The notes: generated by a model from the sequence alone, not told the origin. A stretch of DNA of 64,000 nucleotides from a virus (IMGVR_UViG_3300033068_001920:1-64000), one strand, 5' to 3'. Counted from the stretch's first letter, positions 1 to 64,000 are shown. Program-made: numbers and translations.

Positions 1-210
1 CCCCCGGTTGGCGGGATGCGTGCATTGGTCCACGCCATCGTTCATCTTGACGCCCTCGTAGCACGGGCAACTTTGGCGATCTTGCTCAAAGCCACGTTCG
101 TCACGGCGGACAGAAAAGCTGGCTGGCGGCGTCACGCAGGGAGCTTCGGCAGTTCCGGTATAGCCGCATCGGCTGCATCCGCTGCCGCCGCATGCACGAT
201 GGTCGATCAT
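1..210 (-). CDS. Cys-rich hypothetical phage protein, runs off the window edge
   Basis: ATG at 210; MIDHRACGGSGCSRCGYTG... stays open to base 1 (read manually). Confidence 0.4.
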   Translation of the reverse strand, partial: MIDHRACGGSGCSRCGYTGTAEAPCVTPPASFSVRRDERGFEQDRQSCPCYEGVKMNDGVDQCTHPANRG

Positions 211-260
211 GGTCGTCGGAGCATGCTTCGCCACTCCGGCGCCGGCTTCGGTCGGGGCGG

Positions 261-482
261 TCACAGCGTCACTCCATGCGCGGCGAGGTAGCCTGCGCGG
301 TTCTTGTTGCCTCGGATGACGGCGGCGCGTTCCAGCCTCATGGCTTTGTTGGCCGCGGCCTGCAATTTGTCCATGCCTTTCCCGCACGCGAGCGCGGCGG
401 CGTAATCGGCAGCGGTCGGGCGAATGGCGGCGGCGTAGGCGCGCAAGCCGCGTGCGGAATTGGTAGCGGTCGGGGCGGTCAT
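261..482 (-). CDS. hypothetical phage protein
   Basis: MTAPTATNSARG...; co-oriented with neighbours. Confidence 0.5.
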   Translation of the reverse strand: MTAPTATNSARGLRAYAAAIRPTAADYAAALACGKGMDKLQAAANKAMRLERAAVIRGNKNRAGYLAAHGVTL

Positions 483-645
483 GCGGCACCGCCTTCGTAC
501 CCGGCGTCGCGCGCGGACCACATGTGATCGTCCCGGCGATCGCGCCAGACCCGGGCGCGCGCCGGGCAGTACCGGCGCCAGTAGATCGCCAGCCAGTTCG
601 CGGCGCGCGCGCGGCGCACAGCTTCGATTCGTGCGGTGGCAAGGC

Positions 646-864
646 TCATGCCGAAACCCCGTGCCTCTGCATCAGAACGCTCGTCGCCGCGCGCTGCGGG
701 CCGGTCACGTAGTCAAGCAGGTGCTCGGCTTCGTCGTGCGTTACCTCTTCCATCGCTTCGTCGCTTGAAATGCCGTAGTGGCTGGCGACGTTACCCAGGA
801 TCGCCGCCTTCGTGACGGAATCAATGGCCGAAAAGAATTTGGTGGTGATCTGCCCGTTATTCAT
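646..864 (-). CDS. hypothetical phage protein
   Basis: MNNGQITTKFFSAID...; first gene downstream of the promoter at 905-933. Confidence 0.6.
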   Translation of the reverse strand: MNNGQITTKFFSAIDSVTKAAILGNVASHYGISSDEAMEEVTHDEAEHLLDYVTGPQRAATSVLMQRHGVSA

Positions 865-904
865 CTTCGTTTTTCCTCGCCAGCACCGCGCCGGCCATGG
901 AGTA

Positions 905-933
905 ACCTTAGCAAACGCTAACGGCGAATTCAA
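905..933 (-). promoter_or_regulatory. sigma70-like promoter with palindromic operator
   Basis: TTGAAT-N17-TAAGGT; operator TTAGCAAACGCTAA (908-921) overlaps the spacer and -10. Confidence 0.7.
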
Positions 934-961
934 CGGTTCGGCACCACTTCCCGACGAACGG

Positions 962-1252
962 TCACCGCCGGAGCGCCCGGAAGTCGATCGCGTCGATGTC
1001 GCCGAGCATCGCGTTCATGTGGTCGGCCGGCGGCGGCGCGGCGCGCTTCGGGAACGGGACCGTCGAGTACACGTAGTCGGGGCAGTTCTTGCTGTGGTTG
1101 TGCCGGAACTTGCGGAACAGCATGCCAGCCCTGGCCATCTCGCTCAGCACGTCCCACGCGGTACGGCGCGAGATGAAGAGTTCGTCCGCGAGGTCCATGC
1201 CGAGCTTTTCATCGTGCCTGAGCGCGGCGATGACGCGGTCATGGATGTGCAT
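962..1252 (-). CDS. winged-HTH DNA-binding protein
   Basis: LADELFISRRTAWDVLSEMARAGML is a wHTH pattern. Confidence 0.6.
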   Translation of the reverse strand: MHIHDRVIAALRHDEKLGMDLADELFISRRTAWDVLSEMARAGMLFRKFRHNHSKNCPDYVYSTVPFPKRAAPPPADHMNAMLGDIDAIDFRALRR

Positions 1253-1256
1253 CGGC

Positions 1257-1595
1257 CTACGGGATGCCCGCCAAAGTGTGCGGACCCATGCCGCGCGCGT
1301 TCGACATGCACTCGCGGCGAGACGACGCGATCGCATCGGGAGCCCGGCTTTCGGCTACCAGGTTGCAACGGACGCCCAAGTTCTCGCTCGCCCTGCGGCG
1401 CTTGCCGTCATCGGAGTCCATGACCAGCGGCAGCCCGCCCTTGCTCGCCCTGGTGATAAAGCGGTAGGCCGTCGCCCGGCTGATATCGCAGGCCTCTTTG
1501 ATCGTCTCGATCGATACCCATCCGCCGGATGCCCGGTGCGGCTGCATCATGAGCATGATGAATTGCGTGTAGGCGCTGTGCTTGCACTTCGGCAT
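1257..1595 (-). CDS. HTH-type DNA-binding protein
   Basis: IETIKEACDISRATAYRFI is an HTH pattern. Confidence 0.55.
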   Translation of the reverse strand: MPKCKHSAYTQFIMLMMQPHRASGGWVSIETIKEACDISRATAYRFITRASKGGLPLVMDSDDGKRRRASENLGVRCNLVAESRAPDAIASSRRECMSNARGMGPHTLAGIP

Positions 1596-1824
1596 GATGC
1601 TTCCAGGTTACGCGTGAGATGCTGATGGTTCGAAGGCGGCGGCGGCCGGCGCGATGTACGGTCGGGCCGACCTGCAGGATTGCGACGTTGCCGGCGCGCG
1701 GCCCTCGCGGGCTTGCCGGGCGTACCTGCCCCTTTCACTCAAGTCCGGAGACGTGGGCCGCGGCCTTTCTACTGACCCGGTTCCGACGCCGTCGAACCAT
1801 CAACATTGGTTGGTGCGACTGTGG

Positions 1825-1983
1825 TCAGAACGAAATAAACCCGATATCAAGCCACCCTGGAAGCGACCACCGCCTCTTCTGAAGCTGATTCTTGGAGCCG
1901 TCGATTTGCTTTCGAATCCGGTCCAGCAGTTTGCGCCTATCTTTCAGCGACATTTTCGAAACGTCTACGTGTACGACTTTCAT
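1825..1983 (-). CDS. small basic hypothetical protein (52 aa)
   Basis: GAGGG SD then MKVVHVDVSKMSLKDRRKLLDRIR...; directly downstream of tRNA-Ser. Confidence 0.4.
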   Translation of the reverse strand: MKVVHVDVSKMSLKDRRKLLDRIRKQIDGSKNQLQKRRWSLPGWLDIGFISF

Positions 1984-2001
1984 TCGGTGTCCCTCATTAT
2001 T

Positions 2002-2089
2002 TGGCGGATGGGGTGGGATTCGAACCCACGGAAGGCGAACCTTCGCTGGTTTTCAAGACCAGAGCCATAAGCCGCTCGGCCACCCATCC
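2002..2089 (-). tRNA. tRNA-Ser (anticodon UGA)
   Basis: Acceptor GGATGGG/CCCATCC, loop CTTGAAA, long variable arm, GGTTCGAATCC, encoded CCA. Confidence 0.95.
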
Positions 2090-2100
2090 GTATTTCAGTT

Positions 2101-2574
2101 CTACGTGCCAGCGACAAGCAGGCGGAGACGCGGCATCACGGTCTTTTCGTGCACGTCCTTCGGCGAACTCGGTTGCGCCGGGATGCCGAGAAGATCGGCG
2201 ATCTCATGCCACGCGGCCTTGTACCCGAATTCCGGATCCGGATCGGACAGGAGGCCGGTGCCCAAGCCGAGCGCGCGCTCCAGCGCCTCGAGCCGCGCAT
2301 GAATCGCGGACGGCACCAGCAGGTTGCGCCTGGTCCGCTCTTGGTGGCATCGGTTGACGATCACGTCGTCGGCGACCTGCCGCCAGTACGGCGCCGTGGT
2401 TCCGCCCTCATGCCCAGACCAGTTGACCTGGGCGTCGGGGTTTCGGCCCAAGCGCGCGCACTCGGCGCGGCCGATCGTTTCCTTGACGGCCATGCTGATC
2501 GGCTCGCCGATGCTGGTCATTGTCGCGGCCGCGGCGATGAGCGCGGCGATATCGGGGTGCTTCGGAGTGGGCAT
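2101..2574 (-). CDS. hypothetical phage protein (mosaic type)
   Basis: 157 aa ORF between tRNAs. Confidence 0.6.
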   Translation of the reverse strand: MPTPKHPDIAALIAAAATMTSIGEPISMAVKETIGRAECARLGRNPDAQVNWSGHEGGTTAPYWRQVADDVIVNRCHQERTRRNLLVPSAIHARLEALERALGLGTGLLSDPDPEFGYKAAWHEIADLLGIPAQPSSPKDVHEKTVMPRLRLLVAGT

Positions 2575-2602
2575 GGTCGTTCCGTTTGGTCAGGTGGTCG
2601 GC

Positions 2603-3022
2603 TTACGCGGCCGGGATGCGCTGCAGGCCGATCTTGGCGAGATCTTCGTCGGACAGCACTTCGACTGTCATACCAGATTGGAGAACCATAAAAACTGCAT
2701 TGGATCCGGAAACTTTTTTCGCATCGAAGATTGCTGCGCGAAGTTCATGGGCCTGCTGTTGTGTAATCGACTCTTCAGGGACAGCGATCACGATGCCGTC
2801 GCTCGGGATGGCAGTGATTTCGAGATCAGGGAACTTCGGGCGCGCGGCGCGCGAAAGGCGGTCGCACAGCGCGTCCCATGCCTGCTTCGTGTAAAACACG
2901 CAGGGCAGCGGGTTGCCCTCGGGGTTGTCGTTGAAACAGCCCTCGCCGTTTCCCCATTCGCGCATTCCCAGCACCACATCCGCGATGGTCTCTTGCGGTG
3001 CGCCTTCGGTCTTTTCGCCCAT
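2603..3022 (-). CDS. hypothetical phage protein
   Basis: SD plus MGEKTEGAPQ...; C-terminus weakly resembles an HK97-type portal segment. Confidence 0.6.
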   Translation of the reverse strand: MGEKTEGAPQETIADVVLGMREWGNGEGCFNDNPEGNPLPCVFYTKQAWDALCDRLSRAARPKFPDLEITAIPSDGIVIAVPEESITQQQAHELRAAIFDAKKVSGSNAVFMVLQSGMTVEVLSDEDLAKIGLQRIPAA

Positions 3023-3047
3023 GTCCTTGCCTCGATTCTGTTGATGG

Positions 3048-3124
3048 TGGTCGGGGTAGAGGGATTCGAACCCCCGACATCCTGCTCCCAAAGCAGGCGC
3101 GCTACCAGACTGCGCTATACCCCG
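3048..3124 (-). tRNA. tRNA-Pro (anticodon UGG)
   Basis: CGGGGTA...CCTGC TTTGGGA GCAGG...GGTTCGAATCC...TACCCCG ACCA; 77 nt. Confidence 0.96.
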
Positions 3125-3142
3125 CGATTCTGTTCGGTGTGA

Positions 3143-3430
3143 CTATGCCGCGCTGAGCTTTTCGTCCAATGCTTCGACCGGCGAGGCGCTGACGGCCCAA
3201 CCGACGACGGAGCAACCGAAGAACGAAACGAATTCGATTTCCCCTGTGTCGAGCCTGCAGACCATCCTTGCCCGGTACTGAGGAAGTTCGGCGACCATCA
3301 CGAATTCATCTTCGAATGAGGGCACGAACGGCACATTGACCGCTACCTCCACATCCGTGGCGATCGGCATGAACAGGCTCAGCACGGCGCGCCAGAATGG
3401 GCGCAAATACAGCGTTTCGACGCGAATCAT
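3143..3430 (-). CDS. hypothetical protein
   Basis: 95 aa ORF with SD. Confidence 0.55.
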   Translation of the reverse strand: MIRVETLYLRPFWRAVLSLFMPIATDVEVAVNVPFVPSFEDEFVMVAELPQYRARMVCRLDTGEIEFVSFFGCSVVGWAVSASPVEALDEKLSAA

Positions 3431-3443
3431 GAGGTTCCCCTGA

Positions 3444-3596
3444 TTATGGGACGATGGCTTCGGCCAGCGTCACGAGCGCGCCCAGCGTCACGGCGCAGAC
3501 TGCCACGGATACGCAGCCGTCGATCGCCCACTGCGCGATCTTGGATCTGGCCGGCGTCGGCGGCGGATAGTCGCGGCAGGGTTGCGGGCCGATCAT
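3444..3596 (-). CDS. small membrane protein
   Basis: MIGPQPCRDY... with hydrophobic C-terminus; ATGA coupling to the upstream ORF. Confidence 0.45.
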   Translation of the reverse strand: MIGPQPCRDYPPPTPARSKIAQWAIDGCVSVAVCAVTLGALVTLAEAIVP

Positions 3597-3754
3597 GCCT
3601 TCATGTCCCTTGGCCGCGCAAACGTGGTAAATCCAACCCCATCCCACTGGATGCTCAGAACCTCCCAACCGAGCGGCCACGGCTCCAAGTCGAAGTGGAT
3701 GCGATCGCTTTCGTCGAGACGCACCCAGCCGATGAAAAGCGGTCCGATCTTCAC
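3593..3754 (-). CDS. small hypothetical protein (GTG start)
   Basis: GAG then GTG; MKIGPLFIGWVRLDESDRIHFDLEPWPLGW... (read manually). Confidence 0.45.
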   Translation of the reverse strand: MKIGPLFIGWVRLDESDRIHFDLEPWPLGWEVLSIQWDGVGFTTFARPRDMKA

Positions 3755-3756
3755 CT

Positions 3757-3960
3757 CTACTTGCTCTTGAGGATGACGATGATGTCGTCCAGCGCTTTGC
3801 CGAACATGTCCATCGCATCCATGAAGACGTTGAGCACGCCCAGCAGCGCGAAGATGCCGATGGATACCGTCGCCGTGACCCAGAACGGCGCGCCGGCGAA
3901 GTGGAGCACGATACCCACGAGCAGAGCCGTGAGCGCATCCGATACGAACCTCTTTTTCAT
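3757..3960 (-). CDS. small two-TM membrane protein
   Basis: Two hydrophobic stretches with basic termini. Confidence 0.6.
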   Translation of the reverse strand: MKKRFVSDALTALLVGIVLHFAGAPFWVTATVSIGIFALLGVLNVFMDAMDMFGKALDDIIVILKSK

Positions 3961-4124
3961 GATTTTTTCAACTCATTGATCTTGGCGCAGATCAGGTCGT
4001 AGGCGGTCCAGACGATGAACACGATCGCCCCGAACCCGACAGCCGCCCACTTCGGGCCGTCGCAAAGGGCAACTGTCGCGACGATGATCGCGGCGCAGAT
4101 GGCATTGACGATGATGTTGTTCAC
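3957..4124 (-). CDS. small two-TM membrane protein
   Basis: GTG start; two hydrophobic stretches; ATGA overlap with the next gene. Confidence 0.55.
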   Translation of the reverse strand: MNNIIVNAICAAIIVATVALCDGPKWAAVGFGAIVFIVWTAYDLICAKINELKKS

Positions 4125-4142
4125 AGGAACCCCTGATTGATA

Positions 4143-4218
4143 TGGCAGCCGCACCAGGACTTGAACCTGGAACCTTCGGCTTCGGAAGCCGGCGCTCTGT
4201 CCTTTGAGCTATGCGGCT
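4143..4218 (-). tRNA. tRNA-Arg (anticodon CCG)
   Basis: AGCCGCA/TGCGGCT acceptor, A20, loop TTCCGAA, T-loop TTCAAGT, encoded CCA. Confidence 0.9.
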
Positions 4219-4224
4219 GTAGTA

Positions 4225-4298
4225 CAACGCGGGCCGGATTCGAACCGGCGACCCTTCCCGCTCATGGGGGAACCTCTAACCACTGGAGATACCGCGTT
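4225..4298 (-). ncRNA. aberrant tRNA-like element (non-canonical anticodon arm, no CCA)
   Basis: Acceptor AACGCGG/CCGCGTT, D-arm TCTC..GAGG and T-arm GCCGG TTCGAAT CCGGC all pair; anticodon arm is TTCCC-CCATGAGC-GGGAA. Confidence 0.75.
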
Positions 4299-4306
4299 GC
4301 CCACGC

Positions 4307-4346
4307 ACTTCACCATGCAGGCGGGCGCGTGTCAAGCGTTTGCTAA
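4307..4346 (-). promoter_or_regulatory. promoter of the tRNA cluster with operator
   Basis: TTGACA-N17-TGAAGT; operator TTAGCAAACGCTT (4334-4346) overlaps the -35. Confidence 0.6.
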
Positions 4347-4368
4347 CACTAATTCCAACGCTCTGCGA

Positions 4369-5778
4369 TCAGAGCACCTGTTCCACGGTCACGGTGAGGC
4401 TCGCATCCGACACGAAGCGGTACTGCTCCGGCAAGATCGGGCCGGTTGCGTCGATGACCTCCACCTCGAGATCGGCGCGCTCGCCTTGCAGCGCCGGAAC
4501 CGAACGTTCCAGCAGCCGATAGATGCTCTTGTAGAGCACGCGGTTCTGCCCGGCCTTCGCGAACGCGCTGTCGCGCCCGTACGCGGCGAGGATCTGTTCC
4601 CTGATCTGCTGCTCCACCTGGGCGAAGTCGTAGACCGAATGGACCTTGGCTTCGACCGTGACCGGGATTTCGACCTCATCGAACGGCACCGACCGCACTT
4701 TGTAGGAATCGTCCGCGCGCAGGATGACGGCCTTGATCTGTTCGAACAGCACCGAATCCAGGACGCCGTCCTTGGTCGCCGCGACGAACAGGGTGTTGAT
4801 GTTGTCCACGTCCGGGCCGCGCACCGTTTCTTCCGTCTGCTCATTCCAGATCGACAGGAACCGGAACGGGGACAGGTTGCGGCGCACCAAGAAATCGAAG
4901 TTGCCGAGATAGACCGCCGACAGGTCGTAGATCGACGGGTACTTGCAGATCGTGCGCAGCGTCGGGACATCCAACGCGCCGCGGCCGCGCGAGGTGACCT
5001 CCGACATCGTCATCTTGACCAGCGCTTCGGCCGGCAGCGCCGAGTATTCGAAGGCGAAGGTGCTGCCGACCGCGATGGTGATATCGCCCTCGGTGTCGGT
5101 GATGATGATGTTGAACGTCTCGCCCGCGCTCGGGTTGTAGCCGGCCAGGTCTTCGGCGCCGAACTCGATCAGCAGCCGGCGATCGGCGTCCGAAAGCAGG
5201 TTGAAGACCTCAGCGCCGGGCAGAACGTTGACGTATTCCGGGCTCCACACGAATTCTGTGCCGCCGACATCGCGCAGCACCCGAACCTTGACGATCGCAC
5301 GGCCCTCGGCTGGCGCCGGCACCTCGATCTGATAGAACGGCTGGGAGACGGTGACGGTGTGGTCGAACGACCGCTCGCTCTCCTGCCGCAGCACGACCGT
5401 CGCCGAATCGTTGGCCGGTACAGTGACGCCGGCGACGACCGCGAAGGTCTGCCCCTGCGTGTCCAAGACGCGGCGGCCGGTCGCCAAGTTGAAGGCGACC
5501 CCGCTCCCGTTCTCAACCAGCGCTTCGACCTCGGTCGGCAGGCCGAAGGGCAGGACGCCCTTGGCGGCGGCGTCCGCCAGCACCGTCGCATCGCGCGCCA
5601 TGGTGAAGGGTTCCGCGGCGGCCACGTCCTGCTCCGCCGACGACATCGCCAGCATCGCCGCCATCGCGTCCAAGCTGGCCAGCAGGCTCGGGTCGCGGGC
5701 ACGGAAGAGTTCCGCCGCGCGCGGGTAGTTGCTGATCTCCGCGGCGATGGCCTGCTGATAGTCCCGCTTGCTATTCAC
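4369..5778 (-). CDS. baseplate wedge protein (J/gp6-like; P1 BplA-like)
   Basis: AEPFTMARDATVLADAAAKG resembles the baseplate-J N-terminal motif; follows a gp25/W-like gene. Confidence 0.8.
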   Translation of the reverse strand: MNSKRDYQQAIAAEISNYPRAAELFRARDPSLLASLDAMAAMLAMSSAEQDVAAAEPFTMARDATVLADAAAKGVLPFGLPTEVEALVENGSGVAFNLATGRRVLDTQGQTFAVVAGVTVPANDSATVVLRQESERSFDHTVTVSQPFYQIEVPAPAEGRAIVKVRVLRDVGGTEFVWSPEYVNVLPGAEVFNLLSDADRRLLIEFGAEDLAGYNPSAGETFNIIITDTEGDITIAVGSTFAFEYSALPAEALVKMTMSEVTSRGRGALDVPTLRTICKYPSIYDLSAVYLGNFDFLVRRNLSPFRFLSIWNEQTEETVRGPDVDNINTLFVAATKDGVLDSVLFEQIKAVILRADDSYKVRSVPFDEVEIPVTVEAKVHSVYDFAQVEQQIREQILAAYGRDSAFAKAGQNRVLYKSIYRLLERSVPALQGERADLEVEVIDATGPILPEQYRFVSDASLTVTVEQVL

Positions 5779-6068
5779 TGTGTCTGGATCTCGTCGTAGT
5801 TGATGGAGATGTCGCCGACCTCGATGATCAGCCGCTTCGTGTCCTTGGTCCGCTGCTGGAAGTAGACGTTGACCGACCCTCGGGGCAACTGCCGGAGCAG
5901 AGGGATATCGATCAGCATCTTGTCGATGAACGCGTCGCCCATGCCGTCGGCGTTCGGCAGCTGCAGCAACGCCTTGGGGTCGCAGCCGTAGCTGGACCCC
6001 AGGTAGCCATTCGGAGGCGTGGACAGCCAGTGCCGCACCATCCGCGCCAGATCCTCACCGTTCACCAT
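5775..6068 (-). CDS. baseplate gp25/W-like protein (P1 PmgA-like)
   Basis: HWLSTPPNGYLGSSYG motif; size and position fit. Confidence 0.75.
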   Translation of the reverse strand: MVNGEDLARMVRHWLSTPPNGYLGSSYGCDPKALLQLPNADGMGDAFIDKMLIDIPLLRQLPRGSVNVYFQQRTKDTKRLIIEVGDISINYDEIQTQ

Positions 6069-6069
6069 C

Positions 6070-7989
6070 TCAGCCGACTCCTCGAGCCATGTTGCCGCCC
6101 ATGCCGCCTGTCGCCAGCTGCGCGATGCCGCGGTCCGACAGGTTCTGCGTCAATTCCCGCGGTAGCGTGACTTGCACCGGGTCTTTGCCGCGCCGGTTGC
6201 TTCCGATCCTGGCCTGCTCCGGCGGCGGCGGCGGTAGCGCCATCTGTGCCGGGCTGGGCTTCGCCGATGTGCGGCTCGCTGCTGAGCCCGCCGGCGCGAC
6301 CGGTGTTGCCGCCGGTGCCGCGCTTGTCCGCGGCGCAGGTGCGGCCGACTTCGCCAGATACGCACTGGCGCGCTGCTTCCGGCTCCCCATGTGCGGAACA
6401 CCAGGACGCAGGAACTGGTTCGAAACCACCTCTGTCGCGGCGCCGACGCTGCTGGTCTTGCGCAGGTTGCCGAGCACAGCACCTTCGGACGTGCTGTCAA
6501 GCTCGTGCCGCAGGAACCCGTAGTTCGCTTCGTACGATGTCGGGTCCAGCCCCTTCTTCTGCGCCCATGCTTCGAACTGGCGCCGGCGCGGGCCGGTCCA
6601 CTGCGCATAGCCGTACCCGCCGCGCGACCCCTTCACGGTCGGCTTGATCTCCTGCAGCGACTTGAAGTCGCCAGACTCATGGGACAGGTTGCCCACGAAA
6701 CCGGCCGCCTGTTCCGGGGTGAGTTGGTAGTCGCGCATCAGGTCCGACATCAACCTGGCACCGGTTGGCGCTGTGCTGGGCATGCCCATTCCGCCGCCGC
6801 CGCCACTGCCGCCCGATGTTCCTGAACTCGCCGGTACAGGTGAACTCTTCGGTTTAGTAATTGGACCGGGCTTTTTGCCCGTCACAATGTTCCATCCCGT
6901 GCTCGCTGCCTGACCGATCTTGTCGGCCAACCCCAAGGTGATCGCGTTCCCGAAGTCCTGAAGCACGCCGGCGACACGCACCAAGATGTCCTTGCCGATG
7001 GACCCTCCAATCTCGGTGCCGTAGCGCTTGGCGTAGTCCTCGGAACTGGTGTTGAACGAACTGATCGCGGACATGATGGCGCCGACTGGGAGCAGCGACC
7101 TGCCCAGTCCGCCCTTGGCGATGCCGGCGATGCGCCCGCCGGTGAACAACCCCTTGATGCCGGTGCCGGCGCGGGAGAGTAGCCCCCCTGCTCTGGCCAT
7201 CAGGCCGCCGCCGCCCATACCGAGACGACCGAGCAGGCCGGACAGCATTCCACCGCCGCCCGCTTCACCGCCGCCGCCCCTGGACTCGATGATCCGCTTG
7301 AACCACGGGATCTGCGCCTTCACGGTCTCCTTGGCAGATTCCTTCGCGGCGCGCCTCTCCCTCTTGCGCTCGGCGCGGTCCTTCCATGAGTCGAACAGGC
7401 CACCCCCGACGACCCGGCCTACTGCGGCGAGCGGCGCGCCGATCTCTTTGACCGCGCCGAGCACGGGATCGACCTGCGATGTTCCTGCGATCGCCGATGC
7501 TGCGCCGTCCTTTGCGGCCTCCCCTGCCAGTTTGGCGAATCGCCCGTCCTCGCGGGAACTGCCTCTGGGCTCCCTACTGTATTTCGAATCGCCCGGGTCG
7601 CTCGCTGCCGGCGAGATTCCGGCTTGGATCGCCTTTCCCGGCTTGCCGATGAACCTGCCCTTGGCGTCGCGCGCGGCCATGGTCGCGACCGCCGACGCAA
7701 TCGCGCGGGCCTGGCGCTGCGGGCTGACCGCGGCCGATATCGACTGCGCCCGCTCCGGGAGAGGTTGCCCCACCCTCATCGGGCGCGCGGATGATGGTTT
7801 CGCCTGCGCGGCCGCAGCGCTACGCTGCCCCGTCCTTGTCGCGCCGCGCTGGCCGGCGAGGATCCGGCGCACTTCCGCCATGTCCTTGGCCAGATTGCCG
7901 ACCATGCCGAGCACCCGCTCCATCCAGCGGGTGTCCAACTCTACGGGCTGCCCGACCAGGAAGCCGTCGCTGTCGGCCTTGATCGCCAT
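6070..7989 (-). CDS. tape measure protein with phage tail lysozyme domain
   Basis: Ala/Gly-rich; LTPEQAAGFVGNLSHESG...GYAQWTGPRR is a tail-lysozyme motif. Confidence 0.8.
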   Translation of the reverse strand: MAIKADSDGFLVGQPVELDTRWMERVLGMVGNLAKDMAEVRRILAGQRGATRTGQRSAAAAQAKPSSARPMRVGQPLPERAQSISAAVSPQRQARAIASAVATMAARDAKGRFIGKPGKAIQAGISPAASDPGDSKYSREPRGSSREDGRFAKLAGEAAKDGAASAIAGTSQVDPVLGAVKEIGAPLAAVGRVVGGGLFDSWKDRAERKRERRAAKESAKETVKAQIPWFKRIIESRGGGGEAGGGGMLSGLLGRLGMGGGGLMARAGGLLSRAGTGIKGLFTGGRIAGIAKGGLGRSLLPVGAIMSAISSFNTSSEDYAKRYGTEIGGSIGKDILVRVAGVLQDFGNAITLGLADKIGQAASTGWNIVTGKKPGPITKPKSSPVPASSGTSGGSGGGGGMGMPSTAPTGARLMSDLMRDYQLTPEQAAGFVGNLSHESGDFKSLQEIKPTVKGSRGGYGYAQWTGPRRRQFEAWAQKKGLDPTSYEANYGFLRHELDSTSEGAVLGNLRKTSSVGAATEVVSNQFLRPGVPHMGSRKQRASAYLAKSAAPAPRTSAAPAATPVAPAGSAASRTSAKPSPAQMALPPPPPEQARIGSNRRGKDPVQVTLPRELTQNLSDRGIAQLATGGMGGNMARGVG

Positions 7990-8900
7990 CAGCGTGTGTT
8001 GAACCGCTTCTGCAACCAGGTCTCGGCCGCACTCTTCGGCTCTTCAGCCCGGCTGCTGGCGACATCCTCGATGCCCTCGAGCGACGCCATCTTGAAACTG
8101 TCGGCATCCGCGAAGCGGGAGTCCGCCGCCGGGACTGCGGTCTGCTTCACCGCATCCAGCACTTCGGCCCGGGTCGGCTTCTTGGGTGCCGGCGCCGGCT
8201 CGTCGGCCTTGGTTGCACGTGGAACCTTTGCGAGCATGCCGCGGAAGTCGTGGTTCTCGACCATGACCGCATCCAAGGTCTCGGCGAGACGGTCATAGTC
8301 CGCCTGCTGGCGATCCAGCAATGCCGTGGTCGATTCCATCAGCGCGTTGTACTGCCCCACCTCATCCAGCACCATCTGGTCGGCCTCATCCATGCCGTCC
8401 GGGTCGATGCGGTTGCCGGTGGAGTCCAGCGCGTAGCCGCGGTTCGTCGTGAAGTTCGGCTCCAGGACGTAGTCGAACCCGTGGAAGCTGGTCGGCACTT
8501 GCATGCTGCCGCGGCGGGGCGCGTTGATCGCGGACGACCACCCGCCGGCCTTGGAACTCCAGACCCGGCCGGCGAGGCGGCCCGGGGCGGTGTCCAAGAA
8601 CTCGGACTCGTGCTCGATCGTGCCATCCGGGTAGGCCTTGAGGTGCGTGGTCCGCACCGCCGGCTCGATATTCACCTGCTTGCCGCCGACCATGGTGCCT
8701 TCGGACACGTCCAGGCCGAACTTGACCCGGGGCCAGTGACCCCAGTAGCCCAGCATGTCGCCGTTCTTCACCCGCTCCTGCACCTCGCCGCCGTTGATCA
8801 GGTCAGCGAGCGCCGCGGTGTCGAAGTTGCGGTCCTGGCCCCGGAAGCGGCGGCCGCGGTCCCGCACGTTGAATCGGATCACTCCGGTCTTGATGCCCAT
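7989..8900 (-). CDS. prohead protease/scaffold (P1 Pro-like)
   Basis: GYWGHWPR, AGGWSSA and SFHGFDYVLEPNF motifs; coiled-coil C-terminus; follows the portal. Confidence 0.8.
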   Translation of the reverse strand: MGIKTGVIRFNVRDRGRRFRGQDRNFDTAALADLINGGEVQERVKNGDMLGYWGHWPRVKFGLDVSEGTMVGGKQVNIEPAVRTTHLKAYPDGTIEHESEFLDTAPGRLAGRVWSSKAGGWSSAINAPRRGSMQVPTSFHGFDYVLEPNFTTNRGYALDSTGNRIDPDGMDEADQMVLDEVGQYNALMESTTALLDRQQADYDRLAETLDAVMVENHDFRGMLAKVPRATKADEPAPAPKKPTRAEVLDAVKQTAVPAADSRFADADSFKMASLEGIEDVASSRAEEPKSAAETWLQKRFNTR

Positions 8901-9064
8901 CTTCGTCTCATCCCTCTCTGATCATTCCAGGCCGGGGTTTGCCCGGAACTTGCGGATCCTGGCGTATGCCCAGACCCGAGCCTTCGTTGCGATATCGTCG
9001 ATCGCCGGCACGGCCTTGACCGCTGCGGCGCCGCACAGGAACACGAGCACGTAATCCATAGCCC

Positions 9065-10714
9065 TCAACCCCCTTTTCTGTTCGCCGGCGGGCGAACGCC
9101 GAACGGCAAGACATCTCCGCCGCCGGCGTCGTCGTCATCGGCTGGACCTGGCCCGCCGCCGAAGGGTCCGCCGCCGTTGGCCTGGGCTTCGGCCTCTTTC
9201 GCAGCCTTCGCCGCGGCGACCAAGCCCTTGGCCAGCATCTCAGCCAAGTCCTCATCGATATTCATGATCTTTTCGATGATCTGCTGGTTTGCCGCCTCAT
9301 CAAGACCCAAGTCCTTCAGTATGCCGAGGTTGGTCAGCATCAGGGATGCGGTATTCATGGCCCGCTCGCGCGAGCTCTGCTTCTCGGCCTCGAGCGCGGC
9401 GTTGGCGCCGTAGAACGTCACCCTGAACGGGCGGTCCTTCTTGTCGAACACCCAGCCGTATTTCGACAGGGTGTGGATATCGACCACATCGTTGAAGAAC
9501 GTCTCCAGGCACGTCCGGATGATCCGGCTCCGCTCCGCGGCCTGCACCGATGTCCGAAAGAACCCGCCCTCACCCAGCCCGCCGGACAGCATGTCGCTGA
9601 AGCCCAGCATGGACAGGTCGATGCCCAGCGCGCCGGCGAGCAACTTGGCGTGGAACATCACGTCCTCGACCGACATCGCTTGGGCGCCGGAGGTGCCTTG
9701 GAACCCCTGCACCTGCGTCAGCTGCTTTTCGTTGAACGTCGGGATCAGGTGGAAGCGGCGTTCCGTCACCGGAGTGCCGCGCTTCACGGCCTCGGCAGCA
9801 TAGGCCTTGGACGCGACCAGCATGTCCTTGATCGACTTCATGAACTCCTTGCGCTGCTGCAGGGTCATCCCCTCCAAGTTCACGCCGATCATGGATTCGT
9901 CGATGCTGTTCAGGATGCGCTGCCCGACCAGGCCGACCAGGGTCGCGGCGAGGTTGTCGTACGCCTCCTCGACACCCTCAAGGAACGACCCGCCGACGAG
10001 ATCCGGCAGGACCGGCAGGTTGTCCACGTCATCCTCGGCGATCGTGGTCCGCATCGCCTTGTCAATCACCCGGGTCTGCGCGACGTAGAGCATGCGCGGC
10101 ATCTTCGCGCGCACCATCTGCTTGATCGTCAACCGTTCCGTGAACTTTTGGCCGGCGGACACCACGTAGCCGATCGTCTGCGTGCCGCGGCAGTACGGCT
10201 GCACCAGTGGCGGGAAGATCGCCTCATCGCAATAGACATCGTTGATGCCCTCGCCGTCCCGGGCGTAGACCCTGGCGTAGGAATCACCGAAGCCGCAGGC
10301 GTTGAAGGCGATTTGGTGGGCGATGCGATTGAAGATCGGCTCCAAGTCGGCTCTGATCTCGTCGATGACCGCCTTCTTGTTGGCGTCCTTCTCGGCGTCC
10401 GCGAGCGTATCGATGAAAACCGTGTCGCCGGATTCTTCATCGCCGCCGAGCGCCATCGTGACGTGGGCGCGCAGGGCCGTGGAGATGATGGGGTCGCCCA
10501 TCATGTAGTGGTATTTCGTGTAGATCTCGGTGCGCGCACGCGCCGATCGCCGGCCGCTGCCGAGCAGCATCGAAACCGAGACTTGATCGTAGCCGAACTC
10601 GGCTTCGGCGGTCGAAAGGCTACCCGGGCCGGATTGTTCTCCGCCCATCGCCCGGGAAATGAGTTCCTTTCCCTTGGACTTCGCTCTACTCAGCCAACCT
10701 GCACCATTCGCCAT
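9065..10714 (-). CDS. portal protein (P1 Prt-like)
   Basis: About 549 aa; IISTALRAHVTMALG and ACGFGDSYARVY match the recalled P1 portal. Confidence 0.8.
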   Translation of the reverse strand: MANGAGWLSRAKSKGKELISRAMGGEQSGPGSLSTAEAEFGYDQVSVSMLLGSGRRSARARTEIYTKYHYMMGDPIISTALRAHVTMALGGDEESGDTVFIDTLADAEKDANKKAVIDEIRADLEPIFNRIAHQIAFNACGFGDSYARVYARDGEGINDVYCDEAIFPPLVQPYCRGTQTIGYVVSAGQKFTERLTIKQMVRAKMPRMLYVAQTRVIDKAMRTTIAEDDVDNLPVLPDLVGGSFLEGVEEAYDNLAATLVGLVGQRILNSIDESMIGVNLEGMTLQQRKEFMKSIKDMLVASKAYAAEAVKRGTPVTERRFHLIPTFNEKQLTQVQGFQGTSGAQAMSVEDVMFHAKLLAGALGIDLSMLGFSDMLSGGLGEGGFFRTSVQAAERSRIIRTCLETFFNDVVDIHTLSKYGWVFDKKDRPFRVTFYGANAALEAEKQSSRERAMNTASLMLTNLGILKDLGLDEAANQQIIEKIMNIDEDLAEMLAKGLVAAAKAAKEAEAQANGGGPFGGGPGPADDDDAGGGDVLPFGVRPPANRKGG

Positions 10715-10787
10715 GGGTCGTCTCGCACACCTGTTCAAGCCGTGGGCACAAGCGCCCTATGGTCTTGAACATAATGCCACGCGGCGA

Positions 10788-11009
10788 TCAATTGCTCGGT
10801 TCGGCTTTCCGATTCTGCTTCTTCGCGCTTTCTTTGAAGACCAGTTCCTTGATCGGCGCGACGTAGGGAAATGCGCCGGCTCTGCGCACCATGGCGTAGT
10901 TCTCGGCCACGGCCATTACCCTGACTTCTCGTGCATCAACACCGCTCACGAACTTTCCATGCTGCAGGCTGAGTTCGGGCTTGTTGTGAGTCGCCATCAC
11001 CCGTTTCAT
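10788..11009 (-). CDS. hypothetical protein
   Basis: MKRVMATHNK...; ATGA coupling. Confidence 0.5.
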   Translation of the reverse strand: MKRVMATHNKPELSLQHGKFVSGVDAREVRVMAVAENYAMVRRAGAFPYVAPIKELVFKESAKKQNRKAEPSN

Positions 11010-11251
11010 CGCGCAACCTTCGCGCGGCGCGCTCCGATCGGCGGGAGGATGTAGCCGTCTTTCGACTTGGCCACGATTCCGTCCTTGACCATCTTGTTCA
11101 GCGCCATGTAGATCATCGGCTGCGTCCACCCTGTGACCGCTTCTGCCAGGTCTACACCCCTCACCGGCTTGACCGCATACCTCAACTGGTCGAAGAGGGC
11201 GGAAGCGCAGGTCAACTCCCGCCTTCCATTGATGTTGATCCCGGGCATCAC
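11006..11251 (-). CDS. small wHTH-like protein
   Basis: LAEAVTGWTQPMIYMALNKMVKDGIV. Confidence 0.5.
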   Translation of the reverse strand: MMPGININGRRELTCASALFDQLRYAVKPVRGVDLAEAVTGWTQPMIYMALNKMVKDGIVAKSKDGYILPPIGARRAKVAR

Positions 11252-11706
11252 CGATCACCCGTTTGACCTGCTGCGACCTGCAGCAGTAACGCGTCGAATT
11301 TCGCTTCAGCCGCGAGCCTGAGATCATGCGCAGTCGGCCTTTCCAGCCGCTGCACCGTGACCAGCAACTTGCGACCGTCCCCGACGTGCATCTCCAGTTC
11401 GCAGTAGTTCACCGCGCCCATCGTGTCGAGCATCCCCAGGTACGCTTCGGCCATGATCTTGGCCATGTCCGTTCCCAGTTCCAGCGCCATCTTGCCGTCG
11501 GTGATATTGAGGCCGTGCATCCGGATATCTAGGCTTTGCTCTACCTGTGCGGACGAATATTCAATGGCATCGGCCTTGGTGACCAATTCGTCTCGCTTGA
11601 TCCACGGGGCTTTCAGCCGCCAAGCACTCAGCCAGGTCAGCGAACCAAAGCAGACCCGATATCCAACGGTCTTCAATTCTTGGGTCTTGGTGGATATCGC
11701 GTTCAT
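11248..11706 (-). CDS. hypothetical protein
   Basis: ORF coupled to the downstream gene. Confidence 0.55.
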   Translation of the reverse strand: MNAISTKTQELKTVGYRVCFGSLTWLSAWRLKAPWIKRDELVTKADAIEYSSAQVEQSLDIRMHGLNITDGKMALELGTDMAKIMAEAYLGMLDTMGAVNYCELEMHVGDGRKLLVTVQRLERPTAHDLRLAAEAKFDALLLQVAAGQTGDR

Positions 11707-11721
11707 GAAATCAAAGTCCTT

Positions 11722-11767
11722 GGCGGTGGATGGAAGTGAAAATCCCCGGCACATGACCGGGGATAGA
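11722..11767 (-). terminator. probable intrinsic terminator
   Basis: ATCCCCGG-tcatgtg-CCGGGGAT then TTTC on the minus strand; coordinates approximate. Confidence 0.5.
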
Positions 11768-11774
11768 TTGCAGA

Positions 11775-12050
11775 TCAGCGATCCGAAACCTGAGCGCCGT
11801 CGCCCGGGTTGCTGGCGGTCGTCGTGTAGGGATCCGGGAAGTCGGGAAGAATTCCGGGAGCCGTGGCTTCCAGTTCGACTTCATCGAAGAACTGCTCGAT
11901 CTGCATTCCGTTGCTGGGGTCCACCAGCAGCAGGCAGTAGCGCGGCGGACTGGTGACACTGAGGATGGCCTCCTTGATGATGCCAACCTGGCCGGTGGTT
12001 TTCACCCGCGCGTATTGTTTCGGCGCGAATGCCGTATTGATTTGAGGCAT
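11775..12050 (-). CDS. hypothetical SH3-like small protein
   Basis: ARVKTTGQVGII...EQFFDEVEL pattern; good SD. Confidence 0.55.
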   Translation of the reverse strand: MPQINTAFAPKQYARVKTTGQVGIIKEAILSVTSPPRYCLLLVDPSNGMQIEQFFDEVELEATAPGILPDFPDPYTTTASNPGDGAQVSDR

Positions 12051-12129
12051 GGTCTAACTCTCCCTTCAATGCGCCCGAAGCAGCGGGCGCGACTGTTTCA
12101 GGCTCGTCGCCTGGAATTTCTATCGTGGC

Positions 12130-12801
12130 TCAGCTGGAGTGGTCGGGTTCACCATTGGCTTCCGGTGGCTTGGGTTGCTGCGCCATGGCGGCGATAGCAG
12201 CGCAAGCAATGTCTCGACGCTTGGCGCGCTCCTCTTCGTGCAGCCATTCCCAGTAGGCGCGAGGATCTGGATGCGGACGCATGACGTTGGACACCGCTAT
12301 TGCGACACGCTCGACTATCTCATCCGTCACCCCGGACTCGGGAGAATTGGCGGGCGGCTCGTCATCCTTGATGAACCCAAGATCGTTCCCGCACATGGCG
12401 CAACACGAGCGCCCACAGCCGCAGTCGCACGGGACGAGGCATTCACGGGTTGCGCGTTCGTCGCTACCTTCACAGCCGTGGACCCCGCCCGCCTTGCCCT
12501 GAGTCGTCATATGCTGGGGGGCGGGGGCGGCAGCTAAGAGGGCGTCAGCCATCGCCAATCGCATAGTGATGGTTTCCGGAATACGCAACGACGGCACCAG
12601 CGCGGCATTGAACGCGGACAGCGCTTCCGGTGCGCGTCGGATAGCGTCATCGACCGATCCCGTCACCGCATCTGCGCGCCCGGCGGCGATGTGGCGCTCG
12701 ATGAAGGGGAGTATGCCGGCGGCGAGCTGCTTGTACGTTCCGGTGCACGTCGCGCCAATCAAGGTCAGCTCTCTTTCCAGCGCTTCTACGGTCATGTTCA
12801 C
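12130..12801 (-). CDS. mosaic accessory protein A (Ead/Ea22-like patchwork)
   Basis: Shares 18-34 bp near-identical DNA blocks with 19554..20825. Confidence 0.7.
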   Translation of the reverse strand: MNMTVEALERELTLIGATCTGTYKQLAAGILPFIERHIAAGRADAVTGSVDDAIRRAPEALSAFNAALVPSLRIPETITMRLAMADALLAAAPAPQHMTTQGKAGGVHGCEGSDERATRECLVPCDCGCGRSCCAMCGNDLGFIKDDEPPANSPESGVTDEIVERVAIAVSNVMRPHPDPRAYWEWLHEEERAKRRDIACAAIAAMAQQPKPPEANGEPDHSS

Positions 12802-13385
12802 GGGGCGGCTCCTTCTTGGTTGGTGCGCGGGGTGGTTGTGACCAGAACGCGCGCAATGGCCATGAGTGCATCGCCCTTGTTGATCCAGCCGTATTCATCG
12901 TCTTCGCATGTCGCGGCCTTCTTGCGCATGGAGTTCACGAACCCTTTGCGGGCATGCGGATGCTTCTGCGCGTGCGGCTTGAACTCTTGGAGCGCATCGA
13001 TTGCTTGGAGGATTGCAGACCCATCCGGCACGCTCGCGACCGGCTCGGCGGATGTCGTACGATCTTCCCAGCCTCGAATGGCGTCCTCGATCAGTATCCG
13101 CTCGCGCTCGTTCGGCGTGTAGCAGGCGTCGCGGCCGTCTTCCGTCTCGCCGCGATACTCGTAATCATCGACGTACTCGGCGACCTCATCCGGCTCCGCA
13201 TCCCTCCCCAGCGACTCGACCGGCACGGCGGGCGGGGCAGCCTTCACCGCGCAATAGAACGCGGCCCATTGCGAGGTGTCTTTAAGCCGGGAGCCGTTGC
13301 CGTCTTCCCAGCGCAGGCAGCCCGGACCTTCCACAAGCAGCATCAGTGCATGCGCTGCGTCAAACAGGGGGTTGCTCTCTTTCAC
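12798..13385 (-). CDS. mosaic accessory protein
   Basis: Short segments joined by Ala/Pro linkers (AAPPAVPVESLGRDA, SAEPVASVPDG). Confidence 0.65.
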   Translation of the reverse strand: MKESNPLFDAAHALMLLVEGPGCLRWEDGNGSRLKDTSQWAAFYCAVKAAPPAVPVESLGRDAEPDEVAEYVDDYEYRGETEDGRDACYTPNERERILIEDAIRGWEDRTTSAEPVASVPDGSAILQAIDALQEFKPHAQKHPHARKGFVNSMRKKAATCEDDEYGWINKGDALMAIARVLVTTTPRTNQEGAAP

Positions 13386-13696
13386 TGCCAGTTCTCCACA
13401 TCGTTGTCAGCCATTTCACGGGCCAGCTTGAGTACTCCGGCGCAAATCTTCGCGGCCTGCGTCCTCTGAGGATTCTTGCTGGGGTACTGCTTCAACGCAT
13501 CGAACAGATAACGTTCGACGGGGTCGCGCGGAACTTCCGCCACGGCCTCGGCCTTCGTGAGGGCGGATTCGATGGTGGCCTTGGATTCCAACTCCGCTTC
13601 CACCGCGGCCAGGGACAGAAGCGCGTCGCCATCTTCGGGATAACCGCTTTCGATCAGGTACTCACGGACTTTCGCGATGTTGGGATGCTTGCTCAT
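13382..13696 (-). CDS. hypothetical protein
   Basis: MSKHPNIAK...; coupled to neighbours. Confidence 0.55.
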   Translation of the reverse strand: MSKHPNIAKVREYLIESGYPEDGDALLSLAAVEAELESKATIESALTKAEAVAEVPRDPVERYLFDALKQYPSKNPQRTQAAKICAGVLKLAREMADNDVENWQ

Positions 13697-13944
13697 CGGG
13701 CAATGGCCTGAAAAATGTAGGGGGCGGCGAGGAGTGCCGCGATCGTGATCGCGACCCACTTCGCGACGGTTGCAGCCGGCAGCGACCACGTAGAAGTGGT
13801 GGACCAGTTCTTGCCGTACTTGCGCCTGGCCTCTTCCTTGCGACGGCGCTCTTGCTCTACGCGTTCGCGTTCTTCCGCAAGCGCGGGATCCCGCGCGGCC
13901 TCGTAGCGGCTCGGCTTCGTTCGATTGATCGGTTTCTGAATCAT
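13693..13944 (-). CDS. small membrane-anchored protein
   Basis: Charged N-terminus and C-terminal TM helix. Confidence 0.55.
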   Translation of the reverse strand: MIQKPINRTKPSRYEAARDPALAEERERVEQERRRKEEARRKYGKNWSTTSTWSLPAATVAKWVAITIAALLAAPYIFQAIAR

Positions 13945-14162
13945 TCTTGCGGACTCGGCTGGAAACACATCATGCCCGGGATCAATTCGACAACGGGCGG
14001 CGCGGGGTGCGGGCTGATCTTGGACCATGCCTCAGAAACCGAGGCCTTAGCAGCGGCGTCCAAGTCGTCCCAACTCGCTACGGTGAAGGATGGGGAATGG
14101 AACAGAAATGCATCGCGCCCGGGATAGGCACATCGAGCGGTCCAAGAAATTCTCTGATCCAT
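13941..14162 (-). CDS. hypothetical protein
   Basis: MDQRISWTARCAYPG...; coupled. Confidence 0.5.
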   Translation of the reverse strand: MDQRISWTARCAYPGRDAFLFHSPSFTVASWDDLDAAAKASVSEAWSKISPHPAPPVVELIPGMMCFQPSPQE

Positions 14163-14524
14163 CACCCATACCCCTTGCAGCGCCCGTGAGCGACATCTTT
14201 GCGATAGCGCGCTTCGTGAAGTTCCATCCCGGTGTTCGCGCAATCTGCTGCCTTGTTCGGATTACCGCGGCCGGTGAGCGCGGCGTAGTTTGCCCGGATT
14301 TTTCTTTGGAGATCATCCTCGGCGTCAATCATTTCCTGCACGCGATCGCGCGCCGACTTCAGTTCGGCGATTCGGTGCTCAGCCCACTCGCAGAGCCGGT
14401 CGGCTTCGGACACCCTGCAGCCTTTCTTTGCAGCTGCCTTGTCGGCGCCCTTTCGGTATCCGGCCAAGCGGTTCGTAATGACCTTGATCTCAGCGTCCAA
14501 TATCGTGACGACGGGGGTGGTCAT
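14162..14524 (-). CDS. hypothetical coiled-coil protein
   Basis: 120 aa ORF; coupled. Confidence 0.55.
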   Translation of the reverse strand: MTTPVVTILDAEIKVITNRLAGYRKGADKAAAKKGCRVSEADRLCEWAEHRIAELKSARDRVQEMIDAEDDLQRKIRANYAALTGRGNPNKAADCANTGMELHEARYRKDVAHGRCKGYG

Positions 14525-14642
14525 GAGAAGAACTCCAGAACAGCGCGAATCGCAAAAGCGATCGCCACGATGTCAATGATGGCGAGGGCCGTGATCAGTG
14601 GAGCGCGATCACTCAAGTGCATGGATTTTTTCTGGGCGGAAG

Positions 14643-14936
14643 TCATACGGCCCGTCCGGTGACGTTATTGAGCGCCTGCGCGTAGTCGGCCGCGTCGATT
14701 CCATCGCCGCCGCAGCGGATCGCGATGTAGTCCAGCACTGCGGAGCGGAAGTTCGACGCGTCGGCGCCGAGACGGGCCTCGCAATCGTCCGCCCAGCACA
14801 GCAGGGCGTCGTCACTCGCTGCGCTCATCCAGAAGTCATCCTCATCCCAGATGTAGGGTCCGGTGTGGGTTTGCATTGCCCGTGCCGCAGTCTCTACTGC
14901 AGCCCATGCAGCATCCCTCAACGCGATGGCGCTCAT
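14643..14936 (-). CDS. hypothetical protein
   Basis: MSAIALRDAAW...; coupled. Confidence 0.55.
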   Translation of the reverse strand: MSAIALRDAAWAAVETAARAMQTHTGPYIWDEDDFWMSAASDDALLCWADDCEARLGADASNFRSAVLDYIAIRCGGDGIDAADYAQALNNVTGRAV

Positions 14937-15271
14937 GCGTACACCCGGCCTGCAATCGCAGCGAGGAACGGGGTAGCAGCGCACTTTCGCAGGACAACGA
15001 ACGACAGCGCAGGAAGGTGCTGTTCGGTGACGGCGAACGAATAGGGAGTCGAATCGCCCTGCACCTGAAAGTAGATGCGACCATCTTTCGCACCGACCAA
15101 GCCGAAGGTCACGTCCTGCGAGATGCCAAAGGCCCAACGGGCGTCTTTGATCATCTGGGTCAGCGCATCCTTCGCGCACAGGCCCGGGATGTAGTCGCCA
15201 CGAACGGCTGGGGCCTTTGGAACCGCGATATCGGTGCGCGGGTCGAACTTGGCGGAAGCGGCATTGCTCAT
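14933..15271 (-). CDS. hypothetical protein
   Basis: GGAG SD; first gene after the promoter at 15312-15340. Confidence 0.6.
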   Translation of the reverse strand: MSNAASAKFDPRTDIAVPKAPAVRGDYIPGLCAKDALTQMIKDARWAFGISQDVTFGLVGAKDGRIYFQVQGDSTPYSFAVTEQHLPALSFVVLRKCAATPFLAAIAGRVYA

Positions 15272-15311
15272 GGCTGGGTCTCCGTAATCGCCGCTGCTGC
15301 GGCATGTGAGA

Positions 15312-15340
15312 ACCTTAGCAAACGCTACTGATGGATGCAA
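15312..15340 (-). promoter_or_regulatory. sigma70-like promoter with operator
   Basis: TTGCAT-N17-TAAGGT; operator TTAGCAAACGCTA at 15315-15327. Confidence 0.75.
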
Positions 15341-15377
15341 GCATCGGCAGAACTTTCCGACGAACGGCAAGCCTCTG

Positions 15378-15872
15378 TCAGCCGACGCCGGTCGTGGAGT
15401 CGGAGCGCGCAGCGAGGATGAATCGGCGCACATAGGGTGGGATTGCCAGATTTCCGTTTTCGCCGATGACCTCATACAGCAGCACGATCCCGCCGCCAGG
15501 TTCGACGCTGATCCGATCCGGCTTCCGGATGTGGTCGGCGGTCTCTTCGACGAACTCGATCAGCGCCTCCATCGGGGCTTGGGCGTAATTCAGCCCGGTG
15601 TCGGCGTCGTTCCAATTGGCGCCATCACCCTGCCAGATGCCGGCGAACACGATCTTGGCGTCGCCGACCGGATCGTATTCGTACTCGGCCTCATCCTCGC
15701 CATCAAGCACGCCGAGACCACCGATGTTCGGCACGCTTCCGAGCGATTCGTCGGGGCCGTCCGGGGCGCGCAGGAGCGTCTTACGCCAGACCGTGCAGTC
15801 CATGGCGTTCGGATGGCGCAGTGTGACGGCGCGGCCGGCGCGAGCGATAGCGGTGGGAACTGCGTTCAGCAT
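15378..15872 (-). CDS. putative virion neck/head-tail protein
   Basis: Acidic 164 aa protein following the gp26/gp25-like genes, as in the P1 gp26-25-7-24 block. Confidence 0.55.
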   Translation of the reverse strand: MLNAVPTAIARAGRAVTLRHPNAMDCTVWRKTLLRAPDGPDESLGSVPNIGGLGVLDGEDEAEYEYDPVGDAKIVFAGIWQGDGANWNDADTGLNYAQAPMEALIEFVEETADHIRKPDRISVEPGGGIVLLYEVIGENGNLAIPPYVRRFILAARSDSTTGVG

Positions 15873-15894
15873 GATCGTTTTCCTGTCGTCGGCA

Positions 15895-17070
15895 TCACGT
15901 GCTCTTGGTCGCGGCCATCATCTGTTCGAACTGCTGTTGGTTGATCGCGCCAAGCCTCAGCAGTTCCCGGCCGTGTCGCTCGATCGCCGCGCGCGCCGAC
16001 GCCTTGCCCTTCGCGACCTTCGCCGATTCTTTCGCCGCGGCGCGCTGCTTTGCCTGATCCATCATCCGCTGATAGCTGGGCCTTTGCTTGCGCTGAGCCG
16101 TTTTCTCATCGGTTGACCGGATCTGGCGCCGGCGCGAGTCCTCTTTGCGCCGCTGCTCTTCGAACGCGCGCTGGTCCGCGATTTTCTCGACCTTTTCGGT
16201 GTGCCCGATATCGTCGCGGAACTTCTGGATGGCGTTGGCGGCGTACCGCACGAACGTCGGCGAGCCCTGGATTGTCTGCATCACGCGCAGGGCGTGCTTG
16301 CATGCGATGCCGCCGAGGCTCGGATTTCTGATCTTCGGGAACGCGTTCTCCGCGCGCCCGTAGACCGTCTCGAGTTGCGTGTTCAGGTATCGAAGCCAGT
16401 ATTTGAACCGGCCGCAGGAACACTCGAATTTCAGCCGGCTTGCGGTCAACTGCTTCGCCATCTTTTCTGCCGGATGCGGCGACGCCACCATGGCACCGAA
16501 GTCCAAGAACTGGACGTTGACGTTGTGGTGCGTGAACTCCGAATCCGGGCTCGCGTTCGTGACGAAGTGGACGACCAGCGAGGTGGACTGGCCGCCGCCT
16601 TCCGTCATGGCCCGGTAGTGCGTCGGGTTCGCCATCCGGATCTGGTCCTGAGCGCGCTTCCGATCCTCTGTCATGGATTTGTCGATGACCTGCTTGGCCC
16701 GGATGCCGCCCAGCATCTTGCGTTTCGCGGCGTCCTTGCGCACCACCTGGACGTTGTACTGGAACTGCTTCAGGTCGTCGTATGTGATCGGCCGAATCTG
16801 ACCGCCGAGCGTCGTCATTAGCCCGCGGTCCATCAGGTACTCGCCCGCGATCTCATCCGGCGCCAGCAGGGTGTTGCCCGGATCCTGCTGGTCAGAACGG
16901 CGCTTCTCAATTTCCGCGGCGAAACGCTCGCGCGATTGCACTCGGACATTGCGGCCCGGCAGCAGAACGTCTGGCGATCGCTTGCCTTGACGGGGTTTGG
17001 CCTTGCGTGGATTCGTGACGACGACCCGGTCACGGGGCTTGCGCGGACTCGGCGGCTTCCGCGTGGCCAC
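15895..17070 (-). CDS. P1 gp25-like tail protein with SWIM-type Zn finger
   Basis: FECSCGRFKYWLRY...FPKIRNPSLGGIACKH matches recalled P1 gp25. Confidence 0.75.
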   Translation of the reverse strand: MATRKPPSPRKPRDRVVVTNPRKAKPRQGKRSPDVLLPGRNVRVQSRERFAAEIEKRRSDQQDPGNTLLAPDEIAGEYLMDRGLMTTLGGQIRPITYDDLKQFQYNVQVVRKDAAKRKMLGGIRAKQVIDKSMTEDRKRAQDQIRMANPTHYRAMTEGGGQSTSLVVHFVTNASPDSEFTHHNVNVQFLDFGAMVASPHPAEKMAKQLTASRLKFECSCGRFKYWLRYLNTQLETVYGRAENAFPKIRNPSLGGIACKHALRVMQTIQGSPTFVRYAANAIQKFRDDIGHTEKVEKIADQRAFEEQRRKEDSRRRQIRSTDEKTAQRKQRPSYQRMMDQAKQRAAAKESAKVAKGKASARAAIERHGRELLRLGAINQQQFEQMMAATKST

Positions 17071-17072
17071 GA

Positions 17073-17435
17073 TCAGCGGACCTTCGTGACCGGCGCGGAC
17101 TGAAACCCGGTTCTGAACTTGATCAGCGCCAAACGGCTTGCCGTTGGCAGCACGAGCTCACGCTCGGTCAACTGCTGGTCCAGCCGGTCAAGGCCGGCGG
17201 CTGCCATGACGGCCAAGTATTCGTCGCGGCTGCCGTACACACGTTCGGCGACCAGCGTCAGATCCCAGCGCTCATCCGGCTTCGTGAAGTACCGGATTGC
17301 GTCCTCCCAGACCGGCGCGGTCACGGAGAACTTGCGAACCTCTCGGTAGAAGCGGGATGCGGGAACCATGATCCATGGTCCCATTGTCCAATCGCGAAAA
17401 CGTCGGCATCTTTCCGATACTGTCGGGTGCTGCAC
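17073..17435 (-). CDS. baseplate protein (P1 gp26-like, LysM/gp53-like); true start probably near 17369-17384
   Basis: YFTKPDERWDLTLVAERVYG...AAAGLD motif. Confidence 0.75.
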   Translation of the reverse strand: MQHPTVSERCRRFRDWTMGPWIMVPASRFYREVRKFSVTAPVWEDAIRYFTKPDERWDLTLVAERVYGSRDEYLAVMAAAGLDRLDQQLTERELVLPTASRLALIKFRTGFQSAPVTKVR

Positions 17436-17673
17436 CGCTGCAGTTCAGCAATTCCAGAAGGTCACCGCTCGGATCGGGCGTGGCAGTCCGAGCCCTCGCC
17501 CTCGCTCTGGCGCTGCGGATCGCGCTGCTCCTGCTTGGGGGATGCCTGTCCGGCTTCGGCGTGTAGCGAATGCGTTTGGCGATGAACTCTTCGCTTCGCC
17601 CGAGCGCCAGTGCGATCTCGTGCACTGAGCAGCGCTCCGCCGCGAGCAACCTGGCCAAGTGCGCGACATTCAC
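17272..17673 (-). CDS. HTH-containing hypothetical protein
   Basis: SVHEIALALGRSEEFIAKRI; C-terminal part overlaps the gp26-like gene. Confidence 0.45.
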   Translation of the reverse strand: MNVAHLARLLAAERCSVHEIALALGRSEEFIAKRIRYTPKPDRHPPSRSSAIRSARARARARTATPDPSGDLLELLNCSGAAPDSIGKMPTFSRLDNGTMDHGSRIPLLPRGSQVLRDRAGLGGRNPVLHEAG

Positions 17674-18020
17674 GCAGCCAACCCCTCAAGGATCTTGTTC
17701 TGCATCTGCAGCAGGAATTCATTGTTGCCGAACTCGGCATAGAACAACTTGCTTCCGCCCATGAGGCTTGGACCGTAGTAGTCCCGACAGGCCGCATGGC
17801 TGTAGTCTTCAATCGGTCGGCCTTGGTGGTGCCATAGGCACAGACCGATCGTCTTCTGGTGGCAGCCGGGCTTCGTCTTCCCATCCAAGTGGTGCCACTG
17901 AACATAGCCCGTGTTCGTCAATTTGATCCCGCGCTGCTCGCACGCCATGCAGTTCCCGGCATGGATCTTCGTGCGTCGCTCCTTATCAGCCTTTGTCAGC
18001 GCCCTGCCACCGAAACTCAC
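17670..18020 (-). CDS. ref: Ref-family recombination-enhancement HNH nuclease
   Basis: CMAC...WHHLDGKTKPGCHQKTIGLCLWHHQG...FYAEFG; GTG start overlapping the upstream stop. Confidence 0.75.
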   Translation of the reverse strand: MSFGGRALTKADKERRTKIHAGNCMACEQRGIKLTNTGYVQWHHLDGKTKPGCHQKTIGLCLWHHQGRPIEDYSHAACRDYYGPSLMGGSKLFYAEFGNNEFLLQMQNKILEGLAA

Positions 18021-18460
18021 TGCGCAACCCTGGGAAACGCGCCGTCCAACACCTCGCGCGGGATGTCGAAGAAGCTGAGTTGCCCGCGGCATGCAACGAA
18101 GGGGCAAGGCGCCGCGTCAGCCAGCACGAACCCGTATTCGCCATAGAACCATGGGCTGTCCATCTGATCAACGCAATCGATCACAGTCGCGGCGCCGACG
18201 ATGCCGCCGCAATCAAACCTGTCGGGGAATGGGATCGTCGGGAACTGCTCGCGCAGGCTCGCCAGATCATCACGCTGTTCCCGCCCCCACTTCGCGCCGG
18301 CGTGGATCAGGACGCGGCCGCGGAACTTGGTCTTCCAGTTCCGATTCTCCACATTCTTCACTTCGCACGCGGCGATCGCTGCGGCGCGCGCTTCTGGGGT
18401 TATCAGGTCGGGGCGGACAATGGCCCAAGCCCAGGGTTGCAGGATCGAAAGCGCCTTCAT
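18017..18460 (-). CDS. ASCH domain protein
   Basis: MKALSILQPWAWAI...KNVENRNW...RGRVLIHAG...GGIVG. Confidence 0.9.
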   Translation of the reverse strand: MKALSILQPWAWAIVRPDLITPEARAAAIAACEVKNVENRNWKTKFRGRVLIHAGAKWGREQRDDLASLREQFPTIPFPDRFDCGGIVGAATVIDCVDQMDSPWFYGEYGFVLADAAPCPFVACRGQLSFFDIPREVLDGAFPRVAQ

Positions 18461-19104
18461 GCGGCCGCGCCCGTCTTGGTCAGCGCATTCCAGGCATCCA
18501 CCTCACCCCTCGGGACGTTGATCGTCTCGGCGCCGATAGCCCAACTCACCGGCCATTCGCCGCCAGGGAAACGGAAACTGGCATGCAGCACATCGTAGGT
18601 GCCGCCGGCGGTCCCGTCATAGCCGCGGTAGGCGTGGATGTCTGTGGCAAACGGCCACTTGGCCAGCACTGCGGCTTCGGCATCCGACTGGTCGCGCGCT
18701 GCCTTGTCCTTCCGCTCTTGCGCGGCCCGGTCGTCGTTGTCCTTGCACATCCGGTTCCAGAACACACGGCGGGTATCGTCATATACCGGGTCCATCGGGT
18801 TCAGTTCGCCGTTGTCACCGTCAAGTTCGTAATCGTGCTGCCCGCCTTCGTCATTGATTCGCCGGCCGCATCCGCATCCACACTCATACCAGAAGCCGCC
18901 GAGTTCGATGCAATCCTTCGGTGACACCGGCCCCGGCGCCAGATCATCAGCCCATGGCGCGCGCTTGCACGAAACATCGCCGAACTCGCAGTCCAACTCG
19001 TTTGCGCCCTCTCGCCGCGCGACAACCGACTTTTCCGCGAACATCACGGCGGCATAGCCTTCGCCAAACTCGTCGGTGACGACGTACGCTTTGAGGCTCA
19101 CCAT
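18457..19104 (-). CDS. hypothetical phage protein (Cys-rich)
   Basis: 215 aa; WYECGCGC; coupled. Confidence 0.65.
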   Translation of the reverse strand: MVSLKAYVVTDEFGEGYAAVMFAEKSVVARREGANELDCEFGDVSCKRAPWADDLAPGPVSPKDCIELGGFWYECGCGCGRRINDEGGQHDYELDGDNGELNPMDPVYDDTRRVFWNRMCKDNDDRAAQERKDKAARDQSDAEAAVLAKWPFATDIHAYRGYDGTAGGTYDVLHASFRFPGGEWPVSWAIGAETINVPRGEVDAWNALTKTGAAA

Positions 19105-19263
19105 GGCAACCTCACATGATGCATGCAGATCTCGGCAAACCCCCAGCCAAGCAGCAGGCCGACGACGAAGGACAGCAAATTGTCTTGGTCGTGATCGCTG
19201 GCGCGGCGTCGCGGATGCTTTGTCGGGTTCGGGGTCGGGCTGCTCATGGTCGCCTCCTTATTC

Positions 19264-19557
19264 TTAGATCAATGGGCTGAATCGATCAGTGTCGTGGTTC
19301 TTCGGCTTTCTCGGCCAGGCTTCGAGTGTCCAAGACACAGGCACACCCGGACTTTTCTCAATGGCTTCCACCGCTACTTTGTACCGTGCAACATACCCGT
19401 CCGGGAGCAGCTTTACATGACGCACCAAGCGGACCCCGGTAACCCGCCAATAGGAGCATTGCTTCTTGGCTACGGTGACGTGGCGGACGACGTGACCGAC
19501 TGCCGGCTCACCATCACCAGTCCAATCCACGGTCCATCGTTTCTGACGGCGAATCAC
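19264..19557 (-). CDS. hypothetical protein
   Basis: 97 aa; coupled. Confidence 0.55.
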   Translation of the reverse strand: MIRRQKRWTVDWTGDGEPAVGHVVRHVTVAKKQCSYWRVTGVRLVRHVKLLPDGYVARYKVAVEAIEKSPGVPVSWTLEAWPRKPKNHDTDRFSPLI

Positions 19558-20825
19558 TGCGGGGTGAAGTTGGTGGCCTGCAGGCGGCGCGAGAACGCGA
19601 GCAGTTCACTCGGCGTGAAGGCGTAAAGCGGCGCCCCCAAATTAACCTTGCCGTCGCCGTAATAGACGCCGCACTTTGCTGCGATCGCCTTCACGACATG
19701 GTCGGCCACGGGCGAGGGGCGGGTGTAGAGCATGCCCAGGCACTTGCATGCCATTTCGAGATCGCGCGGGAACCTTTCGACGTTGATCTTGCCCGGCGCA
19801 TTGAACCCTTGCACTTTTCTAAGCAGGAACGCGGCCAGCCGTTCTGGCGCCACCGCCTCCCTGCCTGCGCCCTCGGCCTGCGTCATCTGACCGATCTTCG
19901 TCAGCGCCGCCGTCAGCGTCCCTTTGTCGCGACTGACATGGCCGATGGTGCCGACATTCACGACCGGCTTACCCTCGCCCTGAGTCGTCATCTGCTGGGG
20001 GGCGGCTGCGGGGTTGGCTTCGCTACCCGCGATCATGTGGCAGACCTTCCAAAACGCATCCGCGCACGGTTGGTAAAAATCGACCGTGTCGGCGCAAACC
20101 GCGCAGTGCCGCACCAGCCGGTCAACATCATCCATCAGCAGCAAGGCTTGCCGCTGCCAACTCGTGTTTTGCGGATTATTTTCCCCCTCGGCTGCCGGCT
20201 GCTGGGGGAGGGGGGCGGCTTTGTGCAACTTTCGCAAGACATTGATCGCGGCCTCCAAGTCTTCCGCCATCGCCGGGCGGCTGCGATTCCGCAGCACGTC
20301 GGCGCCAAGGCGCATGGTGTCCAGAACGTCGGCCCATTCATTATCCGACAGGCTGACCGCATCTGCGCGCCCTGCGACCTCGCGGGCGTCGCCGTAGGCA
20401 GTGAGTTCATCCTGCGAATAGCCGAGAAAAGATTTCGGGCTCGGCAACTTTGCCGGCGGCCAATCACTTTCCGGCCCCATTCTGCATCCGCATATCCAAT
20501 GCTTCGCCTCCGGCATCGGCACCGCGCCCGCAGGCTTGGGCGACAGGGGCGTGGCGAGACGGAGCAGCGGAATGCTGTACGGGCGAACAGATGACCCGCT
20601 GGCGCCGGCATCAGCAAGAGCGCCGGCTTTGGTCTTTGCTGAGATTACGCGCGTCGGATCTTCTTCATGCATCCATGCATCGGCATTCCCCGCGCCCTGC
20701 TGCCCGGCGGCGATGTGGCGCTCGATGAAGGGGAGGAGAACTTCGGCAAGCGTGCCAGCCCCGAGGGTGTGCTTTCCATCGACGCGGCGGATCTCTTGCG
20801 CCAGCGCTTCTACGGTCAGGTTCAT
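19554..20825 (-). CDS. mosaic accessory protein B, contains an EF-Tu-derived peptide
   Basis: Shares N-terminus and linkers with 12130..12801 and 42695..44344; contains [27 protein letters not shown]. Confidence 0.75.
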   Translation of the reverse strand: [423 protein letters not shown]

Positions 20826-20852
20826 GAGCAAAGGTCTCGATGATGATTCTGT

Positions 20853-20885
20853 GAAAAGCCTGGCCGAAACGATCCGACCAGGCGA
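20853..20885 (-). terminator. probable intrinsic terminator
   Basis: GCCTGGTCG-gatcgttt-CGGCCAGGC-TTTTC; coordinates approximate. Confidence 0.5.
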
Positions 20886-20901
20886 GTTCAACGCGGCGCG
20901 C

Positions 20902-21153
20902 TCAGGACGAAGCGTTGCCGGTGTCGCTCAGGGTCGTCGTTTCGACGACGACGATGATCACGGCACTGCCATCGGACTTGATTTCGACCGCGACGGTGTC
21001 GGCAGCAGTGGCTGTTGCCGGCGAGAAGAGACCGGCGCGCGTGGCCGTGCCCAGATCCGGGTAGCTCGCCAGCGCGCTGGTCGCTTCGCTGGTGCTGAGA
21101 TCGATCTTGGAGAAGTTCGTCGTTTTGACGGTCGAGAAACTGGTGACGTTCAT
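20902..21153 (-). CDS. small Ser/Thr-rich hypothetical protein
   Basis: 83 aa; phage-like codon pattern; ends just before the terminator. Confidence 0.55.
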   Translation of the reverse strand: MNVTSFSTVKTTNFSKIDLSTSEATSALASYPDLGTATRAGLFSPATATAADTVAVEIKSDGSAVIIVVVETTTLSDTGNASS

Positions 21154-21227
21154 TCGTTTCGGTGTTCCTTGTTCCGGGCTGGTTCGGCGCTCCCCGCGTG
21201 GCCCATTGCACGCGGCACCGTGTTTTC

Positions 21228-22328
21228 TCAGCGCAGCGCGAGGTTTCGCGGGAACTCATTGTGGATCACGCCGTCAAGCGTGCGGCCGGCGGTCTTCTTT
21301 CCCGTGCGGCGCACCGTCCGGCCGTCGGGGAACGTGAAGTGCTTGCCAGGCCCTTTGACCTCGCTCACCGAGACCCATTCGCCGTTCTGCTTGTGGAAAT
21401 AGGCGGCGCCACTCTCGACGCAGTAGTCTCGAATGTTGCGGAACCACTGCGGATTGGACGGCCGCGCGTTCGCACCGGACTCACCGCCGGTAATGATTTG
21501 GTGGATCTGAGGTGCTTCGCTGGTGAGAATAAAACCGTGGTCATCTCGGATCTGCTGTTCGGATCGATCACAGGTCGTGCACACGCGGCGTTTGAACAAC
21601 CGCGGGTTCGATCCCCATTGATGGCATGCCCCGCAACCGACCCCGCCCCAGATCGCACGCGTCAGATTTATCGGACCGAGCATCGGCTCGATCGAAAGGA
21701 AACGCACCGCCGCAGGCACCGCTAGTAACTTCGGAATGTCCCTGTCCGCTTCATCTTGATTGCAGATGGTGGCGCCGATCCAGACGTTCTCGGGCGGCTC
21801 ACCATCAATCCATGCGCCGAGCCATGTCGCAAGTTCTTGGCTGATGCCCCCCTTACACGATATCGCAGCCAAGATTCGGCTGCGCCAGTTGCAGATCCTC
21901 TTCGTCAGCAACTGCCAATCCAGGTTTGGTGTACGGCGGATCAGGTCCAGCAGGTCGGCCAGCCATTCCTCCGGCACCTCGTTGTCGAACACGTCGGCAA
22001 GGCTGGAGCAGAACACGCTGCGGCGAGCGTTGCGGAGACTGCCATCAAGAATCCGACAGCATGGACAACTTGCGCCATCGGGATCCTCGCCGCGCCACGC
22101 GCAGTTTGTGCATTCGTAGAACGGTCGCGCATTCCACAGCAACGGTTTGTGCCAGTTCGCCTCGCTGGTGCGATGCCGCGGCTTGCCGGCGCCCCACTCT
22201 ATGCTCAGTGTGCGCGATGGTGTGGCGACCGCGGCATAGCAGTTGTCGCAAGCCGGCGAAACTTTCGTGCAGCCGATCCATCCGTTGAACGTGCTGTCGG
22301 CCCAGTCGATGTTGGTTTGCGCGGCCAT
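21228..22328 (-). CDS. phage Gp37/Gp68 (DUF5131) radical-SAM-like protein
   Basis: TNIDWADSTFN, GCTKVSPACDNCYA, VFCSSLADVFD, RFLSIEPMLG, ITGGESG. Confidence 0.92.
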   Translation of the reverse strand: MAAQTNIDWADSTFNGWIGCTKVSPACDNCYAAVATPSRTLSIEWGAGKPRHRTSEANWHKPLLWNARPFYECTNCAWRGEDPDGASCPCCRILDGSLRNARRSVFCSSLADVFDNEVPEEWLADLLDLIRRTPNLDWQLLTKRICNWRSRILAAISCKGGISQELATWLGAWIDGEPPENVWIGATICNQDEADRDIPKLLAVPAAVRFLSIEPMLGPINLTRAIWGGVGCGACHQWGSNPRLFKRRVCTTCDRSEQQIRDDHGFILTSEAPQIHQIITGGESGANARPSNPQWFRNIRDYCVESGAAYFHKQNGEWVSVSEVKGPGKHFTFPDGRTVRRTGKKTAGRTLDGVIHNEFPRNLALR

Positions 22329-22335
22329 CGGATAT

Positions 22336-22587
22336 TTACCTTGCGCAGCGCGGGTGCTTGCGGATGTTCCGGCGCTTCCGCGCGGCGCGGCGTTGCGCGG
22401 CCGGAGTCGTGCGCTTCGGGTTGCGGCCCATACAGCGAGACACGGACTGCCTTGTTCTCGACCCTCTCGGCATGGCTTCTCCGGGATGACGCTGAATTAC
22501 GTAATTCAGCCCGGCAGTCGCCGCGGACCCAAGAGCGCCCAGCAGCGCCACTGCCATTCCCACAATTCCAATTCTACGATTCAACAT
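22336..22587 (-). CDS. small protein with N-terminal hydrophobic helix and Arg-rich tail
   Basis: 83 aa ORF. Confidence 0.45.
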   Translation of the reverse strand: MLNRRIGIVGMAVALLGALGSAATAGLNYVIQRHPGEAMPRGSRTRQSVSRCMGRNPKRTTPAAQRRAARKRRNIRKHPRCAR

Positions 22588-22645
22588 TTCTTGCCCCTTT
22601 GCTTTTTTGGTTGCGGATTGAATTCGGTAATTGCACTGCTTACGA

Positions 22646-22843
22646 CTACATCACCCCGAGAATTCTCTGCAGCGTGGCGTCAGCTTCCGCAAGTCTTTTC
22701 GTCGCCCTGGAATAGTCGTCGCTCATCGCGCGCGTCATGCGGGTATATCTGGTCAAGCGATTCATGAGGCTCTGCGCCGACATCTTGTCTGCCCACGCTT
22801 TGCGGGCTTGGGCAAGCAGTTCTGCGGCTTCACTGTTTTCCAC
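22646..22843 (-). CDS. hypothetical helical protein
   Basis: AAGGAG SD then GTG at 22843. Confidence 0.55.
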   Translation of the reverse strand: MENSEAAELLAQARKAWADKMSAQSLMNRLTRYTRMTRAMSDDYSRATKRLAEADATLQRILGVM

Positions 22844-22868
22844 GTCGGCTCCTTGGTTCAAGGTTCCG

Positions 22869-22897
22869 ACTGTAAGCGATTGCTAGCGATATTGCAA
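22869..22897 (-). promoter_or_regulatory. sigma70-like promoter with operator
   Basis: TTGCAA-N17-TACAGT; operator TAGCAATCGCTT (22874-22885) in the spacer. Confidence 0.75.
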
Positions 22898-22926
22898 GCA
22901 TCCCGCTTATTCCCTTTCGTTATGCT

Positions 22927-24495
22927 TTACTCGACATCCGCCAGCTCGGCGAGGGCCGACTCGCGCGCGGATTCAAGCCTGGCGTCGGCGCCCTCCGGCT
23001 TGTAGCCGTCGGCGACCATGTAGTGGACGCCTTCCAGGAACGCGAACGCGAAGGTGTCCCAGATGTCGGGAGACTTGATCCCCTCGCCGCGCATGTCCTC
23101 TTTTTTCATCATGACGTAGCGCAACCCGCCAGCTTCGGCGAAGTGGTACGGCAAGCGCGATCCTTGATCCAGGATCTTCTCTTTCATTTGCCGGCTGATG
23201 CCTTGCGGCAGCACCACGCGCCCGGTGCGGATCGCGTCGCGAAGGCGCACGTTGGCGCACGCACGCAGGTTGTAGAAACGGTCCTTGTATTCTTTCTTGA
23301 AGCAAGGCTTGCCCCAGTCGATACGCTGGACCGGAACCCCTTGGCGTTCGATCAACTTCGCGACCGTGTGGCCGACGCCGCCATTGTCCACGTAAAGCGT
23401 CGCGTTCGACAACTTCCCGACCAGGTTGGCCAAGTCGCCGGCGAAGTCAATCTCATTCTTGGAGTTCGTGCAGATCGGCACCTCGATGAATTCGACACGG
23501 CGCGCATTCTCACCATGGTCATCGTCGCCGATCACCTTCGCGATCGTGGCCACCGAGTCATCGCGGTACTCGCCAAGGCCAACGTCGCCCAGCACGATCA
23601 GTCCGAACGGCTCGTCGTCGTGGATGATTTGTCTCGGCTTGAATGCGGCTTCGATCTCGGTGCGCGTCAGAAGGTTCGCGCCGCTGTTTTCGGCGAATAG
23701 CCCAAGAACGCGGATCTGGTATTCAACATCCTGCCGGCCGCCGCACTCGAGTTCGCGGTCCTTCAGCCACTTCATCGTGACGAAAGGTGAGTTCTCGGAA
23801 TTGAATCTAAGGTTCGACCACGCACCGCCGGCGGCCTTCCGCAACTTGTGGTGGGTTTCGTAGAAGTAGCCGGCGTTGCGGACGCCCTGAGACGCGATAA
23901 GCGTGCGGTTACCGCCCTGCGTCTGCGTTCCGTTGATCACGTCGAAATGGCCATCGGGAACGCCCGCGGCTTCGTCGATGATGATCATCTGCCAGTAGCG
24001 GTGCTTGCCGGCAACCGACACCGCTTTGCCTTGCTGCATCGCGACTTGGCTGATGAACCACTGGCTTTCGTAACCTATAACCTCGACGCGCTCTTTCGAA
24101 ATCTTGAAGTAGTCGCAAATCCATGCTGCCGGTCCGTTTAGCATCGCAATTCGGCAGTCCTCCATTTCCTTCCAGACACCCTCGGCAACCTGCTGAACTC
24201 GCGGCGCTCCGATGTAAGTGTTGGATCCGATTTGGACCTCGCCGTTTTCTATTCCATACGGGTGGCATAGAAGATGCCAAAGCGCGATTCGTCCGAACGA
24301 AAATGTTTTTCCAGTACCCGTGCCAGACACCACCGAAACGTTGGCTGTCGGATCATCGATCTCGAAAAAAAGTTCCTCCTGATCCGGACTCGGAACCAAT
24401 GCGCAGACCTCCACGGCGAACCGAAGAGAATCTGCGTGGTAGCGCGCTACAAAATGCGGGTACCTTGGGTCCGCGAAGATGTTGACCTTGGCCAA
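22927..24495 (-). CDS. terminase large subunit (P1 PacB-like)
   Basis: Walker A SGTGTGKT, Walker B IIIDEAAG, nuclease GDVGLG and SPDIWDTFAF. Confidence 0.92.
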   Translation of the reverse strand: MAKVNIFADPRYPHFVARYHADSLRFAVEVCALVPSPDQEELFFEIDDPTANVSVVSGTGTGKTFSFGRIALWHLLCHPYGIENGEVQIGSNTYIGAPRVQQVAEGVWKEMEDCRIAMLNGPAAWICDYFKISKERVEVIGYESQWFISQVAMQQGKAVSVAGKHRYWQMIIIDEAAGVPDGHFDVINGTQTQGGNRTLIASQGVRNAGYFYETHHKLRKAAGGAWSNLRFNSENSPFVTMKWLKDRELECGGRQDVEYQIRVLGLFAENSGANLLTRTEIEAAFKPRQIIHDDEPFGLIVLGDVGLGEYRDDSVATIAKVIGDDDHGENARRVEFIEVPICTNSKNEIDFAGDLANLVGKLSNATLYVDNGGVGHTVAKLIERQGVPVQRIDWGKPCFKKEYKDRFYNLRACANVRLRDAIRTGRVVLPQGISRQMKEKILDQGSRLPYHFAEAGGLRYVMMKKEDMRGEGIKSPDIWDTFAFAFLEGVHYMVADGYKPEGADARLESARESALAELADVE

Positions 24496-24498
24496 TGG

Positions 24499-25557
24499 TC
24501 AGCCCTCGGCATTCCCTGGCTCTTCGGTGTCGGCTGGAGCCATCCCGCGTTCTGCGCGCATCGCGGCTGCGCGTTCTCGGGCGATCCTCATGCTTCGGCC
24601 GAAACGCTCTTCCATTTCCTCCGCAGTGAAGGTGATGTTGACCTTCGAACCGGCGTCCTCGTAGATCTGGAGGATCTTCGCCAACTTCTCGCGCGCGCCG
24701 TCCCGGCTGCTGGTCTTGATCTTGATTCCGTCCTTCGTGATCTCGGCACCCTCATACAGTGCCAGCGCCGCGGGCGACAGGTTCCTGGTGTCGTGGAAAT
24801 GAACCTTGGCCCGGCCCTCTCCGTAACATTCCGGGCAATCCGGATGGGGTTCCCTGCGCGGATCGAAACCGACTCCACCCTGTTCGTCAAACACTGGCGC
24901 AAACGCCGCGCCACCGGATTTATCCTTCAACTCCGCGATCTTGGCGGAATGCTCATCGCGGGCGCGGCGCATTTCCTCCGGCGTCGATTGGTAGCGGTGA
25001 TCGGTGCCGTAGCAGTACCTGCAGGCTTCGCGACGATGCTCGACCAGTTCGTTGACATCGGCGTAGGCGAGGAATGTGTAGGCTTGGATGATATCGTCCT
25101 GAGCCGATTCGGTGCGCGCGAAAGCCTGTTTCATTCGTTCGCCGAGATAGGTTTTGACATGCGGCAGCTGGAACATACGGTGCGCCATCACGCCGGCCAC
25201 ATTGTAGTTTCCGCCGTAGACCGCCATGTACGACCTGGTTCCGTTGTAGCAGGTCATATAGACCTCTACGAACTCGATCTGCTTCAGGTTGAGCCCGAGT
25301 TCCTGTCCGCGCGCGATGTGTTCCGGCATCGGATCCTTGTCCGGAGGAACTGGCGCCACTGTTGCGGAGTCCGGCACGTTCGTCTTTTTCGGCTTCCCAT
25401 GCTTGTTCTTGCCGGTCTCGCTGAGTTTGACCAGTTTCTTTTTTTCCTTGATGTCGCGATGAGATCCGGGCGTCCGGGCGGCAGTGCCGCCACGACGTTT
25501 TTTCGGTGCTGGAACTTCGACGACCGGCGGCGGCGGCGGGGCTTTCTTCTTTTTCAC
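24499..25557 (-). CDS. terminase small subunit with Zn-ribbon insert
   Basis: LNLKQIEFVEVY...NGTRSY, CRYCYG/CPECYGEG, DGIKIKTSSRDGAREKL; directly upstream of TerL. Confidence 0.85.
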   Translation of the reverse strand: MKKKKAPPPPPVVEVPAPKKRRGGTAARTPGSHRDIKEKKKLVKLSETGKNKHGKPKKTNVPDSATVAPVPPDKDPMPEHIARGQELGLNLKQIEFVEVYMTCYNGTRSYMAVYGGNYNVAGVMAHRMFQLPHVKTYLGERMKQAFARTESAQDDIIQAYTFLAYADVNELVEHRREACRYCYGTDHRYQSTPEEMRRARDEHSAKIAELKDKSGGAAFAPVFDEQGGVGFDPRREPHPDCPECYGEGRAKVHFHDTRNLSPAALALYEGAEITKDGIKIKTSSRDGAREKLAKILQIYEDAGSKVNITFTAEEMEERFGRSMRIARERAAAMRAERGMAPADTEEPGNAEG

Positions 25558-26225
25558 GCTCGTGCCTCATTGTCCGAATCGATTCGAAATGCAAACTGGA
25601 ATTGTTTGATGCCTTCCTCGATCGATTGCAACTCGAGCGTTTTGTCGATCATATCCATCTGTGTTCGCTCGACACGGATACGAGTCGCCGCGCGCTTGCC
25701 GATGCTGGATAGTCTTCGAAGGGACGCCTCTAACCTGGCACCGTTGCGGAGATCTTCGAACTCCGGGTTCAATTCGCGGACCCTCGCCAACGCGAGTTCT
25801 GCTTCTTCCGCCGCTTGGATGGCGTCAAGAAGATCGTATCGATCATGACGATGGTTGCTCACCGATACCGAAACGTGAGCCGCGACCGCAGTCGTGAACT
25901 TCCCGAAAAGTTCGCCGATGCTGTGCGCGACGGCGCGCACGACGATTCCCTGCCCCTGTTCATCCGCTTCGGCGATCGGATCGTCGATTCGACCGAGTAG
26001 GAAATCCAGCGGGACCGCGTACAGGTCGGCGTACTTGAGCATGTCCAGCAGCGTCGGTAGACGTTGCCCATCCTCAGCCAAGCTGATCTGCGTGATGCCC
26101 TTCTGGCTTAGCCGGTCCGCAGCTTGGGCCTGGGATACGCCGGCAGCGCGGCGCGACGCGCGAAGGCGCTTGCCGACGATCTTCGCCAGCGCCTCGCGGC
26201 CCTTTGCATCAGTTGGAATTGGCAT
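25554..26225 (-). CDS. XRE-family HTH transcriptional regulator
   Basis: RLRASRRAAGVSQAQAADRL...ISLAEDGQRLP...VPLDFLLG; sits where P1 has lpa. Confidence 0.85.
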   Translation of the reverse strand: MPIPTDAKGREALAKIVGKRLRASRRAAGVSQAQAADRLSQKGITQISLAEDGQRLPTLLDMLKYADLYAVPLDFLLGRIDDPIAEADEQGQGIVVRAVAHSIGELFGKFTTAVAAHVSVSVSNHRHDRYDLLDAIQAAEEAELALARVRELNPEFEDLRNGARLEASLRRLSSIGKRAATRIRVERTQMDMIDKTLELQSIEEGIKQFQFAFRIDSDNEARA

Positions 26226-26248
26226 GGTTCAGTCCCCCAGAGGTGTCT

Positions 26249-26277
26249 ATCATCGGCTGATATCAGCCAACCGTCAA
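26249..26277 (-). promoter_or_regulatory. promoter of the XRE-terminase operon with a 14 bp perfect palindrome
   Basis: TTGACG-N17-GATGAT; GGCTGATATCAGCC (26255-26268) in the spacer. Confidence 0.6.
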
Positions 26278-27015
26278 AATGTAGTGCTCAAGCCGATCTC
26301 TGTCTGCTGGCGCCATGTCTGGAATGAATCGCTCAAGCACAGCATTCAAGGCATCGTTTTTCCACTCCCGGAAACGCAACTCATCCATATTTTCAAAACT
26401 TATCGAACCAACCATGTAGTACAACTGGCCCGTGCTGGTGATGAATGTTTTCGTCAGCCCGGTCAGTATCTTGACTTCGTTGAGAAATGGCTCAAACGCC
26501 GTGTATTTGTCCTGGTTATCGAACACTGCCTGCAGCAGCATCATGCCGAGCCGATGATGCTTGCCGTTGCGTTTCATCCGCACCGATGCTTTGAACACTG
26601 ATCCCGTTTTGAATCGCTCGAAATACCGTTCGCTGATCGGGCAGGCGGGGTACATTTTCCCGTCCGGCCCTTTCATAATCCACAAATCGGTGGATCCGGT
26701 CGGGCCTTCGACATCGGCATGAACATGAGCGATATCCGTCTCCGGCTTCGGCTTGCGCGCGTCGCGCTGCGTATTCACTGCCAAGACGGCCGCGTAGGCG
26801 ACCTGGGCGAACGCAGTCCGCTCCATCTGCGTTAGATCGTCCCAAGGTGTTGACGCTTTCAGGCTGCGGGCATGCACAGCCCTCCCAGCGAGGACGGCAT
26901 CGATTCCACGAAGATGGCCCTCTGCCGACTTGGCGCGCTGCTTCCAATACGCGGCGCGGCCGTCGGCCTCCGCCAACTTTCGTTCCAATTCGCGGATTTG
27001 TTCCTCGGGTCTCAT
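26263..27015 (-). CDS. DUF1367-like protein with N-terminal extension
   Basis: RNGKHHRL...GSISFENMDELRFREW...LNAV. Confidence 0.7.
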   Translation of the reverse strand: MRPEEQIRELERKLAEADGRAAYWKQRAKSAEGHLRGIDAVLAGRAVHARSLKASTPWDDLTQMERTAFAQVAYAAVLAVNTQRDARKPKPETDIAHVHADVEGPTGSTDLWIMKGPDGKMYPACPISERYFERFKTGSVFKASVRMKRNGKHHRLGMMLLQAVFDNQDKYTAFEPFLNEVKILTGLTKTFITSTGQLYYMVGSISFENMDELRFREWKNDALNAVLERFIPDMAPADRDRLEHYILTVG

Positions 27016-27737
27016 TCTGGCGCCTCGCCGAGCATTGCGGACATGACCAATCCGCTGACCTCCTCGCCTTGTCCGGCGATCTGTACCATGGTCAACTTCC
27101 CGCCGTAGACCGCGCCGGTGTCGATGTAGCGCACATTGCCGAGTGTCGTCGGCCGCTCCAATGACGTGTGCCCGACGTAGACCATGGAGACACCGGAGAC
27201 AGTAGAGCAATCGCGAGCACCGATGCGCTTGCGCGCCCACAGCGCGGTCTCTTGAGCGTTGGGTTCTTCATCCTCCAGCGCCTTCAGGAACTCGCTCCAG
27301 CGCTGACCAGCGGGCTCAGCATGCACGATCCCGATCATGCCCTCCTTCGTGTCCACTTCGATCACGATCGGCATCGTCAGGAATGCTTGGGCGATAGCTT
27401 GCCGTGTATCGGCCGGAAGATCGATCAGCCAGCCGCCGCCGTTGCGACGGTAGTTGTCTTCCGGCCAGCGTCCGCACGCATACCAGATCGCCATATCCTC
27501 ATGGTTCCCGCGGATCGCGTGGAACCATGGCTGAGCAAGCCAATCCAGCGCATCCTGAGACTGAGGGCCGCGGTCCACCAGGTCGCCAACCGAGAACATG
27601 CGATCCAGCGCTGGGTCGAACCTCACCCGGTCCATCTGCTCGGAAAGCAGATCAAAGCAACCATGGATGTCGCCGACCAAGAAATCACGGCCGGAGACGT
27701 TGCGTTCGAAACGCTGGACGATAGGATGCGGCATCAA
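27012..27737 (-). CDS. Ser/Thr protein phosphatase (NinI/P1 Ppp-like metallophosphoesterase)
   Basis: GDIHG, GDLVDRG, RGNHE, GHT, IDTG motifs. Confidence 0.93.
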   Translation of the reverse strand: MMPHPIVQRFERNVSGRDFLVGDIHGCFDLLSEQMDRVRFDPALDRMFSVGDLVDRGPQSQDALDWLAQPWFHAIRGNHEDMAIWYACGRWPEDNYRRNGGGWLIDLPADTRQAIAQAFLTMPIVIEVDTKEGMIGIVHAEPAGQRWSEFLKALEDEEPNAQETALWARKRIGARDCSTVSGVSMVYVGHTSLERPTTLGNVRYIDTGAVYGGKLTMVQIAGQGEEVSGLVMSAMLGEAPE

Positions 27738-28177
27738 ACCTCCTCCTCATCCCATCCGCCGCCGTCCTTCTTGGGCCTCGGATAGGCGACCTTGAACACA
27801 AAGGGGTACATCGCGGCGGCCACCTTCATCTTGACACGGGCATCGTCCAGAAAAAGCGCCTTTGCGCCTTTCACGTCGATCATTTCCAAGACGTTGTCCG
27901 CAGGCAAGATCGCGAAGTCCACGGTCAGAAACGTGTTGTCGGCGAGCCTGAGTTTGATGCCTTCAAATTGATACCAAAGGATCTTGCCGGCGGCCTTGAG
28001 TTCGGCTAGGTAAGCGTCGTAGCGCGATTCGGTCTTGTTCATCTCGCCGGTCTTGAGACGGCCGAGCGCCTGCATTCTCTGCTGGCCGGTGGGCTTCGCC
28101 GGCGGCGAGGCAACCGGCGCCACGCTGCGCTTCTGCAGTAGCCGCGCAAGATCGTCCTCGGACATCCGCACGCTCAT
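27734..28177 (-). CDS. PD-(D/E)XK nuclease (DUF1064-like, putative resolvase)
   Basis: NKTESRY...VDFAIL...IDVKG. Confidence 0.75.
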   Translation of the reverse strand: MSVRMSEDDLARLLQKRSVAPVASPPAKPTGQQRMQALGRLKTGEMNKTESRYDAYLAELKAAGKILWYQFEGIKLRLADNTFLTVDFAILPADNVLEMIDVKGAKALFLDDARVKMKVAAAMYPFVFKVAYPRPKKDGGGWDEEEV

Positions 28178-30951
28178 GCCGCGCCTCGCCGAGCGTCCAG
28201 CATGTCCACCTCGCGCTGAACGCGGTCAAGTATCCAAGAAACACAAAGCACGGCCCACGAGTTGCCGATCGCCTTGTACCGCGGGCCGTCGGCCGCCATG
28301 GCATAGACCTGGGCCTTGCCGTCTCCGCATTTCACCGCGAAGCGGTAGGCCTTGTCTCGGGGGCCGCTGCTCCGCTGCAGCGCTTCGGCCATGCTGTCGA
28401 AGACCGGGATTGTGGCTTTCACCTTCGCCAGCGGCTTGGGCTTGCCTTTCCGGATCGGGATCAGCGTGTGGTCTGGATGGATTCCCTGTAGGCGCTCGCA
28501 CTCTCGCGGGGTTAAGCGTCGAACGGCCATTCCATGGGTGGCGATCGGCGCCGCTCTGGATCGGTCCGCACTGGTCGTCAGCGGTCTTGCAGCATCAGCG
28601 ATCTCAAAAGTCCCGTTCTTGTAGTCGTCTGCCATGAACGCGACCGCCACTTGCCCGCCGGCATTCGCATGCGACCCACTGTGCCCCATCGCGCGAAAGG
28701 TCGGCGCCACGTCGCCAGCGTCGCCAGCGTCGCCGCCATGATCTTTACAGGAAAATGCGATGACCGGGACAAGATGTGCGTTTCCCCCAGGCGAATCTCC
28801 CCGAGAGCAACGCGTTTGAGTGATTTCACCCGTGACAGATTGGTTATATGTGTCGAAGGCTATCGGCACCATGACGCTCGGCCCAGAGGACAGGCCGTCG
28901 CCGCTCCGCGTCCCAAGGGTCGCAGCGACATCGCCCGTGATCTTGCCGTTGTACGTGTCGGTGCCCACCATGACCGGAATCAGTGGCGTCCCGCGCCCGG
29001 TACCGTCCTCGCTTGCGTCGAAACCGTCCGCGCGCAGCGTGTGCGTCGGCCCGTCGTACGCCACGGTTAAGTGGCCAGCCATCGCATGATCTACGTCAGC
29101 ACCCCCACCTGCGGCTCGCAAGGTTCCTGCTGTAAGCGGGATATCATCTGTGCTGTAACCACCATGCTGACGAGAGCCGCCTGCAATGGTGCAGGCAACG
29201 TCTTGCGCCTCTTTTCTGCTCGGCGCAGTATCCCGGCGCACGCCTTCGGACTCAAAAAGTATTCTTCCGGGACTGAGTCCGTCTCTAGCACTTGCGACAA
29301 CGAACACACGCTCGCGTCGTTGGGCCAAGCCGAAATATTGGGCATCAACAACCCGCCATGCGACTGTCCGCCGGGGGCCAGCAACAACACCTGCGACTGG
29401 CCAGCACGGAACGTGCACACCGGTGTCTTTTTTCCAGCGCCAGTGGGTAGAGGACCGTCCCGGTTTAGGTCGTGGGCCGGGTTCAATTGGATCCCGATCT
29501 CCGGCAAGCCCAGCAAGGAAGCAACCGAAAGCGTTGTCGTCGGTACTGAGGCATCCGGGTACGTTCTCCCACTGCACGATGCAGGGTTCGTCTCCATCGG
29601 CGATTCGAACATCGTCAATTGCATCGGCGATCTCGCAGAACGTCAGGGACAGCGCGCCCCGGGCGTCGGTAAGGGAATCGCGGTTACCCGCGAAGCTGAA
29701 GGCTTGGCAGTTGTGAACGACGACACCGTTCAGGATGTATGAGTTGTCGTCCGCAACTTCAATGTTGAAGACTTCCTGTTGCCCAACCTCACTGAAGTTG
29801 GTCACGCTGCGCAGAAGGTAGTTGTGCCTGACCCTGGATTTGCGCGAGGTGGCGCGGTCAAAGCCGCGGACTTGGAACCACTCTCGCTGATTAACGGTTC
29901 GGCCCTCTATGACTTTCGTAGGCGTAACCTTAATCCGGGCCACGGATGCGCTGTACCCCTCGGCATTCAGAAGATCCGCCGCACCGTAGGCCAATGACCG
30001 GCTGGTCGTGGCGATTTGAACGCCGCTCTTGATTTTGCTGCCGTCTGTGTCGAGGTAGCCGCGAAGGATTTCAGCGCGAAGCGGATGTCCGAGCACCCAC
30101 GCAGGGAGGTTTTTGTGGTACGCGAGGCGCCCAAAGTTCTCCTCCAACCAGTTAGCGAATCGAGTGTCATTGATCGTGACCCGAACCACTGATCGCTTTT
30201 CGCAAATGGAGTGACTGAAGTCCTCGCCAACAACCTCCAGCATCCTCTGGTATTTGGCCGGGTTCAGACTGAGGATAACCGCTCTCTTCGTCTTGCCCTT
30301 CCACTCCCGGATGTGGCCGTCACCGAGGTACATGCCAGCGAGATACATCGCCTGCCGCTGGTCGAACTCCGCGGATACCGCTTGCCCGGTGGTCTCGCCG
30401 TACTGCGTCATGGCGCACCACATGCGACCCGGCATTTCCGATGCCTTGACCCACTCGGGATCGGGGCAGTGCTCGACCCTCGCGTAGGCGTTGCCGCGCT
30501 TGGTACTCTGGTTTCGGAAGGCGACCGACAGGAACGGATGGTCGGGCGTCACCGTGATCGGTTCGCGGATTCCAACCGCATTGAACTCACCGACCGTCGC
30601 CAACTTCGAGCCGACCGCAAGGACAGGCTTCAGTCGCCCCTTGTGCGTCATGACGAGATCGCCGACCCGGACATGCTCTAGTGGGCGATACCCGTATTCG
30701 GTCAGAACCAGATGGCCTGCGGTGAAGCAAGGCGTTCCGCCGGTAAAGAACGGCGGCGCTTCCATCTCTCGGCTGCGGATCCTCGCAGGAATCGCGCGCA
30801 TGTCTCCAACATTCGGGACATCCGGCCAATGATGGGCAAGGACTTCTGAGGGGAACGCTTCGATCTCGGACAGCCACGCCGCCTTCCATCCGAGATGGCG
30901 CGAGGCCAGGCTCATTGCTTCGACGCCGCTGCAACAACTTCCGAATCTCAC
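28174..30951 (-). CDS. DNA cytosine-C5 methyltransferase containing an intein
   Basis: Motif I SCCSGVE, IV GGTP|CQAFS, VI WENVPG, VIII QRRERVF, IX RRLTPRECERLQG, X KAIGNS. Confidence 0.92.
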   Translation of the reverse strand: MRFGSCCSGVEAMSLASRHLGWKAAWLSEIEAFPSEVLAHHWPDVPNVGDMRAIPARIRSREMEAPPFFTGGTPCFTAGHLVLTEYGYRPLEHVRVGDLVMTHKGRLKPVLAVGSKLATVGEFNAVGIREPITVTPDHPFLSVAFRNQSTKRGNAYARVEHCPDPEWVKASEMPGRMWCAMTQYGETTGQAVSAEFDQRQAMYLAGMYLGDGHIREWKGKTKRAVILSLNPAKYQRMLEVVGEDFSHSICEKRSVVRVTINDTRFANWLEENFGRLAYHKNLPAWVLGHPLRAEILRGYLDTDGSKIKSGVQIATTSRSLAYGAADLLNAEGYSASVARIKVTPTKVIEGRTVNQREWFQVRGFDRATSRKSRVRHNYLLRSVTNFSEVGQQEVFNIEVADDNSYILNGVVVHNCQAFSFAGNRDSLTDARGALSLTFCEIADAIDDVRIADGDEPCIVQWENVPGCLSTDDNAFGCFLAGLAGDRDPIEPGPRPKPGRSSTHWRWKKDTGVHVPCWPVAGVVAGPRRTVAWRVVDAQYFGLAQRRERVFVVASARDGLSPGRILFESEGVRRDTAPSRKEAQDVACTIAGGSRQHGGYSTDDIPLTAGTLRAAGGGADVDHAMAGHLTVAYDGPTHTLRADGFDASEDGTGRGTPLIPVMVGTDTYNGKITGDVAATLGTRSGDGLSSGPSVMVPIAFDTYNQSVTGEITQTRCSRGDSPGGNAHLVPVIAFSCKDHGGDAGDAGDVAPTFRAMGHSGSHANAGGQVAVAFMADDYKNGTFEIADAARPLTTSADRSRAAPIATHGMAVRRLTPRECERLQGIHPDHTLIPIRKGKPKPLAKVKATIPVFDSMAEALQRSSGPRDKAYRFAVKCGDGKAQVYAMAADGPRYKAIGNSWAVLCVSWILDRVQREVDMLDARRGAA
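29091..29624 (-). CDS. nested alternative-frame ORF inside the C5 MTase (putative second subunit)
   Basis: +1 frame; SLSQVLETDSVPEEYFLSPKACAGILRRAEKRRKTLP resembles the post-motif-VIII segment of C5 MTases. Confidence 0.6.
   Translation of the reverse strand: MQLTMFESPMETNPASCSGRTYPDASVPTTTLSVASLLGLPEIGIQLNPAHDLNRDGPLPTGAGKKTPVCTFRAGQSQVLLLAPGGQSHGGLLMPNISAWPNDASVCSLSQVLETDSVPEEYFLSPKACAGILRRAEKRRKTLPAPLQAALVSMVVTAQMISRLQQEPCEPQVGVLT
29710..30729 (-). mobile_element. intein (340 aa) with LAGLIDADG homing endonuclease
   Basis: Starts CFTAGHLVLT, ends NGVVVHN followed by Cys; internal LAGMYLGDGH and LRGYLDTDGS. Confidence 0.95.
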
Positions 30952-30976
30952 GCGCTACCCCCTATTCATTCGTGGC

Positions 30977-31011
30977 AAGTTAGCAAAACGCACTCCGTCC
31001 TGCAAGCATTT
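30977..31011 (-). promoter_or_regulatory. sigma70-like promoter of the MTase operon with degenerate operators
   Basis: TTGCAG-N17-TAACTT; TCGCAAATGCTT overlaps the -35; TTAGCAAAACGCA sits at the -10. Confidence 0.65.
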
Positions 31012-31020
31012 GCGAAGATT

Positions 31021-31749
31021 TCAGGGTAACGGCTCGCCTGCATGATCAATCGTCTGCTCGCTACGGTTCGACAATCCGAGTTCTTCGGCGATCTCCGCCA
31101 TCCGCGCGCGCGCGAACTCTGGTGATGCTGGCTTCAGCTTTTTCTCTTCCTGCTCAATCTGCGGCAGTGGCACCGGAAGCGGTTCGCCGCGCATCACTGC
31201 GTCGCGCGCAGTGGCGTAGGCCTCTTTCAGCATGCGATCGGACTCCCGTGCATCCACCATGCGGTAGCGATAGCCGTCCAAGTTCCTGCCGACCATCACG
31301 GTGAAGGGCGCCCGCTCTTCGTTGATTCGGGCCATGTCGGCACGGACCTGCTGCAGCGTCGGTATGCCCAAGCACAGTTCCCGGAACTCTTGGATCTCCG
31401 GAAACCAGTCACCGGCGCGGGTTAGGCATGCGCCGAGACCTGCAGCCAGTTGCGCTCCGCTGAGTCCGGCCAGCCCTTTTGCCCAAGTATCGGCGTACAT
31501 CGTCAGTTCGCCGGCGCGCGGGTTCGGTTCACCGTTTTCCAACTTCTCCGCATGGTGCGGAGACTCCCCCATCGCAGAACGCCACTTGTTCGGGTACATC
31601 GCGGCCATGCGTCCCCAGACCTGACGGAGCCAGTTCGTCTGCAGTGGCTCAGCACATGCCAGCGGCGTGCTCGCGCTCGTCGTGCTCGCGATTGATCCGT
31701 TCGACGCGCTCCGCCTCGCTCTCACGGCGGCCCGAATTGCTGGTTCCAT
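31021..31749 (-). CDS. replication protein P-like helicase loader (start uncertain)
   Basis: W..GLAGLSGAQLAAGLGACL...WFPEIQEFRELC; follows the O-like gene. Confidence 0.7.
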   Translation of the reverse strand: MEPAIRAAVRARRSASNGSIASTTSASTPLACAEPLQTNWLRQVWGRMAAMYPNKWRSAMGESPHHAEKLENGEPNPRAGELTMYADTWAKGLAGLSGAQLAAGLGACLTRAGDWFPEIQEFRELCLGIPTLQQVRADMARINEERAPFTVMVGRNLDGYRYRMVDARESDRMLKEAYATARDAVMRGEPLPVPLPQIEQEEKKLKPASPEFARARMAEIAEELGLSNRSEQTIDHAGEPLP

Positions 31750-32512
31750 GGTGGTTCCCCTGCTTGTTGTTCTGGACGTTCTGGTACCAGGCAGCCTTGA
31801 AGCCCTGCCAATTGTTCTCGGCGGAAATATGCACCGCCTTCGCCGGCGTGATTCCTGCCTTCACGGCTTCGGCCTTCACCCCGTCCCATGCGGTTTGCGT
31901 CAGCGGTGCCTTCTTCGCCTTCCTGACGATGAACCAATCTGCGGCGTGTTGGCGATCAACTCCTTCGGCAACGATATCGTCGATGGTCAGCGGTGGGGGA
32001 TCGTCAGACCTCTTCGGCTTCGCGCCACCCAATTTTGAATCGCGCTCAGCGCCATCTTTATTGGCTTTCTTCTCTTGATGGTTAAGTGACGTATTGGGTG
32101 CATCTCCTGCACCCCGTTCTGTCGTGGGATGCACCCCGTTCCCATCATCAGATGCACCCCGTTCCCCTTCGCGAGGTGCATCTGTTGCACCCGGTTTTGA
32201 CCGAGGTGCATCTGTTGCACCCCGTTCCATCGAAAGGTCGTAGCACACCGGGCGCCGATCGGCTCGGTCGATATAGGCAGCAGCGATCGCTTGATTACCG
32301 CGCCGAATCAACCCGTGCTGCTCCAGTGAGTCTAGGCGGGAACGAACGGTACGTTCTGACAGACCCGTGTCCGCCGATAGCGTCGCCGCCGAAGGAAATG
32401 CGCCACGTCCGTCCGCGCCGGCGTAGTTTGCGAGGCATAGCAGTACATGCCTCGATGGCGAATCATTGACTTGCTTCTGGGCCATCGCCCAAGACATAGC
32501 TTGAACGCTCAT
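31649..32512 (-). CDS. lambdoid replication initiator (O-like, N-terminal HTH)
   Basis: MSVQAMSWA...LLCLANYA...FPSAATLSADTGLSERTVR; internal iterons. Confidence 0.88.
   Translation of the reverse strand: MSVQAMSWAMAQKQVNDSPSRHVLLCLANYAGADGRGAFPSAATLSADTGLSERTVRSRLDSLEQHGLIRRGNQAIAAAYIDRADRRPVCYDLSMERGATDAPRSKPGATDAPREGERGASDDGNGVHPTTERGAGDAPNTSLNHQEKKANKDGAERDSKLGGAKPKRSDDPPPLTIDDIVAEGVDRQHAADWFIVRKAKKAPLTQTAWDGVKAEAVKAGITPAKAVHISAENNWQGFKAAWYQNVQNNKQGNHHGTSNSGRRESEAERVERINREHDEREHAAGMC
32040..32227. repeat. iteron replication origin inside the O-like gene
   Basis: TGCACCCCGTTC at 32108, 32130, 32153 and 32216, variant at 32186; adjacent AT-rich tract at about 32040-32095. Confidence 0.85.
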
Positions 32513-32934
32513 GCGCCGGTCTCCAATACAGCGAAGTCGCTGCGGATGACCGCAGGGAACAGTTGGATGTATGGCCCGAACCCAGCGGGGTTCACGATCA
32601 TCAGTCCAGTTTCAGTAATGATGCTATGAGAGCACTCGCCATCCAATAGATCGAATACCTGTTTCAGTTCGGCCGGCTCCATTCGGAAGAATTCCCTGGA
32701 CTGGCATATCCGGTTCGTGGCGAACGTCTCGTGAGCGCAGCGCTCAAATTTCGACGGATCCAACACCTCAGCGTAGTAGGCAACGATGAAAGGCGTCGGC
32801 ACTCCGGTCGTTCCCGACAATTCAGCCGCTCTCTGCATTGGTGCCCTAGTGGTGTGGCCGATCTTGTAGATGCCGGGCATTGACTGATTCGCCAGTACGT
32901 AGACGAATCCGTAAAGATTGTTGTTTGCGCTCAT
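32509..32934 (-). CDS. GIY-YIG nuclease (T5orf172-like)
   Basis: GFVYVLAN..MPGIYKIGHT...GVPTPF...REFF. Confidence 0.88.
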   Translation of the reverse strand: MSANNNLYGFVYVLANQSMPGIYKIGHTTRAPMQRAAELSGTTGVPTPFIVAYYAEVLDPSKFERCAHETFATNRICQSREFFRMEPAELKQVFDLLDGECSHSIITETGLMIVNPAGFGPYIQLFPAVIRSDFAVLETGA

Positions 32935-33086
32935 GCTTCCCCAATGGTCCAAATAGAAAACGCACCCAACCCGTTGGACTCGGGCTGTCCCCCGGTGATC
33001 AAGCCGGGGTTAGGGTGGCGCGGTTATACAAGGTTGGTCGCCTACAGTGCCAGCTTGGCGGATACAAGTTCAAGGGTCACATCACG

Positions 33087-33290
33087 TCACGGGCTTGCCA
33101 GACCCGGCTCAAATACCCGGAGGAAGTGCTTTGTGCTGCTCACGATAGGCATTTTCTGCCCTTCGCGCCAGAGCACGAATCCGTCCACCACGGCCATCAC
33201 CTTGATGAAAGCCAATCCACGTTCATGCATTTCTTGACGGATCCACTTGCTGCCGGCTCGGATCCCGGCAGACCCTTTATGCTTGGCCAT
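33087..33290 (-). CDS. hypothetical protein
   Basis: MAKHKGSAG...; coupled. Confidence 0.55.
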   Translation of the reverse strand: MAKHKGSAGIRAGSKWIRQEMHERGLAFIKVMAVVDGFVLWREGQKMPIVSSTKHFLRVFEPGLASP

Positions 33291-34125
33291 CGGAATCTTC
33301 CGCAGTGGTGATGAGGTCCGCTGCGGCCCCGCGCTTCGCCTTGGCGCTGGCCAGCGCGATCGCGTACATGTCTGGGTGCTGCACATCGAACGTCGGCATC
33401 TGATCGGACTCGACCCAGTGGCCGCGGACGCTGTGCCGGACCAGCCACCGCTGCGTCCAGGTGCTCGCGCTGCAGCCCTCCTCGACGATTTCCTTGGCGG
33501 TGATGCTGCCCTGCACCCGCAGACGCGCCAAGACGCGAATGGCGGCCTGCTTCCATGGCGTCAGCTGCACCGGGCAGGGTACGCCCGCGGGAACCTCCGG
33601 GATGCACGGCGGCAGCGGTACGCGCGCCGGCGGGTTCCAGTCGAAGAACGCCGTTCGGGCAAACCAGAACCGTCCGTCGGCCGGGTCCGCGGCCCGCTGG
33701 TCTTCCTCGAGTAGTCGGCGAAGGCCGAAGGACGCGTCGATGCGAGAGGAAAACGTGGCGCGATCGTATTCGTATCCGTACTGCGGCGCCCAGACCGGGA
33801 CGCCCAGCATCTCGAGCAAGCGCGCGATGCCGGCATTGGCTTCGGTGATGCTGCGCACGATCACCAAACGATGGTCTGGACCGTCCTTGGCATACCGGTT
33901 CCACGAATCTGTTGGGATGATTTGCTCGGCGACCTTGGCATTGAGCACCAGTTTAGCTTCAACGCCGATCTGGCGGCCGGAAGCGTGCACGGCCAGGATG
34001 TCGAATCCACCGGTCTCCGGGTAGCAGACCCAGCCCGGTTGTGCGTTGAATTCCGCGATGAAGATCGCGCACAGCGCCGTCTCCGTCGGGATCAGTTCCT
34101 TGATCTGGTCCGCAGTGATGTTCAT
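33277..34125 (-). CDS. putative PD-(D/E)XK nuclease-fold protein
   Basis: YPETGGFDILAV...IGVEAKL. Confidence 0.65.
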   Translation of the reverse strand: MNITADQIKELIPTETALCAIFIAEFNAQPGWVCYPETGGFDILAVHASGRQIGVEAKLVLNAKVAEQIIPTDSWNRYAKDGPDHRLVIVRSITEANAGIARLLEMLGVPVWAPQYGYEYDRATFSSRIDASFGLRRLLEEDQRAADPADGRFWFARTAFFDWNPPARVPLPPCIPEVPAGVPCPVQLTPWKQAAIRVLARLRVQGSITAKEIVEEGCSASTWTQRWLVRHSVRGHWVESDQMPTFDVQHPDMYAIALASAKAKRGAAADLITTAEDSDGQA

Positions 34126-35258
34126 ACGACCACCGTGATGCGCTCAGCGGCGCGAGTCAAGCCGGTGTAGAGATGCTTCGCCGCGTCCTCGCGAAAGGCG
34201 TAGGACTCATCGAATAGGACGACATTGTCGAATTCGGAACCTTGGGCCTTGTGGACAGTGAGCGCGTAGCCGAAGGTGAATTGCTGCAGCCCTTTCAACT
34301 GCTCCCACGCCAGTTCCTTTTCGGCGCCGCGGAAGAACTGCTCCGGCACCTTGACGCGGACGGTGCGCGCGCCGGGGTCGTCGATCGACCTTGCCTGGAT
34401 CTTCAGAACCCCGGTTTTGCTCTTAGCATCGACGCTGATCGCCTCCCACAACCCGCCGTTCAGTAGTCCCAGTTGGCGGTCGTTGCGCAGGCAAACCATC
34501 CGGTCGCCCGGGACAGGGTGATGCGGAACTTTGATGCCCTGACGATCGTGGAGTTCGCGGATCCGTGAGTTGAAATTGTGCCGCGTCTTGTTCAGGCCGC
34601 AGAGCACTTGGTCGGCGGACATGACGAGCTCGCGCATGGCGTCCTTGCCGATCTCGCATCGACGAACGACTCGGCTGTCGCCGTAGCGCCCGGCATGCAG
34701 AGGCCTGCCCTCACGGACATCCATGCTCATCCGGATGATCGGATTATCGGCGGCCTGGCGGTGAACCTCCGTCAGCATGATGTCCGGCTCGGCGTTGATG
34801 AAGAATCCCTCGCCCTTCACCGGCGGCAACTGCGCCGGGTCGCCGAGTACCAGAACCCGCGTCCCGAACGAAAGCAAGTCCTTGGCCAGATCCTCGCCCA
34901 CCATCGACACCTCATCGATCACGATCAACTTGGCGTCGGCGGCAGAACTATTCGGGTTCAGAACGAACCGCGGCGTCTCTTCGGCATCGGTGCCTTCGGG
35001 GATGTAGATCATGCTGTGAATCGTGGACGCGCCGGCGCAACCCTTCTTGCGCAAGACCAAGGCTGCTTTTCCGGTGAATGCAGCAAACTGCACGGAACCC
35101 TTGACCTTCTCTACCACGGCCTTGGCGAGCGTCGTCTTGCCGGCGCCGGCGAACCCGAACAACCTGAATACTTGTGGGCCATCCGGATCCGCAAGCCAAT
35201 CGGCGACGGCCTTGAGTGCAGCCTCTTGCTGCGGGCTCCACGTCGGGGCCGCGGTCAC
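34122..35258 (-). CDS. SF1B DNA helicase (RecD/Dda-like)
   Basis: GFAGAGKT, IDEVSM, GDPAQLPPV, TEVHRQ, TVHKAQGSEF, YTGLTRA. Confidence 0.92.
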   Translation of the reverse strand: MTAAPTWSPQQEAALKAVADWLADPDGPQVFRLFGFAGAGKTTLAKAVVEKVKGSVQFAAFTGKAALVLRKKGCAGASTIHSMIYIPEGTDAEETPRFVLNPNSSAADAKLIVIDEVSMVGEDLAKDLLSFGTRVLVLGDPAQLPPVKGEGFFINAEPDIMLTEVHRQAADNPIIRMSMDVREGRPLHAGRYGDSRVVRRCEIGKDAMRELVMSADQVLCGLNKTRHNFNSRIRELHDRQGIKVPHHPVPGDRMVCLRNDRQLGLLNGGLWEAISVDAKSKTGVLKIQARSIDDPGARTVRVKVPEQFFRGAEKELAWEQLKGLQQFTFGYALTVHKAQGSEFDNVVLFDESYAFREDAAKHLYTGLTRAAERITVVV

Positions 35259-36670
35259 AGCAGCACCGCCTGGCGTGTCGAATCTTCGGCTTCGATCTTC
35301 GCCGCGAGCACCGTGGCGACCGCATGTTCGCAGCGCACCTGCGCGGTCGCGACGGAATCGGAATCCCGCTCGATGCCGACGACGCTGAAGCCTTCCAAGA
35401 TCGCGCCCTTGCCTGTGCTGCCGGAGCCGAAGAACGGATCCAGAACGGTCCCGCCCGGCGGCGTGATCAGGCGGCAGAGGTAGCGCATCAGGTCCGTCGG
35501 TTTCACCGTCGGGTGGGTGTTGCCCTTGCGCGCGCCATCCGCGTTCAGATTCTCCGCGGCGCGCAGCGTGCTGCCCATCTTGAACTGCGGGCCTGGGTCT
35601 TCCATGCCTTCGTTGCGATCAAATCTGCTCGCCTTAGCTGCGTAGAAAAATCGTGCAGCGCTGCCGCCGCCATCGCGCTGGTCGCTTGCGGTCCTGCCGC
35701 CGTAGTCGCCGTAGGCATTCGCGGTCTTGGCGCTAGCTTCCGTTCCGCGGACGGGCGCCACTGCGCCACTCGCTTGGGGGAACGCCGCTTGCACTGCATC
35801 GCTGCCGTCCGTGATCAAATTTGCTGGCCAGCGACCGATATTCGGGTCATGGCCAGACTCGCTTCCGGTCTGTGCTCCGTAAGCACCATAAATCCTATCC
35901 TGTCCTTTTCTGGGCGACGCCGGAACATTCTTGTTTGTGCCGACCCGACACCCGTCGATATTCAACGCCCCGGTGCCGTTCGCGATTACGTTCGCCGCGA
36001 CGGTGCCTTCCAGAGGACGACGCGCGAGGATGATCGGTTCCCATGCGGGCTTCAGGGCGGTTCCCCATCCTTCCCATTGGCGGGCGGCATCGGTGGCAGG
36101 AATTGTTAGATCATTGCATCGCGATGGAGTGGACCACCCGCCCTGTGTCGTCGTGCCACTTGTCCTTTTAGCCGCATCGGGATGAATACCAACCACCTCT
36201 CGTTCCGCGCCAGCCGCCTTGTCTATAGCCCTGCTCACATCCATTGACTTCGGGAAGCCGGATCCATAGCACCATGCCAGCAACGGCGCGCCACCGTCAT
36301 CGTCATGCGCGTAGCCGATGCTGTCGCGCAGTTCGAACCCGGCGAGGCGTATCGCCATCGACATCATGTCCATGCTGCGGGTGCCGGCGAAGGCGAGCAT
36401 GTGCCCGCCAGGTTTCAGCACGCGCAGGCATTCGCGGAACACCTCCGGGCCGGGAACCCATGCGTCCCATGTCTTGCCCATGAATCCCTTGCCTTTCGGC
36501 AGGTACGGCTCGCCGGCGAGCCATGCGGTCAGACACGCGACGACCTCGGCCGGCTTGTGGTCGCTGAGACCGTAGGGCGGATCGGTGACGATGCTATCAA
36601 TGCTGCAATCCGGCAGCGTGCGCAGCACTTCCAAGCATTCGCCGTGGTGGATGACGAAAGGCGCGGTCAT
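35255..36670 (-). CDS. DNA N6-adenine/N4-cytosine methyltransferase (beta class)
   Basis: VTDPPYG; HPTVKP; LDPFFGSGSTG. Confidence 0.93.
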   Translation of the reverse strand: MTAPFVIHHGECLEVLRTLPDCSIDSIVTDPPYGLSDHKPAEVVACLTAWLAGEPYLPKGKGFMGKTWDAWVPGPEVFRECLRVLKPGGHMLAFAGTRSMDMMSMAIRLAGFELRDSIGYAHDDDGGAPLLAWCYGSGFPKSMDVSRAIDKAAGAEREVVGIHPDAAKRTSGTTTQGGWSTPSRCNDLTIPATDAARQWEGWGTALKPAWEPIILARRPLEGTVAANVIANGTGALNIDGCRVGTNKNVPASPRKGQDRIYGAYGAQTGSESGHDPNIGRWPANLITDGSDAVQAAFPQASGAVAPVRGTEASAKTANAYGDYGGRTASDQRDGGGSAARFFYAAKASRFDRNEGMEDPGPQFKMGSTLRAAENLNADGARKGNTHPTVKPTDLMRYLCRLITPPGGTVLDPFFGSGSTGKGAILEGFSVVGIERDSDSVATAQVRCEHAVATVLAAKIEAEDSTRQAVLL

Positions 36671-38256
36671 GCAACCACCTCAGCGGTAGCCGGTTTGTTG
36701 TCGTTCGCCGGCGCCGGCATGCAATCCATGTAAGCGCCGATCACTTCGGCCGCCACGGCAGGAACGATTGCGTTTCCGAATGCTCGCAGCTTTCCGACGC
36801 GCGCCAGCACGCCATGCGCCAGCATCGGGATCATTTCGATTTCGGTTTGCGCGGCATCGTCTCCGGCGCGCATTCCAGCCATTCCGGCGGGAAGCCCATC
36901 AGCCACGCCACGAATTCGGGTGCCAACGCGCCGGGCTTTTCCGTCGTGGCCGACGATCCAGGCGTACGACTGCCAAGGTGATGATAGACAGCTGGTGCCA
37001 GCGTCATCCCCTTGTCCGGCGTGTATTTCTGCGCGCCCTTGTGCGCATCTGCTGCCGCTGCCGTCGGCCACATCGCCAACGCATGCGCCCGGATCGCCAC
37101 CAGCCCCGCCGAGTTGCCCGCTTCGTTGTTGCCGTTCTTCGCTGGCGCGAGCGATGTCGGTGTCGGACATAGCGCAGCATGCGCTGCCACTTCGAGCGAT
37201 ACCTGCTTGTTCGGCGCGGCAATCCGCCGCAACGCAGCTTCCCTGCTGCTGCACCGCCATTTGCTGTCCCCCGCGCACGGCGTCGGCCACAAACCACAGT
37301 CGGTCCCTTCGATGGGGCGCATCGACGGCACAACATGGAACAATCGCCGCCCCGCAGGTGTAACCGAGTGCGTGTAGATCAGATTGCACTCCGTCGAGCC
37401 AATCGGCCGTAGTCGGCGCTCTAGCGCCGCTGCGAACCGCCCCTGGAAGCTCTCGTTCCGCTCCGCTTCCTTGGCCTTCAGCGCATCCATGATCGACATG
37501 GCGCGATCCAGTCCCCACGTCAGCATCATCACATTCAGGCCGAACGCGATCACCCGAACATTGCTGATCGTGTAGCCCAGCTCCGGCACTATCCGATCCA
37601 GCGAAGGCGTATCCCAATCCCTCGGGCCGCCAGACAGCCTGAGTTGCATCCCCGTCAGTTCGCACAGCCCCAAGTTGATTCGCGTCGTCAGCTGCTCTCT
37701 GAAGTCCTCCAAATCGAAGGCCAAGCCTTTCTGCTTCGCGCGCTTCTTCGCATCCGCGATCATGTTCCCGGCCCGGTTGGCAGTCCGCGATGATTTGGCG
37801 ATAGCTTTCGAGCGTTCCGGGTTTTTCTCTCGCCAGGCTTTCGAGCGCTCGTTTGAGCGAGGGTCCTTCTTCACGTTTTGCTCCCGCCGCGACGGCGACT
37901 TGCTCACCGAACACGACGGCAGGCCGTCTTGCTGCGATGAGTCTGAGGAAATGGGGCCACAGATGCCGATCGTCATCGGTTCCGCGCTGCTTTCCCGCGA
38001 CGCTGAACGGCTGGCACGGCGCGGAGCCGGTCCACAGTTCGCGGTCGTCTGGCCATCCAGCAAGGCGAGCTGCGAGGCTCCATCCGCCAATGCCGGCGAA
38101 GAAATGGCATTGCGTGTATCCGGCAAGATCGGAAGGTGCCACATCCACGATTGATCGTTCATCCACTTCCCCGGCCGGCAGATGCCCGGCGCTGATTAGG
38201 TTGCGCAGCCAGGCGGCCGCATAGGGGTCGAATTCGTTGTAGTAGTGGGCGCTCAT
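36667..38256 (-). CDS. C5 DNA methyltransferase large (alpha) subunit lacking motif IX
   Basis: FFAGIGG, APCQPFS, FGEQV, PHRRDRLWF, LRAFGNAIV; long non-MTase insert between motifs VI and VII. Confidence 0.9.
   Translation of the reverse strand: MSAHYYNEFDPYAAAWLRNLISAGHLPAGEVDERSIVDVAPSDLAGYTQCHFFAGIGGWSLAARLAGWPDDRELWTGSAPCQPFSVAGKQRGTDDDRHLWPHFLRLIAARRPAVVFGEQVAVAAGAKREEGPSLKRALESLAREKPGTLESYRQIIADCQPGREHDRGCEEAREAERLGLRFGGLQRAADDANQLGAVRTDGDATQAVWRPEGLGYAFAGSDSAGAGLHDQQCSGDRVRPECDDADVGTGSRHVDHGCAEGQGSGAERELPGAVRSGARAPTTADWLDGVQSDLHALGYTCGAAIVPCCAVDAPHRRDRLWFVADAVRGGQQMAVQQQGSCVAADCRAEQAGIARSGSACCAMSDTDIARASEERQQRSGQLGGAGGDPGACVGDVADGSGSRCAQGRAEIHAGQGDDAGTSCLSSPWQSYAWIVGHDGKARRVGTRIRGVADGLPAGMAGMRAGDDAAQTEIEMIPMLAHGVLARVGKLRAFGNAIVPAVAAEVIGAYMDCMPAPANDNKPATAEVVA
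36831..37874 (-). CDS. nested beta subunit: HNH-like nuclease domain fused to MTase TRD and motif IX (frame is open from the ATG at 38162)
   Basis: GGGAG-N6-GTG at 37874; CELTG...PSLDRIVPELGYTISNVRV; WPTP repeats; LAPEFVAWLMGFPPEW. Confidence 0.75.
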   Translation of the reverse strand: MKKDPRSNERSKAWREKNPERSKAIAKSSRTANRAGNMIADAKKRAKQKGLAFDLEDFREQLTTRINLGLCELTGMQLRLSGGPRDWDTPSLDRIVPELGYTISNVRVIAFGLNVMMLTWGLDRAMSIMDALKAKEAERNESFQGRFAAALERRLRPIGSTECNLIYTHSVTPAGRRLFHVVPSMRPIEGTDCGLWPTPCAGDSKWRCSSREAALRRIAAPNKQVSLEVAAHAALCPTPTSLAPAKNGNNEAGNSAGLVAIRAHALAMWPTAAAADAHKGAQKYTPDKGMTLAPAVYHHLGSRTPGSSATTEKPGALAPEFVAWLMGFPPEWLECAPETMPRKPKSK

Positions 38257-38801
38257 GCAGCCACCGGCGCAAGCGTATTGACCCATCCCGGAACGAATGC
38301 GCCAGGGATGCCGCATTGGAGGAGGCACCGCGCGTTTTCCTTTCCGTACGCGATTAGGACGCTTGGCGCTCCGCCATTCGCGTCGGCGCGTCGGCCATCG
38401 ACATGGTGGAAGTGGAGCCGGCCCTCAAGGAACAGGAGCGCGTCCGCTTTCATCCAGACGTGCTCAAAGAACATGGCCGTTTCAGTGCGCGCGAAGATCA
38501 GCGCGATCGCGTTGCGGTGCTCGGCGCAACGGGCAAGCCATGCCGCAGCTTCGCGGCCATAGGGCGGATTGCAGAAGACCTTGCCCTCCCAGTCGCGGGC
38601 AAGGCCGTTGTCCAGCATCGTGAAGTGGTTCTTGGCCATCTCCCAAGGCCGGACGATGGGAGCGCATGGATCCAGGTCGAATTGACCAAGTGCTTGGAGG
38701 ATTTCAGGCGGCGTCAGCCACTCATCCTTGCCCATTCGATGGGACTGGTGTCCGCCGATACCGCGGCCCTGCGACTCGGGCAAGACTGAACTGCTGTCCA
38801 A
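38253..38801 (-). CDS. phage N6-adenine methyltransferase (Dam-like)
   Basis: DEWLTP, FDLDPC, VFCNPPYG, ARTET, FLEGRL. Confidence 0.9.
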   Translation of the reverse strand: MDSSSVLPESQGRGIGGHQSHRMGKDEWLTPPEILQALGQFDLDPCAPIVRPWEMAKNHFTMLDNGLARDWEGKVFCNPPYGREAAAWLARCAEHRNAIALIFARTETAMFFEHVWMKADALLFLEGRLHFHHVDGRRADANGGAPSVLIAYGKENARCLLQCGIPGAFVPGWVNTLAPVAA

Positions 38802-38903
38802 GGGGAATCCTCACCTCACAGAAAAAGGCGGGGCCGGCGCGGTGGAGGTTTCACCTTTGCAAGGGGCATGACTCCCTCGCCCGCCGACCCCGTGGTACAG
38901 GGA

Positions 38904-39152
38904 TCAAGGGCAGCGAGTGATGCTGCCGATGTAGTACAGGTGATGATGTTTGGTCTCGCTGGCGCGATGGGAGAATATCGTTCTCCCTTCCGCCTCCAAG
39001 TCCTTCCGGATCTCGCGGATTCGCGCAGAAATCGCGGTGTCCGAGTGCTGGATGCCGAACCGACTGAGGATGCGCGCATTGATTTGATGGATCGCCAGCG
39101 CGCGCCCGCTTTTCTCCAGAACCGCTTTCACATGATCGTACTGCGTGGCCAT
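38904..39152 (-). CDS. small winged-helix protein
   Basis: LAIHQINARIL...SDTAISARIREIRK. Confidence 0.65.
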   Translation of the reverse strand: MATQYDHVKAVLEKSGRALAIHQINARILSRFGIQHSDTAISARIREIRKDLEAEGRTIFSHRASETKHHHLYYIGSITRCP

Positions 39153-39171
39153 GATCGTCCCCGGAGAGATA

Positions 39172-39483
39172 TCAGCTGCGGCGGTGAATCTGGAACTTGA
39201 CGTGGTCCCAATCCAGATCGGGCGTCAGATCGGTCATGGAGATATCGCCGTTCGTGAGCTTGTCGATCTGGATCGCGACGCGCGCATTGCAAGGCCGGTT
39301 GCCGTGGGCGATCTGGCGCAGCTGCCCCGGCGTGGTTTCCATCCGATCCGCGAACAACTTCTGCGTCTCGGTCGGAAGTCCGTTGAGCCATGCAAGCAAC
39401 TTCGTGCTCATATCCTCGCTGATCCTGGTCGGATAGCGATTCGACTTGCCCGGTTTCGGCTTGGCGGTTTTCTTCTGGGCCAT
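39172..39483 (-). CDS. Cro/YdaS-like transcriptional regulator
   Basis: FADRMETTPGQLRQIAHGNRP...IDKLTNGDISMTDLTPDLDW. Confidence 0.8.
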   Translation of the reverse strand: MAQKKTAKPKPGKSNRYPTRISEDMSTKLLAWLNGLPTETQKLFADRMETTPGQLRQIAHGNRPCNARVAIQIDKLTNGDISMTDLTPDLDWDHVKFQIHRRS

Positions 39484-39517
39484 TGACGCGGCACCTGTTG
39501 TTGTGGGTCCAGACCGT

Positions 39518-39556
39518 AAGTTAGCCGCTTGTCTGGAACTTTGCAAGCGGTCGCTA
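39518..39556 (-). promoter_or_regulatory. leftward early promoter with operator
   Basis: TTGCAA-N17-TAACTT; operator TAGCGACCGCTT overlaps the -35. Confidence 0.75.
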
Positions 39557-39656
39557 CCCCGGGTGATTACGGATCGGGATTTGGTGGCATGATGCACTCT
39601 CGCGGCGCGCAGATGGGATACATCTGTCATGGCCCGCACATGCCCAATGTTAATCG

Positions 39657-39695
39657 TAGCGGACGCTTGCAATGCTCCAATCTTCTTGCTATGGT
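39657..39695 (+). promoter_or_regulatory. rightward early promoter with operator
   Basis: TTGCAA-N17-TATGGT; operator TAGCGGACGCTT overlaps the -35. Confidence 0.8.
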
Positions 39696-39735
39696 TTAAT
39701 CTCGTCAGAAATAAACAGAAAAGGATCCGCATACC

Positions 39736-40692
39736 ATGTCCGGCCAAATTACCACCCGCCAAACCGGCGGCCAGATGATCACAGCGGAACAGTCCGCTGC
39801 GATCCGCACCGCGCTGAAGACCAGCCTGTACCCCGGGGCGACCGACGACGGCGTGACTATGGTCCTCGCCTACTGTCAGGCGGCAGGTCTGGACCCGATG
39901 ACCAAGCCGGTTCACATCGTCCCGATGTGGATCCCGGAAAAAAAGGTGGACGGCAAGGTTATCACGCCCGCCGGCATGCGCGATGTCGTGATGCCGGGCA
40001 TCGAGTTGTATCGAACGAAGGCGCATCGCACCGGCGAATACGCAGGGCAAGACGAAGCCGAATACGGTCCGACCATCACGACAAAACTCGGCGGCGTCGA
40101 TGTCAGTTATCCGGAATGGTGCCGGGTCAATGTTTATCGCATGCTGGATGGCCAACGTGTCGGCTATTCGGCCAGGGTTTATTGGCTCGAAAGCTACGCC
40201 ACCAAATCCAAGGACACCGAAGCGCCAAACGCGATGTGGAAAAAGCGTCCGTTCGGTCAGTTGGAGAAGTGCGCTGAAGCTGCGGCGCTGCGCAAAGCGT
40301 TCCCCGAAGCGGTTGGCGCGCAGCCGACTGCGGAAGAGATGGAGGGCAAGACGCTTGAGGCTTCCGTCGTATCGGATCAGGCAAGGCCCGCGTTCTCAGA
40401 ACGGCAGGCGCTTTCAGCAGCCGATGCGCAAAGCAGCGTTCACGCGGAAGATAGTAGCGAAGGCGGCGGCGACGCGGATGAATCCGGATCTCAGGCCAAC
40501 CAAGGTGACGACGCCCCGCTGGTAAACGAAGGCCATGTCCGCATGTTGCGCTCGACACTGTCCCGTCGCAGCGTCGGCGAAACGAAATTCGCCTCGCACT
40601 TCAAGATTGGGTCGGTGGAGTTGCTGCCCGTCGCCCGCATGAACGATGCGATGGACTGGATCAAAGCGCAGAAGGCCGATTCGGATGCGTGA
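39736..40692 (+). CDS. bet: single-strand annealing recombinase (Bet/RecT)
   Basis: YCQAAGLDPMTKPVHIV, GIELYRTKAHRTGEYAG, MWKKRPFGQLEKCAEAAALRKAFP. Confidence 0.92.
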   Translation: MSGQITTRQTGGQMITAEQSAAIRTALKTSLYPGATDDGVTMVLAYCQAAGLDPMTKPVHIVPMWIPEKKVDGKVITPAGMRDVVMPGIELYRTKAHRTGEYAGQDEAEYGPTITTKLGGVDVSYPEWCRVNVYRMLDGQRVGYSARVYWLESYATKSKDTEAPNAMWKKRPFGQLEKCAEAAALRKAFPEAVGAQPTAEEMEGKTLEASVVSDQARPAFSERQALSAADAQSSVHAEDSSEGGGDADESGSQANQGDDAPLVNEGHVRMLRSTLSRRSVGETKFASHFKIGSVELLPVARMNDAMDWIKAQKADSDA

Positions 40693-40930
40693 CGCGCCAA
40701 CCATGGCCGAGGCGTCAACCTATGGTTCCTGCATCTGCGGAAAGCGCTTCGCGCGCGTGACGCGGCAGGAATCGGGTTGCCGCCCCGAAGTGGACCGGTT
40801 CACGCCGATCGGCGACCACTCCACCGCCGCCGCGACAGCCAACTGCGACGGTTGCGGCGCTGCACTGCAGGCGGCATGGCGCCCATCCGCCGCGACGCTC
40901 GGCGTTCTGGCTGGTGGCCGCTATGGATGA
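40685..40930 (+). CDS. small Zn-ribbon protein
   Basis: CICG and CDGCG pairs; coupled. Confidence 0.5.
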   Translation: MRDAPTMAEASTYGSCICGKRFARVTRQESGCRPEVDRFTPIGDHSTAAATANCDGCGAALQAAWRPSAATLGVLAGGRYG

Positions 40931-41570
40931 GATGATTTTCGACCCCAGCAATCACACGTACTGGCTCGGCACCAAGAAACTGCCGGGTGTTACGGGAATT
41001 TTGAAGGTTTTGGGAGGATATGAGGGAATCCCGGAGCGCATCCTCCGCAAGGCTGCAGACCGCGGCACCGCGGTGCACAAGATCACCGAACTCGACGACG
41101 ACGGAACGCTGGATTACGAAACGCTGGCCGAAGAACTGTTCGGATACCTCATGGGCTGGCACCGGTTCAAAGAAGAGATGCGCCCCGAGATCTTCGACGC
41201 CGAGGTGGCGGGCTATCACCCGCAACTGCTGTACGCAGGCACGCGCGATCGCCGGATGATCATCCACGGCCTGAAAAAGCCGAAGATGAGCATCCTGGAC
41301 ATCAAGTCCAGCTACATGCTGATGCCGACCACGGGTCCGCAGACTGCAGCCTACAAAGAGATCCACAACGCCAACGCGGAAAAAGACGAAATCGCCTACA
41401 CCCGCTACGGTCTACGGCTTGGAAAAGACGGAACGTACGAGCTCAAAGAATACAAGGATATGGGCGACTGGAACACCTTCGTTTCCTGCCTGAATTGCAC
41501 TCGCTGGATTGACCAGCACAATAAACAACTCGCATCCAACATTGAGGCCTATACCAATGACTTCGGCTGA
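40923..41570 (+). CDS. PD-(D/E)XK exonuclease, partner of Bet
   Basis: LPGVTGIL, ADRGTAVH, YAGTRD, ILDIKSS, QTAAY. Confidence 0.85.
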   Translation: MDEMIFDPSNHTYWLGTKKLPGVTGILKVLGGYEGIPERILRKAADRGTAVHKITELDDDGTLDYETLAEELFGYLMGWHRFKEEMRPEIFDAEVAGYHPQLLYAGTRDRRMIIHGLKKPKMSILDIKSSYMLMPTTGPQTAAYKEIHNANAEKDEIAYTRYGLRLGKDGTYELKEYKDMGDWNTFVSCLNCTRWIDQHNKQLASNIEAYTNDFG

Positions 41571-42399
41571 AACCGCACCCCCGGAAAACTCCACGCTCCT
41601 CGCCTTCCCGCTCAAGTTGCGCACCGATGCGCTGGATGCCGGCAGTATCGTCATCGAGGCCGACTTTGCCGAAGGCACCCTGGCAATGCTCGCCGGCATC
41701 AGCACGATCAAGGTCAACATCACCGACGCGGACAGCTACGCCACCGCGGCCGGCGAACTCGCCAAGGTCAAGGCAGTGGCGAAGAAAATCGACGCCGACC
41801 GCAAAGAACTGACCAAGCCGCTCGACGACGAAAAGGCCAAGGTCATGGACTACGTCCGCCCCTATACGTCCGCGCTTGAAAGGGCCGAGGCCGAGTTCAA
41901 GCGCAGCCTTCTCGCCTATGAGCAGGAACAGACCCGCAAGCGCCAGCTGGCCGAGGCCGAAGAGGCGGAACGCCTGCGGAAACAGCAGGAAGCCTTGGCC
42001 AAGCGTGCCGAAAAGGCGGAAGCAAGCGGGCACGAAGAGAAGGCCGACACCCTGCGCGAGCAGGCAGCGACCGCTGTCTACGTCGCGCCGGCGCCGATCG
42101 CCGCCCCGCCGAAGGTGTCCGGCCTGTCTTCGCGCAAGACGTACAAGGCCGAAGTGACCGACCTCATGGTGCTGGCGAAAGCGTGCGTCGCGCAATCTCT
42201 GCTCAATGAAGCGGCCGGCGACCCTGCCAAGTTGATGCAGATCATCACCGCGCTCGCGGCGAAACCGGCGCCGATGAAGTACCTGGTCGCCGATACGAAG
42301 GTGCTGGACACCATCGCCGGCGCAATGAAGGAAGACTTCAACGTTCCCGGGGTCAAGTTGGTCATCAGCGCGTCCATGTCGTCGCGCGCTGCGCGCTGA
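41557..42399 (+). CDS. coiled-coil protein (Gam/Gp157-like)
   Basis: KKIDADRKELTKPL...; position in a Red-like operon. Confidence 0.65.
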   Translation: MTSAETAPPENSTLLAFPLKLRTDALDAGSIVIEADFAEGTLAMLAGISTIKVNITDADSYATAAGELAKVKAVAKKIDADRKELTKPLDDEKAKVMDYVRPYTSALERAEAEFKRSLLAYEQEQTRKRQLAEAEEAERLRKQQEALAKRAEKAEASGHEEKADTLREQAATAVYVAPAPIAAPPKVSGLSSRKTYKAEVTDLMVLAKACVAQSLLNEAAGDPAKLMQIITALAAKPAPMKYLVADTKVLDTIAGAMKEDFNVPGVKLVISASMSSRAAR

Positions 42400-42410
42400 G
42401 GGCTACGGAC

Positions 42411-42698
42411 ATGGAAAGAACATTCCCCTTCACCGCTTGGCGTCTCCTGCCAGGTTTCACCCCGGCTAAGGTCGTGCTGGTGAAGCAGTACGACGGCTAC
42501 GGCGGCAAGCGCCTGGTGAGCGACAAGCACAAGTATTACAAAGAATCCGATATCTTCGACTCGCCCAAAGCCGCAATCGACGAAGGCTTCGCACGCTTGA
42601 GTGCTCAGGAAGCGCATATCGACAAGTTGCGGGCTGGCATTGATAAGAAGCATGCCGCTTTGATCAAGGCTGAGAAGGCGCTGGATGGTGGAAAGTGA
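42411..42698 (+). CDS. hypothetical phage protein
   Basis: 95 aa with SD. Confidence 0.65.
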   Translation: MERTFPFTAWRLLPGFTPAKVVLVKQYDGYGGKRLVSDKHKYYKESDIFDSPKAAIDEGFARLSAQEAHIDKLRAGIDKKHAALIKAEKALDGGK

Positions 42699-44344
42699 GC
42701 GCGCCCACGCGCTTCGGTGCCTGGCTTCGTGCCGATGATGTGAACCGCCTTGTCCGCGAGATCGATGTCGCGCTCAACGGCGCCGATGCTGCGCCGCAGG
42801 CGTCGCTGTGCGATATCGCTGGCCAAGTCTGCAAGGTATCGCGGGAAGGCGGCCCGATCCTTCAGCGCTTGGCCGCGTCGCCCAAGCCCGCGGGCGCGGC
42901 GCCGCTGCCGGATCGTGATATCGGCGGGCGCATCGTTCGCGAAGCCTGGATGCGCTGGGCGCTTACTCAAGCGTGTCCGAAGCCGTCATGGTTGGTTCCG
43001 TACGACGACCTGTCCGAAGCCGACAAGGAAGCCGATCGCCAGATTTTCGAGGCGTGCGCCGGCCGTGCACCGGCCGCCGGTGGGGTGCCTGCGGAATGGC
43101 GCGAATTCGTTGCCGAACTCGCCAACACTGCCGGTGTTCAGATCAGCGGGAATTGGTTGTCGGCACGGGCGAAATCGTTGCTGGAAACCCTCCCGAAGAA
43201 CCTGGCGGCCGAGCCCGCAGGGAAATGCTCCTGGTGCGGCGTGCTGGCCAGTATCGGCGCCGTCATTCCTGATGGGCGCTGGGTCTGCTCCCACGACTGC
43301 CATGTGCTGCTGAGCAGGGCCGAAGGCCGAGGGTCTGTCTTGAAAGTTCCCGAGGGCTGGCAGATCGCACGAAACGTCGTCGGCGGCATCCGGATCGATA
43401 ACGCGAATGGATCATGGCTGAGCATGCCTCCGACCACTCCGCAGGACGGGCATGAGCCATTGGCGCAGCGCCTGCTGTACGGGTTGGCCGAAGCGCTGCT
43501 CTCGCAACCACAACTTGCCCATGTCGAAAAATCGAACAGCGCGAACGCGGACGAATTGCTGGCCGGCATCGGCTATCCCGCCGTGACCGATGCGCTCGGA
43601 TTCTCAGAAAACTTCGCCGAGGCCAATCCGAACCTGACGCAGACCGCGAAAGATCACATCCTCGCGCTGTGCAAGATCATCCGCACCATCGCGCCGGCCG
43701 CGGCCCAGCCCACAGGTGGCGAGGTGGTACGCATCAAGCAAAACTGTCCGCCGCCAACATGGATGTTCCCCGATGACGACGCGCCCACGGCGCGCGATAG
43801 ACCGTCCACCCCTGTCGGCTGGAGCGATAGCGACTGGCTTGCGCACTTGCAACTCGCTCAGTCCGCAGGGCTTGGCGAGGTCGATCAAGCGGTTTTCGCT
43901 AGCGCCATTCGTGCGTTCAATACGACATACGCCGCCAGCGGCAACCGTCCGCGCCGGTGCGGGAGAACGGCCGAAGCGCTGGCCGCCGCGCTCGCCGCGG
44001 CCGGCTTGGGGCAGGGTGTGAGCCCGGAACTGATCGAACGATTCCGCGTCGCCGCGCGCGCGCTGATCGGCATTCGCCAGCCGCCAGCACCTGAAGGTCA
44101 GCAGCGCCCGGTCTACGCCGAGGATGTGGAAACGATGGCGGATGTGCTCCGCGTTCTGGAAGGCCTGGCCCAGCAACCTGCGCTGCATATGGACGACGCG
44201 ATGAAAGAGCGGCTGATCGATGTGGCGTGGGATGAATATATCCGCGATGGCGCTGGTGGTGGCATCGTCACTGCCGCGGATATGCGCCGCATCGTCATCG
44301 CAGTGATCACCAGCATCACCTCTCATGAAGAAAAAGGAACCTGA
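42695..44344 (+). CDS. mosaic accessory protein C (multiple micro-domains)
   Basis: SPKPAGA linker shared with protein B; RyR-like [16 protein letters not shown]; CSWC..CSHDC Zn ribbon. Confidence 0.7.
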
Positions 44345-44345
44345 C

Positions 44346-44837
44346 ATGGCACGCGGCGTCAACAAAGTGATCCTGGTCGGCAACATCGGCAACGATCCCG
44401 AAACCAAATACACCCAGGGCGGCATGGCCGTCACCAAAGTCAGTCTGGCGACCACCTCGGTGCGCAAGGACAAGGAAGGCAATACCCAGGAGCGCACCGA
44501 GTGGCACCGGGTGACCTTCTTCGGCAAGCTCGGCGAGATCGCCGGCGAGTACCTGCGCAAGGGCAGCCAGGTCTACGTAGAAGGCTCGATCCGGTACAGC
44601 GAGTCCGACAAAGACGGCGTCAAGCGGTACTACACCGACATCATCGCCGACGAGATGCAGATGCTCGGCGGCCGCGGCGACGGCGAATCCGGCGGCGATC
44701 GAGCCGCGCGCACGCCGCGCGAAAGCAGCAGCGGCAGCGGGCAGCGCACCGGCACCGGTTACGGCCAGCGCCAGGCCCCGCCGTCCAGTTCGCCGCCGCC
44801 GATGGACGATTTCGCAGACGACGACATCCCGTTCTGA
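44346..44837 (+). CDS. ssb: single-stranded DNA-binding protein
   Basis: [13 protein letters not shown]...TEWHRV...DDDIPF. Confidence 0.97.
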
Positions 44838-44885
44838 TTCACCACATCCCACCTAATTGCCGGCGACGCCGGCCAAGGACTCACC

Positions 44886-46196
44886 ATGTTTTTCTCCAAT
44901 CTCACGATGTTCCGTTTCCCCACCTCGCTGGACCTGAGCGCGCTTGAGGCGGGCGTCGCGGAAGTTCCGCTCAAACCCGTAGGCCCGCTGGAACTGGCAT
45001 CGATCGGCTTCGTCGCTCCGTTCGGCCGGGACTCCGAATCCTTGGTCTATCGCAGCGGCGACTTTATCTGGCTGGCGATCGGCGGCGAGGAAAAGATCCT
45101 TCCCGGCGCGGTGGTCAACGACATGCTGCAGAAGAAGTTGGCCGAGATCGAGGAAAAGGAAGGCCGCAAACTCGGCGGCCGCGCGCGCAAGCGCCTGAAG
45201 GAAGACTTGGTGAACGAGATGCTGCCCAAGGCGTTCGTGAAACCGGTGCGGATGGACGTGATGATCGACGCCGGACGCGGCGTGGTCTACGTCAACACGA
45301 CGAGCCGGCGCGGCGCCGAGTCCGCGGTCAGCATGATCCGTTCCGCGCTGGGCAGCTTCCCGGCGCTGCCGCTGAACGCCGAAGTCGCTCCGCGGGCGGT
45401 CCTGACCGGTTGGATCGCCGGCGAGCCGCTGCCCGAACGGCTGGAACTCGGCGACGACGCCGAACTGAAGGATCCGACCGATAGCGGCGCGACCGTCAAG
45501 CTGGCGCGTCAGGAACTGCTGGGCGAGGAAGTGGGCCGGCATCTGGAAGCCGGAAAGCAGTGCGCGAAACTCGGAATGACCATGGACGACCACCTGTCGT
45601 TCGCCATCGGCGAGGATCTGGTCATCCGCAAGGTCAAGTTCCTGGACGGCGCGCTGGACACCATGGACAGCGACAACATCGAGGACTGGAACTCGGAACT
45701 GGCCGCACGCTTCGCCCTGCAGTCCGGCACCGTTTCGACCCTGTTCGACTGCCTCTCGGAGCACCTGAAGTTCAGCGCCGCCGAGGGCACGCCGGCGAAG
45801 GCCGACACCGCGTTCAACACCGGGCCGCTGCAGAACCCCGAGGATCTGCGCAGGGGGCACATCGAGGACGCCGCAAGCCGCGCGCAGCAGCGCATGGACG
45901 AAAAGGATCCGCTCTACGACAAAGCGGTCATGATCGTCATGGACGGCACCGGCGCGGGAATCGCGCGCGTCCAGCGCGTCCTCCAGATCGGCTACAACCG
46001 CGCCGCGCGCTTGGTCGAAGCGATGGAACTCGCTGGCGTGCTGTCGGCGCCGAGCGCCACTGGCGAACGCACGCTGCTGGCCAAGCCGGGTACCGCCAGC
46101 GCGCGCCGGGAGATGTCCGACCGCGACTTCGCGGCCCACCCGGCTGGTCTGCGGGATGGTTCCACCGCTCGCGTCGATGGCGTGGGTGAAGAATGA
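44886..46196 (+). CDS. rdgC: RdgC fused to a C-terminal FtsK-gamma winged-helix domain
   Basis: [12 protein letters not shown]...[10 protein letters not shown]; DPLYDKAV...[19 protein letters not shown]. Confidence 0.9.
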
Positions 46197-46936
46197 AACC
46201 ACTCGGCATCAAGAACTACGGCAGCATCGGCCATCTGCCGTGCTCGCGGATTGGCCCCGGCGATCACCATGTCCATGATGGCCAAGCCGCGATCTGCACG
46301 ACCAAGGTCCGCGACCGGCACGATCTTGTCATCGTCCAGGAAAAACTGGACGGGTCAAACGTCGGCGCGGCGAAGGTCAACGGCGAGATCCACGCGCTCA
46401 CCCGCGCCGGCTACCTCGCGAGCACTTCGCCCTATGAGCAGCACCACCGGTTCGGCGAATGGGTCGCGCGCAACGCCTCGCGCTTCGCCGCGGTGCTGCA
46501 GGAAGGTGAGCGCATCGTCGGCGAGTGGCTTCTCCAGGCGCACGGCACGCGCTACCTGCTGAAGCATGAGCCGTTCGTGGCTTTCGACCTGATGCGCGGC
46601 AAAGAGCGCACACCGTTCACCGAGTTCCGCGAGCGCGTCAGTGGGCACTTCGTGATGCCGTACCTGATCCACGTCGGCGGAGCGCTCAGCGTTGCCGATG
46701 CAATGGCTGCCATGGGTGAAATGGGCCAGCACGGCGCCATGGAGCCTGTCGAGGGCGTTATGTACCGCGTCGAGCGGAACGAACAGCGCGGCACCGAGCG
46801 CGTGCAGGTCGTCGATTTTCTGGCCAAGTACGTGCGTCCGGACAAGGCCGACGGCTGCTATCTGGAAGGCGTCACCGGCGGCCCGGCCGTCTACAACGAT
46901 CGGCAGTGGTGGGTGCCTGGCTCGGAACTCGCCTGA
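46193..46936 (+). CDS. RNA ligase family nucleotidyltransferase
   Basis: Motif I QEKLDGSN; GEW, FDL and EGVMYR motifs. Confidence 0.8.
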
Positions 46937-47271
46937 TGCCCGCGTATGTGGACGACATGCGTGCACCGTTTGGCCGGATGATCATGTGCCACCTGATCGC
47001 CGACTCCGACGATGAGTTGCACGCCATGGCCGACACGATCGGCGTCGCGCGGCGCTGGCATCAGAAGCCGCCGAAGGCCTCCCACAGTCACTACGACATC
47101 GCACTGAGCAAGCGCGCCGCGGCGATCGCCGCCGGCGCGGTGCCGATTACCTGGCGGCAGACGGCCATGATGTGCCGGCGGCGCGCCGTGACCGGATCGC
47201 TCGGAACCCCTGAAACAGCGGAGGAGTGGTTCAACTCCTACCGCTCCGAACCCAAGAAGGACCAAGCATGA
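46936..47271 (+). CDS. DUF4031 protein
   Basis: YVDD...MCHLIADSDDELHAMA...HYDIALSKRAAAIAAGA. Confidence 0.85.
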   Translation: MPAYVDDMRAPFGRMIMCHLIADSDDELHAMADTIGVARRWHQKPPKASHSHYDIALSKRAAAIAAGAVPITWRQTAMMCRRRAVTGSLGTPETAEEWFNSYRSEPKKDQA

Positions 47272-47711
47272 ACACCAAAGAATCAATCGCTGCTGCCATC
47301 AACGGTGTTGAATATCCCTGCGATATCCTGCCCGCCATCATCGCCGAAGCGAAGGCAGCCGGCCTCGTCATCGTCTTCGGTGCCTCCGACGATCTGATGG
47401 AGTTCCGCGGCGCGATCTACGACGAAGTTGGCGTTGATGGCGGCGGCACCGCTCACCTTGACCGCGAAGGCATTCTGGTCCGCGACCAGTGCGAATCGGA
47501 CGAAGAGATCGCCGACCATATGATTCGCAAGCGCACCTCCCGGAAGATCGAAGCGCTCTGGTGCGCCGAGGGCGACTATTCGTGGACGTACGCCACCGAT
47601 CTGCCTCACTCTACGTTTGACGTAGTAGAAGACGGCACGCCGTACTGCCGCGGCATCGTATTCGCACTGGCCGACCTGCCCGAAGCGCAGCGCGCGGGTG
47701 AGCCCGCATGA
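47268..47711 (+). CDS. conserved hypothetical phage protein
   Basis: LVIVFGASDDLMEFRGAIYDE...IEALWC..SWTY. Confidence 0.75.
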   Translation: MNTKESIAAAINGVEYPCDILPAIIAEAKAAGLVIVFGASDDLMEFRGAIYDEVGVDGGGTAHLDREGILVRDQCESDEEIADHMIRKRTSRKIEALWCAEGDYSWTYATDLPHSTFDVVEDGTPYCRGIVFALADLPEAQRAGEPA

Positions 47712-48664
47712 GCCGGCACAAAGCCAACCGTGCCGAGGTGCTGACGGCATTCCTTCGCGACACCGCCGAGCACAAGATGGAGGTCGTGCTTGACCAGGGT
47801 CTGCATCGCCACCTGAAGTTCCGGAAGCCCGGCACGGGCTGCTACGGCTTCGACATCGTGACATGGCCCGGGTATCTGGCAATCTCGGGCGACATGGGTG
47901 CGGCGATGTTCACGCGCCTGCCCGACATGCTCGAATTCTTCCGGGACAAACCTGATCGCCACGACGCCGGCGGCGGGCTCTACATCAACTGTGGGTACTG
48001 GGCCGAGAAGTGCGTCGCAAACGACGGCGAGAAGAAGGAATTCGACACGGACCTGTTCCGTGAATGCGTGAAGGCGCGATTCGACGAATACGTGGAGGAG
48101 CACACCGAGGAAGGCGAGGCGCCGCCGGCCTGGGCCGCGGAACTGTGGGAAGAGATCGAACAGGATGTCCTGCTCACGACCGAGGATCACGAATCGACCT
48201 TCTTCGCGATCAAGAACATGGACGAATTCAAGCCCGATGGTGCCGAGTACGAAGGGTTTCGATTTTCGGATGCGTGGGAGTCCAGCAACTCGCTGGAGGA
48301 CTACCGCTTCCACTTCATCTGGCGCCTTTACGCGATCGCGTACGCGGTGCGCGCCTACGATGAGACCAAGGCGGTGGCCGAAAAGATCAAGAAGCACGGC
48401 ATCGTGAGTTTGGCTCATCAATGGCTGCCCGCTCCATTTTGGCCTATGGACGCGCAGAATCCTCTAGCAAAAGCGGTCCTAAAGTGCAGTATTTGTGGCG
48501 CACTGAAGGTCATAGGTCATCCAATGCCTGCACCCTGCATCCCAAAGTTGGAAGCCGAAAACTCCGGCTTCTCAAACGACAAGTTGCAGTTGCAGCAAAT
48601 CGTGGATCACGCTCAATTCCATCTCAATGCTGGGCTTGACCCCGCACCGGTGGTGTCGGCATGA
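47708..48664 (+). CDS. conserved hypothetical phage protein with lower-GC C-terminal extension
   Basis: HRHLKF...FDIVTWPGYLAISGDMG...YINCGYWAEK. Confidence 0.75.
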   Translation: MSRHKANRAEVLTAFLRDTAEHKMEVVLDQGLHRHLKFRKPGTGCYGFDIVTWPGYLAISGDMGAAMFTRLPDMLEFFRDKPDRHDAGGGLYINCGYWAEKCVANDGEKKEFDTDLFRECVKARFDEYVEEHTEEGEAPPAWAAELWEEIEQDVLLTTEDHESTFFAIKNMDEFKPDGAEYEGFRFSDAWESSNSLEDYRFHFIWRLYAIAYAVRAYDETKAVAEKIKKHGIVSLAHQWLPAPFWPMDAQNPLAKAVLKCSICGALKVIGHPMPAPCIPKLEAENSGFSNDKLQLQQIVDHAQFHLNAGLDPAPVVSA

Positions 48665-48870
48665 CGCTCTGGGACTTCTGGCACGCGCATCCATTCCTGG
48701 CGTGGTGCGCGCTTTGGCTGCTCTGGGCAGTCGTGCCATTGGCGCAGTTGATGGTCAGTGTCATCATCCGCATCCTGAGATCGATCAAGGTTCTCTGCCG
48801 CGGGTGGCCGCCTCCCCACCTTGATGCCGATGGCGACTGGCGCCCACTGCCGAAGGATCCAGAACCGTGA
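48661..48870 (+). CDS. small membrane protein
   Basis: Trp-rich hydrophobic helix; coupled. Confidence 0.6.
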   Translation: MTLWDFWHAHPFLAWCALWLLWAVVPLAQLMVSVIIRILRSIKVLCRGWPPPHLDADGDWRPLPKDPEP

Positions 48871-49367
48871 ACGACCTCCCCTACCGCGCCATGGTTTTCG
48901 CCCGCGAGACGCACAAGGACCAGCGCCGCAAGTACACCGATGAACCCTACTTCCTGCACCTCGCCGAGGTGGCTGGAATCGTGGCGACGGTGGCCCCGGT
49001 TGGCATGACTGGATTGATGCTCGCGACATCGTACCTCCATGACTCGCGAGAGGATCAGGGCTTAACCCATGGCGATTTGAGCAATCGGTTCGGTGTCAAC
49101 GTGGCTTATGGCGTCACAATGCTGTCCGATCTAGAACCAGGGAATCGCGCCGAGCGCAAGGCCGCTGCGCGCGCGCGACTCGCACTTGCGCGCGGCTGGG
49201 TCCAGACGATCAAAGTCGCCGATGTGATCAGCAACACGTCCAGTATCGTCAGATACGACCCGAAGTTCGCGGTCGTCTACTTGGATGAGGTCCGGAAACT
49301 TCTGGACGTGCTGACCGAAGCCGACACGCGCCTGCTCGCCATGGCGCGCGAGCAGATCAGGGCGTAG
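48867..49367 (+). CDS. HD-domain small alarmone hydrolase-like protein (Mesh1/SpoT-HD)
   Basis: FARETHKDQRRK...PYFLH, YLHDSRED, IKVADVISN. Confidence 0.85.
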   Translation: MNDLPYRAMVFARETHKDQRRKYTDEPYFLHLAEVAGIVATVAPVGMTGLMLATSYLHDSREDQGLTHGDLSNRFGVNVAYGVTMLSDLEPGNRAERKAAARARLALARGWVQTIKVADVISNTSSIVRYDPKFAVVYLDEVRKLLDVLTEADTRLLAMAREQIRA

Positions 49368-49371
49368 CGGC

Positions 49372-49656
49372 TCACTTCGCCGGCGGGACCATCAGGCAAC
49401 CAGCGGCCGCGGCTTCCCAGTCGCGGCCGTATTGCTTCGCGGCTTCCAAGTCGGCGACCGCCAACTCCAGCGCCGGCGACAGGCCTGGCCAAGCGCCGTT
49501 GCCGTATTGGTAGACCGGCTTCGCCGGCGCCGCGCTCACGCACGGCACCTTCACGGGCACCTTGACCTCTTGGGTCTGGACTTGGATGCGGCGCTCCTGG
49601 GTCGCGCAGCCAGCGATCGAGAGGACGACGATGGCGAGAATGTAGAGGCGGATCAT
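49372..49656 (-). CDS. o-spanin (Rz1-like lipoprotein)
   Basis: Signal peptide with lipobox IAGC; Pro-rich EVKVPVKVPC. Confidence 0.8.
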   Translation of the reverse strand: MIRLYILAIVVLSIAGCATQERRIQVQTQEVKVPVKVPCVSAAPAKPVYQYGNGAWPGLSPALELAVADLEAAKQYGRDWEAAAAGCLMVPPAK

Positions 49657-50057
49657 GCTGGGATCTCCGGCAGGTCCAAGGTCTGGCCTGCGTAGGCGTG
49701 GGTGCAGTCGCTGAGGAACGTGATGCGACCGTTGGTGATGAAGGAGTGGCACAGGCAGCAGGCGAACCCCGGGTCTCCCTTGTCGGGGTACCGTTTCGAC
49801 CATGTGCAGTAGCACTGCTCCGTGTTGCCATCGGCGTAGTGCCCCACCCGGTTCAGGACCGATGGCGAGAACGTCGGGAGATCAAGGTCGCCGTTGAAGC
49901 CCCATCCCGCCGCGCTTGGCCGGTGCGGTGATCGCTCCATGCCGGGCGGCGTCCAGCCGACGGCCAAGGTCGCCCCGCCGCAAACGCCGCACGGGCAGAG
50001 AAACTTGACCCCGTAGAAACGACCCTCGCTGTCCGTGACTACTTCGGCTCTGGCCAT
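49653..50057 (-). CDS. DUF6527-like Cys/His metal-binding protein
   Basis: FLCPCG, WGFNGDLDLPTFSPSV, CHSFITNGRITFLSDCTH. Confidence 0.75.
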   Translation of the reverse strand: MARAEVVTDSEGRFYGVKFLCPCGVCGGATLAVGWTPPGMERSPHRPSAAGWGFNGDLDLPTFSPSVLNRVGHYADGNTEQCYCTWSKRYPDKGDPGFACCLCHSFITNGRITFLSDCTHAYAGQTLDLPEIPA

Positions 50058-50488
50058 CGCGAGGCCTCCCAGTAGGCCTTCATGGCATCCTCGGGCGTAG
50101 CGCCGGACTTGAGCATGCGCTGCAGGTCCGCGACGCGCTTCGCCGCGGCCTTCGCCTGTACCTCCGCGGCTTTGCGGGCCTCGGCCTGCAGGCGCGCGGT
50201 CTCGGCGGTGGCGAGCTCGAGCGCGGCGATCGCGTCGTTCTGCGTCTTGATTGATGCCCGCAGATCCTTGATGCTGGTGTCGCGGTCCTGGACATCCTGC
50301 TTCAGTTCGGTGACCTTGTTTTCGGCCGCGGTGACCTTTTCCTGCCAGGCGTCGTTCGCGCGCCAAGTGGCGATCTTCCAGGCACCCCAGCCGCCGAGGC
50401 TGGCCGACCCGGCGACGACGAAGAACAGTGCGGCGAGGCCGGCGGCGAGGCGGTATGGCGCGGGAATCAGGTTCAGCAGGAATTTCAT
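50039..50488 (-). CDS. i-spanin (Rz-like)
   Basis: N-terminal TM helix followed by a long coiled coil. Confidence 0.75.
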   Translation of the reverse strand: MKFLLNLIPAPYRLAAGLAALFFVVAGSASLGGWGAWKIATWRANDAWQEKVTAAENKVTELKQDVQDRDTSIKDLRASIKTQNDAIAALELATAETARLQAEARKAAEVQAKAAAKRVADLQRMLKSGATPEDAMKAYWEASRWPEPK

Positions 50489-50820
50489 GCGAATGTCCAG
50501 GCAAGAAGGCACCACGCCGCCTTGCACGTGAGGTGGAGGAATTGGTCCGCGTTGAACCCGATCCGTCCGCGACATTTCATGTCGTCGATCACGCCATGAG
50601 CGACGAACTCGAGCGCGGCAAGCCAGATTGAACCGGTCAAGATGCCGACGCCGGCGGCATGAATCAGCGCGTGGGCGCCCATGGCCTGAAACCAAGGAAC
50701 ACCCGGAATCGGGCTGAGCCGATTCTTCGCCTTGGACAGGAAATCGCCCTGCAACGGATAATCGGCGAGCGCATGCCAAGCGGCAAGCAGGAAAAACATG
50801 GTGATGGGCGTCACAGGCAT
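50485..50820 (-). CDS. DUF3307 membrane protein
   Basis: HALADYPLQ, HALIH, HGVIDD, DQFLH. Confidence 0.8.
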   Translation of the reverse strand: MPVTPITMFFLLAAWHALADYPLQGDFLSKAKNRLSPIPGVPWFQAMGAHALIHAAGVGILTGSIWLAALEFVAHGVIDDMKCRGRIGFNADQFLHLTCKAAWCLLAWTFA

Positions 50821-51056
50821 GAGTGCGTACCGCTGTTGATTGGATGGTCGGCGGCCGCCAGCAGCGCTGCCTTGATGGAATGCCCATCCATGGGCGGGCC
50901 GATGAGGGTGACGCTCAGCGCGCCGGCCGCGTTCAATTCGACCAGCAGCGCATTCGCCGGCATGTCCGCCTCGCCGTTCGCGACCCTGTCCGCGTGCAGC
51001 CGGTACTGGCCGGCAACGTTGGCGGCGTCAGGAAGCCCGGAGCGCAGCGGCAGCAT
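50811..51056 (-). CDS. hypothetical protein
   Basis: 81 aa ORF within the lysis cluster. Confidence 0.45.
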   Translation of the reverse strand: MLPLRSGLPDAANVAGQYRLHADRVANGEADMPANALLVELNAAGALSVTLIGPPMDGHSIKAALLAAADHPINSGTHSCL

Positions 51057-51093
51057 CAGGTGCGACAGGCTTCGGCGAACCCTGACAGGGTCA

Positions 51094-51519
51094 TCAGTGG
51101 CCTTGCCGGGTCGGCGGGGCGGGGCGGGGCGGGTCCGGAAGCAGCGGAGCATTGATCGGGTGACTTTCCGGAACCGGATCCGAAATGATCCGCAGGTTCC
51201 GCTGCTGCACCACGCGCGCCAAGCCGGCCGCAGCCAGCGCGGCGATCGCCATCCATCCAAACACGCTCGGAACCCATTCGGGGACGCGCGAGATCCAGTC
51301 GGCCGGGATCAGCGACCAGCCCGTTCGTGCCGGCTCGATCAGGGCTTCCAGCGTTTGGCTGAAAAGTTGCAGTGCGCCAGAGATGCCCATCCAACGCATT
51401 GACCACCACTTGCGGGCGTTCGCTGCGTCCGGCACCAGCGGCAGGCCCAGAACCTTTTTCTTCGGCGGCAGCGGAAGGATGATCTCCTCCTCTTCGCCCT
51501 TCGTCGTGAACTGCGTCAT
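51094..51519 (-). CDS. putative holin
   Basis: NARKWWSMRW plus two TM helices; located in the lysis cluster. Confidence 0.65.
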   Translation of the reverse strand: MTQFTTKGEEEEIILPLPPKKKVLGLPLVPDAANARKWWSMRWMGISGALQLFSQTLEALIEPARTGWSLIPADWISRVPEWVPSVFGWMAIAALAAAGLARVVQQRNLRIISDPVPESHPINAPLLPDPPRPAPPTRQGH

Positions 51520-51947
51520 TTCCTGGATTCCTGCTGCGGGTATTGGTTGATTCGGGGCACGACGCCCTTCCAGATGTAGCCACGCACGATCTGCGCTTCT
51601 TCGCGCGCCCAAGCCGCATGCGCTTCGCTGCGCGCGCGGTCGGCTTGCATATCGATCCGCATATCAGTCACTCGCTGCCCTTGGAAGAACGCGATGACGA
51701 CCGCCACTGATGCCACGAATGCCATGGCCCAGACCAGTCGCTCCATTCGACCGATCAACGGCGGAATCTGGTTCTGCTGCGGAATGTTGACCTGCTGCAC
51801 CTGGCCCGTTGATTGTGCACGGATCGTTTCTGACAGGCCGCGAAGGATCTCGGTCTGCTCCTTCACCGATTCGCCCATCGTTGTCGCAAGGCCGCCAAGC
51901 ATCTCGGCGATCTGATCGATTTCCGACTTCTTGATCATGCCGCTCAC
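51516..51947 (-). CDS. single-TM membrane protein (lysis accessory)
   Basis: One central TM helix; coupled. Confidence 0.6.
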   Translation of the reverse strand: MSGMIKKSEIDQIAEMLGGLATTMGESVKEQTEILRGLSETIRAQSTGQVQQVNIPQQNQIPPLIGRMERLVWAMAFVASVAVVIAFFQGQRVTDMRIDMQADRARSEAHAAWAREEAQIVRGYIWKGVVPRINQYPQQESRK

Positions 51948-52282
51948 CGGCGAGCCGCCGATATCACAAGTTGATCAGCGATGGGCTTGAGCATGGCTTG
52001 CACAGCTTCGGTGTATTGCCGCTGCGATTCGCCAAGTTGAGCAATCGATGCTTCCATTCTCCGAATGTCTTCCTTCGTGGCGTATTCGTCACGGACGCTT
52101 GCGCCGATACGTGCCTCCATGGCCATCTGTGCGAGTTCAAGTGCATGCACCTGATTCTTCAGCGCGTCATCGCTCCCGAACAGGCGGTTCAGAAAAAACA
52201 TCCCGATCACCGTCAAAATAGGGACGACGATAGCGAACACGCCGATGAGAATCATGATATGCGCGGTCGTGATCTCGCCCAT
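51944..52282 (-). CDS. single-TM coiled-coil protein (holin/antiholin-like)
   Basis: N-terminal TM helix then EYATKEDI..ME; directly after the endolysin. Confidence 0.6.
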   Translation of the reverse strand: MGEITTAHIMILIGVFAIVVPILTVIGMFFLNRLFGSDDALKNQVHALELAQMAMEARIGASVRDEYATKEDIRRMEASIAQLGESQRQYTEAVQAMLKPIADQLVISAARR

Positions 52283-52860
52283 CAGACTGTCGCTCCGCTG
52301 AATTTCTTGTACGCCGCCGCGAGCTTGGTGTCGTACTTGAACCTGCGGTAGTTCGACCCGTTGTAGAGCCGCGCGAATTCCGCCCAGTTCAGCGCCTTCA
52401 GTGCGTTCCACCTGGTCTTGTTCGCCTTGATGAAGCCGACGAACAGGTCAAGTTGGGAACCCTCGCTCTCGTGCATCTTGTTCATGAAGTCTTGCAGCGA
52501 CTCCGCGCCGGCCTCGGCCCAGTTGCTGCCCAAGATCTGCGGCTTGCCCCAACTCGCCGACATCAGCGCGGCTTCGCGATCGAGCGCGGCCGCGCGCGCC
52601 AACTTGGCATGCTGGACGCTGTAGGGGCCGTAGCCGCCCGCGATCGGATTGCTGATATCTGGGTACTTCTTGTCGAAGCGGCCCCGCGTGTGCTTGCTGA
52701 ACTTGTGCCGTTCGAACAGGATCGAAACCTGCCCATCGGCTTGGAATCCGCCCCGCGGCGCTTCGACTTCAAGAACCGCTTTCACCGCGGCGACCCGGGC
52801 GCCAAGATTCTTGGCAGCACGGGCGAAGTCGGCTTCGGTAAGCAGCGATTTTTTCGACAT
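52282..52860 (-). CDS. endolysin, N-acetylmuramidase (DUF3380-type)
   Basis: AVLEVEAPRGGF, ILFERHKF, SASWGKPQILG, WAEFARLYNG. Confidence 0.9.
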   Translation of the reverse strand: MSKKSLLTEADFARAAKNLGARVAAVKAVLEVEAPRGGFQADGQVSILFERHKFSKHTRGRFDKKYPDISNPIAGGYGPYSVQHAKLARAAALDREAALMSASWGKPQILGSNWAEAGAESLQDFMNKMHESEGSQLDLFVGFIKANKTRWNALKALNWAEFARLYNGSNYRRFKYDTKLAAAYKKFSGATV

Positions 52861-52934
52861 CGGGCGCGATCTCCTGTTGCGTCCAGACAATCATCGCGCC
52901 GCGAGCCAATGGTGACGCGTTTCGGTTTCCGAAC

Positions 52935-53138
52935 CTATCGCGGAGAGACCGCTTGCGCCAATCCGCGGATCTGCTTGCTCAATCCGTCAATTCGCCCGAA
53001 CAGCGCGCCAGGCAGCCGCAGTGCGTTGTCCCTCGCCTGCTTCCATGCCTTGTAGGCGTCGGATTCGTAGAGCGCGTCAATGCGGCTCACCGGCAGCGAA
53101 TCGACCGCGGTGAAGTCCTGGCCCAAGAATAGCGCCAA
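52935..53138 (-). CDS. tail assembly protein (TTG start, or frameshift extension of the upstream gene)
   Basis: LALFLGQDFTAVDSLPVSRIDALYESDAYKAWKQ; TTG 1 nt after the upstream stop. Confidence 0.55.
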   Translation of the reverse strand: MALFLGQDFTAVDSLPVSRIDALYESDAYKAWKQARDNALRLPGALFGRIDGLSKQIRGLAQAVSPR

Positions 53139-53139
53139 C

Positions 53140-53919
53140 TCAATCAGCGACTCCTGCAGCTGGGCCGAATACTTCCATCGTGTCTTCGCGGATGGCCATG
53201 GAAAAATGAAATCGGGCCGGGGGATTGCCGGCCACCTCCTTGGCCGGCAGGAACCCGAGACCATCTTCGCAGATCGTGAGGTGGAAGATGTGGTCGGTTT
53301 CGGGGCCGTGCATGTAGTACGCGGCGACCAGCGCCATGAAATGCGACTCCGGCAACGCCATAAGCGCGACCGCGCGCGCATGCACAGCGGCATCGATCTC
53401 CGCGTCGGTATGGTCGGCGCAGTCGAGGCACCCATCATCGAATCGGTAGACCTGCACCGCCAACGCGCCGGTGAGCCAGCCGCTACGGTCCGCGGGCAAT
53501 TCCTCGGCTTGGATCAGTCGCTCGATCGCCTCAGCATGCCAGCCAAGCATCGGCTGCAGCATCCACTCGGCGCCAGCGATCTCGCCAATCTCCAGCGCCG
53601 CCGGCGGACCAGAAATTCCAGCCTCCATGATGTAGTCGGAATAGTGCCCGGATTCGCCGATCTGGAAGTCGCCGCCGATCACGCCGGCCAGGTAGTGAGC
53701 GATCGCGAATGCGCGCTCCTGCACTGTCCACAGCCGGCAGTCGGTGATTTGTCCTTTGCGGACATCCTTCTGCTCGTCCAAGATGCGCTTCAGCAGTTCT
53801 GTCGCGCCGTACTCGCACTGATCGGCCGGCATCTGGCACAGCGCGATCGCGTCTCGCGCGGACAATTCGTGCATCTCGGCTTGGATGCGCGGTGTTCGGA
53901 GTGGCGGAAAGTTCGGCAT
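53140..53919 (-). CDS. tail assembly chaperone/baseplate hub protein (P1 PmgC-like)
   Basis: MPNFPPL...ELSARDAIAL...LWTVQERAFA matches the recalled P1 protein. Confidence 0.65.
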   Translation of the reverse strand: MPNFPPLRTPRIQAEMHELSARDAIALCQMPADQCEYGATELLKRILDEQKDVRKGQITDCRLWTVQERAFAIAHYLAGVIGGDFQIGESGHYSDYIMEAGISGPPAALEIGEIAGAEWMLQPMLGWHAEAIERLIQAEELPADRSGWLTGALAVQVYRFDDGCLDCADHTDAEIDAAVHARAVALMALPESHFMALVAAYYMHGPETDHIFHLTICEDGLGFLPAKEVAGNPPARFHFSMAIREDTMEVFGPAAGVAD

Positions 53920-53923
53920 CGGC

Positions 53924-54733
53924 TCAGGTCAGGTTGGCGAAGGTGTCCCACTGGACGAATGTCATCTGGATCTCTTGGAGCCCGCTCTCGCGCCGCGACA
54001 ATTCGAAGTCCAGCGCGCCGGGACGCATCACGAAACTGTCGGTCCATCCTTGCGCGGCTCCGTCGATTTGCTCATCGATGTAGGCGTGAAGCACGTCAAC
54101 GCGGAACAGGTATTCGATCGGCAGGCCGAAGGTGCCGTCCTGATGGCACATCGTATCGTGCCGCTCCGCAAACCATCGCTTCACGGTGCCGCTGGTGTCG
54201 TCGAGCGTCGTCACCCGCATCTCGCAACGATCCGCATTGGTCACGTTGTCGAAGGATCCGGATCCGACCATCACCGCGTCGCCCTGCACCTGGAACGGAG
54301 CATAGCTGACATCCAGCGCGAACAGGTTGATGTCGAGTGGTTTGCCGCCCTTGATGTTGCGGACGCGGATGTTCCACAGGTTTTTCTTGGAAGGATCGAC
54401 GGAATCGACATGCTCTTCGAAGCGCCGGCGCGCCTCGGCCATCGTAATCCCACCGATCAACTGAGACGGCTGGTATTCGACGCCTGTCGCAAGCGTGGTG
54501 CCGTTGATGCCGAAGCGCTCGAATAGCCCGTCCAGGCCGGCGCCGATCAGCCCGTCAACACCGCCGCTCAGCAGTTTCCGCGCGAGCGGGAGATGCTTGC
54601 GTGCGGACTGCGGAATCTTCGAACCCGCCTTATCCAGCGCGCGCTGAGTCACCGCGTTTGTCACGCGCTCGAAAATGCTGTCGCGGAAAGGGCGCGACGC
54701 GGTGACGTTGATCCTGTCGAATTCCCGCGGCAT
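53924..54733 (-). CDS. tail tube initiator-like protein (tube fold)
   Basis: LFALDVSY, WFAERHDTMCHQDGTFGLPIEYL. Confidence 0.65.
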   Translation of the reverse strand: MPREFDRINVTASRPFRDSIFERVTNAVTQRALDKAGSKIPQSARKHLPLARKLLSGGVDGLIGAGLDGLFERFGINGTTLATGVEYQPSQLIGGITMAEARRRFEEHVDSVDPSKKNLWNIRVRNIKGGKPLDINLFALDVSYAPFQVQGDAVMVGSGSFDNVTNADRCEMRVTTLDDTSGTVKRWFAERHDTMCHQDGTFGLPIEYLFRVDVLHAYIDEQIDGAAQGWTDSFVMRPGALDFELSRRESGLQEIQMTFVQWDTFANLT

Positions 54734-55188
54734 CAGATCGTCTCCGCCGGCTCCATGAACGCCAACTTCGGCAGGTCCATCTCGCGTTGCGTGATGTCCT
54801 GCGCGATCTCGGAAACCGTTCGACCGAAGACATCGACGCCGAGCCCGCGCGAGGCCTCCAGCATCATCGCGTTCTCGTGCTCGACGTAGAGTTCGAACAG
54901 AGGCTGGATGATTGCGTATTCGCTTGGCGTCAGGTCGAAGTTCTGCGCGCCAGCGATCTCATTGCTCGCGTCGATCGGGTCGTGAATCTCCCCATCGGGG
55001 AGCGTGCCGGCCTTGAGTTTCTGGTACCCGCAATAGAACCGAACCGCCCTCTTGAGGCAGCGCGCCACGAACTCCGTTGCCAGCATGAAATTGGCAGGCG
55101 GATTCTCGATGTACCCTTCGACGATATCGGCAAGCAGCATGCGGAGGAACGATCCCGTTCGTGTTGCGGCAATGGTGGAGTAGATCAT
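54733..55188 (-). CDS. putative head-tail adaptor
   Basis: Helical protein within the tail operon. Confidence 0.5.
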   Translation of the reverse strand: MIYSTIAATRTGSFLRMLLADIVEGYIENPPANFMLATEFVARCLKRAVRFYCGYQKLKAGTLPDGEIHDPIDASNEIAGAQNFDLTPSEYAIIQPLFELYVEHENAMMLEASRGLGVDVFGRTVSEIAQDITQREMDLPKLAFMEPAETI

Positions 55189-55220
55189 CGGGTTTGGCGT
55201 AAGCCAATTTCCGATGCGGC

Positions 55221-55250
55221 TTGAATTTCACTATTAGCTATTGCTACTGT
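55221..55250 (+). promoter_or_regulatory. promoter of the HNH gene with operator
   Basis: TTGAAT-N18-TACTGT; TAGCTATTGCTA at 55235-55246. Confidence 0.6.
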
Positions 55251-55269
55251 ATCCGCCCGCTTAGCTGGA

Positions 55270-55890
55270 ATGCAATTGATGCCTGAGGAATGGCGCCCTG
55301 TCGTAGGGTTTGAAGGCCTATATGAGGTCAGTGACCTCGGCAGGGTCAGGAGTCTGCCGCGCGTTGCGTATCGCGCTAACGGCACGGTGCTCAATTTCAA
55401 AGGGGCTCTGAAGAAATCGAATCTGATGTCTGCCGGATACCATCATGTGACGATAACGCGTGACGGGGTCTCATCTCAGCGCCTTGTTCACGTACTTGTC
55501 GCAGAGGCATTCTTGCCGAATCCGGACGGGCTTCCAGAGGTGAATCACCTCAACCTTGACCAGTTAGCCAACGTGCCGTCGAACTTGGAATGGTCGTCCC
55601 ATCAAAGAAACATTGCTCATGCACGCGATCATGGTCGGCTTCACGGCTTCACCAACAAACGCCGACGTTGCAAATTGCAACCAGATCAGGTTCGGACGAT
55701 CCGCGCAAGGGCCTTGCGCGGTGAAAAACATGAAACCATAGCCGCCGACTACTCGGTCTCTCGCCGAATGATCTCAATGATCGCGAATGGCGATCGCTGG
55801 AATGAGAGTTTCGACGGGAGACCTGATGTAACGAAACCGGAGCCGGTCCAGCCGGCTTCGGATGGGATCACTGATTCCCGAAGTACATAA
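55270..55890 (+). CDS. NUMOD4-HNH homing endonuclease, antisense to the tail operon
   Basis: EEWRPVVGFEGLYEVSDLGRVRS; LVHVLVAEAF..EVNH..N..NLEW. Confidence 0.92.
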   Translation: MQLMPEEWRPVVGFEGLYEVSDLGRVRSLPRVAYRANGTVLNFKGALKKSNLMSAGYHHVTITRDGVSSQRLVHVLVAEAFLPNPDGLPEVNHLNLDQLANVPSNLEWSSHQRNIAHARDHGRLHGFTNKRRRCKLQPDQVRTIRARALRGEKHETIAADYSVSRRMISMIANGDRWNESFDGRPDVTKPEPVQPASDGITDSRST

Positions 55891-56353
55891 AAAACAGCGT
55901 GCCGGTGATCTGCAGGATCTGCCCGCGCGATTCCCAGTCACGGTCCGGATTGTCCAGTTGGATGAAGCAGTCCCGGATCTTGCATACCCTGGTGTAGTCG
56001 TCGGGCGTGCCTTCGTACACCTTCGCGTTGAAGCGCGCGCCGGCGTTGAAGATCAGGTTTTCCATCAGGGTCTGGACGTGGCCAGCCTGGGTTTCGAGCA
56101 GCGTGATCTGACCCTGCTGGTTGACCTTCAGTTGCTGCGGCTGCCAGCGCGCCGCGCCGTACGGCATCGGCACTTCGATTTCGCCGGCCGGCGACAACTC
56201 GGGCCAAGGGAACTGCTTGATCAGCAGGCCCAACTGTTCGTGACCTTCGATCTCGAAGAAGGCGTCCGACGAGACCACCTTGTCGCCGAGCGCCGAGGTC
56301 GAGGCGTAGAGGCTTCTGAGGTAGGCGCCAGTCTTCACGTTGGTGGTGGCCAT
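55868..56353 (-). CDS. major tail tube protein (P1 BplB-like)
   Basis: GDKVVSSDAFFEIEGHEQLGLLIK matches the recalled P1 protein. Confidence 0.7.
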   Translation of the reverse strand: MATTNVKTGAYLRSLYASTSALGDKVVSSDAFFEIEGHEQLGLLIKQFPWPELSPAGEIEVPMPYGAARWQPQQLKVNQQGQITLLETQAGHVQTLMENLIFNAGARFNAKVYEGTPDDYTRVCKIRDCFIQLDNPDRDWESRGQILQITGTLFFMYFGNQ

Positions 56354-56356
56354 CTG

Positions 56357-57406
56357 TCAACTCCTGCTGAAAATTTTGGGTACGTCGTTGGTGTCCAGCG
56401 CGGTGAGCGTGGCCAAGGTGAGGGCGACGCTTCGGTAGATGGGCCTGCCTTCGCGGTCCATCGGGCCGTCCAGCTGATTCCCCACCGATTCGATCACCAT
56501 CGGCATGTAGCGGTTGTTGCCGTACTTGAAGCCAACCATCTGCGGCGCCAACGAAGGGAACATTGCCCGAATAATTCCCTCATCGCTGGTGAGACCTTCC
56601 GAAACGATGCCGTTCTCGGCGAGCTTCTGCGGCCAGGCCCACATCAGCAATTTCTGGTACAAGGCCATGACCTCCGCTTCGGCATCATTCACCGCGCGCA
56701 GGTGCAACTGGAACGTGATGCGGATCGGCGGCATGCCGGAAAAGACCTGCCTGGAGTTCAACTTCGTGATGCCGGTTCGGCCTTCCAGGGACTTGGCCCA
56801 GCGTTCCGTTTTGCTGGCGAGATCCTTGGCGAAGTCGCCTACGACGCCATCGGGCAGCACCGCTTGAAGCGAGTTTGCAACGGTCGCGATCTGGCCGGTC
56901 TGCAGCAAAGCCATGACGGTAGGCGCTTTGCTCTCCGGGCCTGAGTTTTCGAACGGCGACTGCCAGTTGAGCGTGGATTCGAACTGCACCTCGGTCGCCG
57001 GCGCCAGGATCGCGCTCGATTCTCCGCGCTCGCCCATGATCTCGGCGCCTTTCGAATCGCAGGGGAAGATGCGCGCGAACAGGTGCTCGGACAGATGCCC
57101 CCATTGCGGCAGCGTCGAACTGTTGAGCGGCGGATCGCGCCGGCTCTGCGCGGTGCCCTCCAGCGAACCGGTCTCGCCGGCGCCGCCGCGCGCGATGCCG
57201 AGAAGTTCCTTGCCCGATGTGAGCAGGCCGCCGGTGCGTAGATCCACGACACGGCCGACCTGTCCAAGCGCCGACCCAGAGCGCAGCGCGCCTGCCTCGC
57301 GCGCGGCGACGCCCTTGATCTGCTGCCCCAAGTTCCCGGACGCAGTAGAAACGGCCCCACGAATGAGGCCGTCTCCTTTTCCCCCGATTTTCGGGATGAT
57401 CGGCAT
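56357..57406 (-). CDS. tail tube/baseplate junction protein (gp48-like)
   Basis: NWQSPFE, NSRQVFSGMPPIRITF, MVIESV..LDGPMD. Confidence 0.65.
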   Translation of the reverse strand: MPIIPKIGGKGDGLIRGAVSTASGNLGQQIKGVAAREAGALRSGSALGQVGRVVDLRTGGLLTSGKELLGIARGGAGETGSLEGTAQSRRDPPLNSSTLPQWGHLSEHLFARIFPCDSKGAEIMGERGESSAILAPATEVQFESTLNWQSPFENSGPESKAPTVMALLQTGQIATVANSLQAVLPDGVVGDFAKDLASKTERWAKSLEGRTGITKLNSRQVFSGMPPIRITFQLHLRAVNDAEAEVMALYQKLLMWAWPQKLAENGIVSEGLTSDEGIIRAMFPSLAPQMVGFKYGNNRYMPMVIESVGNQLDGPMDREGRPIYRSVALTLATLTALDTNDVPKIFSRS

Positions 57407-57415
57407 CGCCTGCGC

Positions 57416-58372
57416 TTACAGGCCCGCGCGCTTGCGGATCTTCACCGACTTGGCGCGGCGCATCTGCGCGACCGCCGAGTGCGACTTCCGGAGCATCTTC
57501 TTGACTGCCATCTTCTGCTTCGCGTTCAGGCGCACCGTGCCGGACACCCGCTTGTTGATGCGGACCTTCTTGCCGCGGCGCACGACGATCTTCTTTTTGT
57601 ACGTCGCGTCGAAGACCTTCGCCTCGGCACCGGCCTTCTCGGCGAACTCGAGGATCTTGGCGTCGGTCATCTTCATCCAGTCCGGCACTTTGGTCATCGA
57701 GGCGAAGGTGGTCGAATCCAGAACGACGCCGTTGAAGTTGATGCCGACATCGCCCGATGCATCCACGACGCGGTGGGCGCCAGCGGAATCCATCGCGGCT
57801 TCATCGCTGCCGTCGCCGAACACGAACTCGTCGATCTCTTCCGCGGCGGCGGCGTCGCCGTCGGGAAGTGCGGAAAGCGCGAGTTCCTGGATCGATTCGG
57901 CCAAGTCGTTGTCGAATTCTTCCAGCAGCGAGACCACATCGGATTCCGGGGCGCCCTTCGCGATGAGGTAGTCCGCGGCGACGTTGGCGGCCTGATTCAT
58001 GATGTCGGCTTCGGCATCGCTGACCTCGCCATCCATGTCCGCATCGGCGATGCCGGCGAGCAGGCTGAACAGGCGATCGCCGATGCCTTCACCATCGTCG
58101 AGATCAGCCGCCGTGGTTTCGGCCCACTCCTGAACCGCGGCGACCGCCTTGAGCGCGATGTCGCTGTCCTGGTAGGCGCCGGCCTCATCGAGAACGGGCG
58201 CAGCTGCGGCGTCCAGCACCGCCTTGGCAGCGGCATCAGCAGCGGCATCAGCAGCGGCTTTCGCCTCGGCGTCCGCCTTGTTTTTTGCGTCATCGAGAAC
58301 CGCGGCAGCGGCCTTCGGCTTCGCGGCCGTGATGTCCTTGATGGCTTCATAAGCCGGGTGTCTGCGCAACAT
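57416..58372 (-). CDS. prohead core/scaffold protein (acidic body, basic tail)
   Basis: Asp/Glu-rich; C-terminal KKKIVVRRGKKVRI...KSHSAVAQMRRAKSVKIRKRAG. Confidence 0.7.
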   Translation of the reverse strand: MLRRHPAYEAIKDITAAKPKAAAAVLDDAKNKADAEAKAAADAAADAAAKAVLDAAAAPVLDEAGAYQDSDIALKAVAAVQEWAETTAADLDDGEGIGDRLFSLLAGIADADMDGEVSDAEADIMNQAANVAADYLIAKGAPESDVVSLLEEFDNDLAESIQELALSALPDGDAAAAEEIDEFVFGDGSDEAAMDSAGAHRVVDASGDVGINFNGVVLDSTTFASMTKVPDWMKMTDAKILEFAEKAGAEAKVFDATYKKKIVVRRGKKVRINKRVSGTVRLNAKQKMAVKKMLRKSHSAVAQMRRAKSVKIRKRAGL

Positions 58373-58382
58373 GGGTGACTCC

Positions 58383-60011
58383 TTATTTCGAGATGGTTTG
58401 CTGGACGTGGATCGCGCGGGTCGTGCCGTCGTAGCTCAGCCAGTAGTCCACGTCAACACGGTCTTTCGGACGCTGGGCGTTGGGGCGAACCGTCGCCACG
58501 AACGATCTGTTTTCCAGCGCTGCGGACGGCACCAGCCATTTCGCAGCTTCCAGCCCTTCGAACAGCAGCTGGAGGAAGTCGGTGGTGCGCTTGATCGTGT
58601 CCGAGATCGGCAACTGCAGGTATTCCTTGACCGCCGATGTCACCCAGTCATCGACTTGGCTGGACATCTCCGCGACCGCGATCAACTTGCGGTCGGCCGT
58701 GGTCTTCGCGGCCGTCAGCGAGTCGTAGAACACGAACGCGCTGCCGGAGTTGTAGGCTTGGAAGATGACCGGGTTGATGCGGGCCTTGGCCAGCTTTTCC
58801 AGATCTTCGTCGGTCGGCGTGGTGATCTGCACGATAGCAGTGCGGACCAGCGGCCAGTTCTTGGCGGCGATCGGATAGTTCCTGGGCGGGACGCCATTCG
58901 AGTCCGTCTGCGCGTTCCTGCGGCAGCGGAGACCGATTTGCACGCCGCTCGTACCGAACACCAGTTTGCCGCCGTTGAGCGGATCCACGGCGCGCAGCGG
59001 CGCCCAGTACCACTGGACGTAGTGCGAGTCGAAGTTGAACTGGTTCGCGAAGGTGATTGCGGCATCGACCGACAGCGAGCCCGAGATATCGAAGATCACC
59101 TGCTTGTTGATCTCGATCGCCATCGGCGCCAACTTGGCGATCAGGGTCGTCGAGAGCGTGCCGAGACCGGCGATGTAGCCGAACGGGAACATCGTGTTCC
59201 GCAGCGCGAGCACGGCGCGATCGACATCGGTGGGGGCATAGGTCGTGCCGCCCTCGGTGAAGTAGACCAGGTCGCCGGCAGCGGTCTTCGCATTGCCGTC
59301 CACGTCGTCGCCGTAGTAGACCGAATCGGTCGGCACTTCGGCGCTTGCAGCCACGATGACTTCCAAGTCATCTTCCTGTTGCGACACGACGTTCGGCAGA
59401 TACGTGGATTCGCCGGAATCGTTGACGGCGAGCGGGTCGAGCGAACCTTCGAAGTCGAACAGCAGGTTGCCGGTCAGGTCAAGGATACGCAGGCGCACCC
59501 ACTTGCTGGCGACCGGGGTGTCATCTCCGTCCACCGCAGCATCTGCGTGGATCTCGGCGCGAACCCCTTCGTTGAAGCATTCGAGGTGGCGAACTGCCAA
59601 GAGGAAACCGGTCGTCGGTGCGTCGGTGGTGGCAGAGACCGTCCAGACCGGCTCCGGGGAACCTCCAGTGATTTCGTCGTCCTTGGCCACCATCCACTTC
59701 AGGCTGGCCGCGGCGGGCACGAGCCTGGAGATGACCGCGCGCTGGGCGCCGTTCTGGAAGGCCTCGTACACATGAAGCATGGCTTCGTTGAGCGCGCTGA
59801 CGCTCGGGGATACGGGCGCGCCGAGCAGGCGGAACATCTCACCCCGGCTGACCGAGAATGCCTTGTCGATGCGTCCGCGCGTGAAGCGAGCGACGCCGGC
59901 GAACACCTGCCCGCTGTCCCCGCCGACGAATCGCTCGCTGTCGTCCTTGATGTAGTTCAGCTGGACGCCGGAACGGACGCCGAGACTGCGGGTAAACGGG
60001 ATGGCGCTCAT
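58383..60011 (-). CDS. contractile tail sheath protein (P1 gp22-like)
   Basis: SLGVRSGV, FAGVARFTRG, HVYEAF, KLAKARINPV, YDGTTRAI. Confidence 0.88.
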   Translation of the reverse strand: MSAIPFTRSLGVRSGVQLNYIKDDSERFVGGDSGQVFAGVARFTRGRIDKAFSVSRGEMFRLLGAPVSPSVSALNEAMLHVYEAFQNGAQRAVISRLVPAAASLKWMVAKDDEITGGSPEPVWTVSATTDAPTTGFLLAVRHLECFNEGVRAEIHADAAVDGDDTPVASKWVRLRILDLTGNLLFDFEGSLDPLAVNDSGESTYLPNVVSQQEDDLEVIVAASAEVPTDSVYYGDDVDGNAKTAAGDLVYFTEGGTTYAPTDVDRAVLALRNTMFPFGYIAGLGTLSTTLIAKLAPMAIEINKQVIFDISGSLSVDAAITFANQFNFDSHYVQWYWAPLRAVDPLNGGKLVFGTSGVQIGLRCRRNAQTDSNGVPPRNYPIAAKNWPLVRTAIVQITTPTDEDLEKLAKARINPVIFQAYNSGSAFVFYDSLTAAKTTADRKLIAVAEMSSQVDDWVTSAVKEYLQLPISDTIKRTTDFLQLLFEGLEAAKWLVPSAALENRSFVATVRPNAQRPKDRVDVDYWLSYDGTTRAIHVQQTISK

Positions 60012-60583
60012 GCTTCAGTCGTCTCGGCAGGGCTCACGGTGAATGCGTTTTCACGGAAGCCGTTGAGGGAGAACAGGGCGGTCAGGTCGCTGTGCAGCGT
60101 CTTGAAGTCGCCCTCGCTGTAGATGGTGATCGTCGCCTCGCCAGAAGCCGGAAGGTCGAGATTCAGCGCGGGCACCTGAACCGGCATGCGTGTGTTGTTT
60201 CTGACTCGCGCGCGCAGCGGAAATCCGGTCACCGGGCCCGCAGTCGGCGCATCCTTGGCCGCGGTGTCCGCGACCGTGTCGATACCGTCATCTGCGCCGG
60301 CCGCCGGGGTGGCTTCGCCCACCAGTGCCGTATTGGCCGCAGCCGGCGCCGCCGCGTCTGCGGCGACCTGCGTCGCTTCGGATACTGCCTCGGTGTTGAT
60401 GGTTTCCAGGCCCGCGTCGTTCGATGCGGCTGCGGTGCCGTCGGCCGTACCGGAGTCGCCCGTTTTGGTATTTTCGGCGCTGGTGGTCTGCGCGCTTGCA
60501 GCGTCGGCGGCGGCAGCAGTAGCGGCAGCAGCGTCGGCGGCAGCCGCCTTCGCGAGCCTCTGCGCTTTCGTGAGGTTGGCCAT
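60008..60583 (-). CDS. putative head decoration/virion protein
   Basis: MANLTKAQRL...; Ala/Thr-rich linker plus small C-terminal domain; between capsid and sheath. Confidence 0.6.
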   Translation of the reverse strand: MANLTKAQRLAKAAAADAAAATAAAADAASAQTTSAENTKTGDSGTADGTAAASNDAGLETINTEAVSEATQVAADAAAPAAANTALVGEATPAAGADDGIDTVADTAAKDAPTAGPVTGFPLRARVRNNTRMPVQVPALNLDLPASGEATITIYSEGDFKTLHSDLTALFSLNGFRENAFTVSPAETTEA

Positions 60584-60618
60584 GAACTGGACTCCTGAAT
60601 TTGGTGGGTGTGAACCCT

Positions 60619-60676
60619 TGCCGAAAGGCACGCCCCGGAGGGCGTGCCGACGGATTTGAACACCCCCGAGGGGTGG
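60619..60676 (-). terminator. double hairpin/terminator after the capsid gene
   Basis: CACCCC-tcg-GGGGTG, then GGCACGCCC-tccg-GGGCGTGCC-TTTC; coordinates approximate. Confidence 0.55.
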
Positions 60677-60681
60677 CCGTA

Positions 60682-62337
60682 TTACAAGCCGAAGTTGGTG
60701 ATGTTGATCACCGCGGCACCCTTGGCCGAAGGCACGTGCGGGTTCACGCTGGTGAAGTTGCGGGCGTAGAACGCGGTCCGCGACTTCAGATCGGTACCCA
60801 TCGCCACCGGCAGGTTGGTCGGCGCGACCGCGTCGCCCATGACGATCGGGCAGCGTGCGACCTGATTCGAACGGCCGATGCAGAGCATCTGCGCGGTGCC
60901 CGAACCTTCTTCGACGATCTTCGGCGAGTAGTAGACCTCGTAGCGACCGAAGGCGCGGCCGACGCGGTAGATGCCAGGACGCACGGTGATGCCGGACGAC
61001 ACGAACAGTTCCGGCGGCAGGCTCTGGAACTGGGCCGCCAGCTTCTTGCCCACGTACATGTGGGTGATGCCGTGGTCCATCGTATCTTCGGCCATCTGCT
61101 GATCGGCGACGCCGATGACGGCCATGGCGTCCTGCCATACCTGCGCGCGCGTTTTCTGCTCCTTCTGACCGGCCCAGTCGAAGTCGTACGTCCGCGCGTT
61201 GTTGAGGGCCAGGTTCTTGAGCTTCTGCAGCGCCATGTAGTGGCGTTCCATCGCGAACTGGTTGCGGACCGCCATCATGTTCTCGCCTTCCAGGCTCAGC
61301 CCCAGTTCGTTGGCGTACTGGGTCTTGCTGTCCACGGTCTGCGAGGCGTGGACACGCCACGGCACCGCGAAGAGCGAGAAGGTCTGGACCTGGGTCAGGA
61401 TGCTCGGTGCCAGCTGCGGCGCGACTTCGTAATCGATGTAGCCTTCGGCGCTGACCACGGTGCCGACCGGCAGCGCGGGCGAGAATGCCAGCGAAACGGC
61501 GCCGGTCGCCACGGTCACGGTGCCGCTGATCGCGTAGTCGGTGCCGGCGATGTTGATGCTGCCGGAGAGCGGGCTGTTGGCGACGGTGGCCGCGGTGTTC
61601 GGCAGTTCGTAGGCGCACGGGTAGCCATTGACCAGAACGATCGTGCGGGCGCGCAGCAGCGGCGTATCCTCGGAACCGCCGACGACGCCGGTGATCTTGC
61701 CGGTCGCGGTCGCGCGATCGCCAGCCAGCGTCAGGGTGACGGTGCGCTCGGAACTGATGTAGGGCTTGCCGATGTTGACGCCGTCCAGGAGCTCGCCGAC
61801 GATGTAGCCGCCGGCCAGCGAACCGGCCTGGTGGCTCACGATGCCGAGCTTGGCTTCGTTGGAACCGGTGTCGGTCGGCAGCAGGGTGCCGAACGGGATC
61901 ATCTCGGCGATGGCGCTGGTCATCGCCACGACGATACGGTTGGCTTGGGCGCTCAGCTGGTCGTGGTGATCGGTCGAGCCGACCGAGTCGAACAGGTGCC
62001 CATTGGCGTCGATTCGCTTCGACGCGGCGAGCGCCTGCTGGCACGCGGCCTGCAGCACGTCGCCGGTCGGCAGCGCGCCGTGTTCCTGCAGGAAGATATT
62101 GGAACCCATCAGCACCGAGTCCAGGACTTGGGCCTGGCGGTCTTCCGGAACCAGCGCGACGATCTCCTGCAATTCTTTCGGGAGATCGCCCTTTTCGATG
62201 AGCGACTTGCTGGTGCTCTTGATGGCAGCGGAGTCCAGCGCGGCGCTGTTACCGTCGCAGGCCGTCGCATGGGAATGGTCGATGAAGTTTTCGAGCTCGG
62301 CTGCCCGAGGGTCGATGTACTGTGCGCGAGTGGTCAT
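60682..62337 (-). CDS. major capsid protein (P1 gp23-like)
   Basis: LPTGDVLQAACQQAL, AGSLAGGYIVGELLD, GDAVAP match recalled P1 gp23. Confidence 0.88.
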   Translation of the reverse strand: MTTRAQYIDPRAAELENFIDHSHATACDGNSAALDSAAIKSTSKSLIEKGDLPKELQEIVALVPEDRQAQVLDSVLMGSNIFLQEHGALPTGDVLQAACQQALAASKRIDANGHLFDSVGSTDHHDQLSAQANRIVVAMTSAIAEMIPFGTLLPTDTGSNEAKLGIVSHQAGSLAGGYIVGELLDGVNIGKPYISSERTVTLTLAGDRATATGKITGVVGGSEDTPLLRARTIVLVNGYPCAYELPNTAATVANSPLSGSINIAGTDYAISGTVTVATGAVSLAFSPALPVGTVVSAEGYIDYEVAPQLAPSILTQVQTFSLFAVPWRVHASQTVDSKTQYANELGLSLEGENMMAVRNQFAMERHYMALQKLKNLALNNARTYDFDWAGQKEQKTRAQVWQDAMAVIGVADQQMAEDTMDHGITHMYVGKKLAAQFQSLPPELFVSSGITVRPGIYRVGRAFGRYEVYYSPKIVEEGSGTAQMLCIGRSNQVARCPIVMGDAVAPTNLPVAMGTDLKSRTAFYARNFTSVNPHVPSAKGAAVINITNFGL

Positions 62338-62455
62338 AGGAACTCTCTGTGGATATGGAGGAACGTCTATGCGCGACTAGCGCGGCTTTTGACCCGGCCA
62401 GATTAAAAGTCCTGAACCACGGCCTTCTGGCCCGGTTTCCGATCCATGGAGTCGC

Positions 62456-62480
62456 AAACAAAAAGGGGCCGAAGCCCCTT
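62456..62480 (-). terminator. intrinsic terminator
   Basis: AAGGGGC-TTCG-GCCCCTT followed by TTTG TTT on the minus strand. Confidence 0.85.
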
Positions 62481-62504
62481 GATTGCTACCCTGATGTCGG
62501 CCAC

Positions 62505-62813
62505 TTAGAGCCCTTCCGCAGCCATCGATTCCGCGGCTGTGGTCACGTCAAGCAAGGCATCTTCTGCGTCTTGAAGCACAAGCACCCCATACTCCTCGGA
62601 CTGACAGAACCCGAGAAGGTCGGCCGGTTCCATGTTGTCCGGATCAACCTGCATCCCTCCATTGCCGGTCACCCGAGCGATATTCATGAACTCCCGGAAG
62701 TAGGCGACAGCCGAGGAATTTCCAGCATAGGTGATTGGTTTTTCAGGATCTTCATCCCACTGAGCCACAAACTTTCCGGCCGGGGTCAGGACAGCATATT
62801 CGGTCTGGATCAT
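62505..62813 (-). CDS. acidic hypothetical protein
   Basis: 102 aa; ATGA-coupled to the upstream frame; terminator follows. Confidence 0.65.
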   Translation of the reverse strand: MIQTEYAVLTPAGKFVAQWDEDPEKPITYAGNSSAVAYFREFMNIARVTGNGGMQVDPDNMEPADLLGFCQSEEYGVLVLQDAEDALLDVTTAAESMAAEGL

Positions 62814-64000
62814 GTGTTTGCCTTCATGAATTCAATGAGTCGTTTTCGCCTGTCGCCGAGTCCGGAATCGATGTAGTTGAAGTAGACGACATAAGGGGGT
62901 TGGGAGTCTTTTGCTGACAGCGCGATAACCGCCTTGGCAGTGTCCATATCGTCCGGGTTGTAGGGCGGGGTGGGTGCTGCCGCCCGGCTCACGCCGTAGG
63001 ATTCGTTGATCGACTTCTCGGCGCGCGCCGCCGCCGCCGCTGTGATTGCCGCCGCTTCCTGGTCGGTAGACCCCTTGGGGATCAGCGCACTGTCGCCGGC
63101 GGCGACGTTGCGGCCCTCTGGAACTGCAGGGTGCGGTTGTACTGGTCCCCATCGGTCAGGAACGCAAGCGCGTCCTGCTGGACGTTGACCGTCTTGAAGG
63201 TCTTCTTCGCGAGCGCGCCACCGTCGGACTCCTCCCATCCGGCATCCTTCAGTGCTGAAACCACAGCAGATGTCATGGCGTCGGCCGCGATCACGCGCGC
63301 GAGAGCGGCTCCCTCTTCGGTCCACTCCACCTGCGTGGTTGAACTGCGTCGTAGCCAGCCTTTTGAAACGCCAGCATTGATCACAGAGTTCACCGACGGA
63401 TCAGACCACCAGACCGTCATGTCGCGGGTCTTGCGCATCGCATCCGACACTTCTGCGATGGTTGCGTCTCGACTCAGGTCCGCTATCGGCTGGGCTTGGC
63501 GAGGATCGATGGCATTGACGGCAGCGTCCAAGCGCTTCGCGTTCTCTTCGAACGATGCGTCAGGATTGAACGCGACCGTGACCAGCGGGTTATCCCCGTG
63601 ACGGGCCTGCATCTCGCCATCGATCAGTTTTGCCGAAAGTGCCCGGTTCCCTTCCGGGTTGATGTGGTTCACATTGCCGCCGCCGATCGTCTTGCTGACC
63701 CAGTAATACTCATCCGGCCCGCCCGCCCGCTGAAGCGCAGGATTCGCACGGTTCTGCCAGCCGATGTCGATCAGCGCGGCCAGCAACTTGTGCCGATCTG
63801 AGTAGGGAGCCTTCTCGGGACCTTCCGCAGACGCCTTCGCGTCACCAGCGCTGATCGGCTGCCCTTCGGACGCAGGTTCACCGCCCTCCAGAACAGCCGG
63901 CGGCGCGGCGCGCTTCGCTTCGACCTGCTCTTCCAGCGTTGCGATCTCGGTGCCCAGCGCGTCCAGTTCGGCCTGTTTCGCCGCCACGGAGGCCTTGCTG
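62810..64000 (-). CDS. DarA-like virion protein, 5' end outside the window; frame break near 63120
   Basis: Coiled coil KQAELDALGTEIATLEEQVE then polyvalent-type segments; frame 1 stops at 63082 and the natural-looking sequence continues in another frame to 62810. Confidence 0.45.

Follow-up and report, generated by a model that had tools for sequence, protein, structure and literature searches.

Introduction

The conserved motifs of C5 methyltransferases canonically follow the order I–VIII, target-recognition domain (TRD), IX and X. M.EcoHK31I is a heterodimeric C5 methyltransferase forming part of a restriction-modification system (Lee, Kam and Shaw 1995, as described in PMC2836561): its small beta subunit is read from an alternative frame that lies entirely inside the alpha gene, internal ATGs of that frame can start translation, and the TRD lies in alpha. 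The ShiLan domain is an HNH endonuclease hidden out of frame in the DNA methylase genes of actinobacteriophages (Arsenault, Gosselin and Gogarten 2025, Genes 16:178, PMC11855218); its ORF is complete in itself, running from a GTG start to a TAA stop, and shows canonical HNH and zinc-finger features, and the route of its translation is left open in that paper. Finally, the PacI restriction endonuclease (PDB 3m7k/3ldy), which was placed in His-Me finger group 20 by Jablonska et al. 2017 (PMC5714182), is a free homodimeric enzyme with two Cys4 zinc sites that lacks the canonical His, uses a loop Tyr instead, and holds its metal with Asp and Asn (PMC5714182, PMC4081073).

Here we describe a phage locus that we consider, with good probability, to be an orphan nested two-chain C5 methylase into which a PacI-like HNH gene has been inserted, becoming fused to beta while the alpha frame was kept open. 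Since nested frames and hidden HNH genes have each been published separately, the locus is a well-supported combined variant of two known tricks and not a new principle; the publication in 2025 of an out-of-frame HNH in an open host methylase frame, i.e., the ShiLan domain, lowers its novelty. The original prediction, made from this sequence, is confirmed as an observation and partly supported in its interpretation.

In both the ShiLan domain and the present locus, an HNH gene sits within a phage DNA methylase gene in another frame, the host frame is free of stops, its reading of the insert is a poorly structured loop with no intron or intein signature, and the disjunct distribution among related methylases suggests homing. 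Unlike with ShiLan, however, the HNH is hosted by a C5 methylase of the two-frame alpha/beta kind, and the HNH frame coincides with that of the pre-existing nested beta gene, running into it without an intervening stop in any locus, so that the HNH is not a self-contained ORF; whereas translation of ShiLan is left open, the HNH-beta fusion can use the conserved start of beta. In addition, the nuclease-like domain is a His-less, PacI-like variant belonging to another family (phrog_3322), the strength of selection for openness has been quantified, and the insert-bearing contigs are metagenomic, with methylase relatives mainly from Proteobacteria and not from Mycobacterium as with ShiLan.

Gene Layout and the Catalytic Chain

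The window, by which we mean the whole stretch of 64,000 nucleotides that was analysed, is part of a 78.9 kb IMG/VR virus record, and the region has a GC content of 63%. Two minus-strand ORFs were confirmed: frame A (38256..36667), encoding alpha, and frame B (38162..36831), the +1 frame of A, encoding beta. The methylase is one of three methylase genes in a row, with the alpha ATG overlapping the stop of the upstream Dam-like gene (ATGA) and the alpha stop overlapping the ATG of the downstream N4/N6 methylase (again ATGA). Selfish elements are also seen among neighbouring genes of the module, where a second C5 methylase contains an intein with LAGLIDADG and a T5orf172 gene is present, and the methylase modules bearing ShiLan likewise carry intein and LAGLIDADG elements.

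Alpha, the C5-methyltransferase catalytic chain, is 529 aa long from its ATG, plus stop, and matches PF00145 in Pfam (E 6e-16) and phrog_363 in PHROG (E 1.6e-67). Its translation reads motif I (FAGIGG, AdoMet binding; 38086..38103, minus strand, as for all features below), with invariant columns in the alpha alignment; motif IV (PCQPFS; 38002..38019), with the catalytic Cys81 and with P80, C81, Q82, P83 and S85 invariant; motif VI (FGEQV; 37897..37911), the last alpha motif ahead of the insert, with G117, E118, Q119 and V120 invariant; motif VIII, within APHRRDRLWFVA; and motif X (GNAIVP; 36760..36777), with G494 and N495 invariant and a confident helix modelled at 499–512. The AF2 model is confident at residues 1–125, 286–330 and 491–512, with pLDDT <50 at 332–428, and Foldseek matches it to M.HhaI (E 3.5e-4, prob 1.0) and M.HaeIII (also prob 1.0). 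Alpha thus has C5 motifs in one chain and an AdoMet-dependent MTase fold, but its translation contains no motif IX, and the TRD and motif IX expected between VIII and X in the same chain are missing; a motif-IX-like segment sits in the +1 frame instead. This is the set of motifs, I, IV, VI, VIII and X without IX, that the original prediction had assigned to alpha.

The Nested Chain

Beta (36831..38162) lies wholly inside alpha and comprises 443 aa plus stop. Residues 1–94 are the shifted reading of alpha motifs I–VI, residues 95–241 form the HNH-like domain, and residues 242–443 hold three W/C-P-T-P/A modules and the motif-IX-like end, LAPEFVAWLMGFPPEW (36879..36926), in which W420, L421 and G423 are invariant and their neighbours nearly so (29 sequences). 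The WPTP repeats predicted for a nested +1 frame are seen in the sequence, as is a segment resembling the predicted motif IX, whose assignment consists of a pattern match (WLMGFP) together with PHROG family names: beta residues 224–436 match phrog_1008 ('DNA methyltransferase'), and phrog_31772, also named 'DNA methyltransferase', matches beta as well. The beta core has no Pfam match and no PDB sequence match, and an insert-free beta homologue (P0056) modelled alone gave low confidence, so the role of beta as TRD and supplier of motif IX is proposed by analogy. In the dual-coding stretch 37285..37401, the alpha reading is WLDGVQSDL...APHRRDRLWFVA (motifs VII–VIII) and the beta reading, with which the beta core begins, is RLRPIGSTEC...TPAGR...VPSMRP; the columns are nearly invariant in the alignments of alpha and of beta alike.

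The nested layout is family-wide: in 145 of 147 distinct loci, beta occupies the +1 frame of alpha. The nested beta is labelled 'internal gene' in the annotation of Paenibacillus phage Shelly, and the HNH-beta ORF has full-length homologues of 33–87% identity. These data support the view, also taken in the original prediction, that the gene is a nested two-frame C5 methyltransferase like M.EcoHK31I, the likeness being one of gene layout. M.EcoHK31I belongs to a restriction-modification system, whereas the window encodes a phage orphan methylase. The two further differ in the place of the TRD, which is presumed here to be formed by the WPTP modules of beta, and in that beta overlaps alpha from about codon 32–38 on and has the HNH-like domain.

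The Insert and Its HNH-like Domain

Alignment of the DNA with the nearest empty allele (L055) places the insert at 37408..37886, a 479-nt span of which 5 bases align to the empty allele; the net insert is 474 nt, or 158 codons, and both frames are therefore preserved. It splits alpha between motifs VI and VII: as EQV ends at residue 120 and WLDGV begins at 286, they are separated by 165 residues, as originally predicted against an expectation of roughly ten, and insert-free homologues have about 8–10 (consensus GEQVAAAVGKxWLDGV). Read in the alpha frame, the insert is a low-confidence coil rich in Asp/Glu/Arg/Gly, with pLDDT <50 at residues 159–283.

In the beta frame, the HNH-like (His-Me finger) domain extends over 37440..37880 and is modelled as four helices followed by a beta-beta-alpha unit. 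Beta residues 95–236 match the PHROG families phrog_3322 ('endonuclease', 8.7e-22), phrog_1035 ('endonuclease VII', 2.6e-12) and phrog_3118 ('HNH endonuclease', 1.4e-6). The AF2 model of the domain (pLDDT 95.1, pTM 0.82) has strands at 92–96 and 108–112 and then a helix at 113–146, which is the beta-beta-alpha-metal arrangement; its best structural match is PacI (3m7k_A; Z 8.3, rmsd 2.6 over 86 residues, 17% identity), the second is Gme HNH (4h9d; Z 6.1, Foldseek E 0.011, prob 1.0), and McrA, Cas9 HNH, Hpy99I and T4 endonuclease VII match in addition, as do numerous other HNH structures. An HNH (His-Me finger) fold is thereby confidently predicted for the insert, in agreement with the HNH-like domain that had been proposed for the nested frame.

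The domain has neither the canonical catalytic His nor the Cys4 zinc sites known from HNH enzymes. R190 occupies the position of the DH histidine (SLDRI), and the window's domain has one conserved Cys, while relatives carry an N-terminal CxxC...CxxC ribbon. In the 58-sequence alignment of the domain, C, S, G, Y, N, N and G are invariant and D95-R96 (domain-model numbering) nearly so; Y103, N107 and N116 are among the invariant positions, with Y103 within the 97–107 loop between the strands. The candidate active-site residues, in beta numbering, are D189 (37598..37596), Y197 (37574..37572), N201 (37562..37560) and N210 (37535..37533). The earlier concern that DR in place of DH makes cleavage uncertain is softened by the conservation of Asp, Tyr and two Asn, as in the equally His-less PacI; 'DR' need not mean inactive. 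This PacI-type reading of the active site combines the fold match with residue conservation and involves no residue-by-residue superposition. PacI and the window's domain would thus share an inter-strand loop Tyr, with Asp and Asn, available for one-metal catalysis, and the small, mostly viral character of the PacI group is a further likeness; there is no sequence-level match between them at this identity, and PacI differs in its two zinc sites and in being a free enzyme where the domain of the window is fused.

The same domain is found in free-standing phrog_3322 genes, annotated as 'endonuclease', 'HNH endonuclease' or 'Srd decoy of host sigma factor', which share 26–41% identity (tblastn) and the pattern SxDR...GY...N...N...WG with the window. 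They are separate genes of 120–200 aa with their own start and stop, whereas the insert has lost its stop and the start has mostly been lost: an ATG at the ancestral start position is kept only in L126 and L128. The free-standing genes lie directly upstream of terL, DNA polymerase and similar conserved genes and overlap their starts, just as the insert adjoins the 5' end of the beta core, and Ralstonia phage records contain up to three matching places each for them.

Distribution and Proposed Origin

Methylases with and without the insert were both found, and most members of the family do not have it. On the alpha tree, the carriers are not monophyletic, and at least three gains or losses are needed. 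Insert similarity to that of the window does not follow alpha similarity: in locus L043, the alpha N-terminal block shares 85% identity with the window but the insert 47%, and for L040 the values are 72% and 63%. Two insertion points are used, one before WLDGV and one after WL(DG). The scattered carriers, the two insertion points and the incongruent similarity fit a mobile element, as judged from the sequences. The original prediction had raised the possibility of a homing nuclease that invades the methylase without breaking either frame, and this is the reading we favour on the open alpha frame, the patchiness, the two insertion points and the free-standing relatives in positions typical of homing endonucleases, whereas the other alternative it offered, a compact restriction-modification-like complex, gains no support from the analysis; the insert may spread, or may once have spread, by homing into the conserved site encoding GEQV/WLDGV. 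Among the phages, no near-identical pair came to light in which only one member carries the insert, so its mobility may not be recent, and the insert history may alternatively consist of one old gain followed by several precise losses.

According to the model that we propose, alpha would be the catalytic chain, and beta, with its WPTP target-recognition-like modules and motif-IX-like end, would assemble with it to form the active enzyme, by analogy with M.EcoHK31I. The insert would derive from a widespread family of phage genes for small, free-standing HNH-type proteins, PacI-like in that the canonical His is replaced while Asp, loop Tyr and two Asn are conserved, and would have entered alpha in the loop that separates motif VI from motif VII, where the functional core of beta would also have its 5' edge. 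As the insert is a multiple of three, in the beta frame and stop-free, the nuclease-like domain would be made as an N-terminal extension of beta, translated from the start of beta with no conserved start of its own; this in-frame fusion is the particular feature of the locus and would let the nuclease use the beta start codon. Translation of alpha would pass straight through the insert in what is, for the HNH, the -1 frame, with selection at synonymous sites keeping that frame stop-free, and the product would be a methylase with a surface loop of about 160 residues, probably disordered. The domain itself would cleave DNA with Tyr as the general base.

A different and rather unlikely reading, to which we would give something like one part in five of our belief if pressed, is that the HNH-like domain is a domesticated module, i.e., an extra DNA-binding or anchoring part of beta that is inherited vertically and occasionally lost, the nuclease or mobile role having been lost or never present here. 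The domain does run without a stop into beta in 12 of 12 insert-bearing loci, a motif-IX-like segment lies downstream in at least 53 of 99 long relatives of the domain, and the missing His and zinc sites, the decay of most element-borne starts and the lack of any recent gain event point the same way, as does the fact that some His-Me finger groups are inactive DNA binders (PMC5714182). Yet fused and free-standing forms share the PacI-type set (Asp, loop Tyr, Asn, Asn) with little or no variation, and the dispensability of the insert, together with its scatter on the methylase tree, its incongruent similarity and its two insertion points, argues against domestication.

Initiation of Beta Translation

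The candidate beta starts in the window are ATG 38162, ATG 38144 and GTG 37874. The family-conserved start is an ATG formed by alpha codons 38–39, which corresponds to 38144: alpha codon 38 is GAT, yielding the +1-frame ATG, in 94 of 112 Asp cases against a background of 39%, and a GGAG-type motif lies upstream in 55 of the 92 loci with that ATG. In the window, no clear Shine-Dalgarno sequence precedes ATG 38162 or ATG 38144. The original prediction had given the HNH-like domain a GGGAG and a GTG start of its own at 37874; the proposed elements are indeed present at 37872..37885 (GGGAG at 37885..37881, a 6-nt spacer and the GTG in the beta frame), and the 347-aa HNH-beta product expected from this possible internal start equals in length the gene call of the contig itself (P0004). 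This GTG is window-specific, however, and is not conserved among homologues, in which the family start is the ATG.

The biased choice of Asp codon, the codon-38 ATG, the frequent GGAG and a beta frame that is open from alpha codon ~20–36 in 123 of 132 loci point to independent initiation of beta. The same observations count against programmed frameshifting, in which the ribosome would pass from A to B after motif VIII and back to A after motif IX, giving a single chain with the HNH skipped or read as a loop. Such a route would match the frame order A, B, A to the canonical motif order, but it requires two directed shifts, and M.EcoHK31I functions as two polypeptides from separate plasmids (PMC2836561); we hold it to be highly improbable in comparison with the two-chain methylase.

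Constraint on the Alpha Frame

As originally claimed for the window, both frames are open across the insert, and this extends to the alpha frame of all 12 insert-bearing loci (157–190 codons), which span GC 43–64%. Synonymous-codon shuffles of the inserts give 2.6–11 expected alpha-frame stops, 2.7 for the window, and the probabilities of no alpha-frame stop in the 12 loci are 0.029, 8.5e-4, 2e-3, 6.5e-4, 2e-3, 5e-5, 4e-4, <5e-5, <5e-5, 0.04, 1e-4 and <5e-5, the first and modest value being that of the window, so the case is carried by homologues, some of them mutually related. The third frame has 6–20 stops over the same stretch. The corresponding -1 frame of free-standing genes is full of stops, with 3–20 in six homologues, as expected, whereas that of the insert is kept open. 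The openness of the alpha frame thus exceeds chance, and selection keeps it open.

Divergent introns can escape Rfam, and phage genes often carry introns with HNH ORFs; given in addition the intein of the neighbouring C5 methylase, one may ask whether the insert is removed before function as a group I/II intron or an intein, which would make the open alpha frame irrelevant. We find this hardly credible: there is no Rfam family at E <= 1 in 36400..38500 and no Pfam intein/Hint domain in either frame at E <= 1, an intron needs no stop-free host frame, yet the frame is open in every locus, including inserts with GC 0.43 and 0.47, and the HNH frame continues into beta without a stop. An equally implausible origin by chance or artefact, from assembly errors or from the high GC at which off-frame ORFs are common, could appeal to the window's own modest value but is strongly disfavoured, since the arrangement recurs in many independent samples (JGI, ENA, Logan, IMG/VR), the openness persists at 43–47% insert GC with P <5e-5, and neither the third frame nor the corresponding frame of the free-standing homologues is open.

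Nested Reading Frames of the Methyltransferase Gene

The minus-strand gene at 38256..36667 is built from two overlapping reading frames, and the two-frame anatomy that had been proposed from the sequence stands in its main features. The outer frame, alpha (frame A; minus strand, 38256..36667; 529 aa; Pfam PF00145 at E 6e-16, phrog_363), encodes the catalytic chain of a C5-methyltransferase in which motifs I, IV, VI, VIII, and X are present and motif IX is absent, and the inner frame, beta (frame B, +1 of alpha; minus strand, 38162..36831; 443 aa), can be divided into three parts: residues 1-94, which are alpha motifs I-VI in a shifted reading (FFAGIGGWS becoming SSPALADGA); residues 95-236, which match phage "endonuclease" families (phrog_3322 at 8.7e-22, phrog_1035 "endonuclease VII" at 2.6e-12, and phrog_3118 "HNH" at 1.4e-6); and residues 224-436, which match phrog_1008 "DNA methyltransferase". 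By analogy, and from these PHROG family names, beta would supply the TRD and motif IX. Pfam and NCBIfam gave no match for either beta or the insert domain, PDB profile searches with the insert alignment and with the full beta alignment returned chance matches only, and a stored insert-free beta homologue yielded a low-confidence model and viral clusters without names. The AF2 model of alpha is M.HhaI-like (Foldseek E 3.5e-4) and confident at residues 1-125, 286-330, and 491-512, with pLDDT below 50 at residues 159-283, which make up most of the insert, and at residues 332-428, whose DNA encodes WPTP modules in the beta frame.

The nested layout, of which M.EcoHK31I is the published prototype (PMC2836561), is the rule for the alpha/beta methylase family. 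Some 200 related loci were gathered from viral contigs, metagenomes, and genomes, and in 145 of 147 distinct loci the beta core is found at +1 of an alpha ORF that covers the N-terminal, middle, and C-terminal blocks of alpha; a Vibrio phage likewise has beta at +1, and the RefSeq annotation of Paenibacillus phage Shelly already gives an "internal gene" for the nested beta. Only one locus came up as a possible single-chain relative, in which alpha itself would encode the TRD and motif IX, and this locus, from a Phormidesmis MAG (L035:2179-3293), proved uninterpretable: its last WPTP module and motif IX share the frame of alpha motifs I-VIII and motif X lies in another, so that the frames have been re-phased, either as a natural variant or by an assembly indel.

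Codon usage in alpha places the start of beta, which appears to lie near alpha codon 38. At this codon, 94 of the 112 Asp cases are GAT, compared with 39% GAT among the remaining Asp codons in that N-terminal region, and a GAT here gives rise to an ATG in the +1 frame; a GGAG-type motif lies 4-17 nt upstream of that ATG in 55 of 92 such loci. Openness of the beta frame over alpha codons 36-124 (93% of loci open, ~62% expected) is a weak test, as shuffles predict just 0.5 stops. The window has the codon-38-type ATG at 38144 and a second ATG at 38162, with no clear Shine-Dalgarno sequence before them. The original prediction had also pointed to a GTG at 37874 with its own GGGAG; both elements are present, and a gene call of 347 aa on the contig agrees in length with initiation at this codon, but the GTG is not conserved in homologues and is rejected as the start shared by the family.

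The layout also carries a caution for annotators, as gene callers record just one of the two frames and the metagenomic contigs fetched here often have beta called and alpha missed. In seven loci fetched via their beta-frame proteins (L040, L041, L043, and L218-L221), beta was called as a gene and alpha was left uncalled or fragmented, and the catalytic chain is therefore under-represented in protein databases. Beta itself seems to acquire and shed modules through recombination at WPTP-coding repeats: relative to L055, the nearest insert-free allele, the window has an extra 120-nt (40-codon) WPTP module at 37161-37280 (minus strand), bounded by near-identical TGGCCGACG/CCG and TGTCCGACA/CCG repeats, and L040 has about eight WPTP modules in a 680-aa beta.

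An Insert Open in Both Frames

The catalytic chain is split by an insert of 474 nt, or 158 codons (~37886..37408 by DNA alignment to L055), and the expected excess length between EQV and WLDGV in alpha was recovered, the spacing being 165 residues as against ~8-10 in insert-free relatives. Frame-B proteins that bear the insert are found with full-length coverage at 33-87% identity. An exhaustive search with the insert domain gave 6329 representative clusters at E <= 1e-3, comprising long forms as well as free-standing proteins of ~110-225 aa that often have a CxxC...CxxC ribbon at the N-terminus; a motif-IX-like segment lies downstream in at least 53 of the 99 long forms listed.

Both frames had been noted to stay open across the insert, and they do so in every locus read at the DNA level. 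DNA was recovered for 12 independent loci with the insert (the window, L040, L041, L043, L045, L126, L128, L146, L218, L219, L220, and L221), and in 12 of 12 alpha reads without a stop through the insert, which is 157-190 codons long, and the HNH frame continues stop-free into the beta core, so that homologues with routine stops in one frame, which would have spoken against the prediction, were not encountered. When the codons of the HNH frame were shuffled synonymously and alpha-frame stops counted, 2.6-11 stops were predicted, and the probability of finding none, P(0), ranged from 0.04 and 0.029 (the latter in the window) to <5e-5, the lowest values being those of L146, L218, and L221. Chance opening of the off-frame can be rejected, as P(0) falls below 5e-5 in inserts with a GC content of only 43% (L146) and 47% (L221), and as the equivalent frame of six free-standing homologues in GenBank phages is interrupted by 3-20 stops, in line with expectation; the third frame across the inserts contains 6-20 stops. 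Dual-frame read-through is thus, on these codon statistics, evidently real, with both frames kept open by selection, and since the alpha frame is stop-free in the inserts, unlike in the free-standing homologues, alpha is evidently translated through the insert. Some 470 nt are under three constraints at once, namely a folded nuclease domain, a stop-free second frame, and continuity with the nested gene, and the selection is measurable at synonymous sites across distant relatives.

A further observation concerns L218:3083-3616, where alpha, at 742 aa, shows no stop over yet another additional segment, some 150 codons long and immediately preceding motif X, within which a separate 129-aa gene is called at 3090-3479; this may be another read-through insertion in the same methylase.

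A Candidate PacI-like Nuclease Domain

Structure prediction upholds the HNH-like fold that had been proposed for the insert. The domain is modelled with a pLDDT of 95.1, four helices leading into a beta-beta-alpha unit, and among solved structures it comes closest to HNH nucleases: first PacI (Z 8.3, rmsd 2.6 over 86 residues), then the nicking enzyme Gme HNH (Z 6.1, Foldseek probability 1.0), and, lower in rank, McrA, Cas9 HNH, Hpy99I, and T4 endonuclease VII. The original prediction had read DR rather than DH in the catalytic motif and doubted cleavage for that reason; an Arg does occupy the canonical His position (SLDRI), but the doubt is weakened by PacI, which also lacks this His; it relies instead on a tyrosine from the loop that joins the two strands, while Asp and Asn hold the metal (PMC5714182, PMC4081073). 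In 58 sequences of the domain, Y103, N107, and N116 never vary and D95 hardly does (Y197, N201, N210, and D189 in beta numbering), and Y103 likewise lies in the loop between the strands. Taken with the PacI mechanism, the conserved D/Y/N/N set makes a PacI-like one-metal nuclease a plausible, although unproven, identity for the insert domain.

Probable Mobility and Origin of the Insert

We consider the absorption of a homing-type HNH gene into a nested alpha/beta methylase the most likely origin of this arrangement, and the invasion of the methylase by a homing nuclease, one of the readings in the original prediction, is favored by scattered carriers, incongruent similarity, and two insertion points. 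In the alpha-block tree, accounting for the eight insert carriers takes 4 changes, and well-supported branches make at least 3 of them necessary. The similarity of the inserts is incongruent with that of alpha: L043 shares 85% identity with the window in the alpha N-terminal block and 47% in the insert, and L040 shares 72% and 63%, respectively. The insertion point lies either before WLDGV or, in L128 and L221, after WL(DG). Free-standing relatives lie directly upstream of another gene and overlap its start, this gene being terL in three cases and otherwise DNA polymerase, a structural gene, or dCMP deaminase, and Ralstonia phage records hold up to three matching places each for the insert domain. 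The labels of the homologues in the GenBank phages BB8, PaMx28, AAT-1, DU_RP_I, Leszy, and RHph_X2_24 (L212-L217) range from hypothetical and endonuclease to HNH restriction endonuclease and "Srd decoy of host sigma factor", the last of which looks doubtful in view of the HNH-type fold.

A comparable element is known as the ShiLan domain, in which an out-of-frame HNH lies inside an actinophage DNA methylase, with the host frame open and a disjunct distribution, and for which Arsenault, Gosselin, and Gogarten (2025) left the route of translation open (PMC11855218). The present insert is an element of this kind housed in a methylase of another architecture; it differs in that its HNH frame coincides with, and is fused to, the nested beta gene, in that its nuclease-like domain is of the His-less PacI-like type, and in that selection for openness is here quantified. 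Among the insert loci, a start codon at the ancestral position is kept only in L126 and L128, so that in most loci the domain can be made only from the beta start, which suggests an answer to the question of translation posed by ShiLan: the out-of-frame HNH would borrow the start codon of an internal gene that was already there. If active, the fusion would offer a compact nuclease-plus-specificity scaffold.

A more ambitious reading, which we regard as unlikely, is that HNH-beta is a nuclease aimed by its TRD modules, which would methylate the phage's sites together with alpha and nick or cut DNA without that methylation or insert-free alleles of the gene; one 1.6-kb dual-frame gene would then be a self-protecting homing or restriction-like module. 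An intein is rejected, as no Hint domain is present at the alpha/beta gene, and an intron is very unlikely, as no Rfam family is matched there, although divergent introns can escape Rfam.

Genomic Neighborhood and Companion Methylases

Within the 78.9-kb IMG/VR virus record that contains the window, the alpha/beta gene sits on the minus strand amid replication and modification genes, directly preceded by a Dam-like N6-adenine methylase (38801..38253, minus strand) and directly followed by an N4/N6 methylase (36670..35255, minus strand; 471 aa), with an SF1 helicase gene in the same run as the three methylases. ATGA stop/start overlaps at 38253-38256 and 36667-36670 chain the three methylase genes, an arrangement that suggests their translational coupling. 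A second C5-methyltransferase of the run (28174-30951, minus strand; 925 aa) holds an intein with a homing endonuclease, as indicated by its Hint_2 and LAGLIDADG_3 domains, and several kinds of selfish element colonize the methylase module of this phage. The run also includes a 147-aa T5orf172/MUG113 gene (32509-32952, minus strand), which may be a further mobile gene of nuclease-like type; it is located between an HTH_36 gene and an unassigned ORF of 282 aa (33277-34125), with the helicase next after this ORF. The N4/N6 methylase is long for its family at 471 aa, and its Pfam match falls into two separate stretches, the better one at residues 380-443; another insertion might be hidden there.
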